A DNA stretch of 53,479 bases from Candidatus Hodarchaeota archaeon (lineage in GTDB: Archaea; Asgardarchaeota; Lokiarchaeia; Sigyniarchaeales; SOKP01): positions 1 to 53,479 of the forward strand of contig JBHLJY010000015.1 of assembly GCA_048887225.1 (NCBI GenBank), written 5' to 3'. Of the stretch, positions 1-53,479 are shown piece after piece (position 1 is the stretch's first letter; each line of letters starts with the position of its first letter). The translations under genes were made by a program, and so were the position numbers. The notes under the pieces are model-generated. The model was not told where the DNA came from. It was given only the letters and a program-made list of their open reading frames with translations, and made no database searches.

Positions 1-275
1 ACAGTTGCCACTAATTTACTTGATCTATTTCCAATCAATAGCTCCTCAGGCAAGATATAAATTGTCATTTCATCTAAAGTTCTTGCTAACGCCTTAGCAG
101 CTCTCAATGAAGGATGCTCCCCCTCTGTTTCTTTGTATACCTGAGTGTAATAACACGCTCTTTCAATACATATTTCATAAGGCGCTTCTAAGATTTTATT
201 CTTTAAAATCTGAGTTCTTTTTATTTGTATTGCCTGAGAATCCTTTATATCTTCAGTTTGAGTGTCTAATTGCAT
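1..275 (-). CDS. Glycyl radical enzyme (PFL2/PflD-like family), N-terminal part; runs off the window edge
   Basis: Not in the ORF track. Manual translation from ATG at 275: MQLDTQTEDIKDSQAIQIKRTQILKNKILEAPYEICIERACYYTQVYKETEGEHPSLRAAKALARTLDEMTIYILPEELLIGNRSSKLVAT, matching the GRE N-terminal pattern ICIERA..YT..YKETEG.P..R.AKAL...L..MTI.I...EL..GN. Confidence 0.88.
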   Translation of the reverse strand, partial: MQLDTQTEDIKDSQAIQIKRTQILKNKILEAPYEICIERACYYTQVYKETEGEHPSLRAAKALARTLDEMTIYILPEELLIGNRSSKLVAT

Positions 276-388
276 TAGAAATTCCAATAGTTTTTTTATA
301 ATTTAAAAAAGGAGCTAATTTTTAATTTAATCTGTGAAATTATAATTTTTATTAAATATTTAAAAATTGATGTTTCTTAAATTAAGTA

Positions 389-412
389 CGATATGTTTAT
401 CCAGACATAACA
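389..412. promoter_or_regulatory. Palindromic operator resembling a ModE-type molybdate/tungstate box
   Basis: CGATATGT-TTATCCAG-ACATAACA (TATGT-N8-ACATA core), directly upstream of TTTTAAA (414-420) and tupA. Confidence 0.6.
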
Positions 413-439
413 CTTTTAAATCGTTCTTCTTTATAAAAA

Positions 440-1516
440 TTGAAAAAGTTATTCAAGAAAATGAAGTTTAAAAAAGTAAAAAAGAATAGAAGCGCAGATT
501 TGGACGAAGAAGAGAAAATAAAAATAAACTTTAATTCAAGAAAAAATAAAGCCATAATTTTTGCTATCACAATCTTGATTGCAACGATTGTTGGATCTTA
601 TATGGTTTTGGAATATGTTCATTCACAAAATCGCATAATATTAGCAACTACAACTTCAACCTATGATTCTGGTTTATTAGATTATTTACTTCCTGTTTTT
701 GAGAGACGATATAGAATTTCTGTAGATGTTTTATCCGTTGGAACTGGACAAGCTTTAGAAGCAGGGGAAAAAGGTGATGCTGACGTTTTACTTGTTCATG
801 CGAGAGATAAAGAAGATGATCTCGTTGATGATGATTATGGAGTTCACCGAGTATGTGTGATGTATAACGATTTTATTATTGTTGGTCCCAATTCTGATCC
901 TGCAAACATCAATGGTAGAAATATAACAGCTGCGATGAGTAAGTTGAAAAATTCTGGTGAAACAGGTACAATAAAATTTTATTCGAGAGGTGACAATTCT
1001 GGGACACATATAAAGGAATTAAAATTATGGAAGCTAATTGGTTTCACTCCAGACACTTCAGAGGATGATTGGTATTTCGAAACCGGAAGTGGAATGGGTA
1101 ATACTTTAACAGTGACTGACGATAACGAAGCATATACATTAATCGATAGAGGAACGTGGCTCTCCTCAAAAGATAAAGTTAGCTTAACTGATTTAGTGTA
1201 TGGAGAAGATATTTTGCTTAATCCTTATGGAGCTATAGCTGTCAATCCTGAAATTAACTCAAATGTTAAGTTTGAACATGCTAAGACATTTATTGGGTTT
1301 CTTGTTTCGGAAGAAGGACAAGAGTTAATTAGGGATTTTAGAAAAAATAATGAAATTTTATTTAGGCCCGCTTTTGGTATATGTGATAAAACTCACAATT
1401 GTCCGACTAAAGATGAAGAAATTGATTTTTGGGAAGAATTTAACGGTGAATACACCGGTCCAACGTCAGAATCAGCTTTAATTACAATTTCATTTATTAA
1501 TTTTGAATTAAATTAA
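440..1516 (+). CDS. tupA: Tungstate ABC transporter substrate-binding protein, N-terminally membrane anchored
   Basis: ATTTSTYDSGLL, VGTGQAL, DVLLVHA, YNDFIIVGP, SRGDNSGTH, GSGMG and LLNPY motifs; TM helix near residues 38-57; exact start uncertain (TTG 440 or ATG 461). Confidence 0.93.
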   Translation: MKKLFKKMKFKKVKKNRSADLDEEEKIKINFNSRKNKAIIFAITILIATIVGSYMVLEYVHSQNRIILATTTSTYDSGLLDYLLPVFERRYRISVDVLSVGTGQALEAGEKGDADVLLVHARDKEDDLVDDDYGVHRVCVMYNDFIIVGPNSDPANINGRNITAAMSKLKNSGETGTIKFYSRGDNSGTHIKELKLWKLIGFTPDTSEDDWYFETGSGMGNTLTVTDDNEAYTLIDRGTWLSSKDKVSLTDLVYGEDILLNPYGAIAVNPEINSNVKFEHAKTFIGFLVSEEGQELIRDFRKNNEILFRPAFGICDKTHNCPTKDEEIDFWEEFNGEYTGPTSESALITISFINFELN

Positions 1517-1544
1517 CAATATTTAAAAAATTTAATGAATAGCT

Positions 1545-2240
1545 ATGGCAAATGAATTTATAGACGGAATGATTGAGGCATTTGTTTTGATCTTTACATT
1601 TGATCAAGAAATATGGGACATAATCCTTCTTTCAATTAGAGTATCAGGAACAGCCACTTTTCTAGCAGCACTTGTAGCACTTCCACTTGGCTCTTATTTG
1701 GGTCTACATAAATTTCGTGGAAAAAAAACTGTATCAAATTTAATTAATACATTCATGGGTTTTCCACCAGTTGTAATGGGTCTTATCATATTTTTATTGT
1801 TATCTAGAAGTGGTCCACTCGGGGGATTAGCTCTGCTATACACAACTACTGCTATGATTGTAGCTCAATTTTTATTAGCAATTCCAATAATTATTGGTAC
1901 AACTAAAGCTGCTATTGAGAGTGTGGATCCAGCTCTAAAAGAAACTGTTCAATCTCTTGGATCAAGTGAAAGCCAATTATGGTGGGAATTAATAAAAGAA
2001 TCTAAGAAATCAATCATAGCAGGGATATTGGTGGCATTTGGCCAAGCCATTTCTGAAGTCGGTGCTGTAATTATCGTCGGAGGAAATATCCGATGGCACA
2101 CGCGCACTTTTACAACTGCCATTGTTGTACATACTCGCATGGGAGAATTTGGCATGGCGATTGCTTTAGGAATGATTCTTATCATTATAGCTTTTATTTT
2201 GAATTATACCTTAACCCATCTACAATCTGAGAAAGGTTGA
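1545..2240 (+). CDS. tupB: Tungstate ABC transporter permease
   Basis: NTFMGFPPVVMGL, SRSGPLG, AISEVGAVIIVGGNIRWHTR; follows tupA. Confidence 0.92.
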   Translation: MANEFIDGMIEAFVLIFTFDQEIWDIILLSIRVSGTATFLAALVALPLGSYLGLHKFRGKKTVSNLINTFMGFPPVVMGLIIFLLLSRSGPLGGLALLYTTTAMIVAQFLLAIPIIIGTTKAAIESVDPALKETVQSLGSSESQLWWELIKESKKSIIAGILVAFGQAISEVGAVIIVGGNIRWHTRTFTTAIVVHTRMGEFGMAIALGMILIIIAFILNYTLTHLQSEKG

Positions 2241-2241
2241 T

Positions 2242-3333
2242 ATGAATTTAATTGAATTTAAAAATATTTCAAAGACTTTTTATAAGAGAGACGAAACTGA
2301 GCATACTGTTCTCTCAGATATCAACTTTTCGGTAAAAAAAGGTGAATGTTTTACGATCATTGGACCTAACGGGAGTGGAAAAACCACATTACTGCGGATA
2401 ATAGGCTTAATAGAGAAACCCACAAGAGGTAAGATGTTTTATTTGGGTGAAGATATAACAGATTTATCTAAAAAAGAAATATTGTTATATCGTAGAAAAT
2501 TTTCTTTTGTAAGACAAAAGCCGGTAGTCTTAAACGCAACTGTTGCGAATAATATTGCCTATGGATTAAAGGTTCGCGGTGTTGAGAGGGACCAAATTAT
2601 TTCTAAAGTAACAGAAATTATCGAGCTCGTAAGCTTACGAGGGTTGGCAAATAAAAATGCTAGATCGCTATCAGGTGGAGAAATGCAACGTGTTGCTATA
2701 GCTATGAATTTTATACTATCTCCTGAATTATATCTTTTGGATGAGGTCTCAGCAAATTTAGATTTACAAAACATAGTATTATTAGATAAGTTTATAACTA
2801 AAATAAAACAAGATAAAGAAAAAACGATAATTTTGAGTACTCACGACCCATTAGAAGCAATTAAATATGGGGATCAAATCGCTGTTTTGAATGAAGGAAA
2901 AATCTCTCAAATTGGAACCCCAGATGAAATATTTACATCGCCAGTTGATGAGTTCACAGCTCAATTTGTAGGGTACGAGAATATATTTGAAGGTGTTGCT
3001 AAATTTGATCCTGAATCGGGATTAAATAAAATCAAAATTAATAATCTAACCATTGCTGCATCTACCCAGAAAGAAGGTAAATTAAAAGTGTGCATTCGTC
3101 CAGAAAGTATTGTTATTGCTAAAAATCCACCCACTGGAACAAGTTTTCGTAATTCACTAAAAGGGAAAGTTGATTCCATCAGAGAACTTGGAAACATTTG
3201 CCATATTTTTGTATTATGCGAATCTGAAAAATTTTTAATAACCATAACTAAACAAGCTCTAACAAATTTAGATTTAAAACCTCAAACTGAGGTATTTATT
3301 AGTTTTAAAGCAACTGATGTTAAATGTCTATAA
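2242..3333 (+). CDS. tupC: Tungstate ABC transporter ATP-binding protein with C-terminal TOBE domain
   Basis: Walker A GPNGSGKT, LSGGEMQR, Walker B LLDE, H-loop STHD; C-terminal IRPE...FKAT TOBE-type end. Confidence 0.9.
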   Translation: MNLIEFKNISKTFYKRDETEHTVLSDINFSVKKGECFTIIGPNGSGKTTLLRIIGLIEKPTRGKMFYLGEDITDLSKKEILLYRRKFSFVRQKPVVLNATVANNIAYGLKVRGVERDQIISKVTEIIELVSLRGLANKNARSLSGGEMQRVAIAMNFILSPELYLLDEVSANLDLQNIVLLDKFITKIKQDKEKTIILSTHDPLEAIKYGDQIAVLNEGKISQIGTPDEIFTSPVDEFTAQFVGYENIFEGVAKFDPESGLNKIKINNLTIAASTQKEGKLKVCIRPESIVIAKNPPTGTSFRNSLKGKVDSIRELGNICHIFVLCESEKFLITITKQALTNLDLKPQTEVFISFKATDVKCL

Positions 3334-3342
3334 AAGTAGGAT

Positions 3343-3783
3343 GTGAAAAAGATGATTGATATATCAGAAAAGAAAGTTATTCTTAGAACTGCAAAAGCTT
3401 CAGGTAGAATTTATTTGAAGGGAGAAACTGTCGAACGTATCAAGAATAATCAAGTTAAGAAAGGTGATGTTTTAACAATCGCCAAAGTATCTGCCATTAG
3501 CGCTGTCAAAAAAGTTCCTAATTTAATACCCTTATGTCACCCGATCCCTATAACCCAAATTGCTGTAGATTTTGAATTTGAGGAAAATAATATTATTAGA
3601 GTTATTTGTACTGTAAAGAGTTATGCCAGAACTGGCGTTGAAATGGAAGCTTTAACAGGTGTAAGTGTAGCTCTTCTAAATTTATGGGATGTTGTTAAAA
3701 TGTATGAAAAAAATGATCGAGGGCAATATCCTAAAACAATTATTAATGATATTAAAGTTGATGTTAAAATCAAGGAAGGATAA
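3343..3783 (+). CDS. moaC: Cyclic pyranopterin monophosphate synthase
   Basis: MIDISEK, KKGDVL, LIPLCHP, TGVEMEAL, WDVVK motifs. Confidence 0.95.
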   Translation: MKKMIDISEKKVILRTAKASGRIYLKGETVERIKNNQVKKGDVLTIAKVSAISAVKKVPNLIPLCHPIPITQIAVDFEFEENNIIRVICTVKSYARTGVEMEALTGVSVALLNLWDVVKMYEKNDRGQYPKTIINDIKVDVKIKEG

Positions 3784-4704
3784 ATGAAAGACATTTCTAA
3801 TAGAAAAATAAAGCATATTAGGTTTTCTGTCACCTCAAAATGTAATTATAAATGTATTTATTGTGATAAAGAGGGATTTATTCCAAAAACAACAGAGCTT
3901 ACTTTAGATGAAATCACTAAATTATGCCGAATTTTAGCTGAAGTGTTAAAGGTCACCCGTATCAAATTTACAGGGGGAGAACCTTTATGTAGGGGAGATA
4001 TAGTACAAATAATAAAGAACGTGCATGAGTTAAATCTTTATAAAGACATTTCTTTAACAACAAATGGATATTTCTTGTACGAAAAAGCTGAGGATCTCTA
4101 TAAAGCAGGATTAAACAGAATTAATGTGTCTTTAAACTCTCTAAAGCCTGAAATGTATCAACAATTAAATGGATCTGATTCTTTGAATGAAGTTCTTAAA
4201 GGATTAGAAAAAGCAAAAGTAGTTGGATTAAATCCCATTAAACTAAACTTTGTAATTTTGAAAGATCTAAATGAAAAAGAACTTGATGATATGATTGATT
4301 TTTGTTCAAAAACAGGCTATATCTTACAACTAATCGAGTTACATAAAGTTTCTGAATCAGTAGGAGAAAAAAATGGGTTTTACGAAAAATACCACATAGG
4401 TGTAAAGCCATTCATAAAGGAATTTGAGAAAAAAGCTAGACAGGTTATAATCAGAGGTAATATGCAAAATAGGAAAGTTTTTATAATGCCCAACGAAGCT
4501 GTAATTGAAACAATTACACCAAGCCATGAATTTTGTATGGGTTGCACAAAATTGAGAGTCGGTTGTGATGGAAATTTATTTGGCTGTCTCTATCGTTCAG
4601 AAGAAGGGAGGAATTTAAAAGAAGAATTGAGGAATCATCAATCATTAACAAAATACGAGAAGATTGTTAAAAAAGTAGTTGAAGCGAGGGAACCTTACTA
4701 TTAG
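3784..4704 (+). CDS. moaA: GTP 3',8-cyclase (radical SAM), archaeal type
   Basis: CNYKCIYC, FTGGEP, TTNG, C-terminal FCMGCTKLR...CL cluster; ends REPYY as in archaeal MoaA. Confidence 0.92.
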   Translation: MKDISNRKIKHIRFSVTSKCNYKCIYCDKEGFIPKTTELTLDEITKLCRILAEVLKVTRIKFTGGEPLCRGDIVQIIKNVHELNLYKDISLTTNGYFLYEKAEDLYKAGLNRINVSLNSLKPEMYQQLNGSDSLNEVLKGLEKAKVVGLNPIKLNFVILKDLNEKELDDMIDFCSKTGYILQLIELHKVSESVGEKNGFYEKYHIGVKPFIKEFEKKARQVIIRGNMQNRKVFIMPNEAVIETITPSHEFCMGCTKLRVGCDGNLFGCLYRSEEGRNLKEELRNHQSLTKYEKIVKKVVEAREPYY

Positions 4705-4717
4705 ATAAATCAATAAA

Positions 4718-4999
4718 ATGAAGATTGAAGTATTATATTTTGCCGATTTGAAGGATATCACAGGAAAGGATAAAGAGAATTTCATCCTTAATACTAATAA
4801 ACTAAGCGAAGTAGTGAATATACTTCTAGAAAAACATCAATCTTTTAGGAACATAATCTGGGATGAAAAAAATAACTCATTGAAAGAAATCATATCAGTT
4901 GCCATAAATGATAGTATAATTCAAAAAAAAGAAAAATACTCTATAGAATTATCGGAAGGAGACCGTATTGCTTTCTTATTACCTGTATCAGGGGGATAG
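4718..4999 (+). CDS. moaD: Molybdopterin synthase sulfur carrier (MoaD/SAMP-like ubiquitin fold)
   Basis: VLYFA start and GDRIAFLLPVSGG di-glycine C-terminus; precedes moaE. Confidence 0.9.
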   Translation: MKIEVLYFADLKDITGKDKENFILNTNKLSEVVNILLEKHQSFRNIIWDEKNNSLKEIISVAINDSIIQKKEKYSIELSEGDRIAFLLPVSGG

Positions 5000-5005
5000 A
5001 TAATT

Positions 5006-5452
5006 ATGGTAGCAAAGAAAAAACTAATTAACTCAGGAATATATAATAAGGGTGAAATAACTTTTGATGATGTTATAGCATCAGTAAAAGGCACTTCAAA
5101 TATTACTGAAGCAGGGGCAATACTATCCTTTACTGGAATTGTAAGAAACACATCTGAAGATGGAAAACTAGTCAATGGCCTTAAAATTGATGCCTATGAT
5201 GAACTAGCAAATCAAACAATAGAAATAATTTGTTCTGATATTAAAAAGAAATATAGAATTATTGATATTAGAATTATTCATTTAAAGGGGGATTTTGATA
5301 TTAGTGATGATTTAGTTTATGTAGTAGTAGCAAGTGCTCATAGAAATGATGGATTCGAAGCCCTCAGAACTGCTGTTGAGAGATATAAGCATGAATTAAC
5401 TGTATGGAAAAAAGAAGATTTTTTAAATGGAAATTCAAAATGGGTTCATTAA
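5006..5452 (+). CDS. moaE: Molybdopterin synthase catalytic subunit
   Basis: GAILSFTGIVR, VASAHR, VWKKE, KWV motifs. Confidence 0.93.
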   Translation: MVAKKKLINSGIYNKGEITFDDVIASVKGTSNITEAGAILSFTGIVRNTSEDGKLVNGLKIDAYDELANQTIEIICSDIKKKYRIIDIRIIHLKGDFDISDDLVYVVVASAHRNDGFEALRTAVERYKHELTVWKKEDFLNGNSKWVH

Positions 5453-5455
5453 GTT

Positions 5456-7642
5456 CTATTGATATGGTTTTATGACATGAATCACATCATCATAATCGAT
5501 TCCCAACTCTTTTACTAGCTCAATTGTAGGACATCCAAATGCATTCCAACCACGCTGACGATATACTGCCTCTTGTAATTTTAAATATTGAATCTCTCTA
5601 TATTTTCGCAATATCTTCATTTTTTCTTCAGTGGTCTTTTCTTTGATATCTATTTCTAATTCTTCTAATTGCTCATCATATCTTTTTTTACGACTTTCAT
5701 ATTCCATTTTTGTTACAGGGCCCATTGCTCTATAAGGCAAGTTGGAATCATGTTCTCTCAAACCCTTACCTTGACGAATATTGAAGATTCTTTGCAAATT
5801 ATAAACGCGCTCAGACATGCGGATTAGATCGTCTGGCTCTGCTCTAATTCCTGTTACTGCCGTAAAATAGTCAGCATACCATTGAACATGCTGAGGAATC
5901 TTAGCTTGTAATAATTCCCCGGCCATTTTAATAGGAAGATCAAAATTGGAAGGAGGAGGGACGTCGTTCCAAGGGAGCTTACATAAACCACATAAACCGA
6001 ACCATGTACGCCAAAGTGGGAACCAATATAATGCTTTAGCTTTATCCTCGAATGTGGGAATGGAATGTCGCACAATATCTTCAAAAATCAACCATGCTTC
6101 ATCGTGTTGAGGACCTTTATTTGTAAGCCCATAACCTCCTTGCTGAGTTAAAGACTCCTTAGTTACATATTCTGAGAATTCTAATCCTTTATGCTCCATT
6201 CCAACGTCTTGCAAGAATTTAGGGTCGCCGCCATATTCTTTCGCAAATTTTTTCTTCATTCTTTTAATACCTTGACCAACAACAACTCCAAAACCCTCTC
6301 CTCTTGCCATTTGGTGGATTAAATTAATCGCAGCCTCGGCATTTCCGAAACTCAAATCAAGGTTCCCTGTAATTTCTTTGTTTATAATTCTCTCTTCATA
6401 ACATTCCATTATAAAAGCAATTCCCGTTCCTACTCCAATTGTATCTAAACCGTATGTATCACAATAAAAATTGACTTCAAGTACCCATTTAGGATCCCAC
6501 ACACCCCAATTTGAGCCACATCCAGCGATTGTCTCATATTCTGGACCATCTATTATCACTTTTTCTCCTTTGAAGGGGCCTGTCATTACTTTATAATCTT
6601 TAACCCAATGAGAACAACTAACTGCGCATCCATGCCAACAACCATCAGCACCTTTTCCAGTATGTTCACCAAATATTTCATACCAATCTTGTCGTTTATA
6701 AGGAATATCCTTGCCTTTAATTTCTCGATGCTGACCTAATCGAAAATTCTCAACAGGTAAAATATCAGCCATATTCATAAGATCTGGTAAATATCCAGTA
6801 CCAACTATTCTCATCTGATTCATTGTTGGGTCGTAAGTTATAATTTCTTTTTTATGCTTTCTTCCGATTTCAAATAATTTATCGGGATCTGAAGGATCGT
6901 TCTTCTTTACATTGTATGTTGGTGCCCGGCAAACCATGGCCTTAATCTTTTTATCTGCAAAAACAGTACCAATACCTCCTCGACCTGCCTGTTTGCATGA
7001 TGCCCATTTTCTTTTACGTTGATACCAAGAAGAATTTAACATACCCCATAGTGTATATTTTGCCGCAGGACCAGTGCTCACTACAGAAACAAGCTGTTTT
7101 TCCTTTTCTGTATGTTCTTTCGCATATTTTAAGGTTAGCTGTTGGGTTAGTAAGTGAGAATAATCTGAAAGACCATCAGAATCTTCTACGGTTTCAATTC
7201 GAACAGTATGATCCTGCCCATTTATGAAAATTACAACTTCCTTTTCAGCTTTTCCTTGAATTTCAAGAGTGTCAAAACCAGAGTATTTTAGATACGGTCC
7301 AAAATGACCTCCAACGTTGCTATCAATAATTATACCAGTTAAAGGCGAAATTGTCGTCACAATTGATTTTCCACCACCTGGATAATAAGTTGATGCTCCT
7401 AATGGACCGGTAGCCCAGCAAATTTCATTTTCAGGATCACTCCATTTCACAATTCTATCTTTTGGCAAACTATTCCACATAAGCCACAGATCAAAACCTC
7501 TTCCACCTATGAATTTTTCCTTCATTTCATCTGTAACGGGCTTTATAGAAATCTCATTTGTAGAAAGATTAATATATAGTGTTCTATTTGTATATCCTCT
7601 TTCCATATCTCTGTGATTGTACTTTTTCTCAGCTAATAACAT
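5456..7642 (-). CDS. aor: Tungsten-dependent aldehyde:ferredoxin oxidoreductase (AOR/WOR family)
   Basis: FIGGRG, SPLTG, DSNVGG, AGRGGIGTVFADKKIKA, CxxxCxxxC (GCWHGCAVSC), GPEYET, CDTYGLDTI, CGLC. Confidence 0.92.
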   Translation of the reverse strand: MLLAEKKYNHRDMERGYTNRTLYINLSTNEISIKPVTDEMKEKFIGGRGFDLWLMWNSLPKDRIVKWSDPENEICWATGPLGASTYYPGGGKSIVTTISPLTGIIIDSNVGGHFGPYLKYSGFDTLEIQGKAEKEVVIFINGQDHTVRIETVEDSDGLSDYSHLLTQQLTLKYAKEHTEKEKQLVSVVSTGPAAKYTLWGMLNSSWYQRKRKWASCKQAGRGGIGTVFADKKIKAMVCRAPTYNVKKNDPSDPDKLFEIGRKHKKEIITYDPTMNQMRIVGTGYLPDLMNMADILPVENFRLGQHREIKGKDIPYKRQDWYEIFGEHTGKGADGCWHGCAVSCSHWVKDYKVMTGPFKGEKVIIDGPEYETIAGCGSNWGVWDPKWVLEVNFYCDTYGLDTIGVGTGIAFIMECYEERIINKEITGNLDLSFGNAEAAINLIHQMARGEGFGVVVGQGIKRMKKKFAKEYGGDPKFLQDVGMEHKGLEFSEYVTKESLTQQGGYGLTNKGPQHDEAWLIFEDIVRHSIPTFEDKAKALYWFPLWRTWFGLCGLCKLPWNDVPPPSNFDLPIKMAGELLQAKIPQHVQWYADYFTAVTGIRAEPDDLIRMSERVYNLQRIFNIRQGKGLREHDSNLPYRAMGPVTKMEYESRKKRYDEQLEELEIDIKEKTTEEKMKILRKYREIQYLKLQEAVYRQRGWNAFGCPTIELVKELGIDYDDVIHVIKPYQ

Positions 7643-7820
7643 TAATTTTCACATATTTGAATAAAATTTCCTAGATACGTTAAATATTTCAAATCCTTCA
7701 ATTTAATTAAGTTTAAGGTTTACTAAGATATAATCTAAAAGTTTAATTAGATTTTATAAAAATAAGGTTTTTTTATCAATTTGAATATTTCAAATATAGA
7801 TTTCTAACAAAATTGAATAT

Positions 7821-9050
7821 TTGATGAAATTTTTAAAAACAATTAGGGTAGAAAAATTAAGAAACATATTAAACTCAATTCCAAACCTTAAACTTGAGGA
7901 AGAAATAGTATCTCTTGAAGAGAGTTTTAATAGAGTTATTTCAAGAGATATTAAAAGCACTATTGATGTTCCACATTTTCGAAAATCTCGAATGGATGGA
8001 TATGCGGTAATTGCTGAAGATACTTATGATGCTGAGGAAGATAATTTGATCTCTCTTGAATTAATTGAGACCATAAATGCCGGAAAAATTCCTAAGAAAA
8101 AATTGAAGAGGGGTCAGTGTTCTTATGTGGCTACTGGTGCTGCGATACCAGAAGGAGCTAATGGCGTTGTAATGGTTGAATTTTCAGAAAAAAAAGGTAA
8201 TAACATCTTAATTTCAAAAGCAATAACACCCGAAACTCATTTAATCAATATTGGATACGATATCAAAAAAGATCAGATTATATGTAAGAAACACACCCTT
8301 ATTGATTTACCAACTATAGGTCTCCTCTCTTCTTGTGGAATGGATCGAGTCCCAGTTTCTAAAAAACCAATAGTAAGTCTACTTAGCACCGGTAATGAGA
8401 TTGTTCCATTCGATGTAAAATCTTTAGATATTGGAAAAATATATGATGTTAATTCAATAGTTTTAAAGAAAGCTATTGAAAACGCAGGATCGAGTGTTAA
8501 TTTTTTAGGTATTGTAAAAGATGATTATCAAGAACTAAGGAAAAAAATCGATAATGCTTTATCAAATAGCAACATTGTAGTTTTATCAGGAGGAACCTCT
8601 AAAGGTGAAGGAGATTTAATTCCGCAAGTCTTAAATGAATATAAAAATATTGAAGTAATGGTACACGGAGTAAGAATTAAACCTGGAAAACCCCTAATTT
8701 TTGCTAAAATGGGTAAGAAAATTATTTTTGTTTTACCAGGATTCCCTACATCAGCTCTTAGTTGCTTTTATATATTTGTAGAGAATTTTTTAAGAAGAAT
8801 GTCAGGTTATCCATTGAAAGAAAAGAATTCAAAACTTTTAGAAGTTGGAGAAAGAATATATAGCACGGTTGGTAGGCATGAATTTAAATCAATTAGAATA
8901 CAAGAAGAAAATGGTGTGAAAAAAATCTATCCTGTTAAAACAGGATCAGAAGCAATTAGTACTATCTTTAAAGCAGATGGATATATCGAGATCGAAGAAT
9001 TAGAATCTATAGTCGAAAAAGGTGAGATAAGACAGGTTTTTTTCTTTTGA
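7821..9050 (+). CDS. moeA: Molybdopterin molybdenum/tungsten transferase MoeA (paralog 1)
   Basis: SRMDGYAV, TGAAIPEGA, STGNE, LSGGTSKG, IKPGKP, LPGFP. Confidence 0.93.
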   Translation: MMKFLKTIRVEKLRNILNSIPNLKLEEEIVSLEESFNRVISRDIKSTIDVPHFRKSRMDGYAVIAEDTYDAEEDNLISLELIETINAGKIPKKKLKRGQCSYVATGAAIPEGANGVVMVEFSEKKGNNILISKAITPETHLINIGYDIKKDQIICKKHTLIDLPTIGLLSSCGMDRVPVSKKPIVSLLSTGNEIVPFDVKSLDIGKIYDVNSIVLKKAIENAGSSVNFLGIVKDDYQELRKKIDNALSNSNIVVLSGGTSKGEGDLIPQVLNEYKNIEVMVHGVRIKPGKPLIFAKMGKKIIFVLPGFPTSALSCFYIFVENFLRRMSGYPLKEKNSKLLEVGERIYSTVGRHEFKSIRIQEENGVKKIYPVKTGSEAISTIFKADGYIEIEELESIVEKGEIRQVFFF

Positions 9051-9087
9051 GAAAAAAGTTTTTTAATCAATAATAGGTGAATAATAA

Positions 9088-9624
9088 ATGAAAGTTCACG
9101 AAGAACATAAAAAAAAAGCACCAGAACTCGTTAAAATTGCTTTAGTTATAGTAAGTACAAGTCGATTTGAAGAAATGCAAAAGGGTAAGACTAGTACTGA
9201 TAAAACAATTCCATTAGTTAAAGAAGTTCTAAAGGACAATCCAAATTTTTTATTATCAAAATCAGAAATCGTGGCCGATTCTTCAGAACAAATAAAAAAT
9301 GTTTTAAATAAATTATTAAGAGACCAATCAATTGACTCAATATTATTTAGTGGAGGTACAGGACTAACACCAAAGGACATCACCTATGAAACATTAGAAC
9401 CTTTATTAGAAAAGAAAATACTTGGATTTGGGGAATTTTTCAGGTATCTTTCTTTTAAGGAGATTGGAGCATCAGCTATGTTATCAAGGGCGTTAGCAGG
9501 TAAGTTAGGAGATAAAGCTATTTTTTTGCTCCCCGGCTCTCCTAACGCTGTAAGATTAGCTCTAAACAAACTAATTATTCCAGAATTAGGTCATATAATT
9601 TATATGATTAAAAAAGAAGAGTGA
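9088..9624 (+). CDS. moaB: Molybdopterin adenylyltransferase MoaB/MogA family
   Basis: GGTGLTPKDIT, GFGEFFR, AMLSRA, LPGSPNAV; GGTGA SD upstream. Confidence 0.9.
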   Translation: MKVHEEHKKKAPELVKIALVIVSTSRFEEMQKGKTSTDKTIPLVKEVLKDNPNFLLSKSEIVADSSEQIKNVLNKLLRDQSIDSILFSGGTGLTPKDITYETLEPLLEKKILGFGEFFRYLSFKEIGASAMLSRALAGKLGDKAIFLLPGSPNAVRLALNKLIIPELGHIIYMIKKEE

Positions 9625-10877
9625 TTAAGATGGAAAGATTAAGAAAAATTGGTTTCTCGAAATTAACAGCGTTAGAAGATGCTTTAAACAAGTTGAGTTC
9701 TCATATTAAATTGAGTTCAGTTGAGGAAATCGAAACGGTAGCATCACTTAACAGAATTTTGGCTGATGATATAACAAGTGAAATTGATATCCCACCGTTT
9801 GATAGATCCGCTATGGATGGCTATGCTGTTAAAGCTGAAGATATTTTTGAAGCATCACTGAAAAATCCAAAAAAAATTAAAAAAGTGGGAATTATTGAAA
9901 TTGGGGAAAGTCCAACACAAGTTCTCAAGAGAGGTGAAGCTATAAGAATATCCACAGGAGCTGCAATGCCAGATGGAGCTGATGCCGTTATAAAAATTGA
10001 AGATACTGAAATTGAAAACGATTTAATAACAATATATACATCTCTTGTTCCTGGAAAAAATGTTTCAAAAAAAGGGGAAGATATTCCATTAGGAACTCAA
10101 ATTTTGAATCAAGGTGTAGAAATAAAAGCAGAACATATAGCTCTTTTAAGTTCATTAGGTATTGAAAAAATAAACGTAAGAAAGAATCCAAAAATAAGCG
10201 TGTTTGCCACCGGCAACGAATTGTTAGAGGTTGGCACTCCTCTTGAGAAAAATAAAATCTTTAATTCAAATACTCCTATGATTTCAAATCTGGTTCAAAT
10301 CTATGGTGGTAAAGTTATTAAAGAATCTACCTTGAAAGATAACAGAAAAATATTAAAAACTGCTTTAATTGAGGCTGTTAAAGATTCAAATATAGTTATT
10401 TTTACGGGAGGTACTTCAGTAGGAACAAAGGATCATCTACCAGAAGTTATTCACGAAAATGGTACTGTTTTAACTCATGGGATAGCTATGAGACCAGGAT
10501 CGCCAATTCTAATTGGATATCTGAAAGATACTTTAGTATTTTGTTTGCCTGGAACTCCAGTAGCAGCTTACCTTTGTTTTTTAGTTATTGTTGGACCAAC
10601 CATTAGGAAAATGATGGGATGTTCTAAAATTGATCCGAGAATAGAAATTAATGCAATTATTAATAAAGATGTCCCAATTTCAAGCTTGGGATATATTAAT
10701 TATTTAAGAGTTAAAATTGAGAAAATAAAAAATCATTTTATTGCCATTCCAGTGAAATTAAAAGGTTCCGGAATAATTAGTTCATTAACTAAATCAGATG
10801 GGATTATTGAGATTCAAGCTTCCCAAGAAGGATTAAAAAATGGAGATCAAGTTACAGTAAAACTCCATCCAACATAA
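9621..10877 (+). CDS. moeA: Molybdopterin molybdenum/tungsten transferase MoeA (paralog 2)
   Basis: PPFDRSAMDGYAV, TGAAMPDGADAV, TGNEL, TGGTSVG, MRPGSP, LPGTP. Confidence 0.93.
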   Translation: MIKMERLRKIGFSKLTALEDALNKLSSHIKLSSVEEIETVASLNRILADDITSEIDIPPFDRSAMDGYAVKAEDIFEASLKNPKKIKKVGIIEIGESPTQVLKRGEAIRISTGAAMPDGADAVIKIEDTEIENDLITIYTSLVPGKNVSKKGEDIPLGTQILNQGVEIKAEHIALLSSLGIEKINVRKNPKISVFATGNELLEVGTPLEKNKIFNSNTPMISNLVQIYGGKVIKESTLKDNRKILKTALIEAVKDSNIVIFTGGTSVGTKDHLPEVIHENGTVLTHGIAMRPGSPILIGYLKDTLVFCLPGTPVAAYLCFLVIVGPTIRKMMGCSKIDPRIEINAIINKDVPISSLGYINYLRVKIEKIKNHFIAIPVKLKGSGIISSLTKSDGIIEIQASQEGLKNGDQVTVKLHPT

Positions 10878-10919
10878 TGTTTCAAAAAAAGTTTTTAGAA
10901 ATAGTTAATTATAACATAT

Positions 10920-11789
10920 ATGGTTGATACAACCAAAAAAGTAAAGGATATACAAAATAAATATAAAATCATTGGTAGAACTGAGGAATTAAAGAAAATA
11001 ATTTTGGCGCGTTCAGTAGGAAAGAATATTTTAATTGAAGGCGAAGTTGGAACTGGAAAAACTACTCTTGCTAAAGCGGTGTCAAGTTATTATGATGCAA
11101 ATTTTTATCGGATTGATTGTTCTGAGGAGACGTTAACTCACAATTTGATTGGTCATTGGGATCCTCCGTTAGTCATTTCAAAGGGATATGGAGAAGATTC
11201 TTATGTATATGGACCGCTTGCTTCAGCAATGTCCAATGGGGGATGCTTATTTATAAACGAAATAAATAGAATGCCTGAAAGTACTCAAAATGCTTTATTA
11301 ACCTCGTTAGACGAGAGATTTCTTGAAATTTCTAAATTGAAAACAATCCACGCTAAGGAAAACTTCTTCGTTGTAGCAACCTTAAATCCATCAGCTCATG
11401 TTGGTGTTACTGTATTAGGAGAAGCCATTAAAGATAGATTTATATGGATTAAGATTGACTATCAACAACCAGAAGAAGAAATAGAAATTATTAAGCAAGA
11501 AGTTAATCTTAATGGCGAATTAGACATCAAAATTGCTCGAATTTCTCAAGAAATAGTTCAAATAACAAGAAATAGCACATCTATTCGTAGAGGAAGCTCA
11601 ATCAGAGGCGCTATTGACTTAGCGGCTCTAATAACTCAATATGAAACAAATACTAGTACTAAAAATTGGGTTGAAGCTGCAATAATGTCTCTTTATAATA
11701 AAATTGAACTTGAAGACGGAGTGACTAAATCAAAAAAAGAAATTATTACTGAAATTGTTTTATCTGTATTAAATAAGTCGGATTTTTAA
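10920..11789 (+). CDS. MoxR-family AAA+ ATPase
   Basis: Walker A GEVGTGKT, GPL, Walker B variant LFINEINR, QNALL, ATLNP, AIKDRF, sensor II SIRG. Confidence 0.88.
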   Translation: MVDTTKKVKDIQNKYKIIGRTEELKKIILARSVGKNILIEGEVGTGKTTLAKAVSSYYDANFYRIDCSEETLTHNLIGHWDPPLVISKGYGEDSYVYGPLASAMSNGGCLFINEINRMPESTQNALLTSLDERFLEISKLKTIHAKENFFVVATLNPSAHVGVTVLGEAIKDRFIWIKIDYQQPEEEIEIIKQEVNLNGELDIKIARISQEIVQITRNSTSIRRGSSIRGAIDLAALITQYETNTSTKNWVEAAIMSLYNKIELEDGVTKSKKEIITEIVLSVLNKSDF

Positions 11790-11829
11790 TAATCGATGAT
11801 TTCTCTGCGGATGATTCCGAAGAGATTGA
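11780..11829 (+). other. Candidate -1 ribosomal frameshift cassette (slippery heptamer + stem-loop)
   Basis: G_GAT_TTT followed by TAA; hairpin TCTCT-G-CGGA[TGAT]TCCG-A-AGAGA at 11802-11825, extendable by TCGA/TTGA pairing (11793-96/11826-29). Confidence 0.55.
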
Positions 11830-12907
11830 GAATAAAAGGCTTAAGGTTAGACTTACTGAAAGACCTCCAGACAAAGAAATTTTACGATTAGAAATAATTA
11901 GAAAAAAGAAAAAAAAACCAGATTATTATCGACTCTTAGCGAACTCGTTGGATTACAAACAAATAAAAGAAATGACCTTTTTAGCAATCCAGTATAAAAA
12001 TCTGGAGGCAATTATGGGCATGCTTAAATCAAATGTTTATGCAGCGACAGATGCGCTAGATTGCGATGAAAGCGTGCAATTTTTTTCTGAAAAATCAAAA
12101 GAATCTGGTTTAGTTATGCCAGAAATATACTTTTTTATAAGAAGGCCGATATCGAAAAAATATAAAAAGATTTTTAGAAGGCTAGCTCGACAGAGTATAT
12201 TAAAAACTTCCTTAAAGATTACAAGCAGAGGTATTAAAGGTACTCGAAAGAAGACTATTCCATATTATGAAATAGGAATGCCTGAATTCGATTTAGACGA
12301 GTCAATTCAACATAATCCGCTAAAAATTTATGAAAAAAATCTTTCTTATAAAGATATCTATGGAATCAAGAGGCAACGACAAAAAAGAAATATTGTTTTA
12401 ATATTAGATACAAGTGGCAGTATGTACGGGCGTACTCTATTAAACGCAGCTCTTACAACATCAGTTCTTGCCTATAATATGGAAAAGGAAAACTATAGTA
12501 TTGTATTATTCAATTCTACTGCTATGATACTGAAAAAAATAAACGATATTCAAAAATCCATTATTACCATAATAGACGACATATTAGACTCTGAAGCAGT
12601 AGGATTTACAAATATTCATATCGGTTTAGAAAAGGGTTTAAAAGAACTAAATAAAGTCAAAGAACATCACAAAAATAAATTTGGCATTCTAATAACAGAT
12701 GGTAATTATAATCGTGGAGAAAACCCAATTAAAATAGCAAAAAAATATCCTAAATTACATGTAATAGGAATGCCCGCAGAGAACGATGCTGATAGAGGTA
12801 TTGATACATGTCGAGAAATTGCTAAAGCTGGACAGGGAAAATTTTATGCTGTAACCGATTATAAAGAAATTCCACGAGCACTAATCAATTTATTGTCTCA
12901 AGCTTGA
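11786..12907 (+). CDS. von Willebrand factor A domain protein (CoxE/ChlD C-terminal-like); frame is open from 11777, well upstream of the tracked TTG at 11948
   Basis: MIDAS DTSGS...T(N)...ITDG; 57 additional open codons upstream of the TTG that overlap the MoxR stop in the -1 frame; start mechanism uncertain. Confidence 0.85.
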   Translation, partial: LIIDDFSADDSEEIENKRLKVRLTERPPDKEILRLEIIRKKKKKPDYYRLLANSLDYKQIKEMTFLAIQYKNLEAIMGMLKSNVYAATDALDCDESVQFFSEKSKESGLVMPEIYFFIRRPISKKYKKIFRRLARQSILKTSLKITSRGIKGTRKKTIPYYEIGMPEFDLDESIQHNPLKIYEKNLSYKDIYGIKRQRQKRNIVLILDTSGSMYGRTLLNAALTTSVLAYNMEKENYSIVLFNSTAMILKKINDIQKSIITIIDDILDSEAVGFTNIHIGLEKGLKELNKVKEHHKNKFGILITDGNYNRGENPIKIAKKYPKLHVIGMPAENDADRGIDTCREIAKAGQGKFYAVTDYKEIPRALINLLSQA

Positions 12908-13056
12908 ATACTATAAAATGTCTCAAATTAATCATAAGATTTGATCTGTTTTAGCAATCTAAAAATATAAATTATTAAAAATTTAAACTCCTCTTCTTTA
13001 ATTATAATTAGAAATAAATTTTAAATTAGAGGTAAAAATATTTTAGAGAGAGAAAC

Positions 13057-14385
13057 GTGGTAAGACCACCGACAGAAAAAAATATTTGCTTGTTATGTAA
13101 AGGTGCACGGCTCTTATGTGGGAAAAAAACCTGTCCAATTCTATTAAAAAAATCTATCTTAAAATCTATTGTTCCTTTTGAATTGGGAAAATCTAAGCGA
13201 AACATTGAAATTTTTGGGGCAAGTCCACCAGGGTTTTTTGTAGGGAGGTTTAATTATCCAAATGTAGCAGTTGGACCGCTTGTTCCATTTAAAGAATTGG
13301 AATCAAACCTTAATATTGAAGATCATCACATTCTTGATGCTCCAGAACTTTGGTATGGTAAACAAATGGCTGAGGTTATTTTATATAGGAGTAGTTTAGT
13401 TCGAAGTAATTTCAAAATAAATGTGAGAATTGGTGAACAAAAATTAAAATATACTCCTCCAATAAGGGCTCAAAAATTATTAGAAACTTCACAAGAACTC
13501 TCAATGGCCGCTCGTCCTGTTGACACAGAAACTAAATTGGAAAAACTAAATTTTCGAATGATTATGGATAATCACGCTTTACCTGTTGGTCCAAGTGGTA
13601 TTACAAATAAAATAAGAATTACTGAAAATGTCAAAGTCCATCCAAAGGTAGAATATTGTGTATCTGATACTGATTTAAAGGCTCAAGATGCTATATCTGA
13701 GCATCTTTATCTTAAAGGTCGTGTTCCTTTATCATCAATCCAAAGAGTTTTTTCAGCAGGATTGTTAGGAGAGCAAAATAGTCGCAAATTGGTTCCTACA
13801 AGATGGTCGATAACAGCCATTGATGATATGATTTCAAAAAGATTAATTACAGAAATAAAAAAATTTCCTGAGATAAATGATTATCAAATTTTTGAAGCTA
13901 TTTACCTTGATAACCATTTCAAAATTCTCTTATTTCCTGGAAAATTCACCTACGAGATGAATGAAGTCTGGGCACCAAATTCTTTATGGAATATATCTCT
14001 TTCTGGAAATAATTGCAATTTACAGCCACAGATAATGACAGATTACGAATTTTATAGAGGTCGCAAATCTTATGCGAGTAATATAACAGGTGCTTATTAT
14101 GCCGCCAGGAAAGCTGTTTGTGAGTATCTATATAAAAAAAGGAGACAAGCTCGAATTTTGATCTTTCGTGAGGTATCCTCTGGCTATATTGTTCCCTTGG
14201 GAGTTTGGGTAATTAGAGAAACTGTAAAAAACGCCATGGATACAAATCCAGTGAGATTAGATAATTTCAACTCTGCTTTAAGTAAAATGGCTAAAGGATT
14301 AATTGTTGATCAAAAACACTGGGAAAAAAATAGCAAATTGATTGATTTTGTAAAAACTCAAAAAACAATTGATAATTTTTTTTGA
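13057..14385 (+). CDS. nreA: Archaeal DNA repair protein NreA
   Basis: N-terminal CLLCKG..LCG...CP, SPP.FFVGRFNYP, RKLVPTRWSITA.DD, GAYYAAR, PLGVWVIRE and C-terminal PIP box QKTIDNFF. Confidence 0.92.
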   Translation: MVRPPTEKNICLLCKGARLLCGKKTCPILLKKSILKSIVPFELGKSKRNIEIFGASPPGFFVGRFNYPNVAVGPLVPFKELESNLNIEDHHILDAPELWYGKQMAEVILYRSSLVRSNFKINVRIGEQKLKYTPPIRAQKLLETSQELSMAARPVDTETKLEKLNFRMIMDNHALPVGPSGITNKIRITENVKVHPKVEYCVSDTDLKAQDAISEHLYLKGRVPLSSIQRVFSAGLLGEQNSRKLVPTRWSITAIDDMISKRLITEIKKFPEINDYQIFEAIYLDNHFKILLFPGKFTYEMNEVWAPNSLWNISLSGNNCNLQPQIMTDYEFYRGRKSYASNITGAYYAARKAVCEYLYKKRRQARILIFREVSSGYIVPLGVWVIRETVKNAMDTNPVRLDNFNSALSKMAKGLIVDQKHWEKNSKLIDFVKTQKTIDNFF

Positions 14386-14545
14386 TTAATTCATTAATTA
14401 AAGAGATTTTTAGAAAATCGTAAATATTTTATAGTTCTCTATAATTATATTTAAATTTATTTTTTACTGTAAATATTTAATAATTAAGTTTTTATAGAAA
14501 TATCTCATCCATTAAAAAAATCAAAATAAAAGGTTTTTAAAAATT

Positions 14546-15748
14546 ATGTCAGAGAAATCAATAGTATATTGGGCATCTCCTTATGAGTTGAGTTCTTTAA
14601 CTAATTCTTCTAGAAATATGACAACAAATAATTTAGTAAAAACCAGATTTATATTAGACAAAATTTTGGATAATATCAATTCTGGAGATAAAGTAGCAGT
14701 AAAAGTTCATGTTGGAGAAGCTTATAATACGCGTTATTTACGCCATGATTATGTTCGTGAAGTTGTTGATGTTGTTAAATCATTAGGAGCTATACCAACT
14801 CTTATAGAGACTCAAGGTTTAGGAATGGAAATCCATCTTGTTAATATTTCTGATAGTTGTTCGTTATGTCTCGGAAGCCGAAAAATTGCGAGTGAGCACA
14901 TGAATATTGCTCATTTACATGGATATTCAGAGGATATTATTGGCGCACCGCTTAAATTTATTGATGGTGAAAAAGGTATTGATGGAAAAATTATTAAAAT
15001 AGAAGGAATTCATTTCAAAGATGTATCTGTTGGTGCGGGTCTTTATGATTTTGATAAGATTGTTGTAGTTTCTCATTTCAAAGGACATCCACAGGCTGCT
15101 TTTGGAGGTGCTTTAAAGCAAATTGGAATAGGTTGTGTAACTAAAAGAAATAAGTTTCGTGCTCATTTTGAGGGGAGTCTTAGCGTAACTAAGAGATGCA
15201 ACATATCGAAATGTAACCAAGAATGTATTAAAGTCTGTCCCGTAGATGCAATTAAAATGGAAGGAGAATATGCTGTAATTAATTCTTCTACTTGTATTGG
15301 TTGTACAGGCTGTCAAGAAGCCTGTCCCGTTAGAAAAGCAATTAAATCAGCAGATTTCAATGATTTTAAAATTTTCACTGAGAGATTTATTGATAATACT
15401 ATGGCTGTTTTAAATTCGTTTGGTCCTGAAAAAATCCGTTATATCAATTTCGCTTTTGATATACCTAATATGTGTGATTGTGTCGTTAACGCGAATATGC
15501 CCATTATCCCCGATCTCGGTATTTTTGGTTCTTCTGACCCACTTGCTGTAGATAAAGCTTGTGTTGATGCAGAAACTAATGCCCCAGGGCTTCCTACTTT
15601 GGATAAAAATGGACAATGGAAAGAACCAGTTCCTATTGGCGTTGAGAAATTTAAAGCAATGAATGTTAGTTTGGATCCCTCTTGGCAACTTGATGCTGCA
15701 GTTAAAAATAAAGTCGGAAATATTTCCTATGAATTAGTATCAATATAA
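14546..15748 (+). CDS. DUF362-family Fe-S protein with internal 2x[4Fe-4S] ferredoxin domain
   Basis: VKVHVGE, SHFKGH, GGALKQIGIGC, CIGCTGCQEACP, CDC, SSDPLAVDKACVD. Confidence 0.82.
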   Translation: MSEKSIVYWASPYELSSLTNSSRNMTTNNLVKTRFILDKILDNINSGDKVAVKVHVGEAYNTRYLRHDYVREVVDVVKSLGAIPTLIETQGLGMEIHLVNISDSCSLCLGSRKIASEHMNIAHLHGYSEDIIGAPLKFIDGEKGIDGKIIKIEGIHFKDVSVGAGLYDFDKIVVVSHFKGHPQAAFGGALKQIGIGCVTKRNKFRAHFEGSLSVTKRCNISKCNQECIKVCPVDAIKMEGEYAVINSSTCIGCTGCQEACPVRKAIKSADFNDFKIFTERFIDNTMAVLNSFGPEKIRYINFAFDIPNMCDCVVNANMPIIPDLGIFGSSDPLAVDKACVDAETNAPGLPTLDKNGQWKEPVPIGVEKFKAMNVSLDPSWQLDAAVKNKVGNISYELVSI

Positions 15749-15868
15749 TTTTCTTTTGATTTCAATAATCTCTTTGGTTCAGACCAAATTATAATCTTAT
15801 TTTTTTTAAAATACAAAATTATTTTTGCTAAATTAACTCTATAAGTTATAAAAATCATTTTAATTAAA

Positions 15869-17089
15869 GTGAATTTTATGTGGTTAAATGCATGGGCATC
15901 AATGAGGATGGATAAAGAACAACGTTGGTGGAGTTTTGAATGGAATTTTGCTGATTCGGTACGTATGCAAATGAATTTACCTGAAAAAGTTATCATTAAA
16001 GATGATACATTAAGAGAAGGAGAAGAAACTCCTGGTACTTATTTTACGATAGAACAAAAGGTTGAAATCGCTAAATTACTTGAAGAAATGGGAATTCCCG
16101 AAATCGAAGTAGGTTACGCTGCTGGTATTAAAGAGCATGCTGAGACATTCAAGGCTCTTAAAAAGGAAGGAATAAAGATGAAACTTTCTTCTCATGCCAG
16201 GTTGTATGCGGAAGATGTTAAGAGAGAAGTTGACGATATAATATCGGCTGGAGCAGATCATATTAATTTTTTGCTTGTTCCAAGTCCTTCCTTAAAAACA
16301 AGAAACGCTGTCTATAAAAGAATTGTAGAAGGTATAACGTATGCAAAATCACAAAATGTTTCAGTAGCATTTGGTTCGGGGCGTGTTATCCCACGGTATT
16401 GGAAAAAGTTTCTAGAATTAGCGTTAGATGCTAACGTAGATAGAATAGTGGTTTACGATGGAAACGGATGTGCGCTTCCAGCAGCTTTTAAAGATAATGT
16501 AGTTTTTACTAAAAATATAATTAAAGATATTCCAATTGAAGTTCATACTCATAATGATTTAGGATTGGCAACTGCAACTACGCTTGCTGGAGTGGAGGGT
16601 GGAGCAGAAATAGTAGATGTTGTCTTTAACGGTCTTGGTGATAGAGCGGGAAATGCTGCAACTGAAGAAGTAATCATGGCTCTTGAAATTTTATACGGGA
16701 TTAATCTGAATTTAAAACTTGAAAAAATAATGGAAATTTCTCAACTTATTGAAAAATATAGTAGAACACCACTTCAACCGCACAAAGCAATTGTGGGAGA
16801 AAATTGTTTTATACATGAGTCAGACTTACACGTGGAGCAGATTTTAATCGGTAATTGGGTGACATGGGAATTATACCAACCTCATATAGTTGGACAATCC
16901 CGAAAATTAATATTTGGTGCCACTACACTTCAAGATAGAGCAATCAAAGCGAAATTGTCAAAAATGGATTTAAATCCGACAGATGCTCATCTTAAACAAT
17001 TACGAGAAAAAATTAAAGAGCGAATTAAGGTTCAAGATTTTATTTCTGAAAAAGAACTTGAAGATATAGCTAAAAAAATTGTAAAATAA
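15869..17089 (+). CDS. DRE-TIM acetyl-CoA condensing enzyme (homocitrate/isopropylmalate/citramalate synthase family), no regulatory domain
   Basis: DDTLREGEETPG, IEVG, HTHNDLGLA, GLGDRAGNA..EE, KAIVGEN.F.HES; true start probably ATG at 15902/15908. Confidence 0.82.
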   Translation: MNFMWLNAWASMRMDKEQRWWSFEWNFADSVRMQMNLPEKVIIKDDTLREGEETPGTYFTIEQKVEIAKLLEEMGIPEIEVGYAAGIKEHAETFKALKKEGIKMKLSSHARLYAEDVKREVDDIISAGADHINFLLVPSPSLKTRNAVYKRIVEGITYAKSQNVSVAFGSGRVIPRYWKKFLELALDANVDRIVVYDGNGCALPAAFKDNVVFTKNIIKDIPIEVHTHNDLGLATATTLAGVEGGAEIVDVVFNGLGDRAGNAATEEVIMALEILYGINLNLKLEKIMEISQLIEKYSRTPLQPHKAIVGENCFIHESDLHVEQILIGNWVTWELYQPHIVGQSRKLIFGATTLQDRAIKAKLSKMDLNPTDAHLKQLREKIKERIKVQDFISEKELEDIAKKIVK

Positions 17090-17097
17090 CATTATAA

Positions 17098-17688
17098 TTA
17101 TAAGTGATTTACTAATTCACTAAGAATTTTTGTTGCTCTTGAAATGTTAAAAATTCCACATATACAAGGTCTAGCTAATTTTTTTGCTGCTTTTTCCACG
17201 GTAATTTTTCCTTCTTTTATTAAATCGATGTAATATTCTATAGATTGCTGCGAGGTGCAGTGATGCCCACACATCGTAGTGATTTCCAGTATTGTTTCAG
17301 AAGGTAATAACTCTTTCTTTCCAAATGTACCTAATGAGAGATGGACAGTATGCATATTCAAACCGATTTCTTCAACTACTTCTTTAATTTCAGAAATTAA
17401 ACCACTTATCACAATAGAAACTCCCAAATCTTCTCGTTTTAAAGTTTGAATAATTTGCTTAATAGTATTGATATCTGTAAAAACAGCTGTAATAACGGGT
17501 GAAATCTCCCAAGCAACATTCGGCATAATATTTGTAGGATTGTGTTGATTCAGGATTTCAGCAATTCTTATTAATTTTTGACGCGAATCTGGATATTTAT
17601 CGTTTATTCCAGCCGCAAGCATTGCCAATATCACAAAATCCTCTCTTAAATCATCAATAGATCCTACTCTATGTAATGAATGTGTCAT
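17098..17688 (-). CDS. Conserved hypothetical protein with Cys motifs (TMCGH, CICG)
   Basis: MTHSLHR start, TTMCGHH and PCICGIFN motifs; GGAGG SD upstream. Confidence 0.7.
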   Translation of the reverse strand: MTHSLHRVGSIDDLREDFVILAMLAAGINDKYPDSRQKLIRIAEILNQHNPTNIMPNVAWEISPVITAVFTDINTIKQIIQTLKREDLGVSIVISGLISEIKEVVEEIGLNMHTVHLSLGTFGKKELLPSETILEITTMCGHHCTSQQSIEYYIDLIKEGKITVEKAAKKLARPCICGIFNISRATKILSELVNHL

Positions 17689-17707
17689 TTTATTTTACCT
17701 CCAAATT

Positions 17708-18409
17708 TTAGCTTTTACCTAATCCAATATTTATTTTAGCATTTGGATTTACTTTAAAACCTTGATTCTCTAATATATCTATTACAGGAATAGAGCCATC
17801 TTTCATCACTCGAGAAACGATCCCAACAGTAAAAACTGTATCAATTTCTTTTTCAACTTCTTTGATTACCTGTAAAACCTGATAAATCTTATTTTTAGGA
17901 AGTTTAAATTCAATAATAGCAGAAAGAACACGCTCATTTTTTATATCATCTTTAATATTAACGTTATCATCAGCCAGAATTGCTGTAACTGGACTCATTT
18001 TTTCATATTCCACACCGATTTGAACCAATTTAGTAGTAAATAATTCGATATTTTTTAACCATGTTCCAACTCCAGGGCGTCCTAATTCAATCGAAACGCC
18101 AAATTCATCTATACCAAAGCGATTAGTCACATCATTAGTTTTCATCTCCTCTGTACCTCTTCCTGGTATGCCCGTTAATTTATGAGTTGCTATTACATTG
18201 CTGAAAGGACTGCGAATAATTCTTGGCCATTTTAATCTCGTAGGTTTTATAGCTTTTACAGGGCATTCTGCATATCGATAACAGATGTCACATTCTACGC
18301 ATAATTCGTTATCTATGATAGCTTTATTATTGAGTATATTTATTGCTTGAACTGTACACACCGTTACACATTGGCCGCATCCTGTGCATTTATCTTCTCT
18401 AATTTTCAT
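17708..18409 (-). CDS. 2x[4Fe-4S] ferredoxin-domain protein with uncharacterised C-terminal domain
   Basis: CTGCGQCVTVC, CVECDIC....CP, then GRGTEEMKTNDVT and ELGRPGVG. Confidence 0.78.
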   Translation of the reverse strand: MKIREDKCTGCGQCVTVCTVQAINILNNKAIIDNELCVECDICYRYAECPVKAIKPTRLKWPRIIRSPFSNVIATHKLTGIPGRGTEEMKTNDVTNRFGIDEFGVSIELGRPGVGTWLKNIELFTTKLVQIGVEYEKMSPVTAILADDNVNIKDDIKNERVLSAIIEFKLPKNKIYQVLQVIKEVEKEIDTVFTVGIVSRVMKDGSIPVIDILENQGFKVNPNAKINIGLGKS

Positions 18410-19658
18410 TATCCAAATCTTGAGGTAATACTTGTAATATAATAATTACAAATAAAGAGCTTATTAATGCTAAAATTGATAATATAAGATATCCAGGTCT
18501 GTAATAATCATTAAAGTTAATAAAAAAGAAAGCTAACATTAAGATACTTAGACTTCGACCAAATGTGTAAGCCAAAAAATTTAATGAATAAACCGTAGAT
18601 CTGATTTGAGGGGGGCTTGTATCCCCTAGTGTTGCCTGTGTAAGCGGATCAATCCCTCCAAATAAGAAAGCTCCTATAAAAAGAACCAAAAAGAAAATAA
18701 TAAGTGTAAATATATTGATGGTTGGAAGTATTAAAGAAAATGCAATAATGTACATTGTTGATCCACCCACTAAACAAATGAGAACTATCGTCATTCTTCC
18801 CGTTTTCTTCTTTTCCATTCTTTTATCGGCAATTTTTCCGATTACAGGACCGCTAATCATTTGGCTACCAAAAATCACGACTAAAATAAGTGTTGCTGTA
18901 GAAGAAGTAAAATTGTAATCGTTTTTTAGCATTGATATAAAATTAGAGGAAATAGCACCAATAGCAATAAACATAGCAAAATTAAAAATTAAAATCAAAA
19001 AAATTGTCTTTTTTTGCCAAATTTTCTTAAAATCTTCTAATTTTATTTTAAAACTTAATCCAAGAACACTCTCATCTTCTAAACCTGATGAAACATCCAT
19101 TTCTCCTTTTACAGGTTCTTTCATAAAAAATAAAAATATCGTACAAACAAATCCACATAAAGAAATTATCATGAAAGGTAATACCCAGGGATAATAATCG
19201 ATTAAAGAACCTGAAAGAATATGGCCTAATCCGTTGCCTAAGACATAAGCAGCACTTAGTGTGCCAAACGATTCTCCTCTTTTTTCAACTTTAACTAAAT
19301 CTACCAGTAAAGAAAAGGTTAAGGGTAACGCAGAGCCAAAACCAATAGCAGTTATTAACTGAAAAAAAAGTAGAGAAAAAAAATCGGTTGCAAAAATAGT
19401 GAGAAAGGCAAAAATAGACCATATTAATGTTCCAATTATTAACATTATCTTGCGTGAAAATTTATCGCCTAATATTGCCCAGATTATTGAGCTGCACGCT
19501 CCAACGAATAAAAACATTGAATTTATAATTTGAACTTGGGCTTCACTTTCTAAATTTAAGGCTTGCGCAACTTCTTTAGCCATCGGCATTATAATACTGA
19601 TTAAAGCAGAGGAAAAAAGTGTTAACATTATGAGTATAATAAACGATTGATGTTTCAT
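18399..19658 (-). CDS. MFS transporter
   Basis: About 12 hydrophobic segments, motif A variants LGDKFSRK and GKIADKR. Confidence 0.88.
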   Translation of the reverse strand: MKHQSFIILIMLTLFSSALISIIMPMAKEVAQALNLESEAQVQIINSMFLFVGACSSIIWAILGDKFSRKIMLIIGTLIWSIFAFLTIFATDFFSLLFFQLITAIGFGSALPLTFSLLVDLVKVEKRGESFGTLSAAYVLGNGLGHILSGSLIDYYPWVLPFMIISLCGFVCTIFLFFMKEPVKGEMDVSSGLEDESVLGLSFKIKLEDFKKIWQKKTIFLILIFNFAMFIAIGAISSNFISMLKNDYNFTSSTATLILVVIFGSQMISGPVIGKIADKRMEKKKTGRMTIVLICLVGGSTMYIIAFSLILPTINIFTLIIFFLVLFIGAFLFGGIDPLTQATLGDTSPPQIRSTVYSLNFLAYTFGRSLSILMLAFFFINFNDYYRPGYLILSILALISSLFVIIILQVLPQDLDNEN

Positions 19659-19938
19659 GTTAAAGGAGTTTACTTTTTTTGTTTCACTTAAATGTTTTGG
19701 ATATTAAGATGGTGAAATAAATAAAAATCTTTCTAATATCTACATACAAAATCATTACATCTCCAAGCGCAAACATGTTTTTTAATAACATTATTGTTTA
19801 TAATTAGGATTATTTTGAAATTTTTCTAATATTTGGACTACGCTAGGTTTAAAAACGATTTCATCCCAATAAATTATAACATCTTTTTAAATTAAATTTA
19901 TTCAAAAAAACGCTATAAAACTAAATAGAGGAAATATT

Positions 19939-22900
19939 TTGAACACCCATGATAAAAGAAGGGTTCTCTTAATTTCTATTTTAATATTCTTGAATTTATC
20001 ATTCTTCTCAGGTATTACAGCTAATAATATTTATGGACCGAATCAATTGAACTCAAGTAATGCTCCAAAATCTGCAAGTCCAGCTGAGAGCGGAAGAATA
20101 CTCAGTACTATGCACGATACAGATCTAAACTGTTATATTAATAGAGATGATCCGAATTCAAATCGTCAACCCTCAATTTATATTCCCAATCACTATCTTT
20201 CGAGTGCAAGTATGGTTTTCAGTAATATCGTTGCTCACAATTATACAAAAGATATAGAACCTGAAATTTCACAATATATTACGAATCCTTATACAGATCG
20301 ACCTCTATATGTTTATCAACAATTCGCTATTGAAGTAAGTCAATATGTAAACAATATTACTATTGGTATTCAAGATGATCCTGATACAAAAACTCCTGAG
20401 TATACCGAAGATAATTCATGGGAAGTCGCTATAATGAATTGTACTGACGATGAATCTGGAACACCTAATAATGAAACTTTAGCTATTTTGCAGAAACAAC
20501 ATCCTCCAGATGATGGTTTCTATTGGTATACATTTGATTTTGAAAATTCAGAAATTGGTCCGGTTTATCTTGATACTTCAACAACCTATAGTACAATTGA
20601 AAGTGGAGTAACTAAATATTGGTTCGCTTATAGAGTAAAAATACCAGCAGATGATACTGCGTTAGATGGAGGGATAAAAAAGCTTTATTTCAATCCAGAT
20701 GGCGGTGATCCCTCAAATATGGGAGAAGGGGAAACTTTTCTATTTTATCCAAGTATAAACTATGAAAACTTTACATATAATTATGTTTCAAAAATTAATG
20801 ATTCAACACCTATAAATGGTACCTATTTAACTGGAGGAATATCTTCATTCGAAGAAAAAGACGAAAATAGATATGCCGTAGATTTTATTCGAAATAATTT
20901 AACTATGGAGTTTTTCTTCAATATTCAGAATCATTCTCAATATAGTTATGACGAGATGAGTATGCGAGGTTGGCCATGGTGGTCTCTTAATAAACCAATA
21001 AAAAGTATTGATTTTGAACTCTCCTTGAAGGTAAGTAATCCTAGTAATGTTCAAGGCGCTTCATTATATGTTTGGAATTACACTGGTAATTATAGGGTAC
21101 GTTTGCCAGATTTCTTTTTTAATTTATCAAATAACAACGAACGCATCCAAGTTCTTAGATTGGCTTATAATCCTTTTGAGCCTACGGCTTTAAGAGACAT
21201 TATACGTCTAATTAACACTTCGGATAATAATGCAATGAAATTTATGTTTGAATACAATGGCAATGGAGAGTTTAACGTTTCAATTAATAAATTCTCAATC
21301 AATTTTGGTGAAAAAAGAGAAGTATTAAATGATGTGATTTTATCCTATGATCCTTTACTACGAGAACTATACTCTCCTGTAGAAATAAACCTTGTAAATG
21401 GAACTACTTCTACTCCACAATTACAAACACTTGAACTAAACGATGACAAGTATTACAAAGCTCGAGCAAAAACAACTAATGTTTCTATTGAAATTAAATT
21501 TGAATTCATGCCAGAAATAGATCCCTATCTTTGGACGTGGTTAGATCCATTTGATTGGGGCGTCCTTGGCCCAATATGGCAAACTTATCCTTTTCCGTAT
21601 GTAAAATACATTGATTTTCGCTTAAGCTCAAATGTAAGTATTACGGATTTTAATGAGTTAAAATTAGCCGCATTAGAAGTTTATGATAGATTTAATGATA
21701 GTTGGACAGATATAACGGGTTATAACAAAACTTTTGCTTTCAATGATGAGAGACAACTGGCAGTACGTTTGAATACTACTGATACCTATTTTATTTTACA
21801 AATTTCAGATCCAGATGATAAAAATTCATTCTGGATGCGATTGAGATACGAAACAAACGAGAGCTATATGCCAAATTTGGAGAAATTTAATGTTACTGTT
21901 GACGAATTTATTATGGATTTTCACATTCAAAACATATTTTCTTCAGACATATCATCAAAAATTGGCTTTGGAATGAAAAGTAACAAATTAAATGCCTCCG
22001 ATATACAAATGAAAAATATGGGTATACCTCTAACGGATGATGGAGTCGGTAATGGGACATGGAATAATGCTATCTTAAATGGTATACCCGTTCAAGGAAA
22101 TTTCGAATTCAATGTAACTTCATTATGGCCATCAGTTACTTTTGATGTGATAGGTACTTATGAAATTTATCAATTAGCAATTGATATAGATTTTAAAGAT
22201 GATCTTGAAATCCAGTATATGACAGGAACAGAATACTTTACAGTAGAAATAACAGATGGTATGGATTCACCAATTTCAGGTTTAGAAATAACTTTTGAAT
22301 TGCTGGATGCAGATGATAAAGTAGTTGATGATGATACAGATAATACAGATTCGGATGGAGAAGCAACGGGTGCTTTAGAGTTGGATGAATTAGGGGATGG
22401 CTTTTATATAAAAGTTAGTTATAATCTAGTTGGGATATATGGAAGTAAAGAAACAGAATCAGATGAATTCCGAATTGTGGATGAATTCACCATATTTATG
22501 GATAATTTTCTTTTATTATTACCGTATATTCTTATCGGATTAGCTGCACTTTTCACTTTTGTTGCTATCAGGCATCGAAAGCTAAGTAAATTGCGTGAAC
22601 TTTGGGCTGGGGAAGCATTGGTTTTAGACGACTTGGTCAAAATTTCATACATCATGGTCATCCATAAGGATGTGGGAGTAACCCTTTATTCTAAGCAAAT
22701 TTCTATGGAACTCGATTCTGACTTAATAGGTGGATTTATAACAGCTATTTCACAGTTTAGAAGCGAAATTAAAAAACCTATTGAAGGATTAGGTATGGGT
22801 ACTGGATTTGAAATGGATTATTATGATTTTAAAATTGATATGGCTGATGGCAAATATGTTCGTACAGCACTAATTTTAGAAGGAATTCCATCCGAAAAGT

Positions 22901-23262
22901 TAAAAGAAAATCAAAAGATGTTTACAAACAACTTTGAAACAAAATTTGCCCCACTCTTAGAAGATTTTACAGGAGATGTTCAGCCATTTAGAGAAACTGA
23001 CGCTTTAATTGAAAAGTTTTTTAACCTTTCTTTAATGTATCCACTTCAATTAAGTTCTCATTGGAAATTGGCTAAACTGAAAAAGTTAGAGACAGCATTA
23101 TTAGAAGTAGCAGAACAAATGCAGAAGGAGAGAAAATATTTCTTTGTTTCAAGTCTATTAAATTATGGAATCGCAGGCAGAAAAGAATCAAAAGATCAAA
23201 TAATAAGTACTATAATTGATTTAAAACGTCGAGGCTTACTTGTTCCAGTTGAAAATATTTAA
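19939..23262 (+). CDS. Large single-pass surface (glyco)protein with cytoplasmic longin-like domain
   Basis: N-terminal signal/TM, ~830-aa Asn/Asp/Thr-rich ectodomain with many N-x-S/T sequons, TM at ~857-877 followed by RHRK, then IMVIHKDVGVTLYS...DSDLIGGFITAISQFRSEI. Confidence 0.72.
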   Translation: MNTHDKRRVLLISILIFLNLSFFSGITANNIYGPNQLNSSNAPKSASPAESGRILSTMHDTDLNCYINRDDPNSNRQPSIYIPNHYLSSASMVFSNIVAHNYTKDIEPEISQYITNPYTDRPLYVYQQFAIEVSQYVNNITIGIQDDPDTKTPEYTEDNSWEVAIMNCTDDESGTPNNETLAILQKQHPPDDGFYWYTFDFENSEIGPVYLDTSTTYSTIESGVTKYWFAYRVKIPADDTALDGGIKKLYFNPDGGDPSNMGEGETFLFYPSINYENFTYNYVSKINDSTPINGTYLTGGISSFEEKDENRYAVDFIRNNLTMEFFFNIQNHSQYSYDEMSMRGWPWWSLNKPIKSIDFELSLKVSNPSNVQGASLYVWNYTGNYRVRLPDFFFNLSNNNERIQVLRLAYNPFEPTALRDIIRLINTSDNNAMKFMFEYNGNGEFNVSINKFSINFGEKREVLNDVILSYDPLLRELYSPVEINLVNGTTSTPQLQTLELNDDKYYKARAKTTNVSIEIKFEFMPEIDPYLWTWLDPFDWGVLGPIWQTYPFPYVKYIDFRLSSNVSITDFNELKLAALEVYDRFNDSWTDITGYNKTFAFNDERQLAVRLNTTDTYFILQISDPDDKNSFWMRLRYETNESYMPNLEKFNVTVDEFIMDFHIQNIFSSDISSKIGFGMKSNKLNASDIQMKNMGIPLTDDGVGNGTWNNAILNGIPVQGNFEFNVTSLWPSVTFDVIGTYEIYQLAIDIDFKDDLEIQYMTGTEYFTVEITDGMDSPISGLEITFELLDADDKVVDDDTDNTDSDGEATGALELDELGDGFYIKVSYNLVGIYGSKETESDEFRIVDEFTIFMDNFLLLLPYILIGLAALFTFVAIRHRKLSKLRELWAGEALVLDDLVKISYIMVIHKDVGVTLYSKQISMELDSDLIGGFITAISQFRSEIKKPIEGLGMGTGFEMDYYDFKIDMADGKYVRTALILEGIPSEKLKENQKMFTNNFETKFAPLLEDFTGDVQPFRETDALIEKFFNLSLMYPLQLSSHWKLAKLKKLETALLEVAEQMQKERKYFFVSSLLNYGIAGRKESKDQIISTIIDLKRRGLLVPVENI

Positions 23263-23278
23263 TTTTCTCTTTTTTTTA
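23263..23278 (+). terminator. Oligo-T archaeal-type terminator
   Basis: TTTTCTCTTTTTTTT directly after the stop codon. Confidence 0.5.
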
Positions 23279-23377
23279 TAATTAGAAAGAATAAAATTTC
23301 TGAAATATAAAGAAAAACTCATTAATTCTCAAAAATAATATTTAATAATCTCTTGAGATATTAAGGTAGCATAATTA

Positions 23378-24187
23378 TTGAAGAAAAAAAGAAAATTGTG
23401 GACAATAGGCCAGATCGACGCTACAGGAGTAAGAGGACCTCACGAAAAGGAATTAAGTGATATTAGTAAATCAAAATATCCTGTATTTATTAACCTCGAC
23501 ATCAACAAGCTAGAAAGAATTGTAACCGAAGATATTGGAGGAAAAATGGATAATCTTGGTTTCGATGAGGATTGGACAATATCATTAGAATTCTTTCCTG
23601 AAGCTAATATTCATATCTCATTCACTAATTATGGAGATGAATTTGGGGATTATTTAGAAGCAGAATTTAAATTCTTCTTCTCAGGAGAAAGAGTTATCCT
23701 AATACCCGGCGAAGACAGCGCAACCTTTATTGATCTTGTCTTAGATTTTTTGGAAAAAAGAATAAAAGGTGAAGAACCATTCGAGAAATCCTATGATATA
23801 AAATCGGAACTAATGCAAAATGTCTTGATTCAAAGAAATGAACCATTTAAATTGCTAAAAGAAGAGGATAGAGACGGATTAGCAATTTATCTTGGAGCAA
23901 AAGTATGGAAAACCACTAATGGATGGCGGATTAAACGAGAAATCTTTTCGAAAATCTTTGTAGAAATCTCTTGGAATACAGAACATGGATTGGATATTAG
24001 CTATTCGGGTGAAAATCTTGGAAATTTTAGTAGTTATCATATTGAATTAGTGGGGATTTTTATTATAAACCATATTCTTAGATATATAACATTAAATAAT
24101 TTGGATAAAGATCTTGAGGATATCTGTTATCAAATGTTTTCAAGATATTATACTAAGCAAATGAATTGGGATCATCGAAGAACTTAA
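23378..24187 (+). CDS. Hypothetical protein, possibly two DUF3786-like domains
   Basis: Internal similarity WTISLEFFPEANIHISF...FFFSGE versus WRIKREIFSKIFVEISW...ISYSGE; GDEF...PGEDSA pattern. Confidence 0.55.
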   Translation: MKKKRKLWTIGQIDATGVRGPHEKELSDISKSKYPVFINLDINKLERIVTEDIGGKMDNLGFDEDWTISLEFFPEANIHISFTNYGDEFGDYLEAEFKFFFSGERVILIPGEDSATFIDLVLDFLEKRIKGEEPFEKSYDIKSELMQNVLIQRNEPFKLLKEEDRDGLAIYLGAKVWKTTNGWRIKREIFSKIFVEISWNTEHGLDISYSGENLGNFSSYHIELVGIFIINHILRYITLNNLDKDLEDICYQMFSRYYTKQMNWDHRRT

Positions 24188-24226
24188 CTAAATAATGGAT
24201 GAAAAAAAATAAAAAGAAAATAGTAT

Positions 24227-24787
24227 TCAGTTAATTGCAGTCCAAAATACAGCCCTTCCTTTTTTACTTGTCCGTTTAATTTTTTTAGTTCTCTCTAAAT
24301 CGGACATTAATTTCCAAATTTGACTTGATGTCAATTTGAAATATCTCCTTAATTCTGGTGTAGACATCTCCGTTCCATCTAATAAAATCACAATTAATCT
24401 TTTAATTTCTTTGATTATATTTTCACTTGACTCATCAGATTTTTCTTCCTCTTCAACGAGGAGTTCCATTTCAGATATAATTCTATTAGCAACTTTGTTT
24501 AATAGGGAAATATTTTTTTCAATACCATGTGGTTTCATGAATAAACAGCATAGTTCTAAATCCTGTGGAAAAGCGACAATGTAAAATTTATCGTATAATA
24601 TTGCTCTTGGTTTTTTACCAGCATTTCCGCCTCGGAAAGCAAGATAAAAATTCATAGCGAAATCGTCTAGATTCACCACATTTTTTGATTTGTTTTCGTA
24701 TTCTTTTTTCCATTTAAGAAATGGACCGTCAATCATATCAAAACCAATTAATGCTGCACCAAATAATTCATTCTCGTTAAAGTTCAC
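24227..24787 (-). CDS. uDENN/longin-like N-terminal domain fused to a C-terminal winged HTH
   Basis: AALIGFDMIDGP (FDxxxGP), acidic linker EEEEKSDESSE, then MSTPELRRYFKLTSSQIWKLMSDLERTKKIKRTSKKGRAVFW; GTG start overlaps the GTPase TGA (GTGA). Confidence 0.62.
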   Translation of the reverse strand: MNFNENELFGAALIGFDMIDGPFLKWKKEYENKSKNVVNLDDFAMNFYLAFRGGNAGKKPRAILYDKFYIVAFPQDLELCCLFMKPHGIEKNISLLNKVANRIISEMELLVEEEEKSDESSENIIKEIKRLIVILLDGTEMSTPELRRYFKLTSSQIWKLMSDLERTKKIKRTSKKGRAVFWTAIN

Positions 24788-25371
24788 TTTATTTCAACCC
24801 CCTTCCTTACTGCCACTTGATTTAATTCATTTTTTATAATATTCATTAATTCTTTTAAACCTCTTCTTAATAACACTTGATTTAATTCTTTTTTAATTAT
24901 ATTCATAAATTTTACTCGTTCTGAACGGTTTATAGCTGTTAAACCATAAGTTTTTACCTGAAGTACATCCTCAACTCTATTTTGATCCATTCTACCATCG
25001 ATTTTGCATAAGTCTTGCTTGTTTGCGATGGCAATTATAGGGCAATCATCATCAACAATATCGTTACTAAAGTCAATTAATTGCCGAGAATTTAAAACAT
25101 TTAAAGGAGTGGAATCAGTAACTATAACTACAAGGTCTGACCCTATAAGATATTCTTTTAAATAAGAAAGATAAGCTTTCTGACCTCCAAAATCCCATAC
25201 TTTAAGATTAAAATTGCCATATTTAACTTTTTTAAGATCGAATCCTTGTGTGGGGAAATATAATCTATCAATCCTTTCCTCATTTAATAGCTTTAAGATG
25301 GTCGTTTTGCCCACAGCAGGATGTCCTATTATAGATATTTTTATTAAATCGTTTATATCCGAACTTAACAT
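24784..25371 (-). CDS. Arf/Arl-like small GTPase (Ras superfamily)
   Basis: G1 GHPAVGKT, G2 PTQGF, G3 WDFGGQ, G4 NKQD, G5 LTA. Confidence 0.9.
   Translation of the reverse strand: MLSSDINDLIKISIIGHPAVGKTTILKLLNEERIDRLYFPTQGFDLKKVKYGNFNLKVWDFGGQKAYLSYLKEYLIGSDLVVIVTDSTPLNVLNSRQLIDFSNDIVDDDCPIIAIANKQDLCKIDGRMDQNRVEDVLQVKTYGLTAINRSERVKFMNIIKKELNQVLLRRGLKELMNIIKNELNQVAVRKGVEIK
24788..24907 (-). repeat. 60-bp imperfect tandem duplication at the GTPase 3' end
   Basis: CACTTGATTTAATTC at 24814 and 24874; protein FMNIIKKELNQVLLRRGLKE / LMNIIKNELNQVAVRKGVEI. Confidence 0.85.
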
Positions 25372-25465
25372 TTGTGAGTTAAAATTATGAATGTTTTATT
25401 GAAGAAAAATGAGAATATATGAATATTAACCTTGATATTATCCATATATTATCTTATAATAGGAT

Positions 25466-27382
25466 TTAAAAAATTCCTGTAATTTGAATATTATAATAGA
25501 AAAGCAGCAATATTAAAGAGAAAAAGGTTGGTACTATTAAGCTAAGCGTTAATAATCTCTGAGAAACTCTTATACATTCTTGTAATGTGGCAATAATCGT
25601 ATCAAAATATTTTGGATTGCCCCAAATTTTAACATCTTTTACGATTGAATCAGTATAATGAAATTCAACTGGCTCTAAATCAGTTTCAGCCATTTGTAAT
25701 AATGTTTCTAATTTATCTATGATAAAATTTAATTTAATTTTATCTCCAATAGGAGAATAACCTCTACTGGAGAACTGTCTTGCAACTGTATGTGAATCTG
25801 AAGTTGTTATCTCGCCTCTTTCAATTCCTCTATTTTGAAGTGCGTTCAAGATATATGATCTTATATCTACATAAGCGTTATTACCATCAAAATGGATAAA
25901 TGCAGTTTTTTGTTCGGTAATTGAATTTTTAAAGAGATGGACAACCATACCACCAGATCCGATTCCATCTTTTTCATTAAATTCCTTTAAAGGATCTTTT
26001 GCTACACCATATAATAATTGAATCTTTTGATCCTTCTCTTTCTTTTTACTCGCAATAAATTTATTTGAAACATTAATTAATTCCTTACCTTCAATTGTGT
26101 CTTTTACAATTAAATGTTCATCGTCTATTATTGAATTATGGGAATCGATAATCATGATTTCTTGAAACTTATTTTCGGGTGATTGAGCAATTTTCCTAAT
26201 TTTATCCCCTATTTCTGCTTGTATATCGTCAGAAGGGAGAGGATGACGTGTTAAAAATAAGATCGGTGTGTTTTGTATAATCGTTCCAATAACTTTGGAA
26301 TTGTTTGATATTTTTCTTGAAAAATCTATTATTTCATTTATCCAAACGGTATCAGAATTGTTCTTTAAATTTCTAATATCTTTTTTAATAACGTCAATCA
26401 CTTTGTCTACATCCTCTTGTTTTGTTAAATTTTGTGTATGATCAGTTGTAGTATGATAAACCGTTGTTCCTGGAATATCTTTTAAATTTTTATATATTTG
26501 TTCTGGTAAATCTGATGAACCGCAAGTTTTGAAAGGACCAAAATGAATGTGGGGAACTACAAATAATCCTTTAATTGTTTTCTTTTTTTCACTTCTAATA
26601 GCGAGATATTGTAATCTAACACTGGAATCAACTCCAATTTTATCGAAAATTTGTTCAATTTTTTCATCATTTCCAGTTGTCATCATCGAAAGTACAAAAG
26701 CACGGATGAACGGATATCCTCCAAGTCCAGTCGCTTCTCTATAAATATTACTTACATGAAACATTCCTCTTGCGTAAGGGATCGTAAAAATTAAAGCACA
26801 AGTGGAAAAAAAGAGTATTGCACGGATAAAAAATATCAATGACAATTGAGCCGTATATATGCTATAGAGTGAAATACTAGCTACTGGTTGTACTAATGCT
26901 AAAATGAAATGACCATACTTACCCGCAGTCGTAAAAGAAAAATATATTACAAATGCTAAAATATATGAAACTATTATCCCTAACATGAAGAAAACTTCAC
27001 GGAAAGTAATGTTTCTGAAAAATATAGCTAATAATTGCCCAAAAAGAAAACTTCCTCCAATCACAGAATTAAAAATTGCGTTCAATTGAATCGCATATCC
27101 GCTTGGAGGTGCTTTCAATATTGGTGCCTTTTTGTAATAAGATAAAGTTAAAATAGCTCCAATTAAAGAACTGGACATAAAAATTCCGTAAATTTGTATA
27201 AAATGTCTAATCAATCTTAAGTCCCACGAACCAATAAGTAGTCCTTGAGAAATCGTTGATAGAATACCAATTAAAAGAGGCATACCAAAGAAGATGGAAT
27301 AGGCTGGAATTTTTGAAGAAAAAAGTTCGACATAAGAAAATATTCCAGGCACTTTTCGGCTTGGTTGTTTTTGTACAAACAT
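25466..27382 (-). CDS. DUF2070-family membrane protein
   Basis: N-terminal multi-TM region; VPHIHFGPFKTCGSS, HTTTDH, DSHN, DGNN, TTSDSH motifs. Confidence 0.8.
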   Translation of the reverse strand: MFVQKQPSRKVPGIFSYVELFSSKIPAYSIFFGMPLLIGILSTISQGLLIGSWDLRLIRHFIQIYGIFMSSSLIGAILTLSYYKKAPILKAPPSGYAIQLNAIFNSVIGGSFLFGQLLAIFFRNITFREVFFMLGIIVSYILAFVIYFSFTTAGKYGHFILALVQPVASISLYSIYTAQLSLIFFIRAILFFSTCALIFTIPYARGMFHVSNIYREATGLGGYPFIRAFVLSMMTTGNDEKIEQIFDKIGVDSSVRLQYLAIRSEKKKTIKGLFVVPHIHFGPFKTCGSSDLPEQIYKNLKDIPGTTVYHTTTDHTQNLTKQEDVDKVIDVIKKDIRNLKNNSDTVWINEIIDFSRKISNNSKVIGTIIQNTPILFLTRHPLPSDDIQAEIGDKIRKIAQSPENKFQEIMIIDSHNSIIDDEHLIVKDTIEGKELINVSNKFIASKKKEKDQKIQLLYGVAKDPLKEFNEKDGIGSGGMVVHLFKNSITEQKTAFIHFDGNNAYVDIRSYILNALQNRGIERGEITTSDSHTVARQFSSRGYSPIGDKIKLNFIIDKLETLLQMAETDLEPVEFHYTDSIVKDVKIWGNPKYFDTIIATLQECIRVSQRLLTLSLIVPTFFSLILLLFYYNIQITGIF

Positions 27383-27607
27383 GATGTTTTTATTATTATG
27401 TTTCGAATTATTTAAAGAATAGAATTATCTAAAATATTACTAATATCTCGTATTTCACGTTTTATTTATATTAATCTATGTTTCTTATTTAAAAAATTAT
27501 AAATAATTGAAAGACTATTAAAGAAATATAGGAAATAATAAATAAATGTACTTAGCAAATAAATCTTCAAGTATTTTCCTTTTCAAATTATTTAAAGTAA
27601 AATTCCA

Positions 27608-28393
27608 ATGTATTTTAACGTCGAAAAAAAGTTTGATTTAAACGTAAACGATATTAAGAATCCTGTTATTTTGATAGGATGGCCTGGAATAGCCTTAGTT
27701 GCTAAATTAGCAATATCTTCAATTAAAGACGCTATAGATGCAAAGTTATTTTTAAACATAGAATATTTTGATTTTCCACCTAAAAGTACCGTTGAGAAGG
27801 GATATTTAGGGATACCCATTGCAGAAGTATACTATAAATCAAAAGAACCTAATGATATTTTCATCTTAACGGCAAATTTTCAACCTCAATCGCCTGAAGG
27901 TGTTTTCGAATTTACAATGAAGTTTTGCGAAGAAATGGAAAAAATTTGCGGAAAAGGAAATATAAAAATGTATGTAAGCACAGGAGCACTAGTTTCTGAT
28001 AAAGTCTCTGATAATCCAAAGGTTCATATTTGTGGCACTGATAGTGATTTAATGTCTTCGTTTTTAGAGTTAGACAATACTAAAACGATGGATGGGGGAA
28101 TAATCGCAGGTGCTAATGGAATATTGCCAGCATATGCAGGTGTTAAAGGATTTGCTCCAGGAATTTGTTTGTTGGCTGAAACGATGCCACTACCAATGAT
28201 GAGTTTAGACCCCCGAGCCTCAAAGGCATTAGTTCAAATTTTGAAAGATTATTTCAAAATAGATATGGCTTTTGACGAATTGGATAAAAAAATAAAAGAA
28301 ATGCAGAATGTTTTTGATTCATTTAAAAAACAAGCAGATTATTTTATGAAGGGTTTTCAGGAGGATAAAGGAACAGACAGTTATTTTCGCTAA
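27608..28393 (+). CDS. PAC2-family proteasome assembly chaperone-like protein
   Basis: IGWPGIALVAKLA, QPQSPEG, GGIIAGANGIL, CLLAET, DPRASKAL. Confidence 0.82.
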   Translation: MYFNVEKKFDLNVNDIKNPVILIGWPGIALVAKLAISSIKDAIDAKLFLNIEYFDFPPKSTVEKGYLGIPIAEVYYKSKEPNDIFILTANFQPQSPEGVFEFTMKFCEEMEKICGKGNIKMYVSTGALVSDKVSDNPKVHICGTDSDLMSSFLELDNTKTMDGGIIAGANGILPAYAGVKGFAPGICLLAETMPLPMMSLDPRASKALVQILKDYFKIDMAFDELDKKIKEMQNVFDSFKKQADYFMKGFQEDKGTDSYFR

Positions 28394-28549
28394 TAACTTA
28401 TTTTCAACAGAAAAAAATTAAATCATATTCCTAAGAAGTGAATTCTTTTTTTCTTCTTTTAAAAAGAGACTGAATATATTATTCAAACAAATTTTTAATT
28501 AAAAAATACTTTATTTATGTAAAAAATTATAAATAATTTAGGTTGAGAT

Positions 28550-30565
28550 TTGAAGTTTTTTAAGCTATTTACACCTTTCAAGATAAAAGATATTGTTATA
28601 TCTAATCGAATCGTAATGCCTGCTATGCATTTAAACCTCGCAGATAATGGTTATATGACAAAAAAATTAAAAGATTTCTACGTTGAGCGGGCAAAAGGAG
28701 GGGCAGGACTTATTATTGTTGGGGGTTGTTACGTGGACATTTATGGGAAGGGGCTTCCAAGCATGATTTCTATTGAAAGCGATGATTACATTCCAAAGAT
28801 GATAGAATTTACTGATGCTGTTCATAATGCGCGTGATGATGTTAAAATCTGCGCTCAATTATACCATGGAGGAAGATATACTTTCCCTCAAATAATAGGA
28901 AGAACTCCAATTTCTTCTTCTGCAACTTATAGTAAGTTTAGCAAGTGTACACCACGAGAAATGAATCTTGAAGATATAAAGCGAGAACAAAAAGCCTTTG
29001 CTGATGCTGCATTACGAGCAAAAAAAGCGGGGTTTGATTGCGTTGAAATATGTGGATCCGCGGGGTATCTAATGGATCAATTTTTATCTCCATTCGTTAA
29101 TAAAAGAACAGATGAATATGGAGGAGATTTTGAAAACAGATTGAGATTTCCACTTGAAACTATTGAAACAATAAAAGATACTGTAGGAAGTGATTTTATT
29201 GTCGGGATGAGGATGGCGGGTGACGATTTTGTACCTGGAAGTTTGACATATAAAGATAAACCCCCTATTGCTAAAGCGTACGAGAAGATTGGAATAAATT
29301 TTATTAATATTACAGGTGGATGGCATGAAACAAGGACTCCACAGCTTACTATGGATGTACCTGAGGGATGCTATACTTATTTAGCAGAAAATGTTAAAAA
29401 AAGTGTCTCTATTCCTGTTTTTGCATCTAATAGAATAAATGATCCTGTTATGGCTGAGCAGATGTTAATGGCTGATAAAGCTGATGCAATTTGTATAGGT
29501 CGAGGATTAATTGCTGATCCGTATTTACCTATGAAAGCACAAAAAGGAGATCTCCGTGATATAATGAATTGTATCGCCTGTAATCAAGGATGTTTTGACA
29601 ATGTTTTTCGAATGATGCCTATAGCTTGCTTGAGAAATGCTAGAGCGGGTAAAGAAGCTAGGACTAAATTAAAAGCAATAAAAGAGAAAAAAAAAGTAAT
29701 GGTGATTGGTTCTGGTCCTGCGGGATTAGAAGCTGGAAGAATTGCTCGAATAAGAGGCCATGAAGTTCATATTTTTGAAAAAGGTGATGAGATAGGAGGT
29801 TTACTGAATGTTATATGGATTCCACCTGGAAGAAATGAATTTAAAAGGATGATTGAAAATTATACATATTGGATCCAAAAACATGAAATTAATTTACATC
29901 TAGAAATAGACGTATCAATAGAGACGATAAAAGAATTCAATCCTGATATTGTGCTTGTCGCAACTGGTTCTACCCCTATAAAACCTCCGATATTAGGTAT
30001 TAATAGAGAAAATGTTTTCTGGGCTAACGATGTTTTTACTGGGGATGCACCCATCGGTCAAAATAATGTAATAATTGGAGGTGGTGCTACAGGCATTGAA
30101 TTAGCACTTTATATAGCAAAATATGGTGCTTTAAGTCGTGAAGCATTTGAATTTCTTACTTTTTACAAAGCATTAGACCCTGAAGTCGCTCTTCAAATGT
30201 TACACAAAGGAAAAAAAAAAGTAACTGTTTTAGAAAAATTACCAAAATTAGGGTCAATCCTCGGGAGAACAACAAAATGGGTACTGCTTGATAAATGTAA
30301 TAATTTAGGGATTAGTCTCATTACTGGTGCCAATATTACCGAAATTGGTGAAAATTATATAAATTATACAGACGGTATGGGAAAAGATCAAGTTATTAAC
30401 GATGTGGACGCTGTTTATTACGCAACTGGGGTAGAACCCAATGATGCAATATTTAAAGAGATTAAATCTTTAGGAATTGAAGTTCATAAGATCGGCGATG
30501 CAAGGAAACCTGCTACAGTCATGGAAGCAATTGAAAAGGGCTATAAAATTGCTAATGGAATTTGA
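28550..30565 (+). CDS. fadH: 2,4-dienoyl-CoA reductase-like NADH:flavin oxidoreductase (OYE barrel + Fe-S + FAD)
   Basis: NRIVMPAMH, ERAKGG, GYLMDQFLSP, NKRTDEYGG, GGWHE, CIACNQGC, GSGPAG. Confidence 0.82.
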   Translation: MKFFKLFTPFKIKDIVISNRIVMPAMHLNLADNGYMTKKLKDFYVERAKGGAGLIIVGGCYVDIYGKGLPSMISIESDDYIPKMIEFTDAVHNARDDVKICAQLYHGGRYTFPQIIGRTPISSSATYSKFSKCTPREMNLEDIKREQKAFADAALRAKKAGFDCVEICGSAGYLMDQFLSPFVNKRTDEYGGDFENRLRFPLETIETIKDTVGSDFIVGMRMAGDDFVPGSLTYKDKPPIAKAYEKIGINFINITGGWHETRTPQLTMDVPEGCYTYLAENVKKSVSIPVFASNRINDPVMAEQMLMADKADAICIGRGLIADPYLPMKAQKGDLRDIMNCIACNQGCFDNVFRMMPIACLRNARAGKEARTKLKAIKEKKKVMVIGSGPAGLEAGRIARIRGHEVHIFEKGDEIGGLLNVIWIPPGRNEFKRMIENYTYWIQKHEINLHLEIDVSIETIKEFNPDIVLVATGSTPIKPPILGINRENVFWANDVFTGDAPIGQNNVIIGGGATGIELALYIAKYGALSREAFEFLTFYKALDPEVALQMLHKGKKKVTVLEKLPKLGSILGRTTKWVLLDKCNNLGISLITGANITEIGENYINYTDGMGKDQVINDVDAVYYATGVEPNDAIFKEIKSLGIEVHKIGDARKPATVMEAIEKGYKIANGI

Positions 30566-30646
30566 GATTTAGATAAAATTATTTCTATTAAGTTTCATAT
30601 TCAAAAATCTTTAAGTATTAAACAAACAATGAGATATTGATTACAT

Positions 30647-31627
30647 TTGCAGAATATAAGCACTGTTGATACCAATAAAAATAGGATTCAGAACGAGATT
30701 TACACTAAATTAGAGAGTATTAATGAGCAATCTCGAAATTACATTAATGACGTTATTGTTATCATTAATAGAGAAATCGGAATTGATAAAATTACATCAA
30801 TAATTTTATTTGGGAGCCAAAGAGAAATAGAAAAAAAAAATGCTGAGTGTACTTCTGTCTCAGATTGCGATTTACTTATTATTTTTAACGATAATGTTCC
30901 AGATTTTTTTATAAAAAAGATTGAAAAATATTTCCTCGCTTTAGAAAATAAACATAACTTTCGAGTTGAGAATAACTCTAAATTTGTTAATAAATTTTTG
31001 GATGTAGTTCATTCAAGCACTGGAATGTTTGTAAGTCATTTTTTAACTAAGAAAAAATATTGGGAAAATATAATTTTTCACAAAATATTTCGGGTAAATA
31101 AGGTATTCTCCAAATTAATTGCACCAAAAAAAATAGTATTGTGTAATGTAGTTGCAAATAGTAGACTCCTTTATGGAAATGACTTGAGAGAAATTGTTAA
31201 AAAGATTGAAATCTCGCCTCTTGATATGATAAAAAGCTTATGCATGAATTTAATAGTATTGTTCTTATCAATACCTATTTCAATATTAAACTCTTTTAAT
31301 TCAATAAGATATCAATTAGAAGCCGTAAAATGGAGTTTAAGGGCTGCAAATTATTATGCTTTTAAAGATTCGGTATCTCTCGAAGAAATTTCTTCTCGAT
31401 TTACGCTATTTGAAAAGTCAGGAAGCTTTTTAAATTATATAAAACACGCTAAAGTTTTCTACAATAGATTTCTAAATTTAAGAAAAAGGCCTCAGAGAGA
31501 CTTAGGTTTTATGCTTCGATGTCCATTTAGAATTCTTAAAATTCACTTAAAAGGCATACTTTTCAAAAAAATGGCAAAAAAAGGAATTAATAATGATAAA
31601 AAAAGCTTTAATTTTATATTTCCTTAA
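30647..31627 (+). CDS. Pol-beta superfamily nucleotidyltransferase domain protein
   Basis: ILFGS...SDCDLLII catalytic signature, helical C-terminal half. Confidence 0.68.
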   Translation: MQNISTVDTNKNRIQNEIYTKLESINEQSRNYINDVIVIINREIGIDKITSIILFGSQREIEKKNAECTSVSDCDLLIIFNDNVPDFFIKKIEKYFLALENKHNFRVENNSKFVNKFLDVVHSSTGMFVSHFLTKKKYWENIIFHKIFRVNKVFSKLIAPKKIVLCNVVANSRLLYGNDLREIVKKIEISPLDMIKSLCMNLIVLFLSIPISILNSFNSIRYQLEAVKWSLRAANYYAFKDSVSLEEISSRFTLFEKSGSFLNYIKHAKVFYNRFLNLRKRPQRDLGFMLRCPFRILKIHLKGILFKKMAKKGINNDKKSFNFIFP

Positions 31628-31690
31628 GATTTTTATATTTTCAAGGTTATTATTTTAATGTAAAATTATTCAAAAATAGGTTTAAAAAAT

Positions 31691-32233
31691 ATGGAAATTA
31701 ATATAAGAGAATTATTCTTGGACATACTCTCCATCGTTAAATTCGAGCTCAAGTTCTATAAAGATAAAGAATCACCCATGTTTGAAAGAATAGTAAAAAC
31801 CAGGGTTTTTCAACAAAAATTGCAGAAGCTAAAAGACTTTATAATGTCTTATTTTGAAATAATGTACAAAGATAAAGACAGTCCCATAAACAAAGCAGCT
31901 TTAAGAGCACAACTCGATAATATTGCTCGGATTACAAACTATTACGACGATTTATCGAGTTTTTACCAGGACCATACAGAAATATTAATTACTAAAGAGA
32001 AATTTCTTAGCTTAATTGAATATAGCCATATTGAAGTATTATTCCTCATTTTTACGAATATTCTGGACTGGGAACACTATAAAAGCAGCCTCCTCTTCCC
32101 AACTGACAAAGCAAAAGAAAAAATGCTAAAAGAATTTCTAAATAGACTTGCTAGTAGCGACATAAAAGATGTTGATGATATTATAGATCTTGAACAAGAA
32201 ATTGATACATTTGTTCAAGCAATCGAAATTTAA
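31691..32233 (+). CDS. Hypothetical protein (predicted helical)
   Basis: 180-aa ATG ORF filling the gap; no recognised motif. Confidence 0.65.
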   Translation: MEINIRELFLDILSIVKFELKFYKDKESPMFERIVKTRVFQQKLQKLKDFIMSYFEIMYKDKDSPINKAALRAQLDNIARITNYYDDLSSFYQDHTEILITKEKFLSLIEYSHIEVLFLIFTNILDWEHYKSSLLFPTDKAKEKMLKEFLNRLASSDIKDVDDIIDLEQEIDTFVQAIEI

Positions 32234-32455
32234 TTCTAAGAGAAAATTATAACAAATACTTCTTTTTAACTTTTTTCTTAAGAAATTCTAATGATTTTCG
32301 CCTTAGATATAAATAGGTTTCCAATCTGGGAAAAAAATTTTAATAGATAATTTTTAATTTATTTTTTACAGCTTAATCCAAAAAAAATATAAGTGTGAGT
32401 AAAGATGTTATTTATTGGTATTAGGAATAACTATAACAAGCATAACTAATTTAAT

Positions 32456-32737
32456 ATGGATTGTATCGATAAGATTTTAGACTTTTATAAAAACCAAGAA
32501 ATTTATAAATTTAATGAAGTAAAAATTCGTCTTGGTAAAATTTTAATTGAATTAATGAATGATCTTAATAATCCTTCAAATTTATTTAGAGTCCGAAATT
32601 GTTTAGTCTTATTGATAAATCTATTTTTTGATATTGATTACCCAGATCATCTGCATAAACAAGGAAAACCGCTATGTGATTTATCTGAAGAGGAGCTAAA
32701 AATTGTTCATGATTTGCTTAAATCAGAATTAAGTTGA
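32456..32737 (+). CDS. Hypothetical protein
   Basis: 93-aa ATG ORF, no recognised motif. Confidence 0.6.
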   Translation: MDCIDKILDFYKNQEIYKFNEVKIRLGKILIELMNDLNNPSNLFRVRNCLVLLINLFFDIDYPDHLHKQGKPLCDLSEEELKIVHDLLKSELS

Positions 32738-32765
32738 GATTTAAATTAAGAAAGGATTGAAATCT

Positions 32766-35033
32766 TTAAAATACTTTTAAATCTTTTAAGAAATGTTTAA
32801 AGGATTCGTCGTAATTGTTAAAATAAAGCTCTATTTTCTGTAAGATCTCCGTAATTGCCTTTTTTAGTTTTTTATCTGAGTCTAAGGTGTCTATAATGAC
32901 GCTAGAAAGGTCGATTTGATATTCAGATGTTAATTCTGTAATTTTTGATAAATCTTCTTTACGAATACCAATTTTTTCTAATTTAATAAAAACCGAATCA
33001 ATCTCAAACTTAAGTTTTCTTGTTGCTTTCAAGGAATTAACGCATTTTTTGTATAAATCTTGTTCTTTTTCATACATAATTGATTCTTCTTCAGAAAGAA
33101 TATCTTTTCCGTCTCGCTCATTCAATCTTTCTTGTAGAAGATGTTTAGTCCTGTGATAAATATCTATAGCTTCATTAATCTTTACTATTGATTTAATTAA
33201 ATCGAATTTACGGAGTAATCTTGCCTCAACTATCTTTAAATATGCAACTTCATAGAAAATTTGAAGTTCTCCAAAAGTGCTTTTCTCCCAGTGGCCTATT
33301 CTTAACTTAAGTTCTCTTAATTGCTCGTACAGCAGATCTTTCTCTTGAATACTTAGATCAATTTTCTTAAGTTCGTTAAACACCGAATTTGCTTTTTCTT
33401 TAACTATTAAAGCATTGCGTTTTAACATTCCTGCTTTTTTTTCAATGTTTGTAATGCTTCGTGATTCACCTTCTCTTTCAACCCAACTAAATATTCTTAT
33501 TGCATCATTTAGCAATTTATTGAATTTTACCGTGTCCGATTCTAAATAATATTTTGAATCTTGAACTTTTTGGATTGCTCTATCCATTTGGACTTCGAAC
33601 TCAAAAATATGATCAACAAGAGTTATTTGTTTTCTTTCCGATAATACTCTTGATTTCACATACATATCATCTTCTACGCTTCTGCTTACAATATACCAAA
33701 GAATAGCAGCGGGGATCCAGAATACTATTGCGAACAACATCATATTGTAAATACTTCCAAGCCATGTAATTAACATAAAAGAGATAAATAAAGTAATGCC
33801 TTTACCTATTTGTTCTGAAAGATTAAAAAATGAAGCTGCGGTTCCCTTGTGTTCAGGCATATTAACATCAATTAAAACCGCATTCCTATTTGCAACTGGT
33901 CCGGCAGCCACAGTGGTTCCGATTAATCCAATAATAAAATAAAAAATATAATTCGGATAAACTCTGAATATTGCAGCAATAGTTAAAAAGATATATCTCC
34001 AAATCTCTCCAGTCGGGATGGGATCAGGATAACTAATACCTAATTTATCAACTCTAATAGGTTGTATAAAAAGCATAGTTAATATATATAAAGGAATTGT
34101 TATTATCATACAGATTGTTGCTAATCTCGCTCGGTTTCTTTTATTTCTTTTAAATAAAGCATCTCCTATGCGTGAAAGTACCACATTTCCCAAAATATAT
34201 CCTATCCCAACCATCCCTGCAAATATAGATGCTGTTTGTAGTCTTATTTCGTCTGGTAATTCCGCAAAAAAATGAAGTGCAAACATGGAAGTCAAAAAAT
34301 ATACTAAAATCGTTCCAGGTATAATTGCGAAAAAGCCCTGAATTGTTAAGTAGCGATTTGTTTTTTTCTTAACAATTTGAGCTAAATCTGAAGTTGATAT
34401 TCTATAGCTATATTCTAAACTTAATTTGGCTAAATCTAATAATTCGTCCTCGCTCGCACCTCTCTGAGGTATTTTTACAAAAAAAAGGATTATAATAATA
34501 AAAATGCTAATTATTGCCAATAGAAGGAACGGAAATCTCCAACTTGTAATAGGCCCTAAAAATGAAGATAACGCTTGACCAATTCCATTAGATATTGAAC
34601 TTAAAATAGCGAGCATTCCAAACCACCCTGAGCGTTCTTCAGGAGGTATTGCATCTGAAATAATAGAATATCCTACTGGCAAAACACAACCAAGTCCAGC
34701 TCCACTTAGCATCCTTGAAATGACTAGCATTTGATATGAGAAGCTAAAGGAAGTTAGAAACATCCCTATTGTCCAAGAAAAAGCTCCCGCCATTATAACC
34801 TTGCTTCTATCAATACGATCTGTATAGTAACCCCAAATCAATGCAAAAAATGCGCTGAATAAAATAAAAAAAGCATCAGGAATTGCTATAAGTGCCTCAG
34901 GAATATTAAATTCTTCTTGAATCGAACCATAACTAGGAATTAACATATTGGCACATGCGATAGAGACGAATAAAAGAAGCACTACCAATAATATCGGAAT
35001 TAAATCTTTTTTCGAGATTTTAGTTAACGGGAT
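32766..35033 (-). CDS. MFS transporter fused to a ~290-aa soluble helical C-terminal domain
   Basis: WGYYTDRIDR motif A, ~12 TMs, then a charged helical tail; tracked start TTG 34988 lies inside TM1 and the frame is open to ATC 35033. Confidence 0.82.
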   Translation of the reverse strand: MPLTKISKKDLIPILLVVLLLFVSIACANMLIPSYGSIQEEFNIPEALIAIPDAFFILFSAFFALIWGYYTDRIDRSKVIMAGAFSWTIGMFLTSFSFSYQMLVISRMLSGAGLGCVLPVGYSIISDAIPPEERSGWFGMLAILSSISNGIGQALSSFLGPITSWRFPFLLLAIISIFIIIILFFVKIPQRGASEDELLDLAKLSLEYSYRISTSDLAQIVKKKTNRYLTIQGFFAIIPGTILVYFLTSMFALHFFAELPDEIRLQTASIFAGMVGIGYILGNVVLSRIGDALFKRNKRNRARLATICMIITIPLYILTMLFIQPIRVDKLGISYPDPIPTGEIWRYIFLTIAAIFRVYPNYIFYFIIGLIGTTVAAGPVANRNAVLIDVNMPEHKGTAASFFNLSEQIGKGITLFISFMLITWLGSIYNMMLFAIVFWIPAAILWYIVSRSVEDDMYVKSRVLSERKQITLVDHIFEFEVQMDRAIQKVQDSKYYLESDTVKFNKLLNDAIRIFSWVEREGESRSITNIEKKAGMLKRNALIVKEKANSVFNELKKIDLSIQEKDLLYEQLRELKLRIGHWEKSTFGELQIFYEVAYLKIVEARLLRKFDLIKSIVKINEAIDIYHRTKHLLQERLNERDGKDILSEEESIMYEKEQDLYKKCVNSLKATRKLKFEIDSVFIKLEKIGIRKEDLSKITELTSEYQIDLSSVIIDTLDSDKKLKKAITEILQKIELYFNNYDESFKHFLKDLKVF

Positions 35034-35204
35034 TTAAATTACACCTTAATTTAAAGATTATAATTTAATAAGAATCGTCAATTAAAAAAATTTTCAACCA
35101 AAATACAATAAGAACATTGTGTTTTAAAAACAATGACAGAATAAACTTATTTCCGATTATAAGGATTCAAATGAGTTAAAGGACCACATTTATTTTGTAA
35201 GGAT

Positions 35205-35276
35205 TGGAGACGGCGGGAGTCGAACCCGCGGCCTTTTGCATGCCAAGCAAACGATCTTCCACTAATCCACGTCCCC
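35205..35276 (-). tRNA. tRNA-Ala(GGC), intronless, CCA not encoded
   Basis: GGGGACGTGGATTAGTGGAAGATCGTTTGCTTGGCATGCAAAAGGCCGCGGGTTCGACTCCCGCCGTCTCCA: G3:U70 Ala identity pair, anticodon arm TTTGC-TTGGCAT-GCAAA, T-loop TTCGACT, discriminator A. Confidence 0.96.
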
Positions 35277-35385
35277 AATTTATCAAAATTAAGTTTTATT
35301 AAAGACTATAAAAAAAGTCTGAAGACTATACATCAAAGGTAAATAATAAACAATTTTTAATAACAATTATGATTTCATAGGAGAG

Positions 35386-36090
35386 TTATTTTTGAAGTAT
35401 TAAAACGCTCCCATCTTTTTGTCCTATATACGCTTTTGAAGCTAATCCTATGAAAAAACCAGTATCTACAACGCCGGGAATCGTTAATTTCTCGTCAAGC
35501 GCTATTGGATTCTCAATTATTCCAAAATCTACATCAATTATAAAATTGCCATTATCAGTTATTAAAGGACCCATTTTTGACTTAGCCATTCGAAGAACGG
35601 GCTTTCCTCCAAGTTTTTCGAATTTTTTCATAATAGGACCGTGAGCCATTGGAATAACTTCAATCGGCACTCCATTTTTCCATTTTTCTCCTAATTTATC
35701 TGAATTTTTTCTGTAATCAACAATAATTACAACTTTTTTAGAATTTGACGCAAGAATTTTTTCTTGAACAAGACAACCTCCGCCTCCCTTGATTAGATTA
35801 AGATCTTTGTCCATCTCATCCGCACCATCGATGTCTAAATCGATTTCAGGATATTGATTTAATGACGCTAAATTAAGCCCATTATCTATTATTAATTGAT
35901 ACGATTGAAAAGATGAGGGAATACATTTTAAATTTAAATTGTTTTCTCTATTTAACTCAGCTATTTTTTTCACAGCATAAACTACGGTAGAACCACTACC
36001 TATACCTAAAATCATATTTCTTTTAACATTATCTTGTACTGCTTTTTCTGCTGCTTTTTCTTTCCCTAATTCGATTAAATCTTTACTCAT
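35386..36090 (-). CDS. rpiA: Ribose-5-phosphate isomerase A
   Basis: GIGSGST, DGADE, IKGGGG, PIEV, TDNGN, PGVVDTG. Confidence 0.96.
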   Translation of the reverse strand: MSKDLIELGKEKAAEKAVQDNVKRNMILGIGSGSTVVYAVKKIAELNRENNLNLKCIPSSFQSYQLIIDNGLNLASLNQYPEIDLDIDGADEMDKDLNLIKGGGGCLVQEKILASNSKKVVIIVDYRKNSDKLGEKWKNGVPIEVIPMAHGPIMKKFEKLGGKPVLRMAKSKMGPLITDNGNFIIDVDFGIIENPIALDEKLTIPGVVDTGFFIGLASKAYIGQKDGSVLILQK

Positions 36091-36097
36091 AATTATC

Positions 36098-36508
36098 CTA
36101 AGTTTTATTATTTTTTAATAAATTAAGAATTCGAATTGCAAGATATGCCGCATTATCACCTCTATCAATTCCAACACATCCTACAGGTACACTGGGAGGC
36201 ATTTGAACAATTGAAAGTAACGCGTCTAAACCACCTAATTTCGTACTTACGGGCACTCCAATAACAGGTTTGTCTGTCTTAGAGGCAATTAAGCCTGGTA
36301 ATGCTGCAGATAATCCTGCGACGGCAATATATACTAATGATTCGCAAGATTTAAGATATTCATCTAATTTTTCTGGATCTCTGTGAGCGGATAATATTTT
36401 TAACTCATAGGTAATATTATTTTCTTTTAAAACGCTTTCTGCCTTTTCGTAAACTTCGCTATCTGAAGCACTTCCAGCAATTATCGAAATTAAAGTCCTT
36501 TTTTCCAT
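36098..36508 (-). CDS. purE: N5-CAIR mutase / AIR carboxylase
   Basis: [32 protein letters not shown]. Confidence 0.93.
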
Positions 36509-36694
36509 AATTAAACAAAACCTTTGATAAATAAAAATAATTCTAATCCCTTCTTAATATAGTTTTAAAAAATGACTAAAATCAAAAATTAGAATTATTT
36601 ATTTGAGATATCAATTTATCAAAAACTTTAATAGAATTTTAAAATTTCTTGAATTAAATTTCAAAATATTAACTTCATATAAAAAAAGTAAAAT

Positions 36695-38014
36695 GTGATT
36701 GTTAAGATGGCAAAAAGCTTAAAAGAGGCATGGCTTGTTGATTATGCAAGAACTGCTTTTTCTCGTTCAAGACCGGGCGCCCCTGAAAGAGATGTATTTG
36801 GTGATCAAAGAGGAGACGAATTATTAGCGCATTTATTAATGAAGTTCTTTGACGAAAAATTAGCTAACAAAGGAATTGAAAAGAAAGATATAGAAGAAGC
36901 TTCTGTAGGAACTGCGATGGGAGTTTATGAGTGTTGGACCTATGGCGGCAGACTTCCGTTGTTTATGGCAGAATTTCCCGTTGAAACGAGCGCATTTTTT
37001 ATTGATAAACAATGTGGATCGGCTGGTGCGGGATTACAAGTGTTATCTATGGAAATAATGACAGGAAATACTAAATGTGCTTTAGCCACAGGTGTAGAAC
37101 ATATGACTCGTATTCCAATGCAAAATGATTGGATCAGACCTAATTTGGGTATGGTTAGCAAGAATGACAAATGGTTTAGACCCCAATATGATATTATGAC
37201 AACCATTAACATGATTCAGACTGCGCAGAAACTTTACGAGCAGGAATCGCCTTATATCACCAAAGAAGATCTAGATAAATTTGGAGTGAGAAGTCATAAT
37301 TTAACCGTTCAGAATCAAGAATCAGGGTGGTTTAAGGGAGAAATTATCCCTATTGAAGGTCATAAAGAAGGAAACCCTGACGAGAAAATGATGATTGATA
37401 GGGATATGGCAGCAAGAAAATCAGACTTAGCAACAGTGGCAAAATTGCGCCGATTATCAAGACCGTTCTTTTTAAAGCAAAATGCATATGGAGAAGATCT
37501 TGGTGGTAGAAAAGGATATATGGAAAGAGAAGGAACCAAAGAAGGAGTTATAACTCCAGGAAATTCTTCTCCATTAAATGCAGGAGCTACCGCATGCGTT
37601 TTAATGGAAGCTCAAGAAGCTGAAAAAAGAGGGATTAAACCAATGGCAAAAATAGTCTCACTTGGCTGGGCAGCAGTAGATCCAAGCGTAATGGGCCGTG
37701 GACCTGTGCCCGCGAGTAAAAAGGCGTTAGAATTAGCTGGTTTAACTGCTGATGATATTGATTTTTGGGAAATAAACGAGGCATTCACAATCGTTTCTCT
37801 AAGTTGCATGAAAGCATTTAATATACCTGAAGAAAAAGTTAATGTTATGGGAGGTGCCACTGCTATTGGTCATCCTTTAGGTGCTACAATGATAAGACTC
37901 ACTGGTACTTTAGCAAGAATATTAAAAGATAAAAATGGTAAGTATGGAATAGCAAACGCTTGTATTGGTGGTGGTCAGGGGATCGCTGTTTTATTGGAAA
38001 ATCCTGACGCATAA
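36695..38014 (+). CDS. Acetyl-CoA C-acyltransferase (thiolase)
   Basis: QCGS catalytic Cys, EINEAF, GHPLGA, CIGGGQG; likely start ATG 36707. Confidence 0.93.
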   Translation: MIVKMAKSLKEAWLVDYARTAFSRSRPGAPERDVFGDQRGDELLAHLLMKFFDEKLANKGIEKKDIEEASVGTAMGVYECWTYGGRLPLFMAEFPVETSAFFIDKQCGSAGAGLQVLSMEIMTGNTKCALATGVEHMTRIPMQNDWIRPNLGMVSKNDKWFRPQYDIMTTINMIQTAQKLYEQESPYITKEDLDKFGVRSHNLTVQNQESGWFKGEIIPIEGHKEGNPDEKMMIDRDMAARKSDLATVAKLRRLSRPFFLKQNAYGEDLGGRKGYMEREGTKEGVITPGNSSPLNAGATACVLMEAQEAEKRGIKPMAKIVSLGWAAVDPSVMGRGPVPASKKALELAGLTADDIDFWEINEAFTIVSLSCMKAFNIPEEKVNVMGGATAIGHPLGATMIRLTGTLARILKDKNGKYGIANACIGGGQGIAVLLENPDA

Positions 38015-38030
38015 AACGATTAAAAACATT

Positions 38031-38058
38031 ATTTCCTCTCTTTTTTTTTAATTTTTTA
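38031..38058 (+). terminator. Oligo-T terminator after thiolase
   Basis: TTTCCTCTCTTTTTTTTTAATTTTTT shortly after the stop. Confidence 0.5.
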
Positions 38059-38125
38059 GTACTTAGAATTATTCTATCTTCATATTTTTTTATTATTTAA
38101 TATTTTCAAATTGCAAAATATTTAT

Positions 38126-38216
38126 ATATTAAAGCAATAAATATAGAAACATCTGAATATTAACAACATGATAGTAATATACAGATTTTCCAATATTAAA
38201 GCAATAAAAATATAGA
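38126..38216. repeat. Direct repeats flanking an inverted repeat upstream of the dodecin pair
   Basis: ATATTAAAGCAATAAA at 38126 and 38193; imperfect palindrome ATCTGAATATTA...TAATATACAGAT at 38151-38186. Confidence 0.65.
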
Positions 38217-38266
38217 TATCAAAAAATCAAAAAAAATGTGAAATCAAAAAAGGTGTATTAAGAAAA

Positions 38267-38473
38267 ATGCCTGTTTACAAAAGTATTCAATTAGTTGGGA
38301 CTTCTGATACTAACTGGGCTGATGCAGTAAAAAATTGTTACGCTGAGGCCAAGAAATCCTTACGTGGAATAAGAAACATCCAAATAATCGAGTCCGACGT
38401 TAAGGTTAAAGAAGACGTAGATAAACTTATATATCGAGTCAGAGTTCAAATAAATTTTGAAATTGAAAGGTAA
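38267..38473 (+). CDS. Dodecin-family protein (copy 1)
   Basis: VYKSIQLVGTSDTNWADAV...YRVRVQINF dodecin pattern; AGGTG SD. Confidence 0.88.
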   Translation: MPVYKSIQLVGTSDTNWADAVKNCYAEAKKSLRGIRNIQIIESDVKVKEDVDKLIYRVRVQINFEIER

Positions 38474-38500
38474 TTCTGATTAAAACCGTGTGATAGCTGA

Positions 38501-38716
38501 ATGGTAAGCCCAGGATATAAAAGTATACAATTAGTTGCTACAAGCGATAAAAATTGGAAAGATGCTGTAATGGAAGCATATAAGGTAGCTAAACAAACTA
38601 TCCACGGTATACGGACGATTCAGATTCTCCAACGTGATGTAAAAGTAAAGGAGGATATAGATAAACTTATTTATCGAGTCAGAGTTCAAGTAAATTTTCA
38701 ATTAGCTGAAAGATAA
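38501..38716 (+). CDS. Dodecin-family protein (copy 2)
   Basis: YKSIQLVATSDKNWKDAV...YRVRVQVNF; tandem paralog. Confidence 0.86.
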   Translation: MVSPGYKSIQLVATSDKNWKDAVMEAYKVAKQTIHGIRTIQILQRDVKVKEDIDKLIYRVRVQVNFQLAER

Positions 38717-38769
38717 ACCAATCTTTATTATTTTTTTTCAATTTAATTATATCAGAAAATTAAGTCAGA

Positions 38770-38877
38770 ATAAGTGAAGCAGAGTTAACATTTTGGAGAT
38801 ATCTTATTGGTGGGATTATTGTGTTAGTAATTATTATAATTTGCTGTATAATACATACTAAACTTATAAAAAAGTAA
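38770..38877 (+). CDS. Putative 35-aa single-TM microprotein (ATA start)
   Basis: (M)SEAELTFWRYLIGGIIVLVIIIICCIIHTKLIKK*; no canonical start upstream of the TM. Confidence 0.4.
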   Translation: MSEAELTFWRYLIGGIIVLVIIIICCIIHTKLIKK

Positions 38878-38896
38878 AATAATCTCAAATTCTTTT

Positions 38897-39493
38897 TTAT
38901 AATTCTTTTCCACATTTATCGCAGAATTTAGCATTATCTCTATTAATATTACCGCAATTATTGCAAGTAATTATTGTTTCTTGTAGTATTTTTCTCTTTG
39001 AAGAATTAAATTTCTGTTTTACAATTTTCTTAGCTTGCAAAGCGTAAATGAATTTTGGATCAATTTCTAATGCTTTCTTGTAAAACTTTAAAGCTTCCTG
39101 AAAATCTTTCATAATCTCATAAATTAACCCAATGTTATAATAACAATGTTTATAATCTGGTTTTATTTTAATAGCTTCATTATATGCATATATAGCTTTT
39201 TTCATTCTTCCTAAATTGAAATAAGAAATTCCCAAATTATAGATTGCTCTGTAATTGTCTGGTTCGATTTCAATAATTTTTTTAAAACATTTAATAGCCT
39301 TTTTATCTCCCATAATAAATTCGTCGCTTAGATAAATTCCATATGAAAACAAAACATTAATAAGTTCTTTTCTTATGTCCTCAGAATTAGGCTCTTTACT
39401 ATATAGCTCTTCTAGAATTTTTATGGATTCCTCGTATTTCTTGTTGCTTTTTAATTTATTTGCCCTATTTAGAAGTTTTTCAGTTCTAGTCAA
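38897..39493 (-). CDS. TPR-repeat protein with C-terminal zinc ribbon
   Basis: AIYNLGISY, CYYNIGLIY, KALEIDP; CNNCG...FCDKCG. Confidence 0.85.
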   Translation of the reverse strand: MTRTEKLLNRANKLKSNKKYEESIKILEELYSKEPNSEDIRKELINVLFSYGIYLSDEFIMGDKKAIKCFKKIIEIEPDNYRAIYNLGISYFNLGRMKKAIYAYNEAIKIKPDYKHCYYNIGLIYEIMKDFQEALKFYKKALEIDPKFIYALQAKKIVKQKFNSSKRKILQETIITCNNCGNINRDNAKFCDKCGKEL

Positions 39494-39567
39494 ATAAATT
39501 CACAGGATAAATCTAAATTAATATAAATCAAAATATAAAATTAAGAATATACCAATAAGCAAAATCC

Positions 39568-40026
39568 TTATCCAAGTTCTTTTTCATACCAAATAAATTG
39601 GGATTTTTTTAATCCTAATTTCAGTAACAAACTGCGTAAATTTCCGTCAGAATCAGGACATATAATATTAAATTTATTTATTCCTAAAGTTGATGAGATG
39701 TAATTCAAAAGTTCTCGAATTAACATTTCTTCTATTCCTTTTTTGTATGCATCATCTTTTCTAGTTAAAATTTGGTGAATTAAAACCCTATCATTACCAA
39801 GGTAATCTCTGAAAATAGTGTAGGTACCCCATCCAACTATTTTTCCATCTTCTTTAGCTATAACCATTGAGTTCCGATACTGCAGATTTAACGATCTTTT
39901 ATTCAACTCATAATCGAATTTAGACCAATTAGAGTCAAAATAGGATTTATTTTTAATAAAATCTTCAAATAGCTCTTTAAGGTCCTCTCTATCTTTTCTG
40001 GGGTCGTATCGCTCAATTGTTATCAA
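39568..40026 (-). CDS. GNAT-fold-like protein
   Basis: IAKEDGKIVGWG strand, YKKGI...LIRELL motif A-like, LLKLGL. Confidence 0.55.
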   Translation of the reverse strand: MITIERYDPRKDREDLKELFEDFIKNKSYFDSNWSKFDYELNKRSLNLQYRNSMVIAKEDGKIVGWGTYTIFRDYLGNDRVLIHQILTRKDDAYKKGIEEMLIRELLNYISSTLGINKFNIICPDSDGNLRSLLLKLGLKKSQFIWYEKELG

Positions 40027-40120
40027 TTTTGATTTTCACCGTTTTTTAATTGTATGTAGTATAATTCTTCTTTAATAAAAATTCTTTTTTATTAACTAAA
40101 ATAATTAAAAATGACTAAAT

Positions 40121-40654
40121 ATGAATCAAAAACCAACAGATTCTAAAAATAAAGAGAAAAAGAAAATTTCAGTAGCGTTTAAATCCTTAAGCGAAGGTGT
40201 AATTGTGCCAAAACCTTCAAATCTTTGGGATGCTGGTGCTGACGCTCGTATTATGGGTTTTAAAAAAATCGTAAAAAAGGAAGGTAAAAAAGAATTAATA
40301 GAAATCGATTCAGATTCATATATACTTAAACCTCTCGAGCGAATAGGATGCCCATTAGGCTTCGCTACTGCTATTCCTAAGGGTTATTATTTTAAAGTAG
40401 TTCCTAGAAGTGGTTTAGCGTTATGGGACGGATTATCCATTGTTAACGCTCCAGGTACAATTGATTCTGGCTTTAGAAACGAATGGTTGGCTATCGTTGT
40501 TAATCTTTCAAATAAAGAGGTTACTTTAAAGAAAGGAGATCGTATTTGTCAAATTATTCTCGCTAAAATGTACGATTACGAATTTGTCAAAACTGATAAG
40601 TTGCCTGATTCTGAAAGAGGATTAGGTGGTTTTGGATCTACTGGAAAAGCTTGA
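40121..40654 (+). CDS. dut: Trimeric dUTPase
   Basis: AGAD, PRSGLA, GTIDSGFR, GDRICQ, RGLGGFGSTG. Confidence 0.94.
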   Translation: MNQKPTDSKNKEKKKISVAFKSLSEGVIVPKPSNLWDAGADARIMGFKKIVKKEGKKELIEIDSDSYILKPLERIGCPLGFATAIPKGYYFKVVPRSGLALWDGLSIVNAPGTIDSGFRNEWLAIVVNLSNKEVTLKKGDRICQIILAKMYDYEFVKTDKLPDSERGLGGFGSTGKA

Positions 40655-40766
40655 ATTCCAGACGCATCTTCTAAAAATTTTAGCTTATAAAATAAAGTTC
40701 AAATTATTTACTTAATTTCTTGAATTATAAATTATTTAGATGATCACATCTCTTTAGGCATAAAAT

Positions 40767-42308
40767 TTGACCAAATTAAACGAAAAAAATTCACCAAAAT
40801 CGATTACTATAAGCAAAGATCCATCGAAAGAACATTTTATCTATAAAATATTAAACCCTAATAGTATCTGTGTATTCGGGGCAAATAATAATTTATTAAA
40901 TACGATGGGATCGATGCAATTACGTAATATCATCACAGGAGGAATTTCAAAAGATAAAATCTATCCTATTCATTTAAAATTAGACGAAGTACAAGGCTTA
41001 AAAGCTTATAAATCAGTTTTAGATTTACCAAACACGCCAGATTTAGCATTTTTAATTCTACCACCTAATCATGTTCCTCAAGTTCTTGATGAATGTGGTC
41101 AGAAAGGGATCAAGCGTGCTATAATCACTTCGGGTGGTTTCAGAGAAAGTGGACCAGATGGCATGAAATTATCTAAACAAATCGACGAAATTGCTAAAAA
41201 ATATGATATGAGATTCATTGGACCTAATTGTCTTGGCATATATAATGGATATTTTCAGTATCCCGAAAAAGATGACACTTATATTAATACATTTTGGATT
41301 TACATACCACACAAAAGAGGTAATATATCGCTTGTAAGCCAATCAGGGACTATCGCAGCTCAAACTGCTTGGCATTCAAATAATATTGGAGTTAAAATTG
41401 GTAAATCTATATCTGTAGGAAATGAAAGAAATATTGATATCGTCGATTTTCTAGAATATTTCAAGGAAGACCCTCAAACTAAGGTTATTGGATTATATAT
41501 CGAAGAAATAAAAAGAGGAAAAGAATTTATTGAATTGGCCAAAGAAATTTCGCCCAAAAAACCTATTGTTGCGATATATGCAGGAGGGACTGAAGCAGCA
41601 GACAGATCTATTATGAGTCATACCGGCTCTATAGGAGGAAACAATAATATATATGATGCTGTATTTAAAAAAACGGGCATTATTAATACAAATTCTATAA
41701 CGGAATTTTTATTTTATCTTAGGACTCTATCTTATGCTCAAACTAATAATATATTTCCAAAAGGCCGAAGATTGGGTATTATTACGGATTCTGGAGGCTC
41801 TGGTTCAATTTTAACGAAGGTTGCCGAATTATACGGATTGGAGGTCCCTGAATTCTCTATAAAATTACAAAATAAGATAGCAGAACTTATACCTCCTACA
41901 GGAAGTAAATCCAATCCTGTAGATATAACTTTTTTTAGAAACTATTATGATTTTTTCGTAAAATTACCAAGATTAATAATTAAATCTGAAGAGATAGATT
42001 GTATAATTTTCGACGGTGTCTTTGATTTTCAAGAAATTTTTGATGTTATTGAGAAATCTGGATTTCCAATTGATAATAAAATGAAAAATTCAATTGCCAT
42101 GTTTTTTAATTCTATTATTAAACCTTTGCAATTTTTAGTTCGTAAAAAATCTATTCCATTATTTTATTGTGGCCCCCAGCTTTATAATTATCCATTGTAT
42201 CAATTGTTTATTTCAAATGATATTCCTATATTTAGTTTGTGGGATGAACCAACTAAATGTATGAAAATTTTATGTGAATATTCCGAGTATCGAAGAAAAT
42301 TTTCTTAA
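40767..42308 (+). CDS. Acyl-CoA synthetase (NDP-forming) alpha-subunit-like CoA-binding protein
   Basis: ITSGGFRE, GPNCLG, SQSG, SVGNE, SHTGS phospho-His, TDSGG, NPVD. Confidence 0.86.
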   Translation: MTKLNEKNSPKSITISKDPSKEHFIYKILNPNSICVFGANNNLLNTMGSMQLRNIITGGISKDKIYPIHLKLDEVQGLKAYKSVLDLPNTPDLAFLILPPNHVPQVLDECGQKGIKRAIITSGGFRESGPDGMKLSKQIDEIAKKYDMRFIGPNCLGIYNGYFQYPEKDDTYINTFWIYIPHKRGNISLVSQSGTIAAQTAWHSNNIGVKIGKSISVGNERNIDIVDFLEYFKEDPQTKVIGLYIEEIKRGKEFIELAKEISPKKPIVAIYAGGTEAADRSIMSHTGSIGGNNNIYDAVFKKTGIINTNSITEFLFYLRTLSYAQTNNIFPKGRRLGIITDSGGSGSILTKVAELYGLEVPEFSIKLQNKIAELIPPTGSKSNPVDITFFRNYYDFFVKLPRLIIKSEEIDCIIFDGVFDFQEIFDVIEKSGFPIDNKMKNSIAMFFNSIIKPLQFLVRKKSIPLFYCGPQLYNYPLYQLFISNDIPIFSLWDEPTKCMKILCEYSEYRRKFS

Positions 42309-42423
42309 AAATCCAATTTTTTTCTTGAATATTTAAACAAATAATTTATAGAATCTCTTTAAATAATAATATTCTTTTTTATTATTAGTATTTAGAAAAT
42401 TCAAAATTTAAAAGGGTTCATAT

Positions 42424-43422
42424 TTGTCTATAGCATTTTTTAAGCCACCAAAAACAATTATTGCGTCGGGCACTAAAAAAGGTGTAGAACTTGGAGGAGA
42501 TAAAAGTATTTTGAGTGTTGATGCAAAACATAATTTATTTACGGAAGGAACTATTTTTACAGAGCTGAGCTGGGCAGAATTTTATCAAGAGGAAGGAATC
42601 GAGGATCAAATAGATACATTTACTACAACCGAATTTAAATCTGTATCAGATGATTCTGAAGCTTTAATTGATACAATCATAAAAAGTATTCAAAATATTA
42701 TTAATTATAAAAGGGTATTTTATGGAATTGCTGACTTTGAAGTCGACGCATTTATGAATCAAAACTGCGTTATTCCCGGTCTCTCTCTTGATATAGAGAT
42801 CTTAAACAAGTTGATGGCAGCTCACAAAAAATCTCGAGATGAAAATCTCTTTCCAGAAATTGTTATCAATAAAGAAGGAATTAAAAAGATAAATATAGAA
42901 TTTCAAGGAACTAAAAAAAAGAATTTGCATATTCCAGGTACAAAATTAGAAGATATCTCTGATACACTCCGAATGGCGAAAGGATACGCTACAGGTTTAG
43001 TGTGTACTAGTAGAGGTGCTGCGAACCTTTATATTATGAGCGATAATATAGTTTTTCAAGAAGATGAACTTCCCGAATTGTACATTGACGAGGAAAATAT
43101 ATATGTAATAGAAATGGGAATTCAAAGAGAGTTACTCTTTCCCATTAGTTGGTTCAGAATAGATATAGGGATTAGATCTTTAGAAACATTAGAATTATGG
43201 GATGAGATTAAGGATGATCCTGAACTTAATCATATTTTAAATGAATATGAGAATTATGTTACTGCTTTGTTAGTTAAAAAGTATCAATTAATTGCTTCGG
43301 GAGGGCACTTAGGTCTTGATCTTGAGAACGATTTTTACAACATGACTCCCGAAGAAAGAAGAAAAGCGCTAAGAGATATGGCAGATGCGATAAAAATTCT
43401 AACTAAAAAATATAAAGAATAA
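42424..43422 (+). CDS. Hypothetical protein (acidic)
   Basis: 332-aa ORF, no recognised motif. Confidence 0.7.
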   Translation: MSIAFFKPPKTIIASGTKKGVELGGDKSILSVDAKHNLFTEGTIFTELSWAEFYQEEGIEDQIDTFTTTEFKSVSDDSEALIDTIIKSIQNIINYKRVFYGIADFEVDAFMNQNCVIPGLSLDIEILNKLMAAHKKSRDENLFPEIVINKEGIKKINIEFQGTKKKNLHIPGTKLEDISDTLRMAKGYATGLVCTSRGAANLYIMSDNIVFQEDELPELYIDEENIYVIEMGIQRELLFPISWFRIDIGIRSLETLELWDEIKDDPELNHILNEYENYVTALLVKKYQLIASGGHLGLDLENDFYNMTPEERRKALRDMADAIKILTKKYKE

Positions 43423-43424
43423 GG

Positions 43425-43736
43425 TTATTCTTTTAATATCCTTGGTGCCTTAAAATATCCTTTTAATTTATGTTCCGCATTTTTTAAGGCTTCTTCGTTC
43501 GAAAGACTTTTCCAAGGTTTATCTTCCCTAAATACATTTTTTAATCCTTCAATTGCATGCGTAGTAGGTTTGACATTACTAGTATCTAAATCGTTTAATT
43601 TTTTGAAGTAAGAAATTATATCACCCAGTTGTTTGGAAAATTTTTCTTTTTCTTCTTCCGTTAAATCTATCAGTGCCAATTTTGATAAATAATCAATGGT
43701 TTCTTTCGAAAATTCTTCCTTCTCTGACATATCCAC
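43425..43736 (-). CDS. gatC: Asp-tRNA(Asn)/Glu-tRNA(Gln) amidotransferase subunit C
   Basis: YLSKLALI, LDTSNVKPT, NVFRED, ALKNA, GYFKAPRI. Confidence 0.92.
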   Translation of the reverse strand: MDMSEKEEFSKETIDYLSKLALIDLTEEEKEKFSKQLGDIISYFKKLNDLDTSNVKPTTHAIEGLKNVFREDKPWKSLSNEEALKNAEHKLKGYFKAPRILKE

Positions 43737-43911
43737 AATAAGAAAATAATTGAAAATTATTCAGACTTAATAATTAAAGATATTAATTAAGCTTAACCTA
43801 TAAATCAGTATACATAAATCTTTTTCAATAAAATATAAAGTAAAGAATTAATAAATTTAAGATATTTAAAAAAATAGGTTTGAAAAGCTAAACAACATGG
43901 TTTTATAATAT

Positions 43912-44280
43912 ATGTCAGAAAAAGAAAATAAAGATTTATGGACTGAAATTCCTGGTTATGCGTGGATTTCATTAGCGAGAAGAGGTATGGAAAAGATTAG
44001 CCTTGATCAATGTTTCTTGAGGGGATGTGATAATCAAGACGCTAAACTATTAGAACCTTTTAAAAAAGAAGAATACGAGGAAAAGAATAAGGAAATAAAA
44101 CATGTTTATTTTAAATGTAAAAAATGTGGAGGCATTTTTCAATTAAAGTTCGAAACAATAAAGAAAGTAGCAAAGCCGACAAAAAAGTCCGATGCGGATA
44201 AGAAAGAAATTTTATCTATGGGTTTAGTTTACGCTCTAGACGAAAATGGAGATAATTTAGGACATATTGGCTATTTTTAA
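43912..44280 (+). CDS. Hypothetical protein, possible zinc finger
   Basis: CFLRGC and CKKC pairs. Confidence 0.62.
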   Translation: MSEKENKDLWTEIPGYAWISLARRGMEKISLDQCFLRGCDNQDAKLLEPFKKEEYEEKNKEIKHVYFKCKKCGGIFQLKFETIKKVAKPTKKSDADKKEILSMGLVYALDENGDNLGHIGYF

Positions 44281-44289
44281 ATATTCTAA

Positions 44290-45159
44290 TTAATTTTTTA
44301 GAAATTCTATTATAATCTGATTTATTTCAGGAGCTCTTGAATAGTGAGATTCATGTCCTGCTTTATCGATCACCTTAAATATACTATTAGGGATTCTTTC
44401 ATGCATTTGTTGCATAAAGAATTTCGGGACGAGCTTATCGTGAGAAGCAGTAAGTAATAGGGTTTTATTTTTAATTTCATTCAATCTTTCATATGTATTA
44501 TGCGTCTTAATAGCAAGTGCTTGATTTTCAATATCTCGAGGGGTAGAGGGATCTGTTTGAATATACTTAATAAGATCTTCTACCGACCAAATACCATAAA
44601 ATTTTTTTTTAGGAGCAGCTTCCATTTGTTTCCTAAATTTTATATAAAATCCTAATCGTGTATCACGCCAAAAAGCTTTTTCTGGATCTCTCTTTATTAA
44701 ATTAAATCTTTCAAATTGGGTTCTTTTAAACATTTCTATACTCTCTTCATTTCGTATTCCCGCGCTTGTGTTAATTAAAATTAGTTTAATTACTTTTCTA
44801 GGATATTTTAATACAAAATTTTGAGCGATCATACCACCCATAGATCTTCCAATTATATGTGCTTTTTCGATATTTAGGAAATCCATTAATCCTCTTATAT
44901 CGTCAGCAAATAATTCCATAGTATAAGAGGGTTTATCTGGGCGACTAGATTTTCCCGCACCACGTAGGTCGAAAATAATAACTTTATAATATTTTGATAA
45001 TTCTCCAATTTGTGCTATCCATGTTTCTTTTTTAGATCCAAATCCATGAATGCAAATTAACGGGTCGCTCTCTTCTTTGCCATAAATTTTATAACAGATT
45101 TTAATCCCATTAACATCAGCAAATTTTTCGCGCATAATACTATTAATATAAATCTTCAA
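44290..45159 (-). CDS. Alpha/beta hydrolase
   Basis: IHGF, DLRGAG, GRSMGG nucleophile, HD..VP, AGH; likely start ATG 45135. Confidence 0.9.
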   Translation of the reverse strand: MKIYINSIMREKFADVNGIKICYKIYGKEESDPLICIHGFGSKKETWIAQIGELSKYYKVIIFDLRGAGKSSRPDKPSYTMELFADDIRGLMDFLNIEKAHIIGRSMGGMIAQNFVLKYPRKVIKLILINTSAGIRNEESIEMFKRTQFERFNLIKRDPEKAFWRDTRLGFYIKFRKQMEAAPKKKFYGIWSVEDLIKYIQTDPSTPRDIENQALAIKTHNTYERLNEIKNKTLLLTASHDKLVPKFFMQQMHERIPNSIFKVIDKAGHESHYSRAPEINQIIIEFLKN

Positions 45160-45252
45160 ATTCTAAAAAAGAGTGGTATTTTTTACAGCGCGAGGAATTG
45201 ATTGCTTTAAATTAGTACAATAGTATCTTTAAAAAAATATTTATTTGGTCTA

Positions 45253-45903
45253 TTAACCTTCAGGACTAGTAATCTTCCAGATTTTAGCGACCTGAACAAA
45301 TGCCCATAACATAAAGGAATAGACTATAATTCTTTGCATTGTTGGACGAATCATATCAAAGAATCTAAAAATATAAAGGAAAACAATTATAGAAAATCCT
45401 AAAAAAATAACACCATAAAGATTGTGATAATCTGAGTTAAAGAAGATTGCAATTGAATAGATTAATATTGCCGCTGCCATACAAAAAAAGAATATATCAG
45501 TCGGTATCATATGAATTTCATATCCCCAGTCCAAGGGAATAATAGCTATAAATGGTAAAAAAAGAGCCGCAACAAGACCTAATAATGAACCACACCTGCT
45601 AAGATAAATCGGAATTTTATTCTCTTTAAATAATAGAGGCATAATCAACCAGAAGGGAACTAGCGCGACAGCAACAAAAGTACAAGCAATAATTAATAAA
45701 ATTCTAGCAATTGTATTATCTGCACCGTTCACTTTAATTTGCCCTAAATAGCTAAAAGTATGTTTCGTAAAAGAATAACTTCCTGGATAGAATCTCATTG
45801 CTATAAATGTTAATATAATATAAGAAATAGCTGCTATTATTAAAAGTAAACCACTTAATCTTTCCCTCGATTTTAAATCTTCTTTTTTTAAGAATCTAAC
45901 CAT
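45253..45903 (-). CDS. DUF998-like multi-pass membrane protein
   Basis: FYPG.YSF....SYLG, H-containing TM, QRIIVY; ~6 TMs. Confidence 0.65.
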   Translation of the reverse strand: MVRFLKKEDLKSRERLSGLLLIIAAISYIILTFIAMRFYPGSYSFTKHTFSYLGQIKVNGADNTIARILLIIACTFVAVALVPFWLIMPLLFKENKIPIYLSRCGSLLGLVAALFLPFIAIIPLDWGYEIHMIPTDIFFFCMAAAILIYSIAIFFNSDYHNLYGVIFLGFSIIVFLYIFRFFDMIRPTMQRIIVYSFMLWAFVQVAKIWKITSPEG

Positions 45904-45988
45904 TTTTAAAGTATTTGTTTTACTTTTTCAAATTTTTACACAAATGTCGTTCAATATATGAAAGTCATATTTTTAATTTAAAATTTAA

Positions 45989-46555
45989 CTATTTCAATAA
46001 TTTTTGTAATAATTTCTTTACGATCTCATCGTTATTTTCTTTTAGCTGGAAATAATCATAGAAATGTCTTGTTAAATAGAATTTAAGGTCATTTTCTATT
46101 ATAAATTTTAATTTTTTAAGATTTTTAATATTTCTATACATTGTTGATATGCCACCTAATTTTGCTCTAACTTCTTTACGATTCGCATTAGGTTGAAGAT
46201 AAGAGATAATTGATAATGTTTTTACGTCGCTCTTTCTCAGTAAATCTCCTTGTGTAAATTTTTCGATAGAATTAAGTATTGGATCTTTTATCTTTAATTC
46301 AAATCTCGTACCCGCTAGCTCTATTATTTCTAGAGCAGTTTGAAATTCTTTATATTCCTCAATAAGTTCACGGGTCAACTCTAAGATTTTATTTTTTTGA
46401 TTTTTAGGGAATAATTTACAGATTTCTTCTAAAGACAAAATTCTACGAGCTTTAAAAATAGCAGCTTCAATTTCCCTTTTTATTTCATAGTGCTCTAACC
46501 TTTGAAGTCGAGCCCTTTGCTCAATTTCTATCGAATATTCCTTAGGACTCAGCAA
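45989..46555 (-). CDS. scpB: SMC-Scp complex subunit ScpB (kite)
   Basis: IEAAIF, LIEEY...LEIIE, TLSIISYLQP, YLT..FYDYF; overlaps the smc stop by 14 nt. Confidence 0.82.
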   Translation of the reverse strand: MLSPKEYSIEIEQRARLQRLEHYEIKREIEAAIFKARRILSLEEICKLFPKNQKNKILELTRELIEEYKEFQTALEIIELAGTRFELKIKDPILNSIEKFTQGDLLRKSDVKTLSIISYLQPNANRKEVRAKLGGISTMYRNIKNLKKLKFIIENDLKFYLTRHFYDYFQLKENNDEIVKKLLQKLLK

Positions 46556-49500
46556 TATATTTTAAAGCCTCCTTAACGTTTAAATTCAGCACTTCTGTCA
46601 ATCCATGGACATTTGAGACCCCTAAAAGCTGGTTTGCTATTGTCATAGTAACGTCCCTATGTGTAATTAAAATGAATTGGGAATTTTCCGACAATTCTTT
46701 TATAAGTGTTGCAACTTGTCCTGCGTTATAATCATCTAAAGCAGCATCAATCTCATCCAATATATAATACGGTGATGGAGTATACATTTGAATCCCTAAA
46801 ATTAATGCGATTACAGTTAAAGTTTTTTCCCCTCCCGACATTGACCGTGTCTGACACCATTTTCTATCCCCAGGTCTAGCAAGCATTTTAATTCCTCCCG
46901 AGAAAGGATCTTCTATATTTTCTAGTGCTAATTTAGCCTCCCCTCCAGGGGATAATTTAGCAAAAATTCGCATAAAATGCTCGTTTATACCGTTAAATGT
47001 ATTTAAAAAAGCATTTTTCTTTTCAAACTCAATTTTTTCTATAAATTCCAAGATTGACATTCTTTCATCTATAACAATCTCGTGTTTTTCAATAAGGTCG
47101 TCGTATCTCTCTTTAATTTTATCGTATTTCTTTATCGCTCTCATATTAACTGGTTCTAATTCTTGCTTAATCTCAATGCATTGATTAATAAGAATCGATA
47201 ACTTTTCTTGTGGAAAATTTAGAAAATCTTGAATTTTTTCCAGCTCTTCATCGGATATCTTGTGAGATTCTTCCAACTCTTCTTTCTGTGATTGAATATT
47301 CTTTGAATTGATTTCTAAAGTGTTGATTTTTATGTTTTTTGGATGAATATTTGATTTTAAGTCTTCAATTTCGACCTTGATATTGGTTTGAGCTAACAAT
47401 AAATCTTCCTTTTTTTCGTAAAATTGTCCGATAATTTCATTTTTCTGTAATACTACAGATTCTAATTCCTCGATTGCTTGTTTAGTTTCATTCAGTTCTC
47501 TGTTGAGAGTCTCAAGTCCAATCGTATTCTGTTCGATATCTTTTTGATAATTATTGATAGCAACTAAGATTTCAGATTCTCGATTATTCAAAATATCATT
47601 TAATTGAGTTTTTAGTTTAGTTATTTCTAAATTAACTGCAATTTTCTCTTTTTCTCTTTCGTCAATTTCCTCTCTTATATTGTTAATTTCTTTTGTAAAA
47701 TCATTATTTTCGAGTAAGGAAATTTTTGATTTAAATTCATTTACCTCATCAATTAAGTTAGATAGTATTTGTTCAATTGTATTTGCCTTGGATTGTTCTT
47801 CTTGTAATTCTCCTTCACATTTTTTAATTTCTGTGTTTAGAATTTTAATTTTCGCATTGTATCCATTTAATTCCTCTTCCTTTCTTACTAATTTATCTTT
47901 TAAAATCGCTAATTTTTGTTTAATTTCGCTTAACTCATTATTAGTTGAAATTCTATTTCTAAAATTTAATGTAATTTGAGTTTCTATATCTTTTAACTTC
48001 TTTATATACGAGTCTTCTTCATTTTTTAAATGATTCAATTCTAACTCTAATGTTGGTATTTTTGATTCTTCTTGCGATATAAAACCTCCTTTCAATAGTT
48101 GTTTAACCACACCCCCAGTCATCAGATTTGACAATTCAATGAGATCTCCATTTAAAGTAACTTTTTTCGCTTTTATATTTAAATTTGAAGCAGTTTTAAT
48201 ATCTGATACGACAATAGTATTTCCAAAAACATATTCGAAAGCATTTCTAAACAAAGGATCAAATTGAATTAAATCAACAGCTTTTCCAATAATTTTTTCA
48301 TTTATATTTAACTCTAAATTAATCTTATGAGGTTTAATCTTATCTAAAGGTATGAATGAAGCACGACCTATTTTATTAGTTTTTAGGTATTTAATGCATT
48401 GCCTTGCTGTTCTTTGATTATCGACCACAATATAATTGAGTTTATTGCCTGCTGCGACTTGTAAAGCAATATCGTATTCTTCATTCACTTCTCCTAATTG
48501 TGCTATTGTACCGTAGATATTCCCACGAATATTATATTTAGTTTTAAATTCAGAACTTTTCTTAAAATCTAGAATTGCCTTAATTGCTCTGTTTCTTGAT
48601 AGTTTTTGAATAGTTTTTATTTTACTTTTTATTGAAATTAATTTTTCCTGCTTTTTATTAATGAAATTTTGAATTTTTCTTAATTTCTTTTCCAAAATCA
48701 GCTTCTTATTTGTTAATTCATCCATATTTATTTCTATATCAGAATTTTCTTTGAAAAGTCCTTCTTTCTTCTTTAATTTCTCAATTTCTTGAGTAAGGTC
48801 GTTAATTTCTCTTTTAAATAGATTTACTGTTTCTTTAATATCTGTTAGATTGTCATTAGAAATTTTCAAATTATTTTTTAGAACCTTGATTTCAGATTTT
48901 ATATCGCTCTTAATTTCACTTTTTTCAGCAATTTTAGATTTTAAAGATTCAAGGTTTTCTTGAAAATTCCTATAATCTAAGTCAAATTCTTTTAGTTGTT
49001 CTTCGCTATGATATAATTCTTCCTTTAATGTTTTTAGCTTCTCGTTAATTACCTCCTTCTCTTCTTTCTTATCCGTTAATTCTTTTTGAATAGTTTTTCG
49101 GTTTTTTTCTATTTCTTCTTTTTTCTTAAAAGAATCAACCAAACTCTTCTTTAATTTTGAAAGTTCATTTTCAAGATTTTCTTTCTGTGTCTCCTTTTTT
49201 GCAAATTCAGTTTTTAATTTACTTAATTCTAAAGTAAGTTCTTTTAATTCGTCTGTTTGAAGTATTTTAATCTCCTCATTGATACGATCAAGTTCGGTAG
49301 TAATATTAGTTAAATTTTCTCTTTTTTCTAATAGTTTATAATTGATTTCCTGAATTTCTTTTACAAGCGTTTCCTTTTTAACTATGATCTTTTCAATTTG
49401 TTTTTCAAAATTCCTTATTTTTAAAATAATTAGAGCATTTTCAGCGTTTTTCTGTTCAATATCACATTCTTGGTATTTTAAAGCATCATTTTTTTCTTTT

Positions 49501-50123
49501 TCCAACGAATCTAATTGTATCGACAGTTCATTTAATAATAGAGTAATTCTAGAGATATTTACTTCAACTTTCTCTAAATCTTTTTCAGCTTTTTCTTTTT
49601 TCTCGTTGTAGGATGCAATGCCAGAAATATCTTCTATTAATCCTCTGCGTTCGTTGTTATTCATTGTTATAATTCTAAAAAGTTCTCCTTGCAAAATAAG
49701 ATTAGATGAATTTGGTAATAATCCCGCTATATCCAAAATATCTTGTAATTCCCGCCTTGTTATAACCTTGTCGTTTAATCGATATTTTCCATTGCCCTCA
49801 GCATTAATCATTCTTGAAACTTTCACTTTTTTAGTTTCTACAGGGATGATTTTGTCAGAGTTATCAAAAATTATATCTACCCTAGCAGAATCTGACGCTT
49901 CTCCTCCATTAGTTCCGCCATTACATAATATATTTTTAATATTATTTACTCTTAATTTATTTCCAGATAATTCACCTATGGCAAATATAAACGCATCCAA
50001 AATGTTAGATTTTCCTGTTCCATTCGCACCTACTATACTGGTGAATCCTTTGCTAAAATTAATTTTGGTTCTATTTTTAAAGCTTTTAAAACCCTCACAA
50101 ATTAAAGATTTTATATACACCAT
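46542..50123 (-). CDS. smc: Chromosome segregation protein SMC
   Basis: GFKSF, GANGTGKSN, Q-loop LQG, hinge GRASFIPL, MSGGEKT, YILDEIDAALD, ITH. Confidence 0.96.
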   Translation of the reverse strand: MVYIKSLICEGFKSFKNRTKINFSKGFTSIVGANGTGKSNILDAFIFAIGELSGNKLRVNNIKNILCNGGTNGGEASDSARVDIIFDNSDKIIPVETKKVKVSRMINAEGNGKYRLNDKVITRRELQDILDIAGLLPNSSNLILQGELFRIITMNNNERRGLIEDISGIASYNEKKEKAEKDLEKVEVNISRITLLLNELSIQLDSLEKEKNDALKYQECDIEQKNAENALIILKIRNFEKQIEKIIVKKETLVKEIQEINYKLLEKRENLTNITTELDRINEEIKILQTDELKELTLELSKLKTEFAKKETQKENLENELSKLKKSLVDSFKKKEEIEKNRKTIQKELTDKKEEKEVINEKLKTLKEELYHSEEQLKEFDLDYRNFQENLESLKSKIAEKSEIKSDIKSEIKVLKNNLKISNDNLTDIKETVNLFKREINDLTQEIEKLKKKEGLFKENSDIEINMDELTNKKLILEKKLRKIQNFINKKQEKLISIKSKIKTIQKLSRNRAIKAILDFKKSSEFKTKYNIRGNIYGTIAQLGEVNEEYDIALQVAAGNKLNYIVVDNQRTARQCIKYLKTNKIGRASFIPLDKIKPHKINLELNINEKIIGKAVDLIQFDPLFRNAFEYVFGNTIVVSDIKTASNLNIKAKKVTLNGDLIELSNLMTGGVVKQLLKGGFISQEESKIPTLELELNHLKNEEDSYIKKLKDIETQITLNFRNRISTNNELSEIKQKLAILKDKLVRKEEELNGYNAKIKILNTEIKKCEGELQEEQSKANTIEQILSNLIDEVNEFKSKISLLENNDFTKEINNIREEIDEREKEKIAVNLEITKLKTQLNDILNNRESEILVAINNYQKDIEQNTIGLETLNRELNETKQAIEELESVVLQKNEIIGQFYEKKEDLLLAQTNIKVEIEDLKSNIHPKNIKINTLEINSKNIQSQKEELEESHKISDEELEKIQDFLNFPQEKLSILINQCIEIKQELEPVNMRAIKKYDKIKERYDDLIEKHEIVIDERMSILEFIEKIEFEKKNAFLNTFNGINEHFMRIFAKLSPGGEAKLALENIEDPFSGGIKMLARPGDRKWCQTRSMSGGEKTLTVIALILGIQMYTPSPYYILDEIDAALDDYNAGQVATLIKELSENSQFILITHRDVTMTIANQLLGVSNVHGLTEVLNLNVKEALKYIAES

Positions 50124-50439
50124 GGTAAAATTTAAAATTTATATTATTAAGAGATTATGCATATTTCCTCAATTATAGCTGAGAAATATCTACATATATA
50201 TAACAAGAATATAATTATCTCATTTCAATTAAAGTAATATTTAGGTATTATCTTTAAGCGGATTTAGTATAATTCAAGTTATATTAACTAAAGGAAACAC
50301 AAAAAAAGTTCAAATAGCTTAGCATTTCAGATAAGAAGTAATTGTTATGAGGCTACCTATAAGAGGTATTGTTTAGAATTTATAAAAAGAATAGTTAAAT
50401 ATGAAGAGTTAATAATAAATCTCAATAAACAGTAATTTT

Positions 50440-50835
50440 GTGAATAAAATGCAAAAAAAGGAAATTTATAAATGCAACATATGTGGTAAGGTTATTGAAA
50501 TCCTCAATCCGGGTGCCCCTGAAACTATTTGCTGCGGACAACCAATGCAGTTAATGGACGCGCAAACGGCCGATTGGTCAACTGAGAAGCATGTCCCAAA
50601 GATATCTATGGAGGGGAATAAAGTCACTGTTGATGTGGGTATTTCCATGGGAACTCCACATCCTATGACCGAGGAGCATTGGATTATGTGGATTGAGTTA
50701 ATTTGCAAAGGCAATTGCTATAAACGTAAATTTTTAAATCCTGGAGACGAGCCAAAAGCAACTTTTGTAGTAGCCGATACTGATGGACTTTCAGCAAGAG
50801 AATATTGTAATTTACATGGATTATGGAAGAGCTAA
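50440..50835 (+). CDS. dfx: Desulfoferrodoxin (2Fe superoxide reductase)
   Basis: YKCNICG, CCGQPM, EKHVP, HPM..EH, YCNLHGLW; likely start ATG 50449. Confidence 0.94.
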   Translation: MNKMQKKEIYKCNICGKVIEILNPGAPETICCGQPMQLMDAQTADWSTEKHVPKISMEGNKVTVDVGISMGTPHPMTEEHWIMWIELICKGNCYKRKFLNPGDEPKATFVVADTDGLSAREYCNLHGLWKS

Positions 50836-50957
50836 GAGTAACCATAAAATAATATTTTTTTTAATAAACTCCAATTCTTTTTATTTTAATTACGAAAAAC
50901 CTGGAATTTATAAGGATTATTAATAAAAAAAAAATATATGTTTTGATTTAGAATACC

Positions 50958-52133
50958 TTATCTTTTACGTCCCAAAGTTGGCATAGCATGTTCATACTGC
51001 TTCATAACAAATCGAGAGATAACTACTCTCTGAATTTCAGATGTCCCCTCGTAAATTTGATATAATTTTGCATCTCTAAAAAGCTTTTCAACTGGATAAG
51101 TTTTGAGATATCCATAACCTCCAAAAACTTGAATTGCTTCAGTTGCAGCTTCCATAGCTACATCAGATGCATATGCTTTTGCGCATGAAGCACTTAAATT
51201 ATTATCAAGCCCTTTGTCTGCTTCCCACGCTGCCTTATGACATAATAATCGTGCAGCTTCAAGTTTCATATACATTTCAGCAATCTTAAATTGAATTGCT
51301 TGGTACCTTCCAATGGATCTGCCAAAGGCTTCTCTTTTATTAGCGTAATCAATGGAATATTCCATTGCTGATCGTGCACATCCTACGGCAAACGCAGCGA
51401 TAGCTGGACGGGTGTGAGCAAAAGTCTGCATTGCTAATACAAATCCTCTCCCTGGCTTGGCGAGTACATTCTCCTTAGATACTCTCACATTTTTTAAGAT
51501 TACAGCTGCGGTATTTGATGCTTTATGTCCTAATTTAGGAATAGGATCTCCTATTTTAACACCTTCTGAGTCTGTAGGTACAATAAAAGCACAAATTCCT
51601 CTATGCTTTTTTGTTGGATCTGCAGTTGCGAATACAGATATGTATTTTGCAAAACCACCATTAGTAATCCAAAATTTGTTACCATTTAAAATAAAATCTG
51701 AACCATCTCTTTCAGCTTTACATTTCATCCCTGCAACATCTGAACCCATAGTTGGTTCTGAGGTAGCAAATGCTATTAAAACAAAATTATTTACTAATTC
51801 AGATAAAATTCTTTGTTTTTGTTCTTCATTACCTCCTATTACAATAGGCTCTGCTCCTAAATTATTATCGAATAGAGACGTGGCAACTCCAGGACAAGCT
51901 GAGGCAATTTCTTCCACAACTAAACATGCCTCTAAAAGACTACGACCAGGTCCTCCATACTCTTTTGGAATACCCAAATTTAATAAACCTTCTTCCCATG
52001 CCCTTCTCAGAACTGGCATAGGAAATTCTCCCGTATCATCATATTTTTTTGCTACAGGGAGTATTTCATTAATTGCAAATTCTCTTGCTTTTTGTTGGAG
52101 ATTCTTTTGTTCTTCTGTTAAACCAAAATCCAT
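50958..52133 (-). CDS. Acyl-CoA dehydrogenase
   Basis: ATSEP..GSD, LNGNKFWITNG, AIQVFGGYGY, YQIYEGTSEIQR. Confidence 0.94.
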   Translation of the reverse strand: MDFGLTEEQKNLQQKAREFAINEILPVAKKYDDTGEFPMPVLRRAWEEGLLNLGIPKEYGGPGRSLLEACLVVEEIASACPGVATSLFDNNLGAEPIVIGGNEEQKQRILSELVNNFVLIAFATSEPTMGSDVAGMKCKAERDGSDFILNGNKFWITNGGFAKYISVFATADPTKKHRGICAFIVPTDSEGVKIGDPIPKLGHKASNTAAVILKNVRVSKENVLAKPGRGFVLAMQTFAHTRPAIAAFAVGCARSAMEYSIDYANKREAFGRSIGRYQAIQFKIAEMYMKLEAARLLCHKAAWEADKGLDNNLSASCAKAYASDVAMEAATEAIQVFGGYGYLKTYPVEKLFRDAKLYQIYEGTSEIQRVVISRFVMKQYEHAMPTLGRKR

Positions 52134-52136
52134 GAT

Positions 52137-53348
52137 TTATGATGCCCCCATTTTTTCAATTAATTTATCGATAATATTTTTGAGATCTAAATCTTCTGGT
52201 TTTGGTACAAATTTTATTTCAATTTTTTCGTCTAAAACATAAATTCCAGTTGCTTCCAATTCTTTCATAATTTCCTTTGCAGCACCACCTCCCCACCCAT
52301 ACGATCCAAAAGCCATTCCTATTTTATTCATTGGTTTAAGTCCTCTTTGATAATTTAAATATTCAGCTACTAAAGGATAAAGTCCATTATTTAACGTTGG
52401 ACTTCCAACCAGTATTGCTTTTGCTTTCATTGCTTCTGTAATTACGTCTGAATAATCAGCAAAAGTCAATCTGAACCTCTTTACAGGTATTCCCCTATGA
52501 TTTATCTCTTTATATAAGGCCTTCGCAATTTTTTCTGTGCTTCCCCACATTGTATCATATACGATTAAAACGCTATTTTGTTCAATTTCGCCAGCAGACC
52601 ATTTTGTATATTTTTCTAATATTTCAGAAATATATTTTCTCCAACAGACTCCATGAGATGGACAAATAATCTCAATCGGCAAGGCTCCAACCGCAGGCAG
52701 CGTTTTTGCGATTAGCTTTGATAAGTGTAATAAAATATTTGCGTAGTATTTTTCAGCTTCCCACATAATTTCGGCAAGGTCGTTTTCATCGTCCCAGCGT
52801 TGAGATGTAGCAAAATGTTGTCCAAAAGCATCATTAGAAAACAATATATTTTTGCCATTGTCGTCTGTCATAAAAGAAACCATAGAATCCGGCCAATGAA
52901 TCATTGGAATGGGAACAAAAGTAAACTTTTTCCCATTACCTATCTCTAAAGTATCTCCCTCTTTTACGGCTCTAATTTCATTAAATGTCTCATCCTTTAC
53001 TTCCTCATGAAAATGCAATTTTAAATTCTCAACGCCATTTGTAGATGCGATTATTTCGGCATTGGGAAGGTGTTTTATAATAAGTGGAAAAGACCCTGAA
53101 TGATCCATTTCAACATGATTTACAACAAAATAATCAACTTCAGCGGGATCACACACTTTTTTTATATTTTCTAAGAAATAATTAAAATACGGTCGTTTAA
53201 CAGTGTCAATTAAAACTGTTTTATCTCCTTTAACAATGTATGCGTTATAAGACGAGCCCTTGTGAGTTGAATAGCCATGAAAATTTCGAACTTCCCAATC
53301 TACATAACCAACATAATAGATATCTTTCATTAACTCTAAATGTGTCAC
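52137..53348 (-). CDS. fprA: Flavodiiron protein (FprA/Roo; O2/NO reductase)
   Basis: HVEMDH, HWPD, NDAFG, PSHG, DTMWGST, GSPT, FGSYGWGG; GGTGA SD. Confidence 0.94.
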   Translation of the reverse strand: MTHLELMKDIYYVGYVDWEVRNFHGYSTHKGSSYNAYIVKGDKTVLIDTVKRPYFNYFLENIKKVCDPAEVDYFVVNHVEMDHSGSFPLIIKHLPNAEIIASTNGVENLKLHFHEEVKDETFNEIRAVKEGDTLEIGNGKKFTFVPIPMIHWPDSMVSFMTDDNGKNILFSNDAFGQHFATSQRWDDENDLAEIMWEAEKYYANILLHLSKLIAKTLPAVGALPIEIICPSHGVCWRKYISEILEKYTKWSAGEIEQNSVLIVYDTMWGSTEKIAKALYKEINHRGIPVKRFRLTFADYSDVITEAMKAKAILVGSPTLNNGLYPLVAEYLNYQRGLKPMNKIGMAFGSYGWGGGAAKEIMKELEATGIYVLDEKIEIKFVPKPEDLDLKNIIDKLIEKMGAS

Positions 53349-53479
53349 AATTATTTCACCATATATATGGATTTAATTTTTATGTAATTATATCTTGAAA
53401 CTAATTATAAATTTAATTTCTATGGTTTATAAACCTTAAACTAAAACAATTAAAAAAAATAAGTATTGAGACTTGACCT

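What the first reader, a model, noticed from the sequence alone, without database searches (positions are those of the whole stretch)
10920..12907. Candidate -1 programmed ribosomal frameshift fusing a MoxR AAA+ ATPase to a vWA protein
Seen: the ATPase ends ...TCG GAT TTT TAA (11778-11789). The vWA frame is -1 relative to it and is open from 11777, with no ATG/GTG/TTG for 57 codons; these encode a linker-like LIIDDFSADDSEEIENKRLKVRLTERPPDKEILRLEIIRKKKKKPDYYRLLANS. The junction is the heptamer G_GAU_UUU directly before the stop. A hairpin follows (TCTCT-G-CGGA[TGAT]TCCG-A-AGAGA, 11802-11825, with a weaker lower stem starting 6 nt after the heptamer). Established: G_GAU_UUU is a functional -1 slippery site in dianthoviruses/umbraviruses, and frameshifted chlD genes yield both an AAA-only and an AAA-linker-vWA subunit from one locus. 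Inference: this locus makes a 289-aa ATPase and a ~662-aa AAA-vWA fusion at a set ratio, i.e. recoding in an Asgard MoxR system. Alternative: reinitiation at the ATA overlapping the stop (TAATA, 11787-11791), or a sequencing/pseudogenising indel in the T5 run.
Basis: partly seen in the sequence, partly recalled or inferred. Interest (0 to 1): 0.85.

Follow-up and report, generated by a model that had tools for sequence, protein, structure and literature searches.

The report
Asgard -1 frameshift with kink-turn signal
In this Lokiarchaeon and across most Asgard archaea, one gene very probably makes both a short AAA+ ATPase and a long ATPase-vWA fusion because some ribosomes slip back one base, and the RNA just behind the slip site has the kink-turn shape that the ribosomal protein L7Ae binds, a shape I found no report of as a frameshift signal.

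Summary
Observation confirmed; the frameshift reading is strongly supported by comparison, not by experiment. The vWA frame lies -1 to the ATPase in 95 orthologous loci from 19 Asgard families, including the closed genome of cultured Ca. L. ossiferum, so it is no assembly error. A U_UUY slip site sits 0-1 codon before the ATPase stop, and no start codon is conserved. Codons upstream of the first TTG are under purifying selection (pN/pS 0.20) and align with natural in-frame fusions. It occurs in both polarities, covaries in one, suppresses synonymous change, and shares its core with the l7ae leader of the same archaea. All loci with an imperfect heptamer carry it; all loci without it have a perfect heptamer. 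L7Ae binding, efficiency and the protein's substrate are untested. The logic matches frameshifted chlD, but this is a MoxR/NorQ-type family. This scan noted the frameshift before on other genomes, and a kink-turn in one Heimdall family.

The parts
10920..11789 (+). 0-frame ORF: 289-aa MoxR/NorQ-type AAA+ ATPase (short product and N-terminal half of the fusion)
   Evidence: Pfam AAA_5 E 7e-23, AAA_3 E 3e-18; best single-domain PDB matches 2r44 and NorQ
11040..11063 (+). Walker A motif
   Evidence: G, G, K, T conserved in 94-96% of the family alignment
11250..11261 (+). Walker B-like motif with N in place of the usual D (hhNE)
   Evidence: N and E each 96% conserved
11780..11786 (+). slippery heptamer G_GAU_UUU
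   Evidence: U_UUY in 94 of 95 -1 loci; positions 1 and 2 equal in 74 of 95; D and F codons synonymously invariant in family f1
11787..11789 (+). 0-frame stop directly after the slip site
   Evidence: stop 0 or 1 codon after the slip codon in 90 of 95 loci
11790..11834 (+). kink-turn hairpin: C-helix 11790-11794 with 11830-11834 (one A-A mismatch), GAU bulge 11795-11797, tandem G-A pairs 11798-11799 with 11828-11829, U-U pairs 11800-11801 with 11826-11827, capping stem-loop 11802-11825
   Evidence: pS 0.31 against about 0.8 elsewhere
11786..11947 (+). start-less -1 frame segment: acidic linker and first helices of the vWA-side domain
   Evidence: pN/pS 0.20 for codons +17 to +57; aligns with natural fusions P0001/P0002; helices 29-39 and 45-52 predicted at pLDDT about 90
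11786..12907 (+). -1 frame ORF: C-terminal 373 aa of the fusion (helical domain, beta extension, vWA)
12389..12874 (+). vWA domain; MIDAS DxSxS at 12407-12421
   Evidence: Pfam VWA E 1e-13; D, S, S and distal D invariant, T 97%

Best explanation
The two ORFs are one recoded gene. Most ribosomes stop at 11787-11789 and release the 289-aa ATPase. A fraction slips back one base on the U-run, helped by the adjacent stop and by the structure that begins 4-7 nt downstream, and reads on to make a 662-aa ATPase-linker-vWA protein (junction ...SDF/LIIDD...). Shown by comparison: the offset, the slip motif, translation-level selection upstream of any start codon, natural fusions, and a conserved structure with kink-turn signature. 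Inferred: that ribosomes shift (0.88); that the element folds as a kink-turn (0.8); that L7Ae binds it and sets or tunes the efficiency (0.45); that short and long subunits co-assemble into a hexameric ring carrying about one vWA adaptor, as in NorQ6-NorD1 (0.6). The substrate is unknown; the likeliest role is ATP-driven remodelling of a target protein gripped through the MIDAS site.
For: -1 offset in 45 of 45 order/class-level loci and 50 more phylum-level loci. First NTG start lies anywhere from -1 to +605 nt relative to the stop. Heptamer positions 1 and 2 change together and never oppositely on the tree: 7 independent pairs for A, median p 0.03. pN/pS 0.20 upstream of the first start; pS falls to 0.31 over the kink-turn codons. 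In-frame fusions of 604-730 aa in Asgard and Bathyarchaeia. Lineages with +1 offset, and in-frame f25 genes, keep TTT TTT CG, where a +1 shift gives the other product, so three arrangements could each give both proteins. Kink-turn in 78 of 95 loci against 6.5% of control positions; bulge Asp codon GAT 60 of 60 (43 expected), Glu codon GAG 58 of 62 (17 expected); 8 of 9 pairs with compensatory changes, 0 of 500 shuffles as high for covariation score. Same core in 23 of 24 l7ae leaders. L7Ae is encoded in the genome.
Against: One sub-lineage has G_GAU_UCU, with the U-run broken but offset and kink-turn kept and a GTG 20 nt after the stop (12 of the 120 closest ATPases end this way). A_GAU_UUU (16 loci) is a poor tandem-slip site. 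In family f1 the kink-turn is nearly invariant, so covariation there is modest (4 pairs; 51 of 500 shuffles as high). Synonymous shuffles that keep the D/E-rich peptide still pass the kink-turn test in 52%. The kink-turn is missing in 17 loci. The tool warns that relatedness inflates shuffle tests.
Confidence: 0.86

Rival explanations
1. Same -1 frameshift, but at a fixed ratio: the kink-turn acts only as a self-folding roadblock and L7Ae binding is constitutive or irrelevant.
For: -1b:-1n is C:G in 64 of 78 elements, which favours folding in metal ions alone (PMC6298567). Lineages with perfect heptamers use plain hairpins or none.
Against: A plain stem would do as a roadblock, yet the non-canonical GA pairs and the U at the third bulge position are kept in both polarities. 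Every kink-turn tested so far folds on L7Ae (PMC6298567).
Confidence: 0.45
2. Two separate genes: the vWA protein is made by translational coupling from a non-canonical start near the stop, and the kink-turn lets L7Ae repress that initiation, as in l7ae leaders.
For: L7Ae represses through kink-turns in leaders and coding sequences (PMC5539422). MoxR and vWA partners are usually separate genes. The G_GAU_UCU lineage has a GTG in the hairpin. GAGG-rich 5' arms resemble Shine-Dalgarno sites.
Against: No candidate start is shared across families. Coupling does not require a constant -1 offset, a U_UUY run or co-varying heptamer positions. The ATG inside the bulge is in the 0 frame and opens ORFs of 5-56 codons. 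In-frame fusions exist.
Confidence: 0.07
3. The frame change happens at transcription (RNA polymerase slippage adding one U), not on the ribosome.
For: The site is a T-run; the +1 and in-frame lineages have T6-T8; one Bathyarchaeia locus has A9.
Against: The run is only T4-T5 in most loci, below the Tn with n>8 cited for slippage (PMC3711429). Heptamer covariation is codon-phased and the stop distance is constrained.
Confidence: 0.05
4. Sequencing or assembly indel, or a pseudogene.
For: Homopolymer at the junction; raw reads not checked.
Against: Same offset in 95 loci, among them the closed short+long-read genome of Ca. L. ossiferum (G055, 6,035,313 bp). Independent 96-97% identical ATPases also end at the same residue. 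Both halves are under purifying selection.
Confidence: 0.01

Closest known systems
Frameshifted chlD (fs-chlD) of Mg/Co chelatases (PMC3711429; PMC9227772)
   Same: One gene gives an AAA-only and an AAA-linker-vWA subunit; -1 and +1 forms and in-frame fusions coexist; includes archaeal members (Methanocaldococcus, Methanococcus).
   Different: This ATPase is not ChlI/ChlD (22-29 bits against cut-offs of 500-779); no ChlH/CobN found in the genome; the slip site is a short U_UUY with an adjacent stop, not a poly-A run; the 3' element is a kink-turn.
MoxR AAA+/vWA chaperone pairs (NorQ/NorD, CbbQ/CbbO; PMC9976466)
   Same: AAA_5-type ATPase plus MIDAS-bearing vWA; the longest structural alignment of the vWA half is to NorD (227 residues, Z 17.9).
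   Different: Those are separate genes; here both subunits would come from one recoded gene and the vWA is tethered to an ATPase subunit. Walker B is NE. Substrate unknown.
L7Ae autoregulatory kink-turns in archaeal l7ae leaders (PMC5539422; PMC6298567)
   Same: GAU bulge, tandem G-A pairs, hairpin capped on either helix; same core as the l7ae leaders of these Lokiarchaeia.
   Different: Lies inside a coding sequence behind a slip site, where binding would stimulate or tune frameshifting, not block initiation.
G_GAU_UUU -1 sites of umbra- and dianthoviruses; trans-activated shifts of cardio- and arteriviruses (PMC5009743)
   Same: Same heptamer; in pea enation mosaic virus a stop 3 nt downstream is needed; protein-assisted -1 shifting has precedent.
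   Different: Cellular archaeal gene; the candidate trans factor is a host ribosomal protein; no long-range pairing was sought or seen.
Saccharolobus fucA1 -1 frameshift (PMC1616953; reviewed in PMC8211752)
   Same: Archaeal -1 programmed frameshift.
   Different: As of the 2021 review the only demonstrated cellular archaeal case, confined to two strains; the present signal is phylum-wide.

Membership tests
Programmed -1 ribosomal frameshift | Downstream ORF conserved in the -1 frame without its own start | tested here: met
   95 loci, 19 families; first NTG position variable
Programmed -1 ribosomal frameshift | X_XXY_YYZ-type slip site in the overlap | tested here: met
   U_UUY in 94 of 95; perfect XXXYYY in 46, imperfect in 49; the UCU lineage is an exception
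Programmed -1 ribosomal frameshift | Conserved 3' structure 5-9 nt downstream | tested here: met
   synonymous suppression
Programmed -1 ribosomal frameshift | Trans-frame protein or junction peptide detected | not testable with these tools
   no proteome or reads
Standard kink-turn | 3-nt bulge followed by tandem G-A and A-G pairs between two helices | tested here: met
   78 of 95 loci; bulge GAU in 69; 6.5% of control positions
Standard kink-turn | Flanking helices supported by covariation; -1b:-1n mostly C:G | tested here: met
   8 of 9 pairs compensatory in the C-helix-capped polarity; modest in f1; C:G in 64 of 78
Standard kink-turn | Kinked 3D fold and L7Ae binding | not testable with these tools
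   L7Ae gene present; binding not measured
MoxR AAA+/vWA systems | AAA_5/AAA_3 ATPase with Walker A, sensor I, arginine finger, sensor II | tested here: met
MoxR AAA+/vWA systems | Canonical Walker B (DE) | tested here: not met
   NE in 96% of the family; this lowers confidence in normal ATPase activity, not in the fold
MoxR AAA+/vWA systems | vWA partner with intact MIDAS | tested here: met
MoxR AAA+/vWA systems | Hexamer binding one vWA domain | not tested
   inferred from NorQD (PMC9976466)
ChlD/ChlI chelatase subunits (fs-chlD) | Score above BchD-ChlD or cobaltochelatase model cut-off | tested here: not met
   22-48 bits against 500 and 779
ChlD/ChlI chelatase subunits (fs-chlD) | Large subunit ChlH/CobN in the genome | tested here: inconclusive
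   not found in G000, 98% complete; some fs-chlD genomes also lack it
Midasin/Rea1 | Specific relationship to midasin AAA and MIDAS domains | tested here: inconclusive
   top whole-sequence hit is a sum over six domains; best domain 40.8 bits is below 2r44 (61.8) and NorQ (53.3); MIDAS Z 15 is below NorD Z 18; no phylogeny was run

The most novel reading that the evidence does not exclude
Asgard archaea have a phylum-wide -1 frameshift that is switched or tuned by the host ribosomal protein L7Ae binding a kink-turn behind the slip site, so free L7Ae sets the ratio of ATPase to ATPase-vWA subunits. I found no report of a kink-turn/L7Ae frameshift stimulator or of a host-protein-activated cellular -1 frameshift in archaea.
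Probability: 0.42. Interest if true: 0.92.

Novelty: new variant of a known kind. Interest (0 to 1): 0.8.

Why it matters
A 2021 review lists one demonstrated cellular -1 frameshift in archaea (PMC8211752). This signal is conserved across most Asgard families sampled, so these loci are probably mis-annotated as two genes with a truncated vWA protein. It is present in cultured Ca. L. ossiferum, which makes archaeal frameshifting directly testable with defined junction peptides. It offers a genetic way to set the many-to-one ATPase:vWA stoichiometry seen in MoxR machines. If L7Ae is the trans factor, it adds a new class of frameshift stimulator, ties a protein-remodelling ATPase to the pool of a ribosome/sRNP protein, and supplies a natural protein-controlled frameshift switch built from a pair already used in synthetic biology.

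Tried and rejected
Proto-midasin idea: prompted, not supported per domain; only the ring-plus-one-vWA architecture is analogous. Tungsten/molybdenum enzyme maturation role (neighbours moeA, moaB, moaE, AOR): among 21 long loci the Moco genes flank the pair only in the window, two other f1 loci and one f19 locus; other lineages have cdc6/phoU, hypF, MTHFR or ABC genes, so context does not fix the function. AOR genes do recur nearby in two f2 loci and in L160/L162, so a link is not excluded. Upstream Shine-Dalgarno-like stimulator: 21 of 95 loci, not conserved (no control run). Rfam: only chance-level matches. 0-frame ORF from the ATG in the bulge: 5-56 codons, not conserved. A second genomic match to the kink-turn pattern on contig C2 lies inside an unbroken ORF and was taken as chance. 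Three ATPase paralogs in G000 show no such junction. Literature searches for MoxR + frameshift, Asgard + frameshift and kink-turn/L7Ae + frameshift gave nothing on this system; the library lacks most subscription papers, including Antonov 2020. Metagenome scan with the alignment failed. No complex prediction was run, since halves of a split gene tend to pass by likeness.

Full report
Observation. The window holds a 289-aa ORF at 10920-11789 and, one base back in frame, an ORF open from 11777 to 12907 whose first ATG/GTG/TTG is the TTG at 11948, 57 codons in. Pfam gives AAA_5/AAA_3 for the first and VWA for the second. The hairpin alone is not significantly stable (z about -1.7). The host is a Lokiarchaeon: close relatives of the ATPase are named Promethearchaeota, and one same-order genome has exactly the contig length published for Ca. 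Lokiarchaeum ossiferum (6,035,313 bp).

The offset is conserved. Orthologs were found in 154 of 251 Asgard genomes searched. All 45 order- and class-level loci with both halves have the vWA frame at -1, and so do 50 more from across the phylum: 95 loci, 19 families. Six loci (f23, f25, f32) are +1 and four f25 loci are in frame. The first possible NTG start in the vWA frame wanders from -1 to +605 nt, and the codon overlapping the stop is ATA, GTA, CTA, TTA or GTG, so no start is shared. Independent near-identical ATPases end at the same residue. This rules out an assembly indel and a general ATA reinitiation.

The start-less segment is protein-coding. In family f1, pN/pS is 0.20 for codons +17 to +57, all upstream of the TTG, like the ATPase core (0.21) and the vWA end (0.16). 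Residues in this stretch are 80-95% conserved phylum-wide, and natural in-frame fusions (P0001, P0002) align through it. AlphaFold places two of its helices at pLDDT about 90. In-frame fusions also occur in Bathyarchaeia.

The slip site. U_UUY precedes the stop in 94 of 95 loci; the exception is A_AAC_CCU, itself a perfect heptamer. Types include G_GAU_UUU (40), A_AAU_UUY (23), A_GAU_UUU (16), G_GGU_UUU, C_CGU_UUU and C_CAU_UUU; positions 1 and 2 are equal in 74 of 95. On a tree these two positions change together and never oppositely (7 independent pairs for A, median p 0.03; too few pairs for G and C), as tandem slippage predicts. The stop follows within one codon in 90 of 95 loci. G_GAU_UUU and a required nearby stop have viral precedent (PMC5009743). 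The +1 loci and the in-frame f25 genes keep TTT TTT CG, resembling the UUU_CG +1 motif; in the in-frame genes the +1 frame stops after 2-10 codons. One Bathyarchaeia locus is -1 with an A9 run. My inference is that what is conserved is the ability to make both a short and a long product. A counter-example remains: a sub-lineage reads G_GAU_UCU UAG. A U-G wobble could allow UCU to UUC slippage, but a GTG in the hairpin could also serve as a start there.

The 3' element is kink-turn-shaped. Reading the junctions showed a recurring GA ... CC-GAU-GA pattern (note). An anchored test (first GA 8, 11 or 14 nt after the heptamer; R-A-N bulge; paired flanks) is met by 78 of 95 loci, against 6.5% of 49,634 control codon positions and 52% of synonymous shuffles that keep the D/E-rich peptide. 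The bulge is GAU in 69, and -1b:-1n is C:G in 64, matching natural kink-turns (PMC6298567). Most families cap the C-helix with the loop; f1 (this window) and f5 cap the other helix, and both polarities are known from l7ae leaders. In a 20-sequence alignment of the first polarity 8 of 9 pairs show compensatory change, and no shuffle or slid register reaches the covariation score. In f1 the core is nearly invariant, so covariation is modest, but synonymous divergence falls to 0.31 from about 0.8. The bulge Asp codon is GAT in 60 of 60 (43 expected) and the Glu codon at the G-A pair is GAG in 58 of 62 (17 expected). As an internal control, 23 of 24 Lokiarchaeal l7ae leaders carry the same core, in f1 often letter for letter. 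All 49 loci with an imperfect heptamer have the kink-turn and all 17 without it have a perfect heptamer. These are about five lineages, so this is suggestive, not a statistical proof. It does fit a stimulator that rescues a weak slip site.

The proteins. The ATPase keeps Walker A, sensor I, arginine finger and sensor II, but Walker B is NE in 96% of the family. It scores far below ChlD cut-offs, and no ChlH/CobN was found in the genome. The vWA half has an intact MIDAS, and its longest structural alignment is to NorD in NorQD complexes, then to midasin MIDAS. NorQ hexamers bind one NorD (PMC9976466), so a minority frameshift would supply about one tethered vWA per ring; this is inference. The midasin hit in PDB searches is a sum over six domains and not a specific link. 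Gene neighbourhood is not conserved, so the substrate is open.

Comparison and novelty. The two-products-from-one-gene logic is that of fs-chlD (PMC3711429, PMC9227772), but family, slip site and 3' element differ. A 2021 review counts one demonstrated cellular archaeal -1 frameshift (PMC8211752). Searches found no paper on this system or on kink-turns as frameshift stimulators, within a library that lacks most subscription journals. Earlier notes of this scan report the same frameshift in other Asgard genomes and a kink-turn at an ATPase-partner junction in one Heimdall family; these are unchecked AI notes, and my kink-turn note predates seeing them.

Verdict. Programmed -1 frameshift: about 0.86-0.88. 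Kink-turn fold: about 0.8. L7Ae-responsive shifting: about 0.42-0.45. New variant of a known kind; interest 0.8. Nothing here is shown experimentally.

Noticed in passing
G000:C2 minus strand, about 70 nt upstream of the L7Ae start (L133); also L135-L157: Lokiarchaeal l7ae leaders carry a conserved kink-turn 6-21 nt before the ATG (23 of 24), with family-specific covariation of the C-helix and probably a second kink-turn stacked on it; fits known L7Ae autoregulation.
   Followed up: partly
L160:2850-2890, L162:2850-2890: Sub-lineage with G_GAU_UCU UAG: U-run broken, -1 offset and kink-turn intact, GTG inside the hairpin, AOR gene divergently upstream.
   Followed up: partly
L059, L060, L086-L092, L098: Families f23, f25 and f32 have +1 offsets or in-frame fusions, all with TTT TTT CG at the ATPase end: a candidate +1 (or -2) shift site.
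   Followed up: partly
L164, L167-L169, L171 (Bathyarchaeia): One -1 locus with an A9 run, three in-frame fusions that keep a T-run at the linker, and one +1 locus: the family may be recoded outside Asgard too.
   Followed up: partly
window 11250-11261: Walker B reads NE instead of DE in 96% of the family, including fusions.
   Followed up: no
G000:C11:70163-73600: Paralogous ATPase (34% identical) followed in the same frame, after two stops, by an 829-codon vWA-type ORF; ~835-aa relatives are widespread in the order.
   Followed up: no
window 5006-10877: moaE, a 728-aa aldehyde:ferredoxin oxidoreductase on the opposite strand, moeA-moaB-moeA directly upstream; this context is shared by only some relatives.
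   Followed up: partly
window 13057-14385: Archaeal Nre DNA-repair gene downstream, adjacent or near in several f1 loci.
   Followed up: no
L025 (G031) and G199: The vWA frame has one internal TGA in these two f1/g4 genomes: a premature stop or a read-through codon.
   Followed up: no
family f12 (59 genomes), f8, f18, f22: No ortholog found with this query in these Asgard families among those searched.
   Followed up: no
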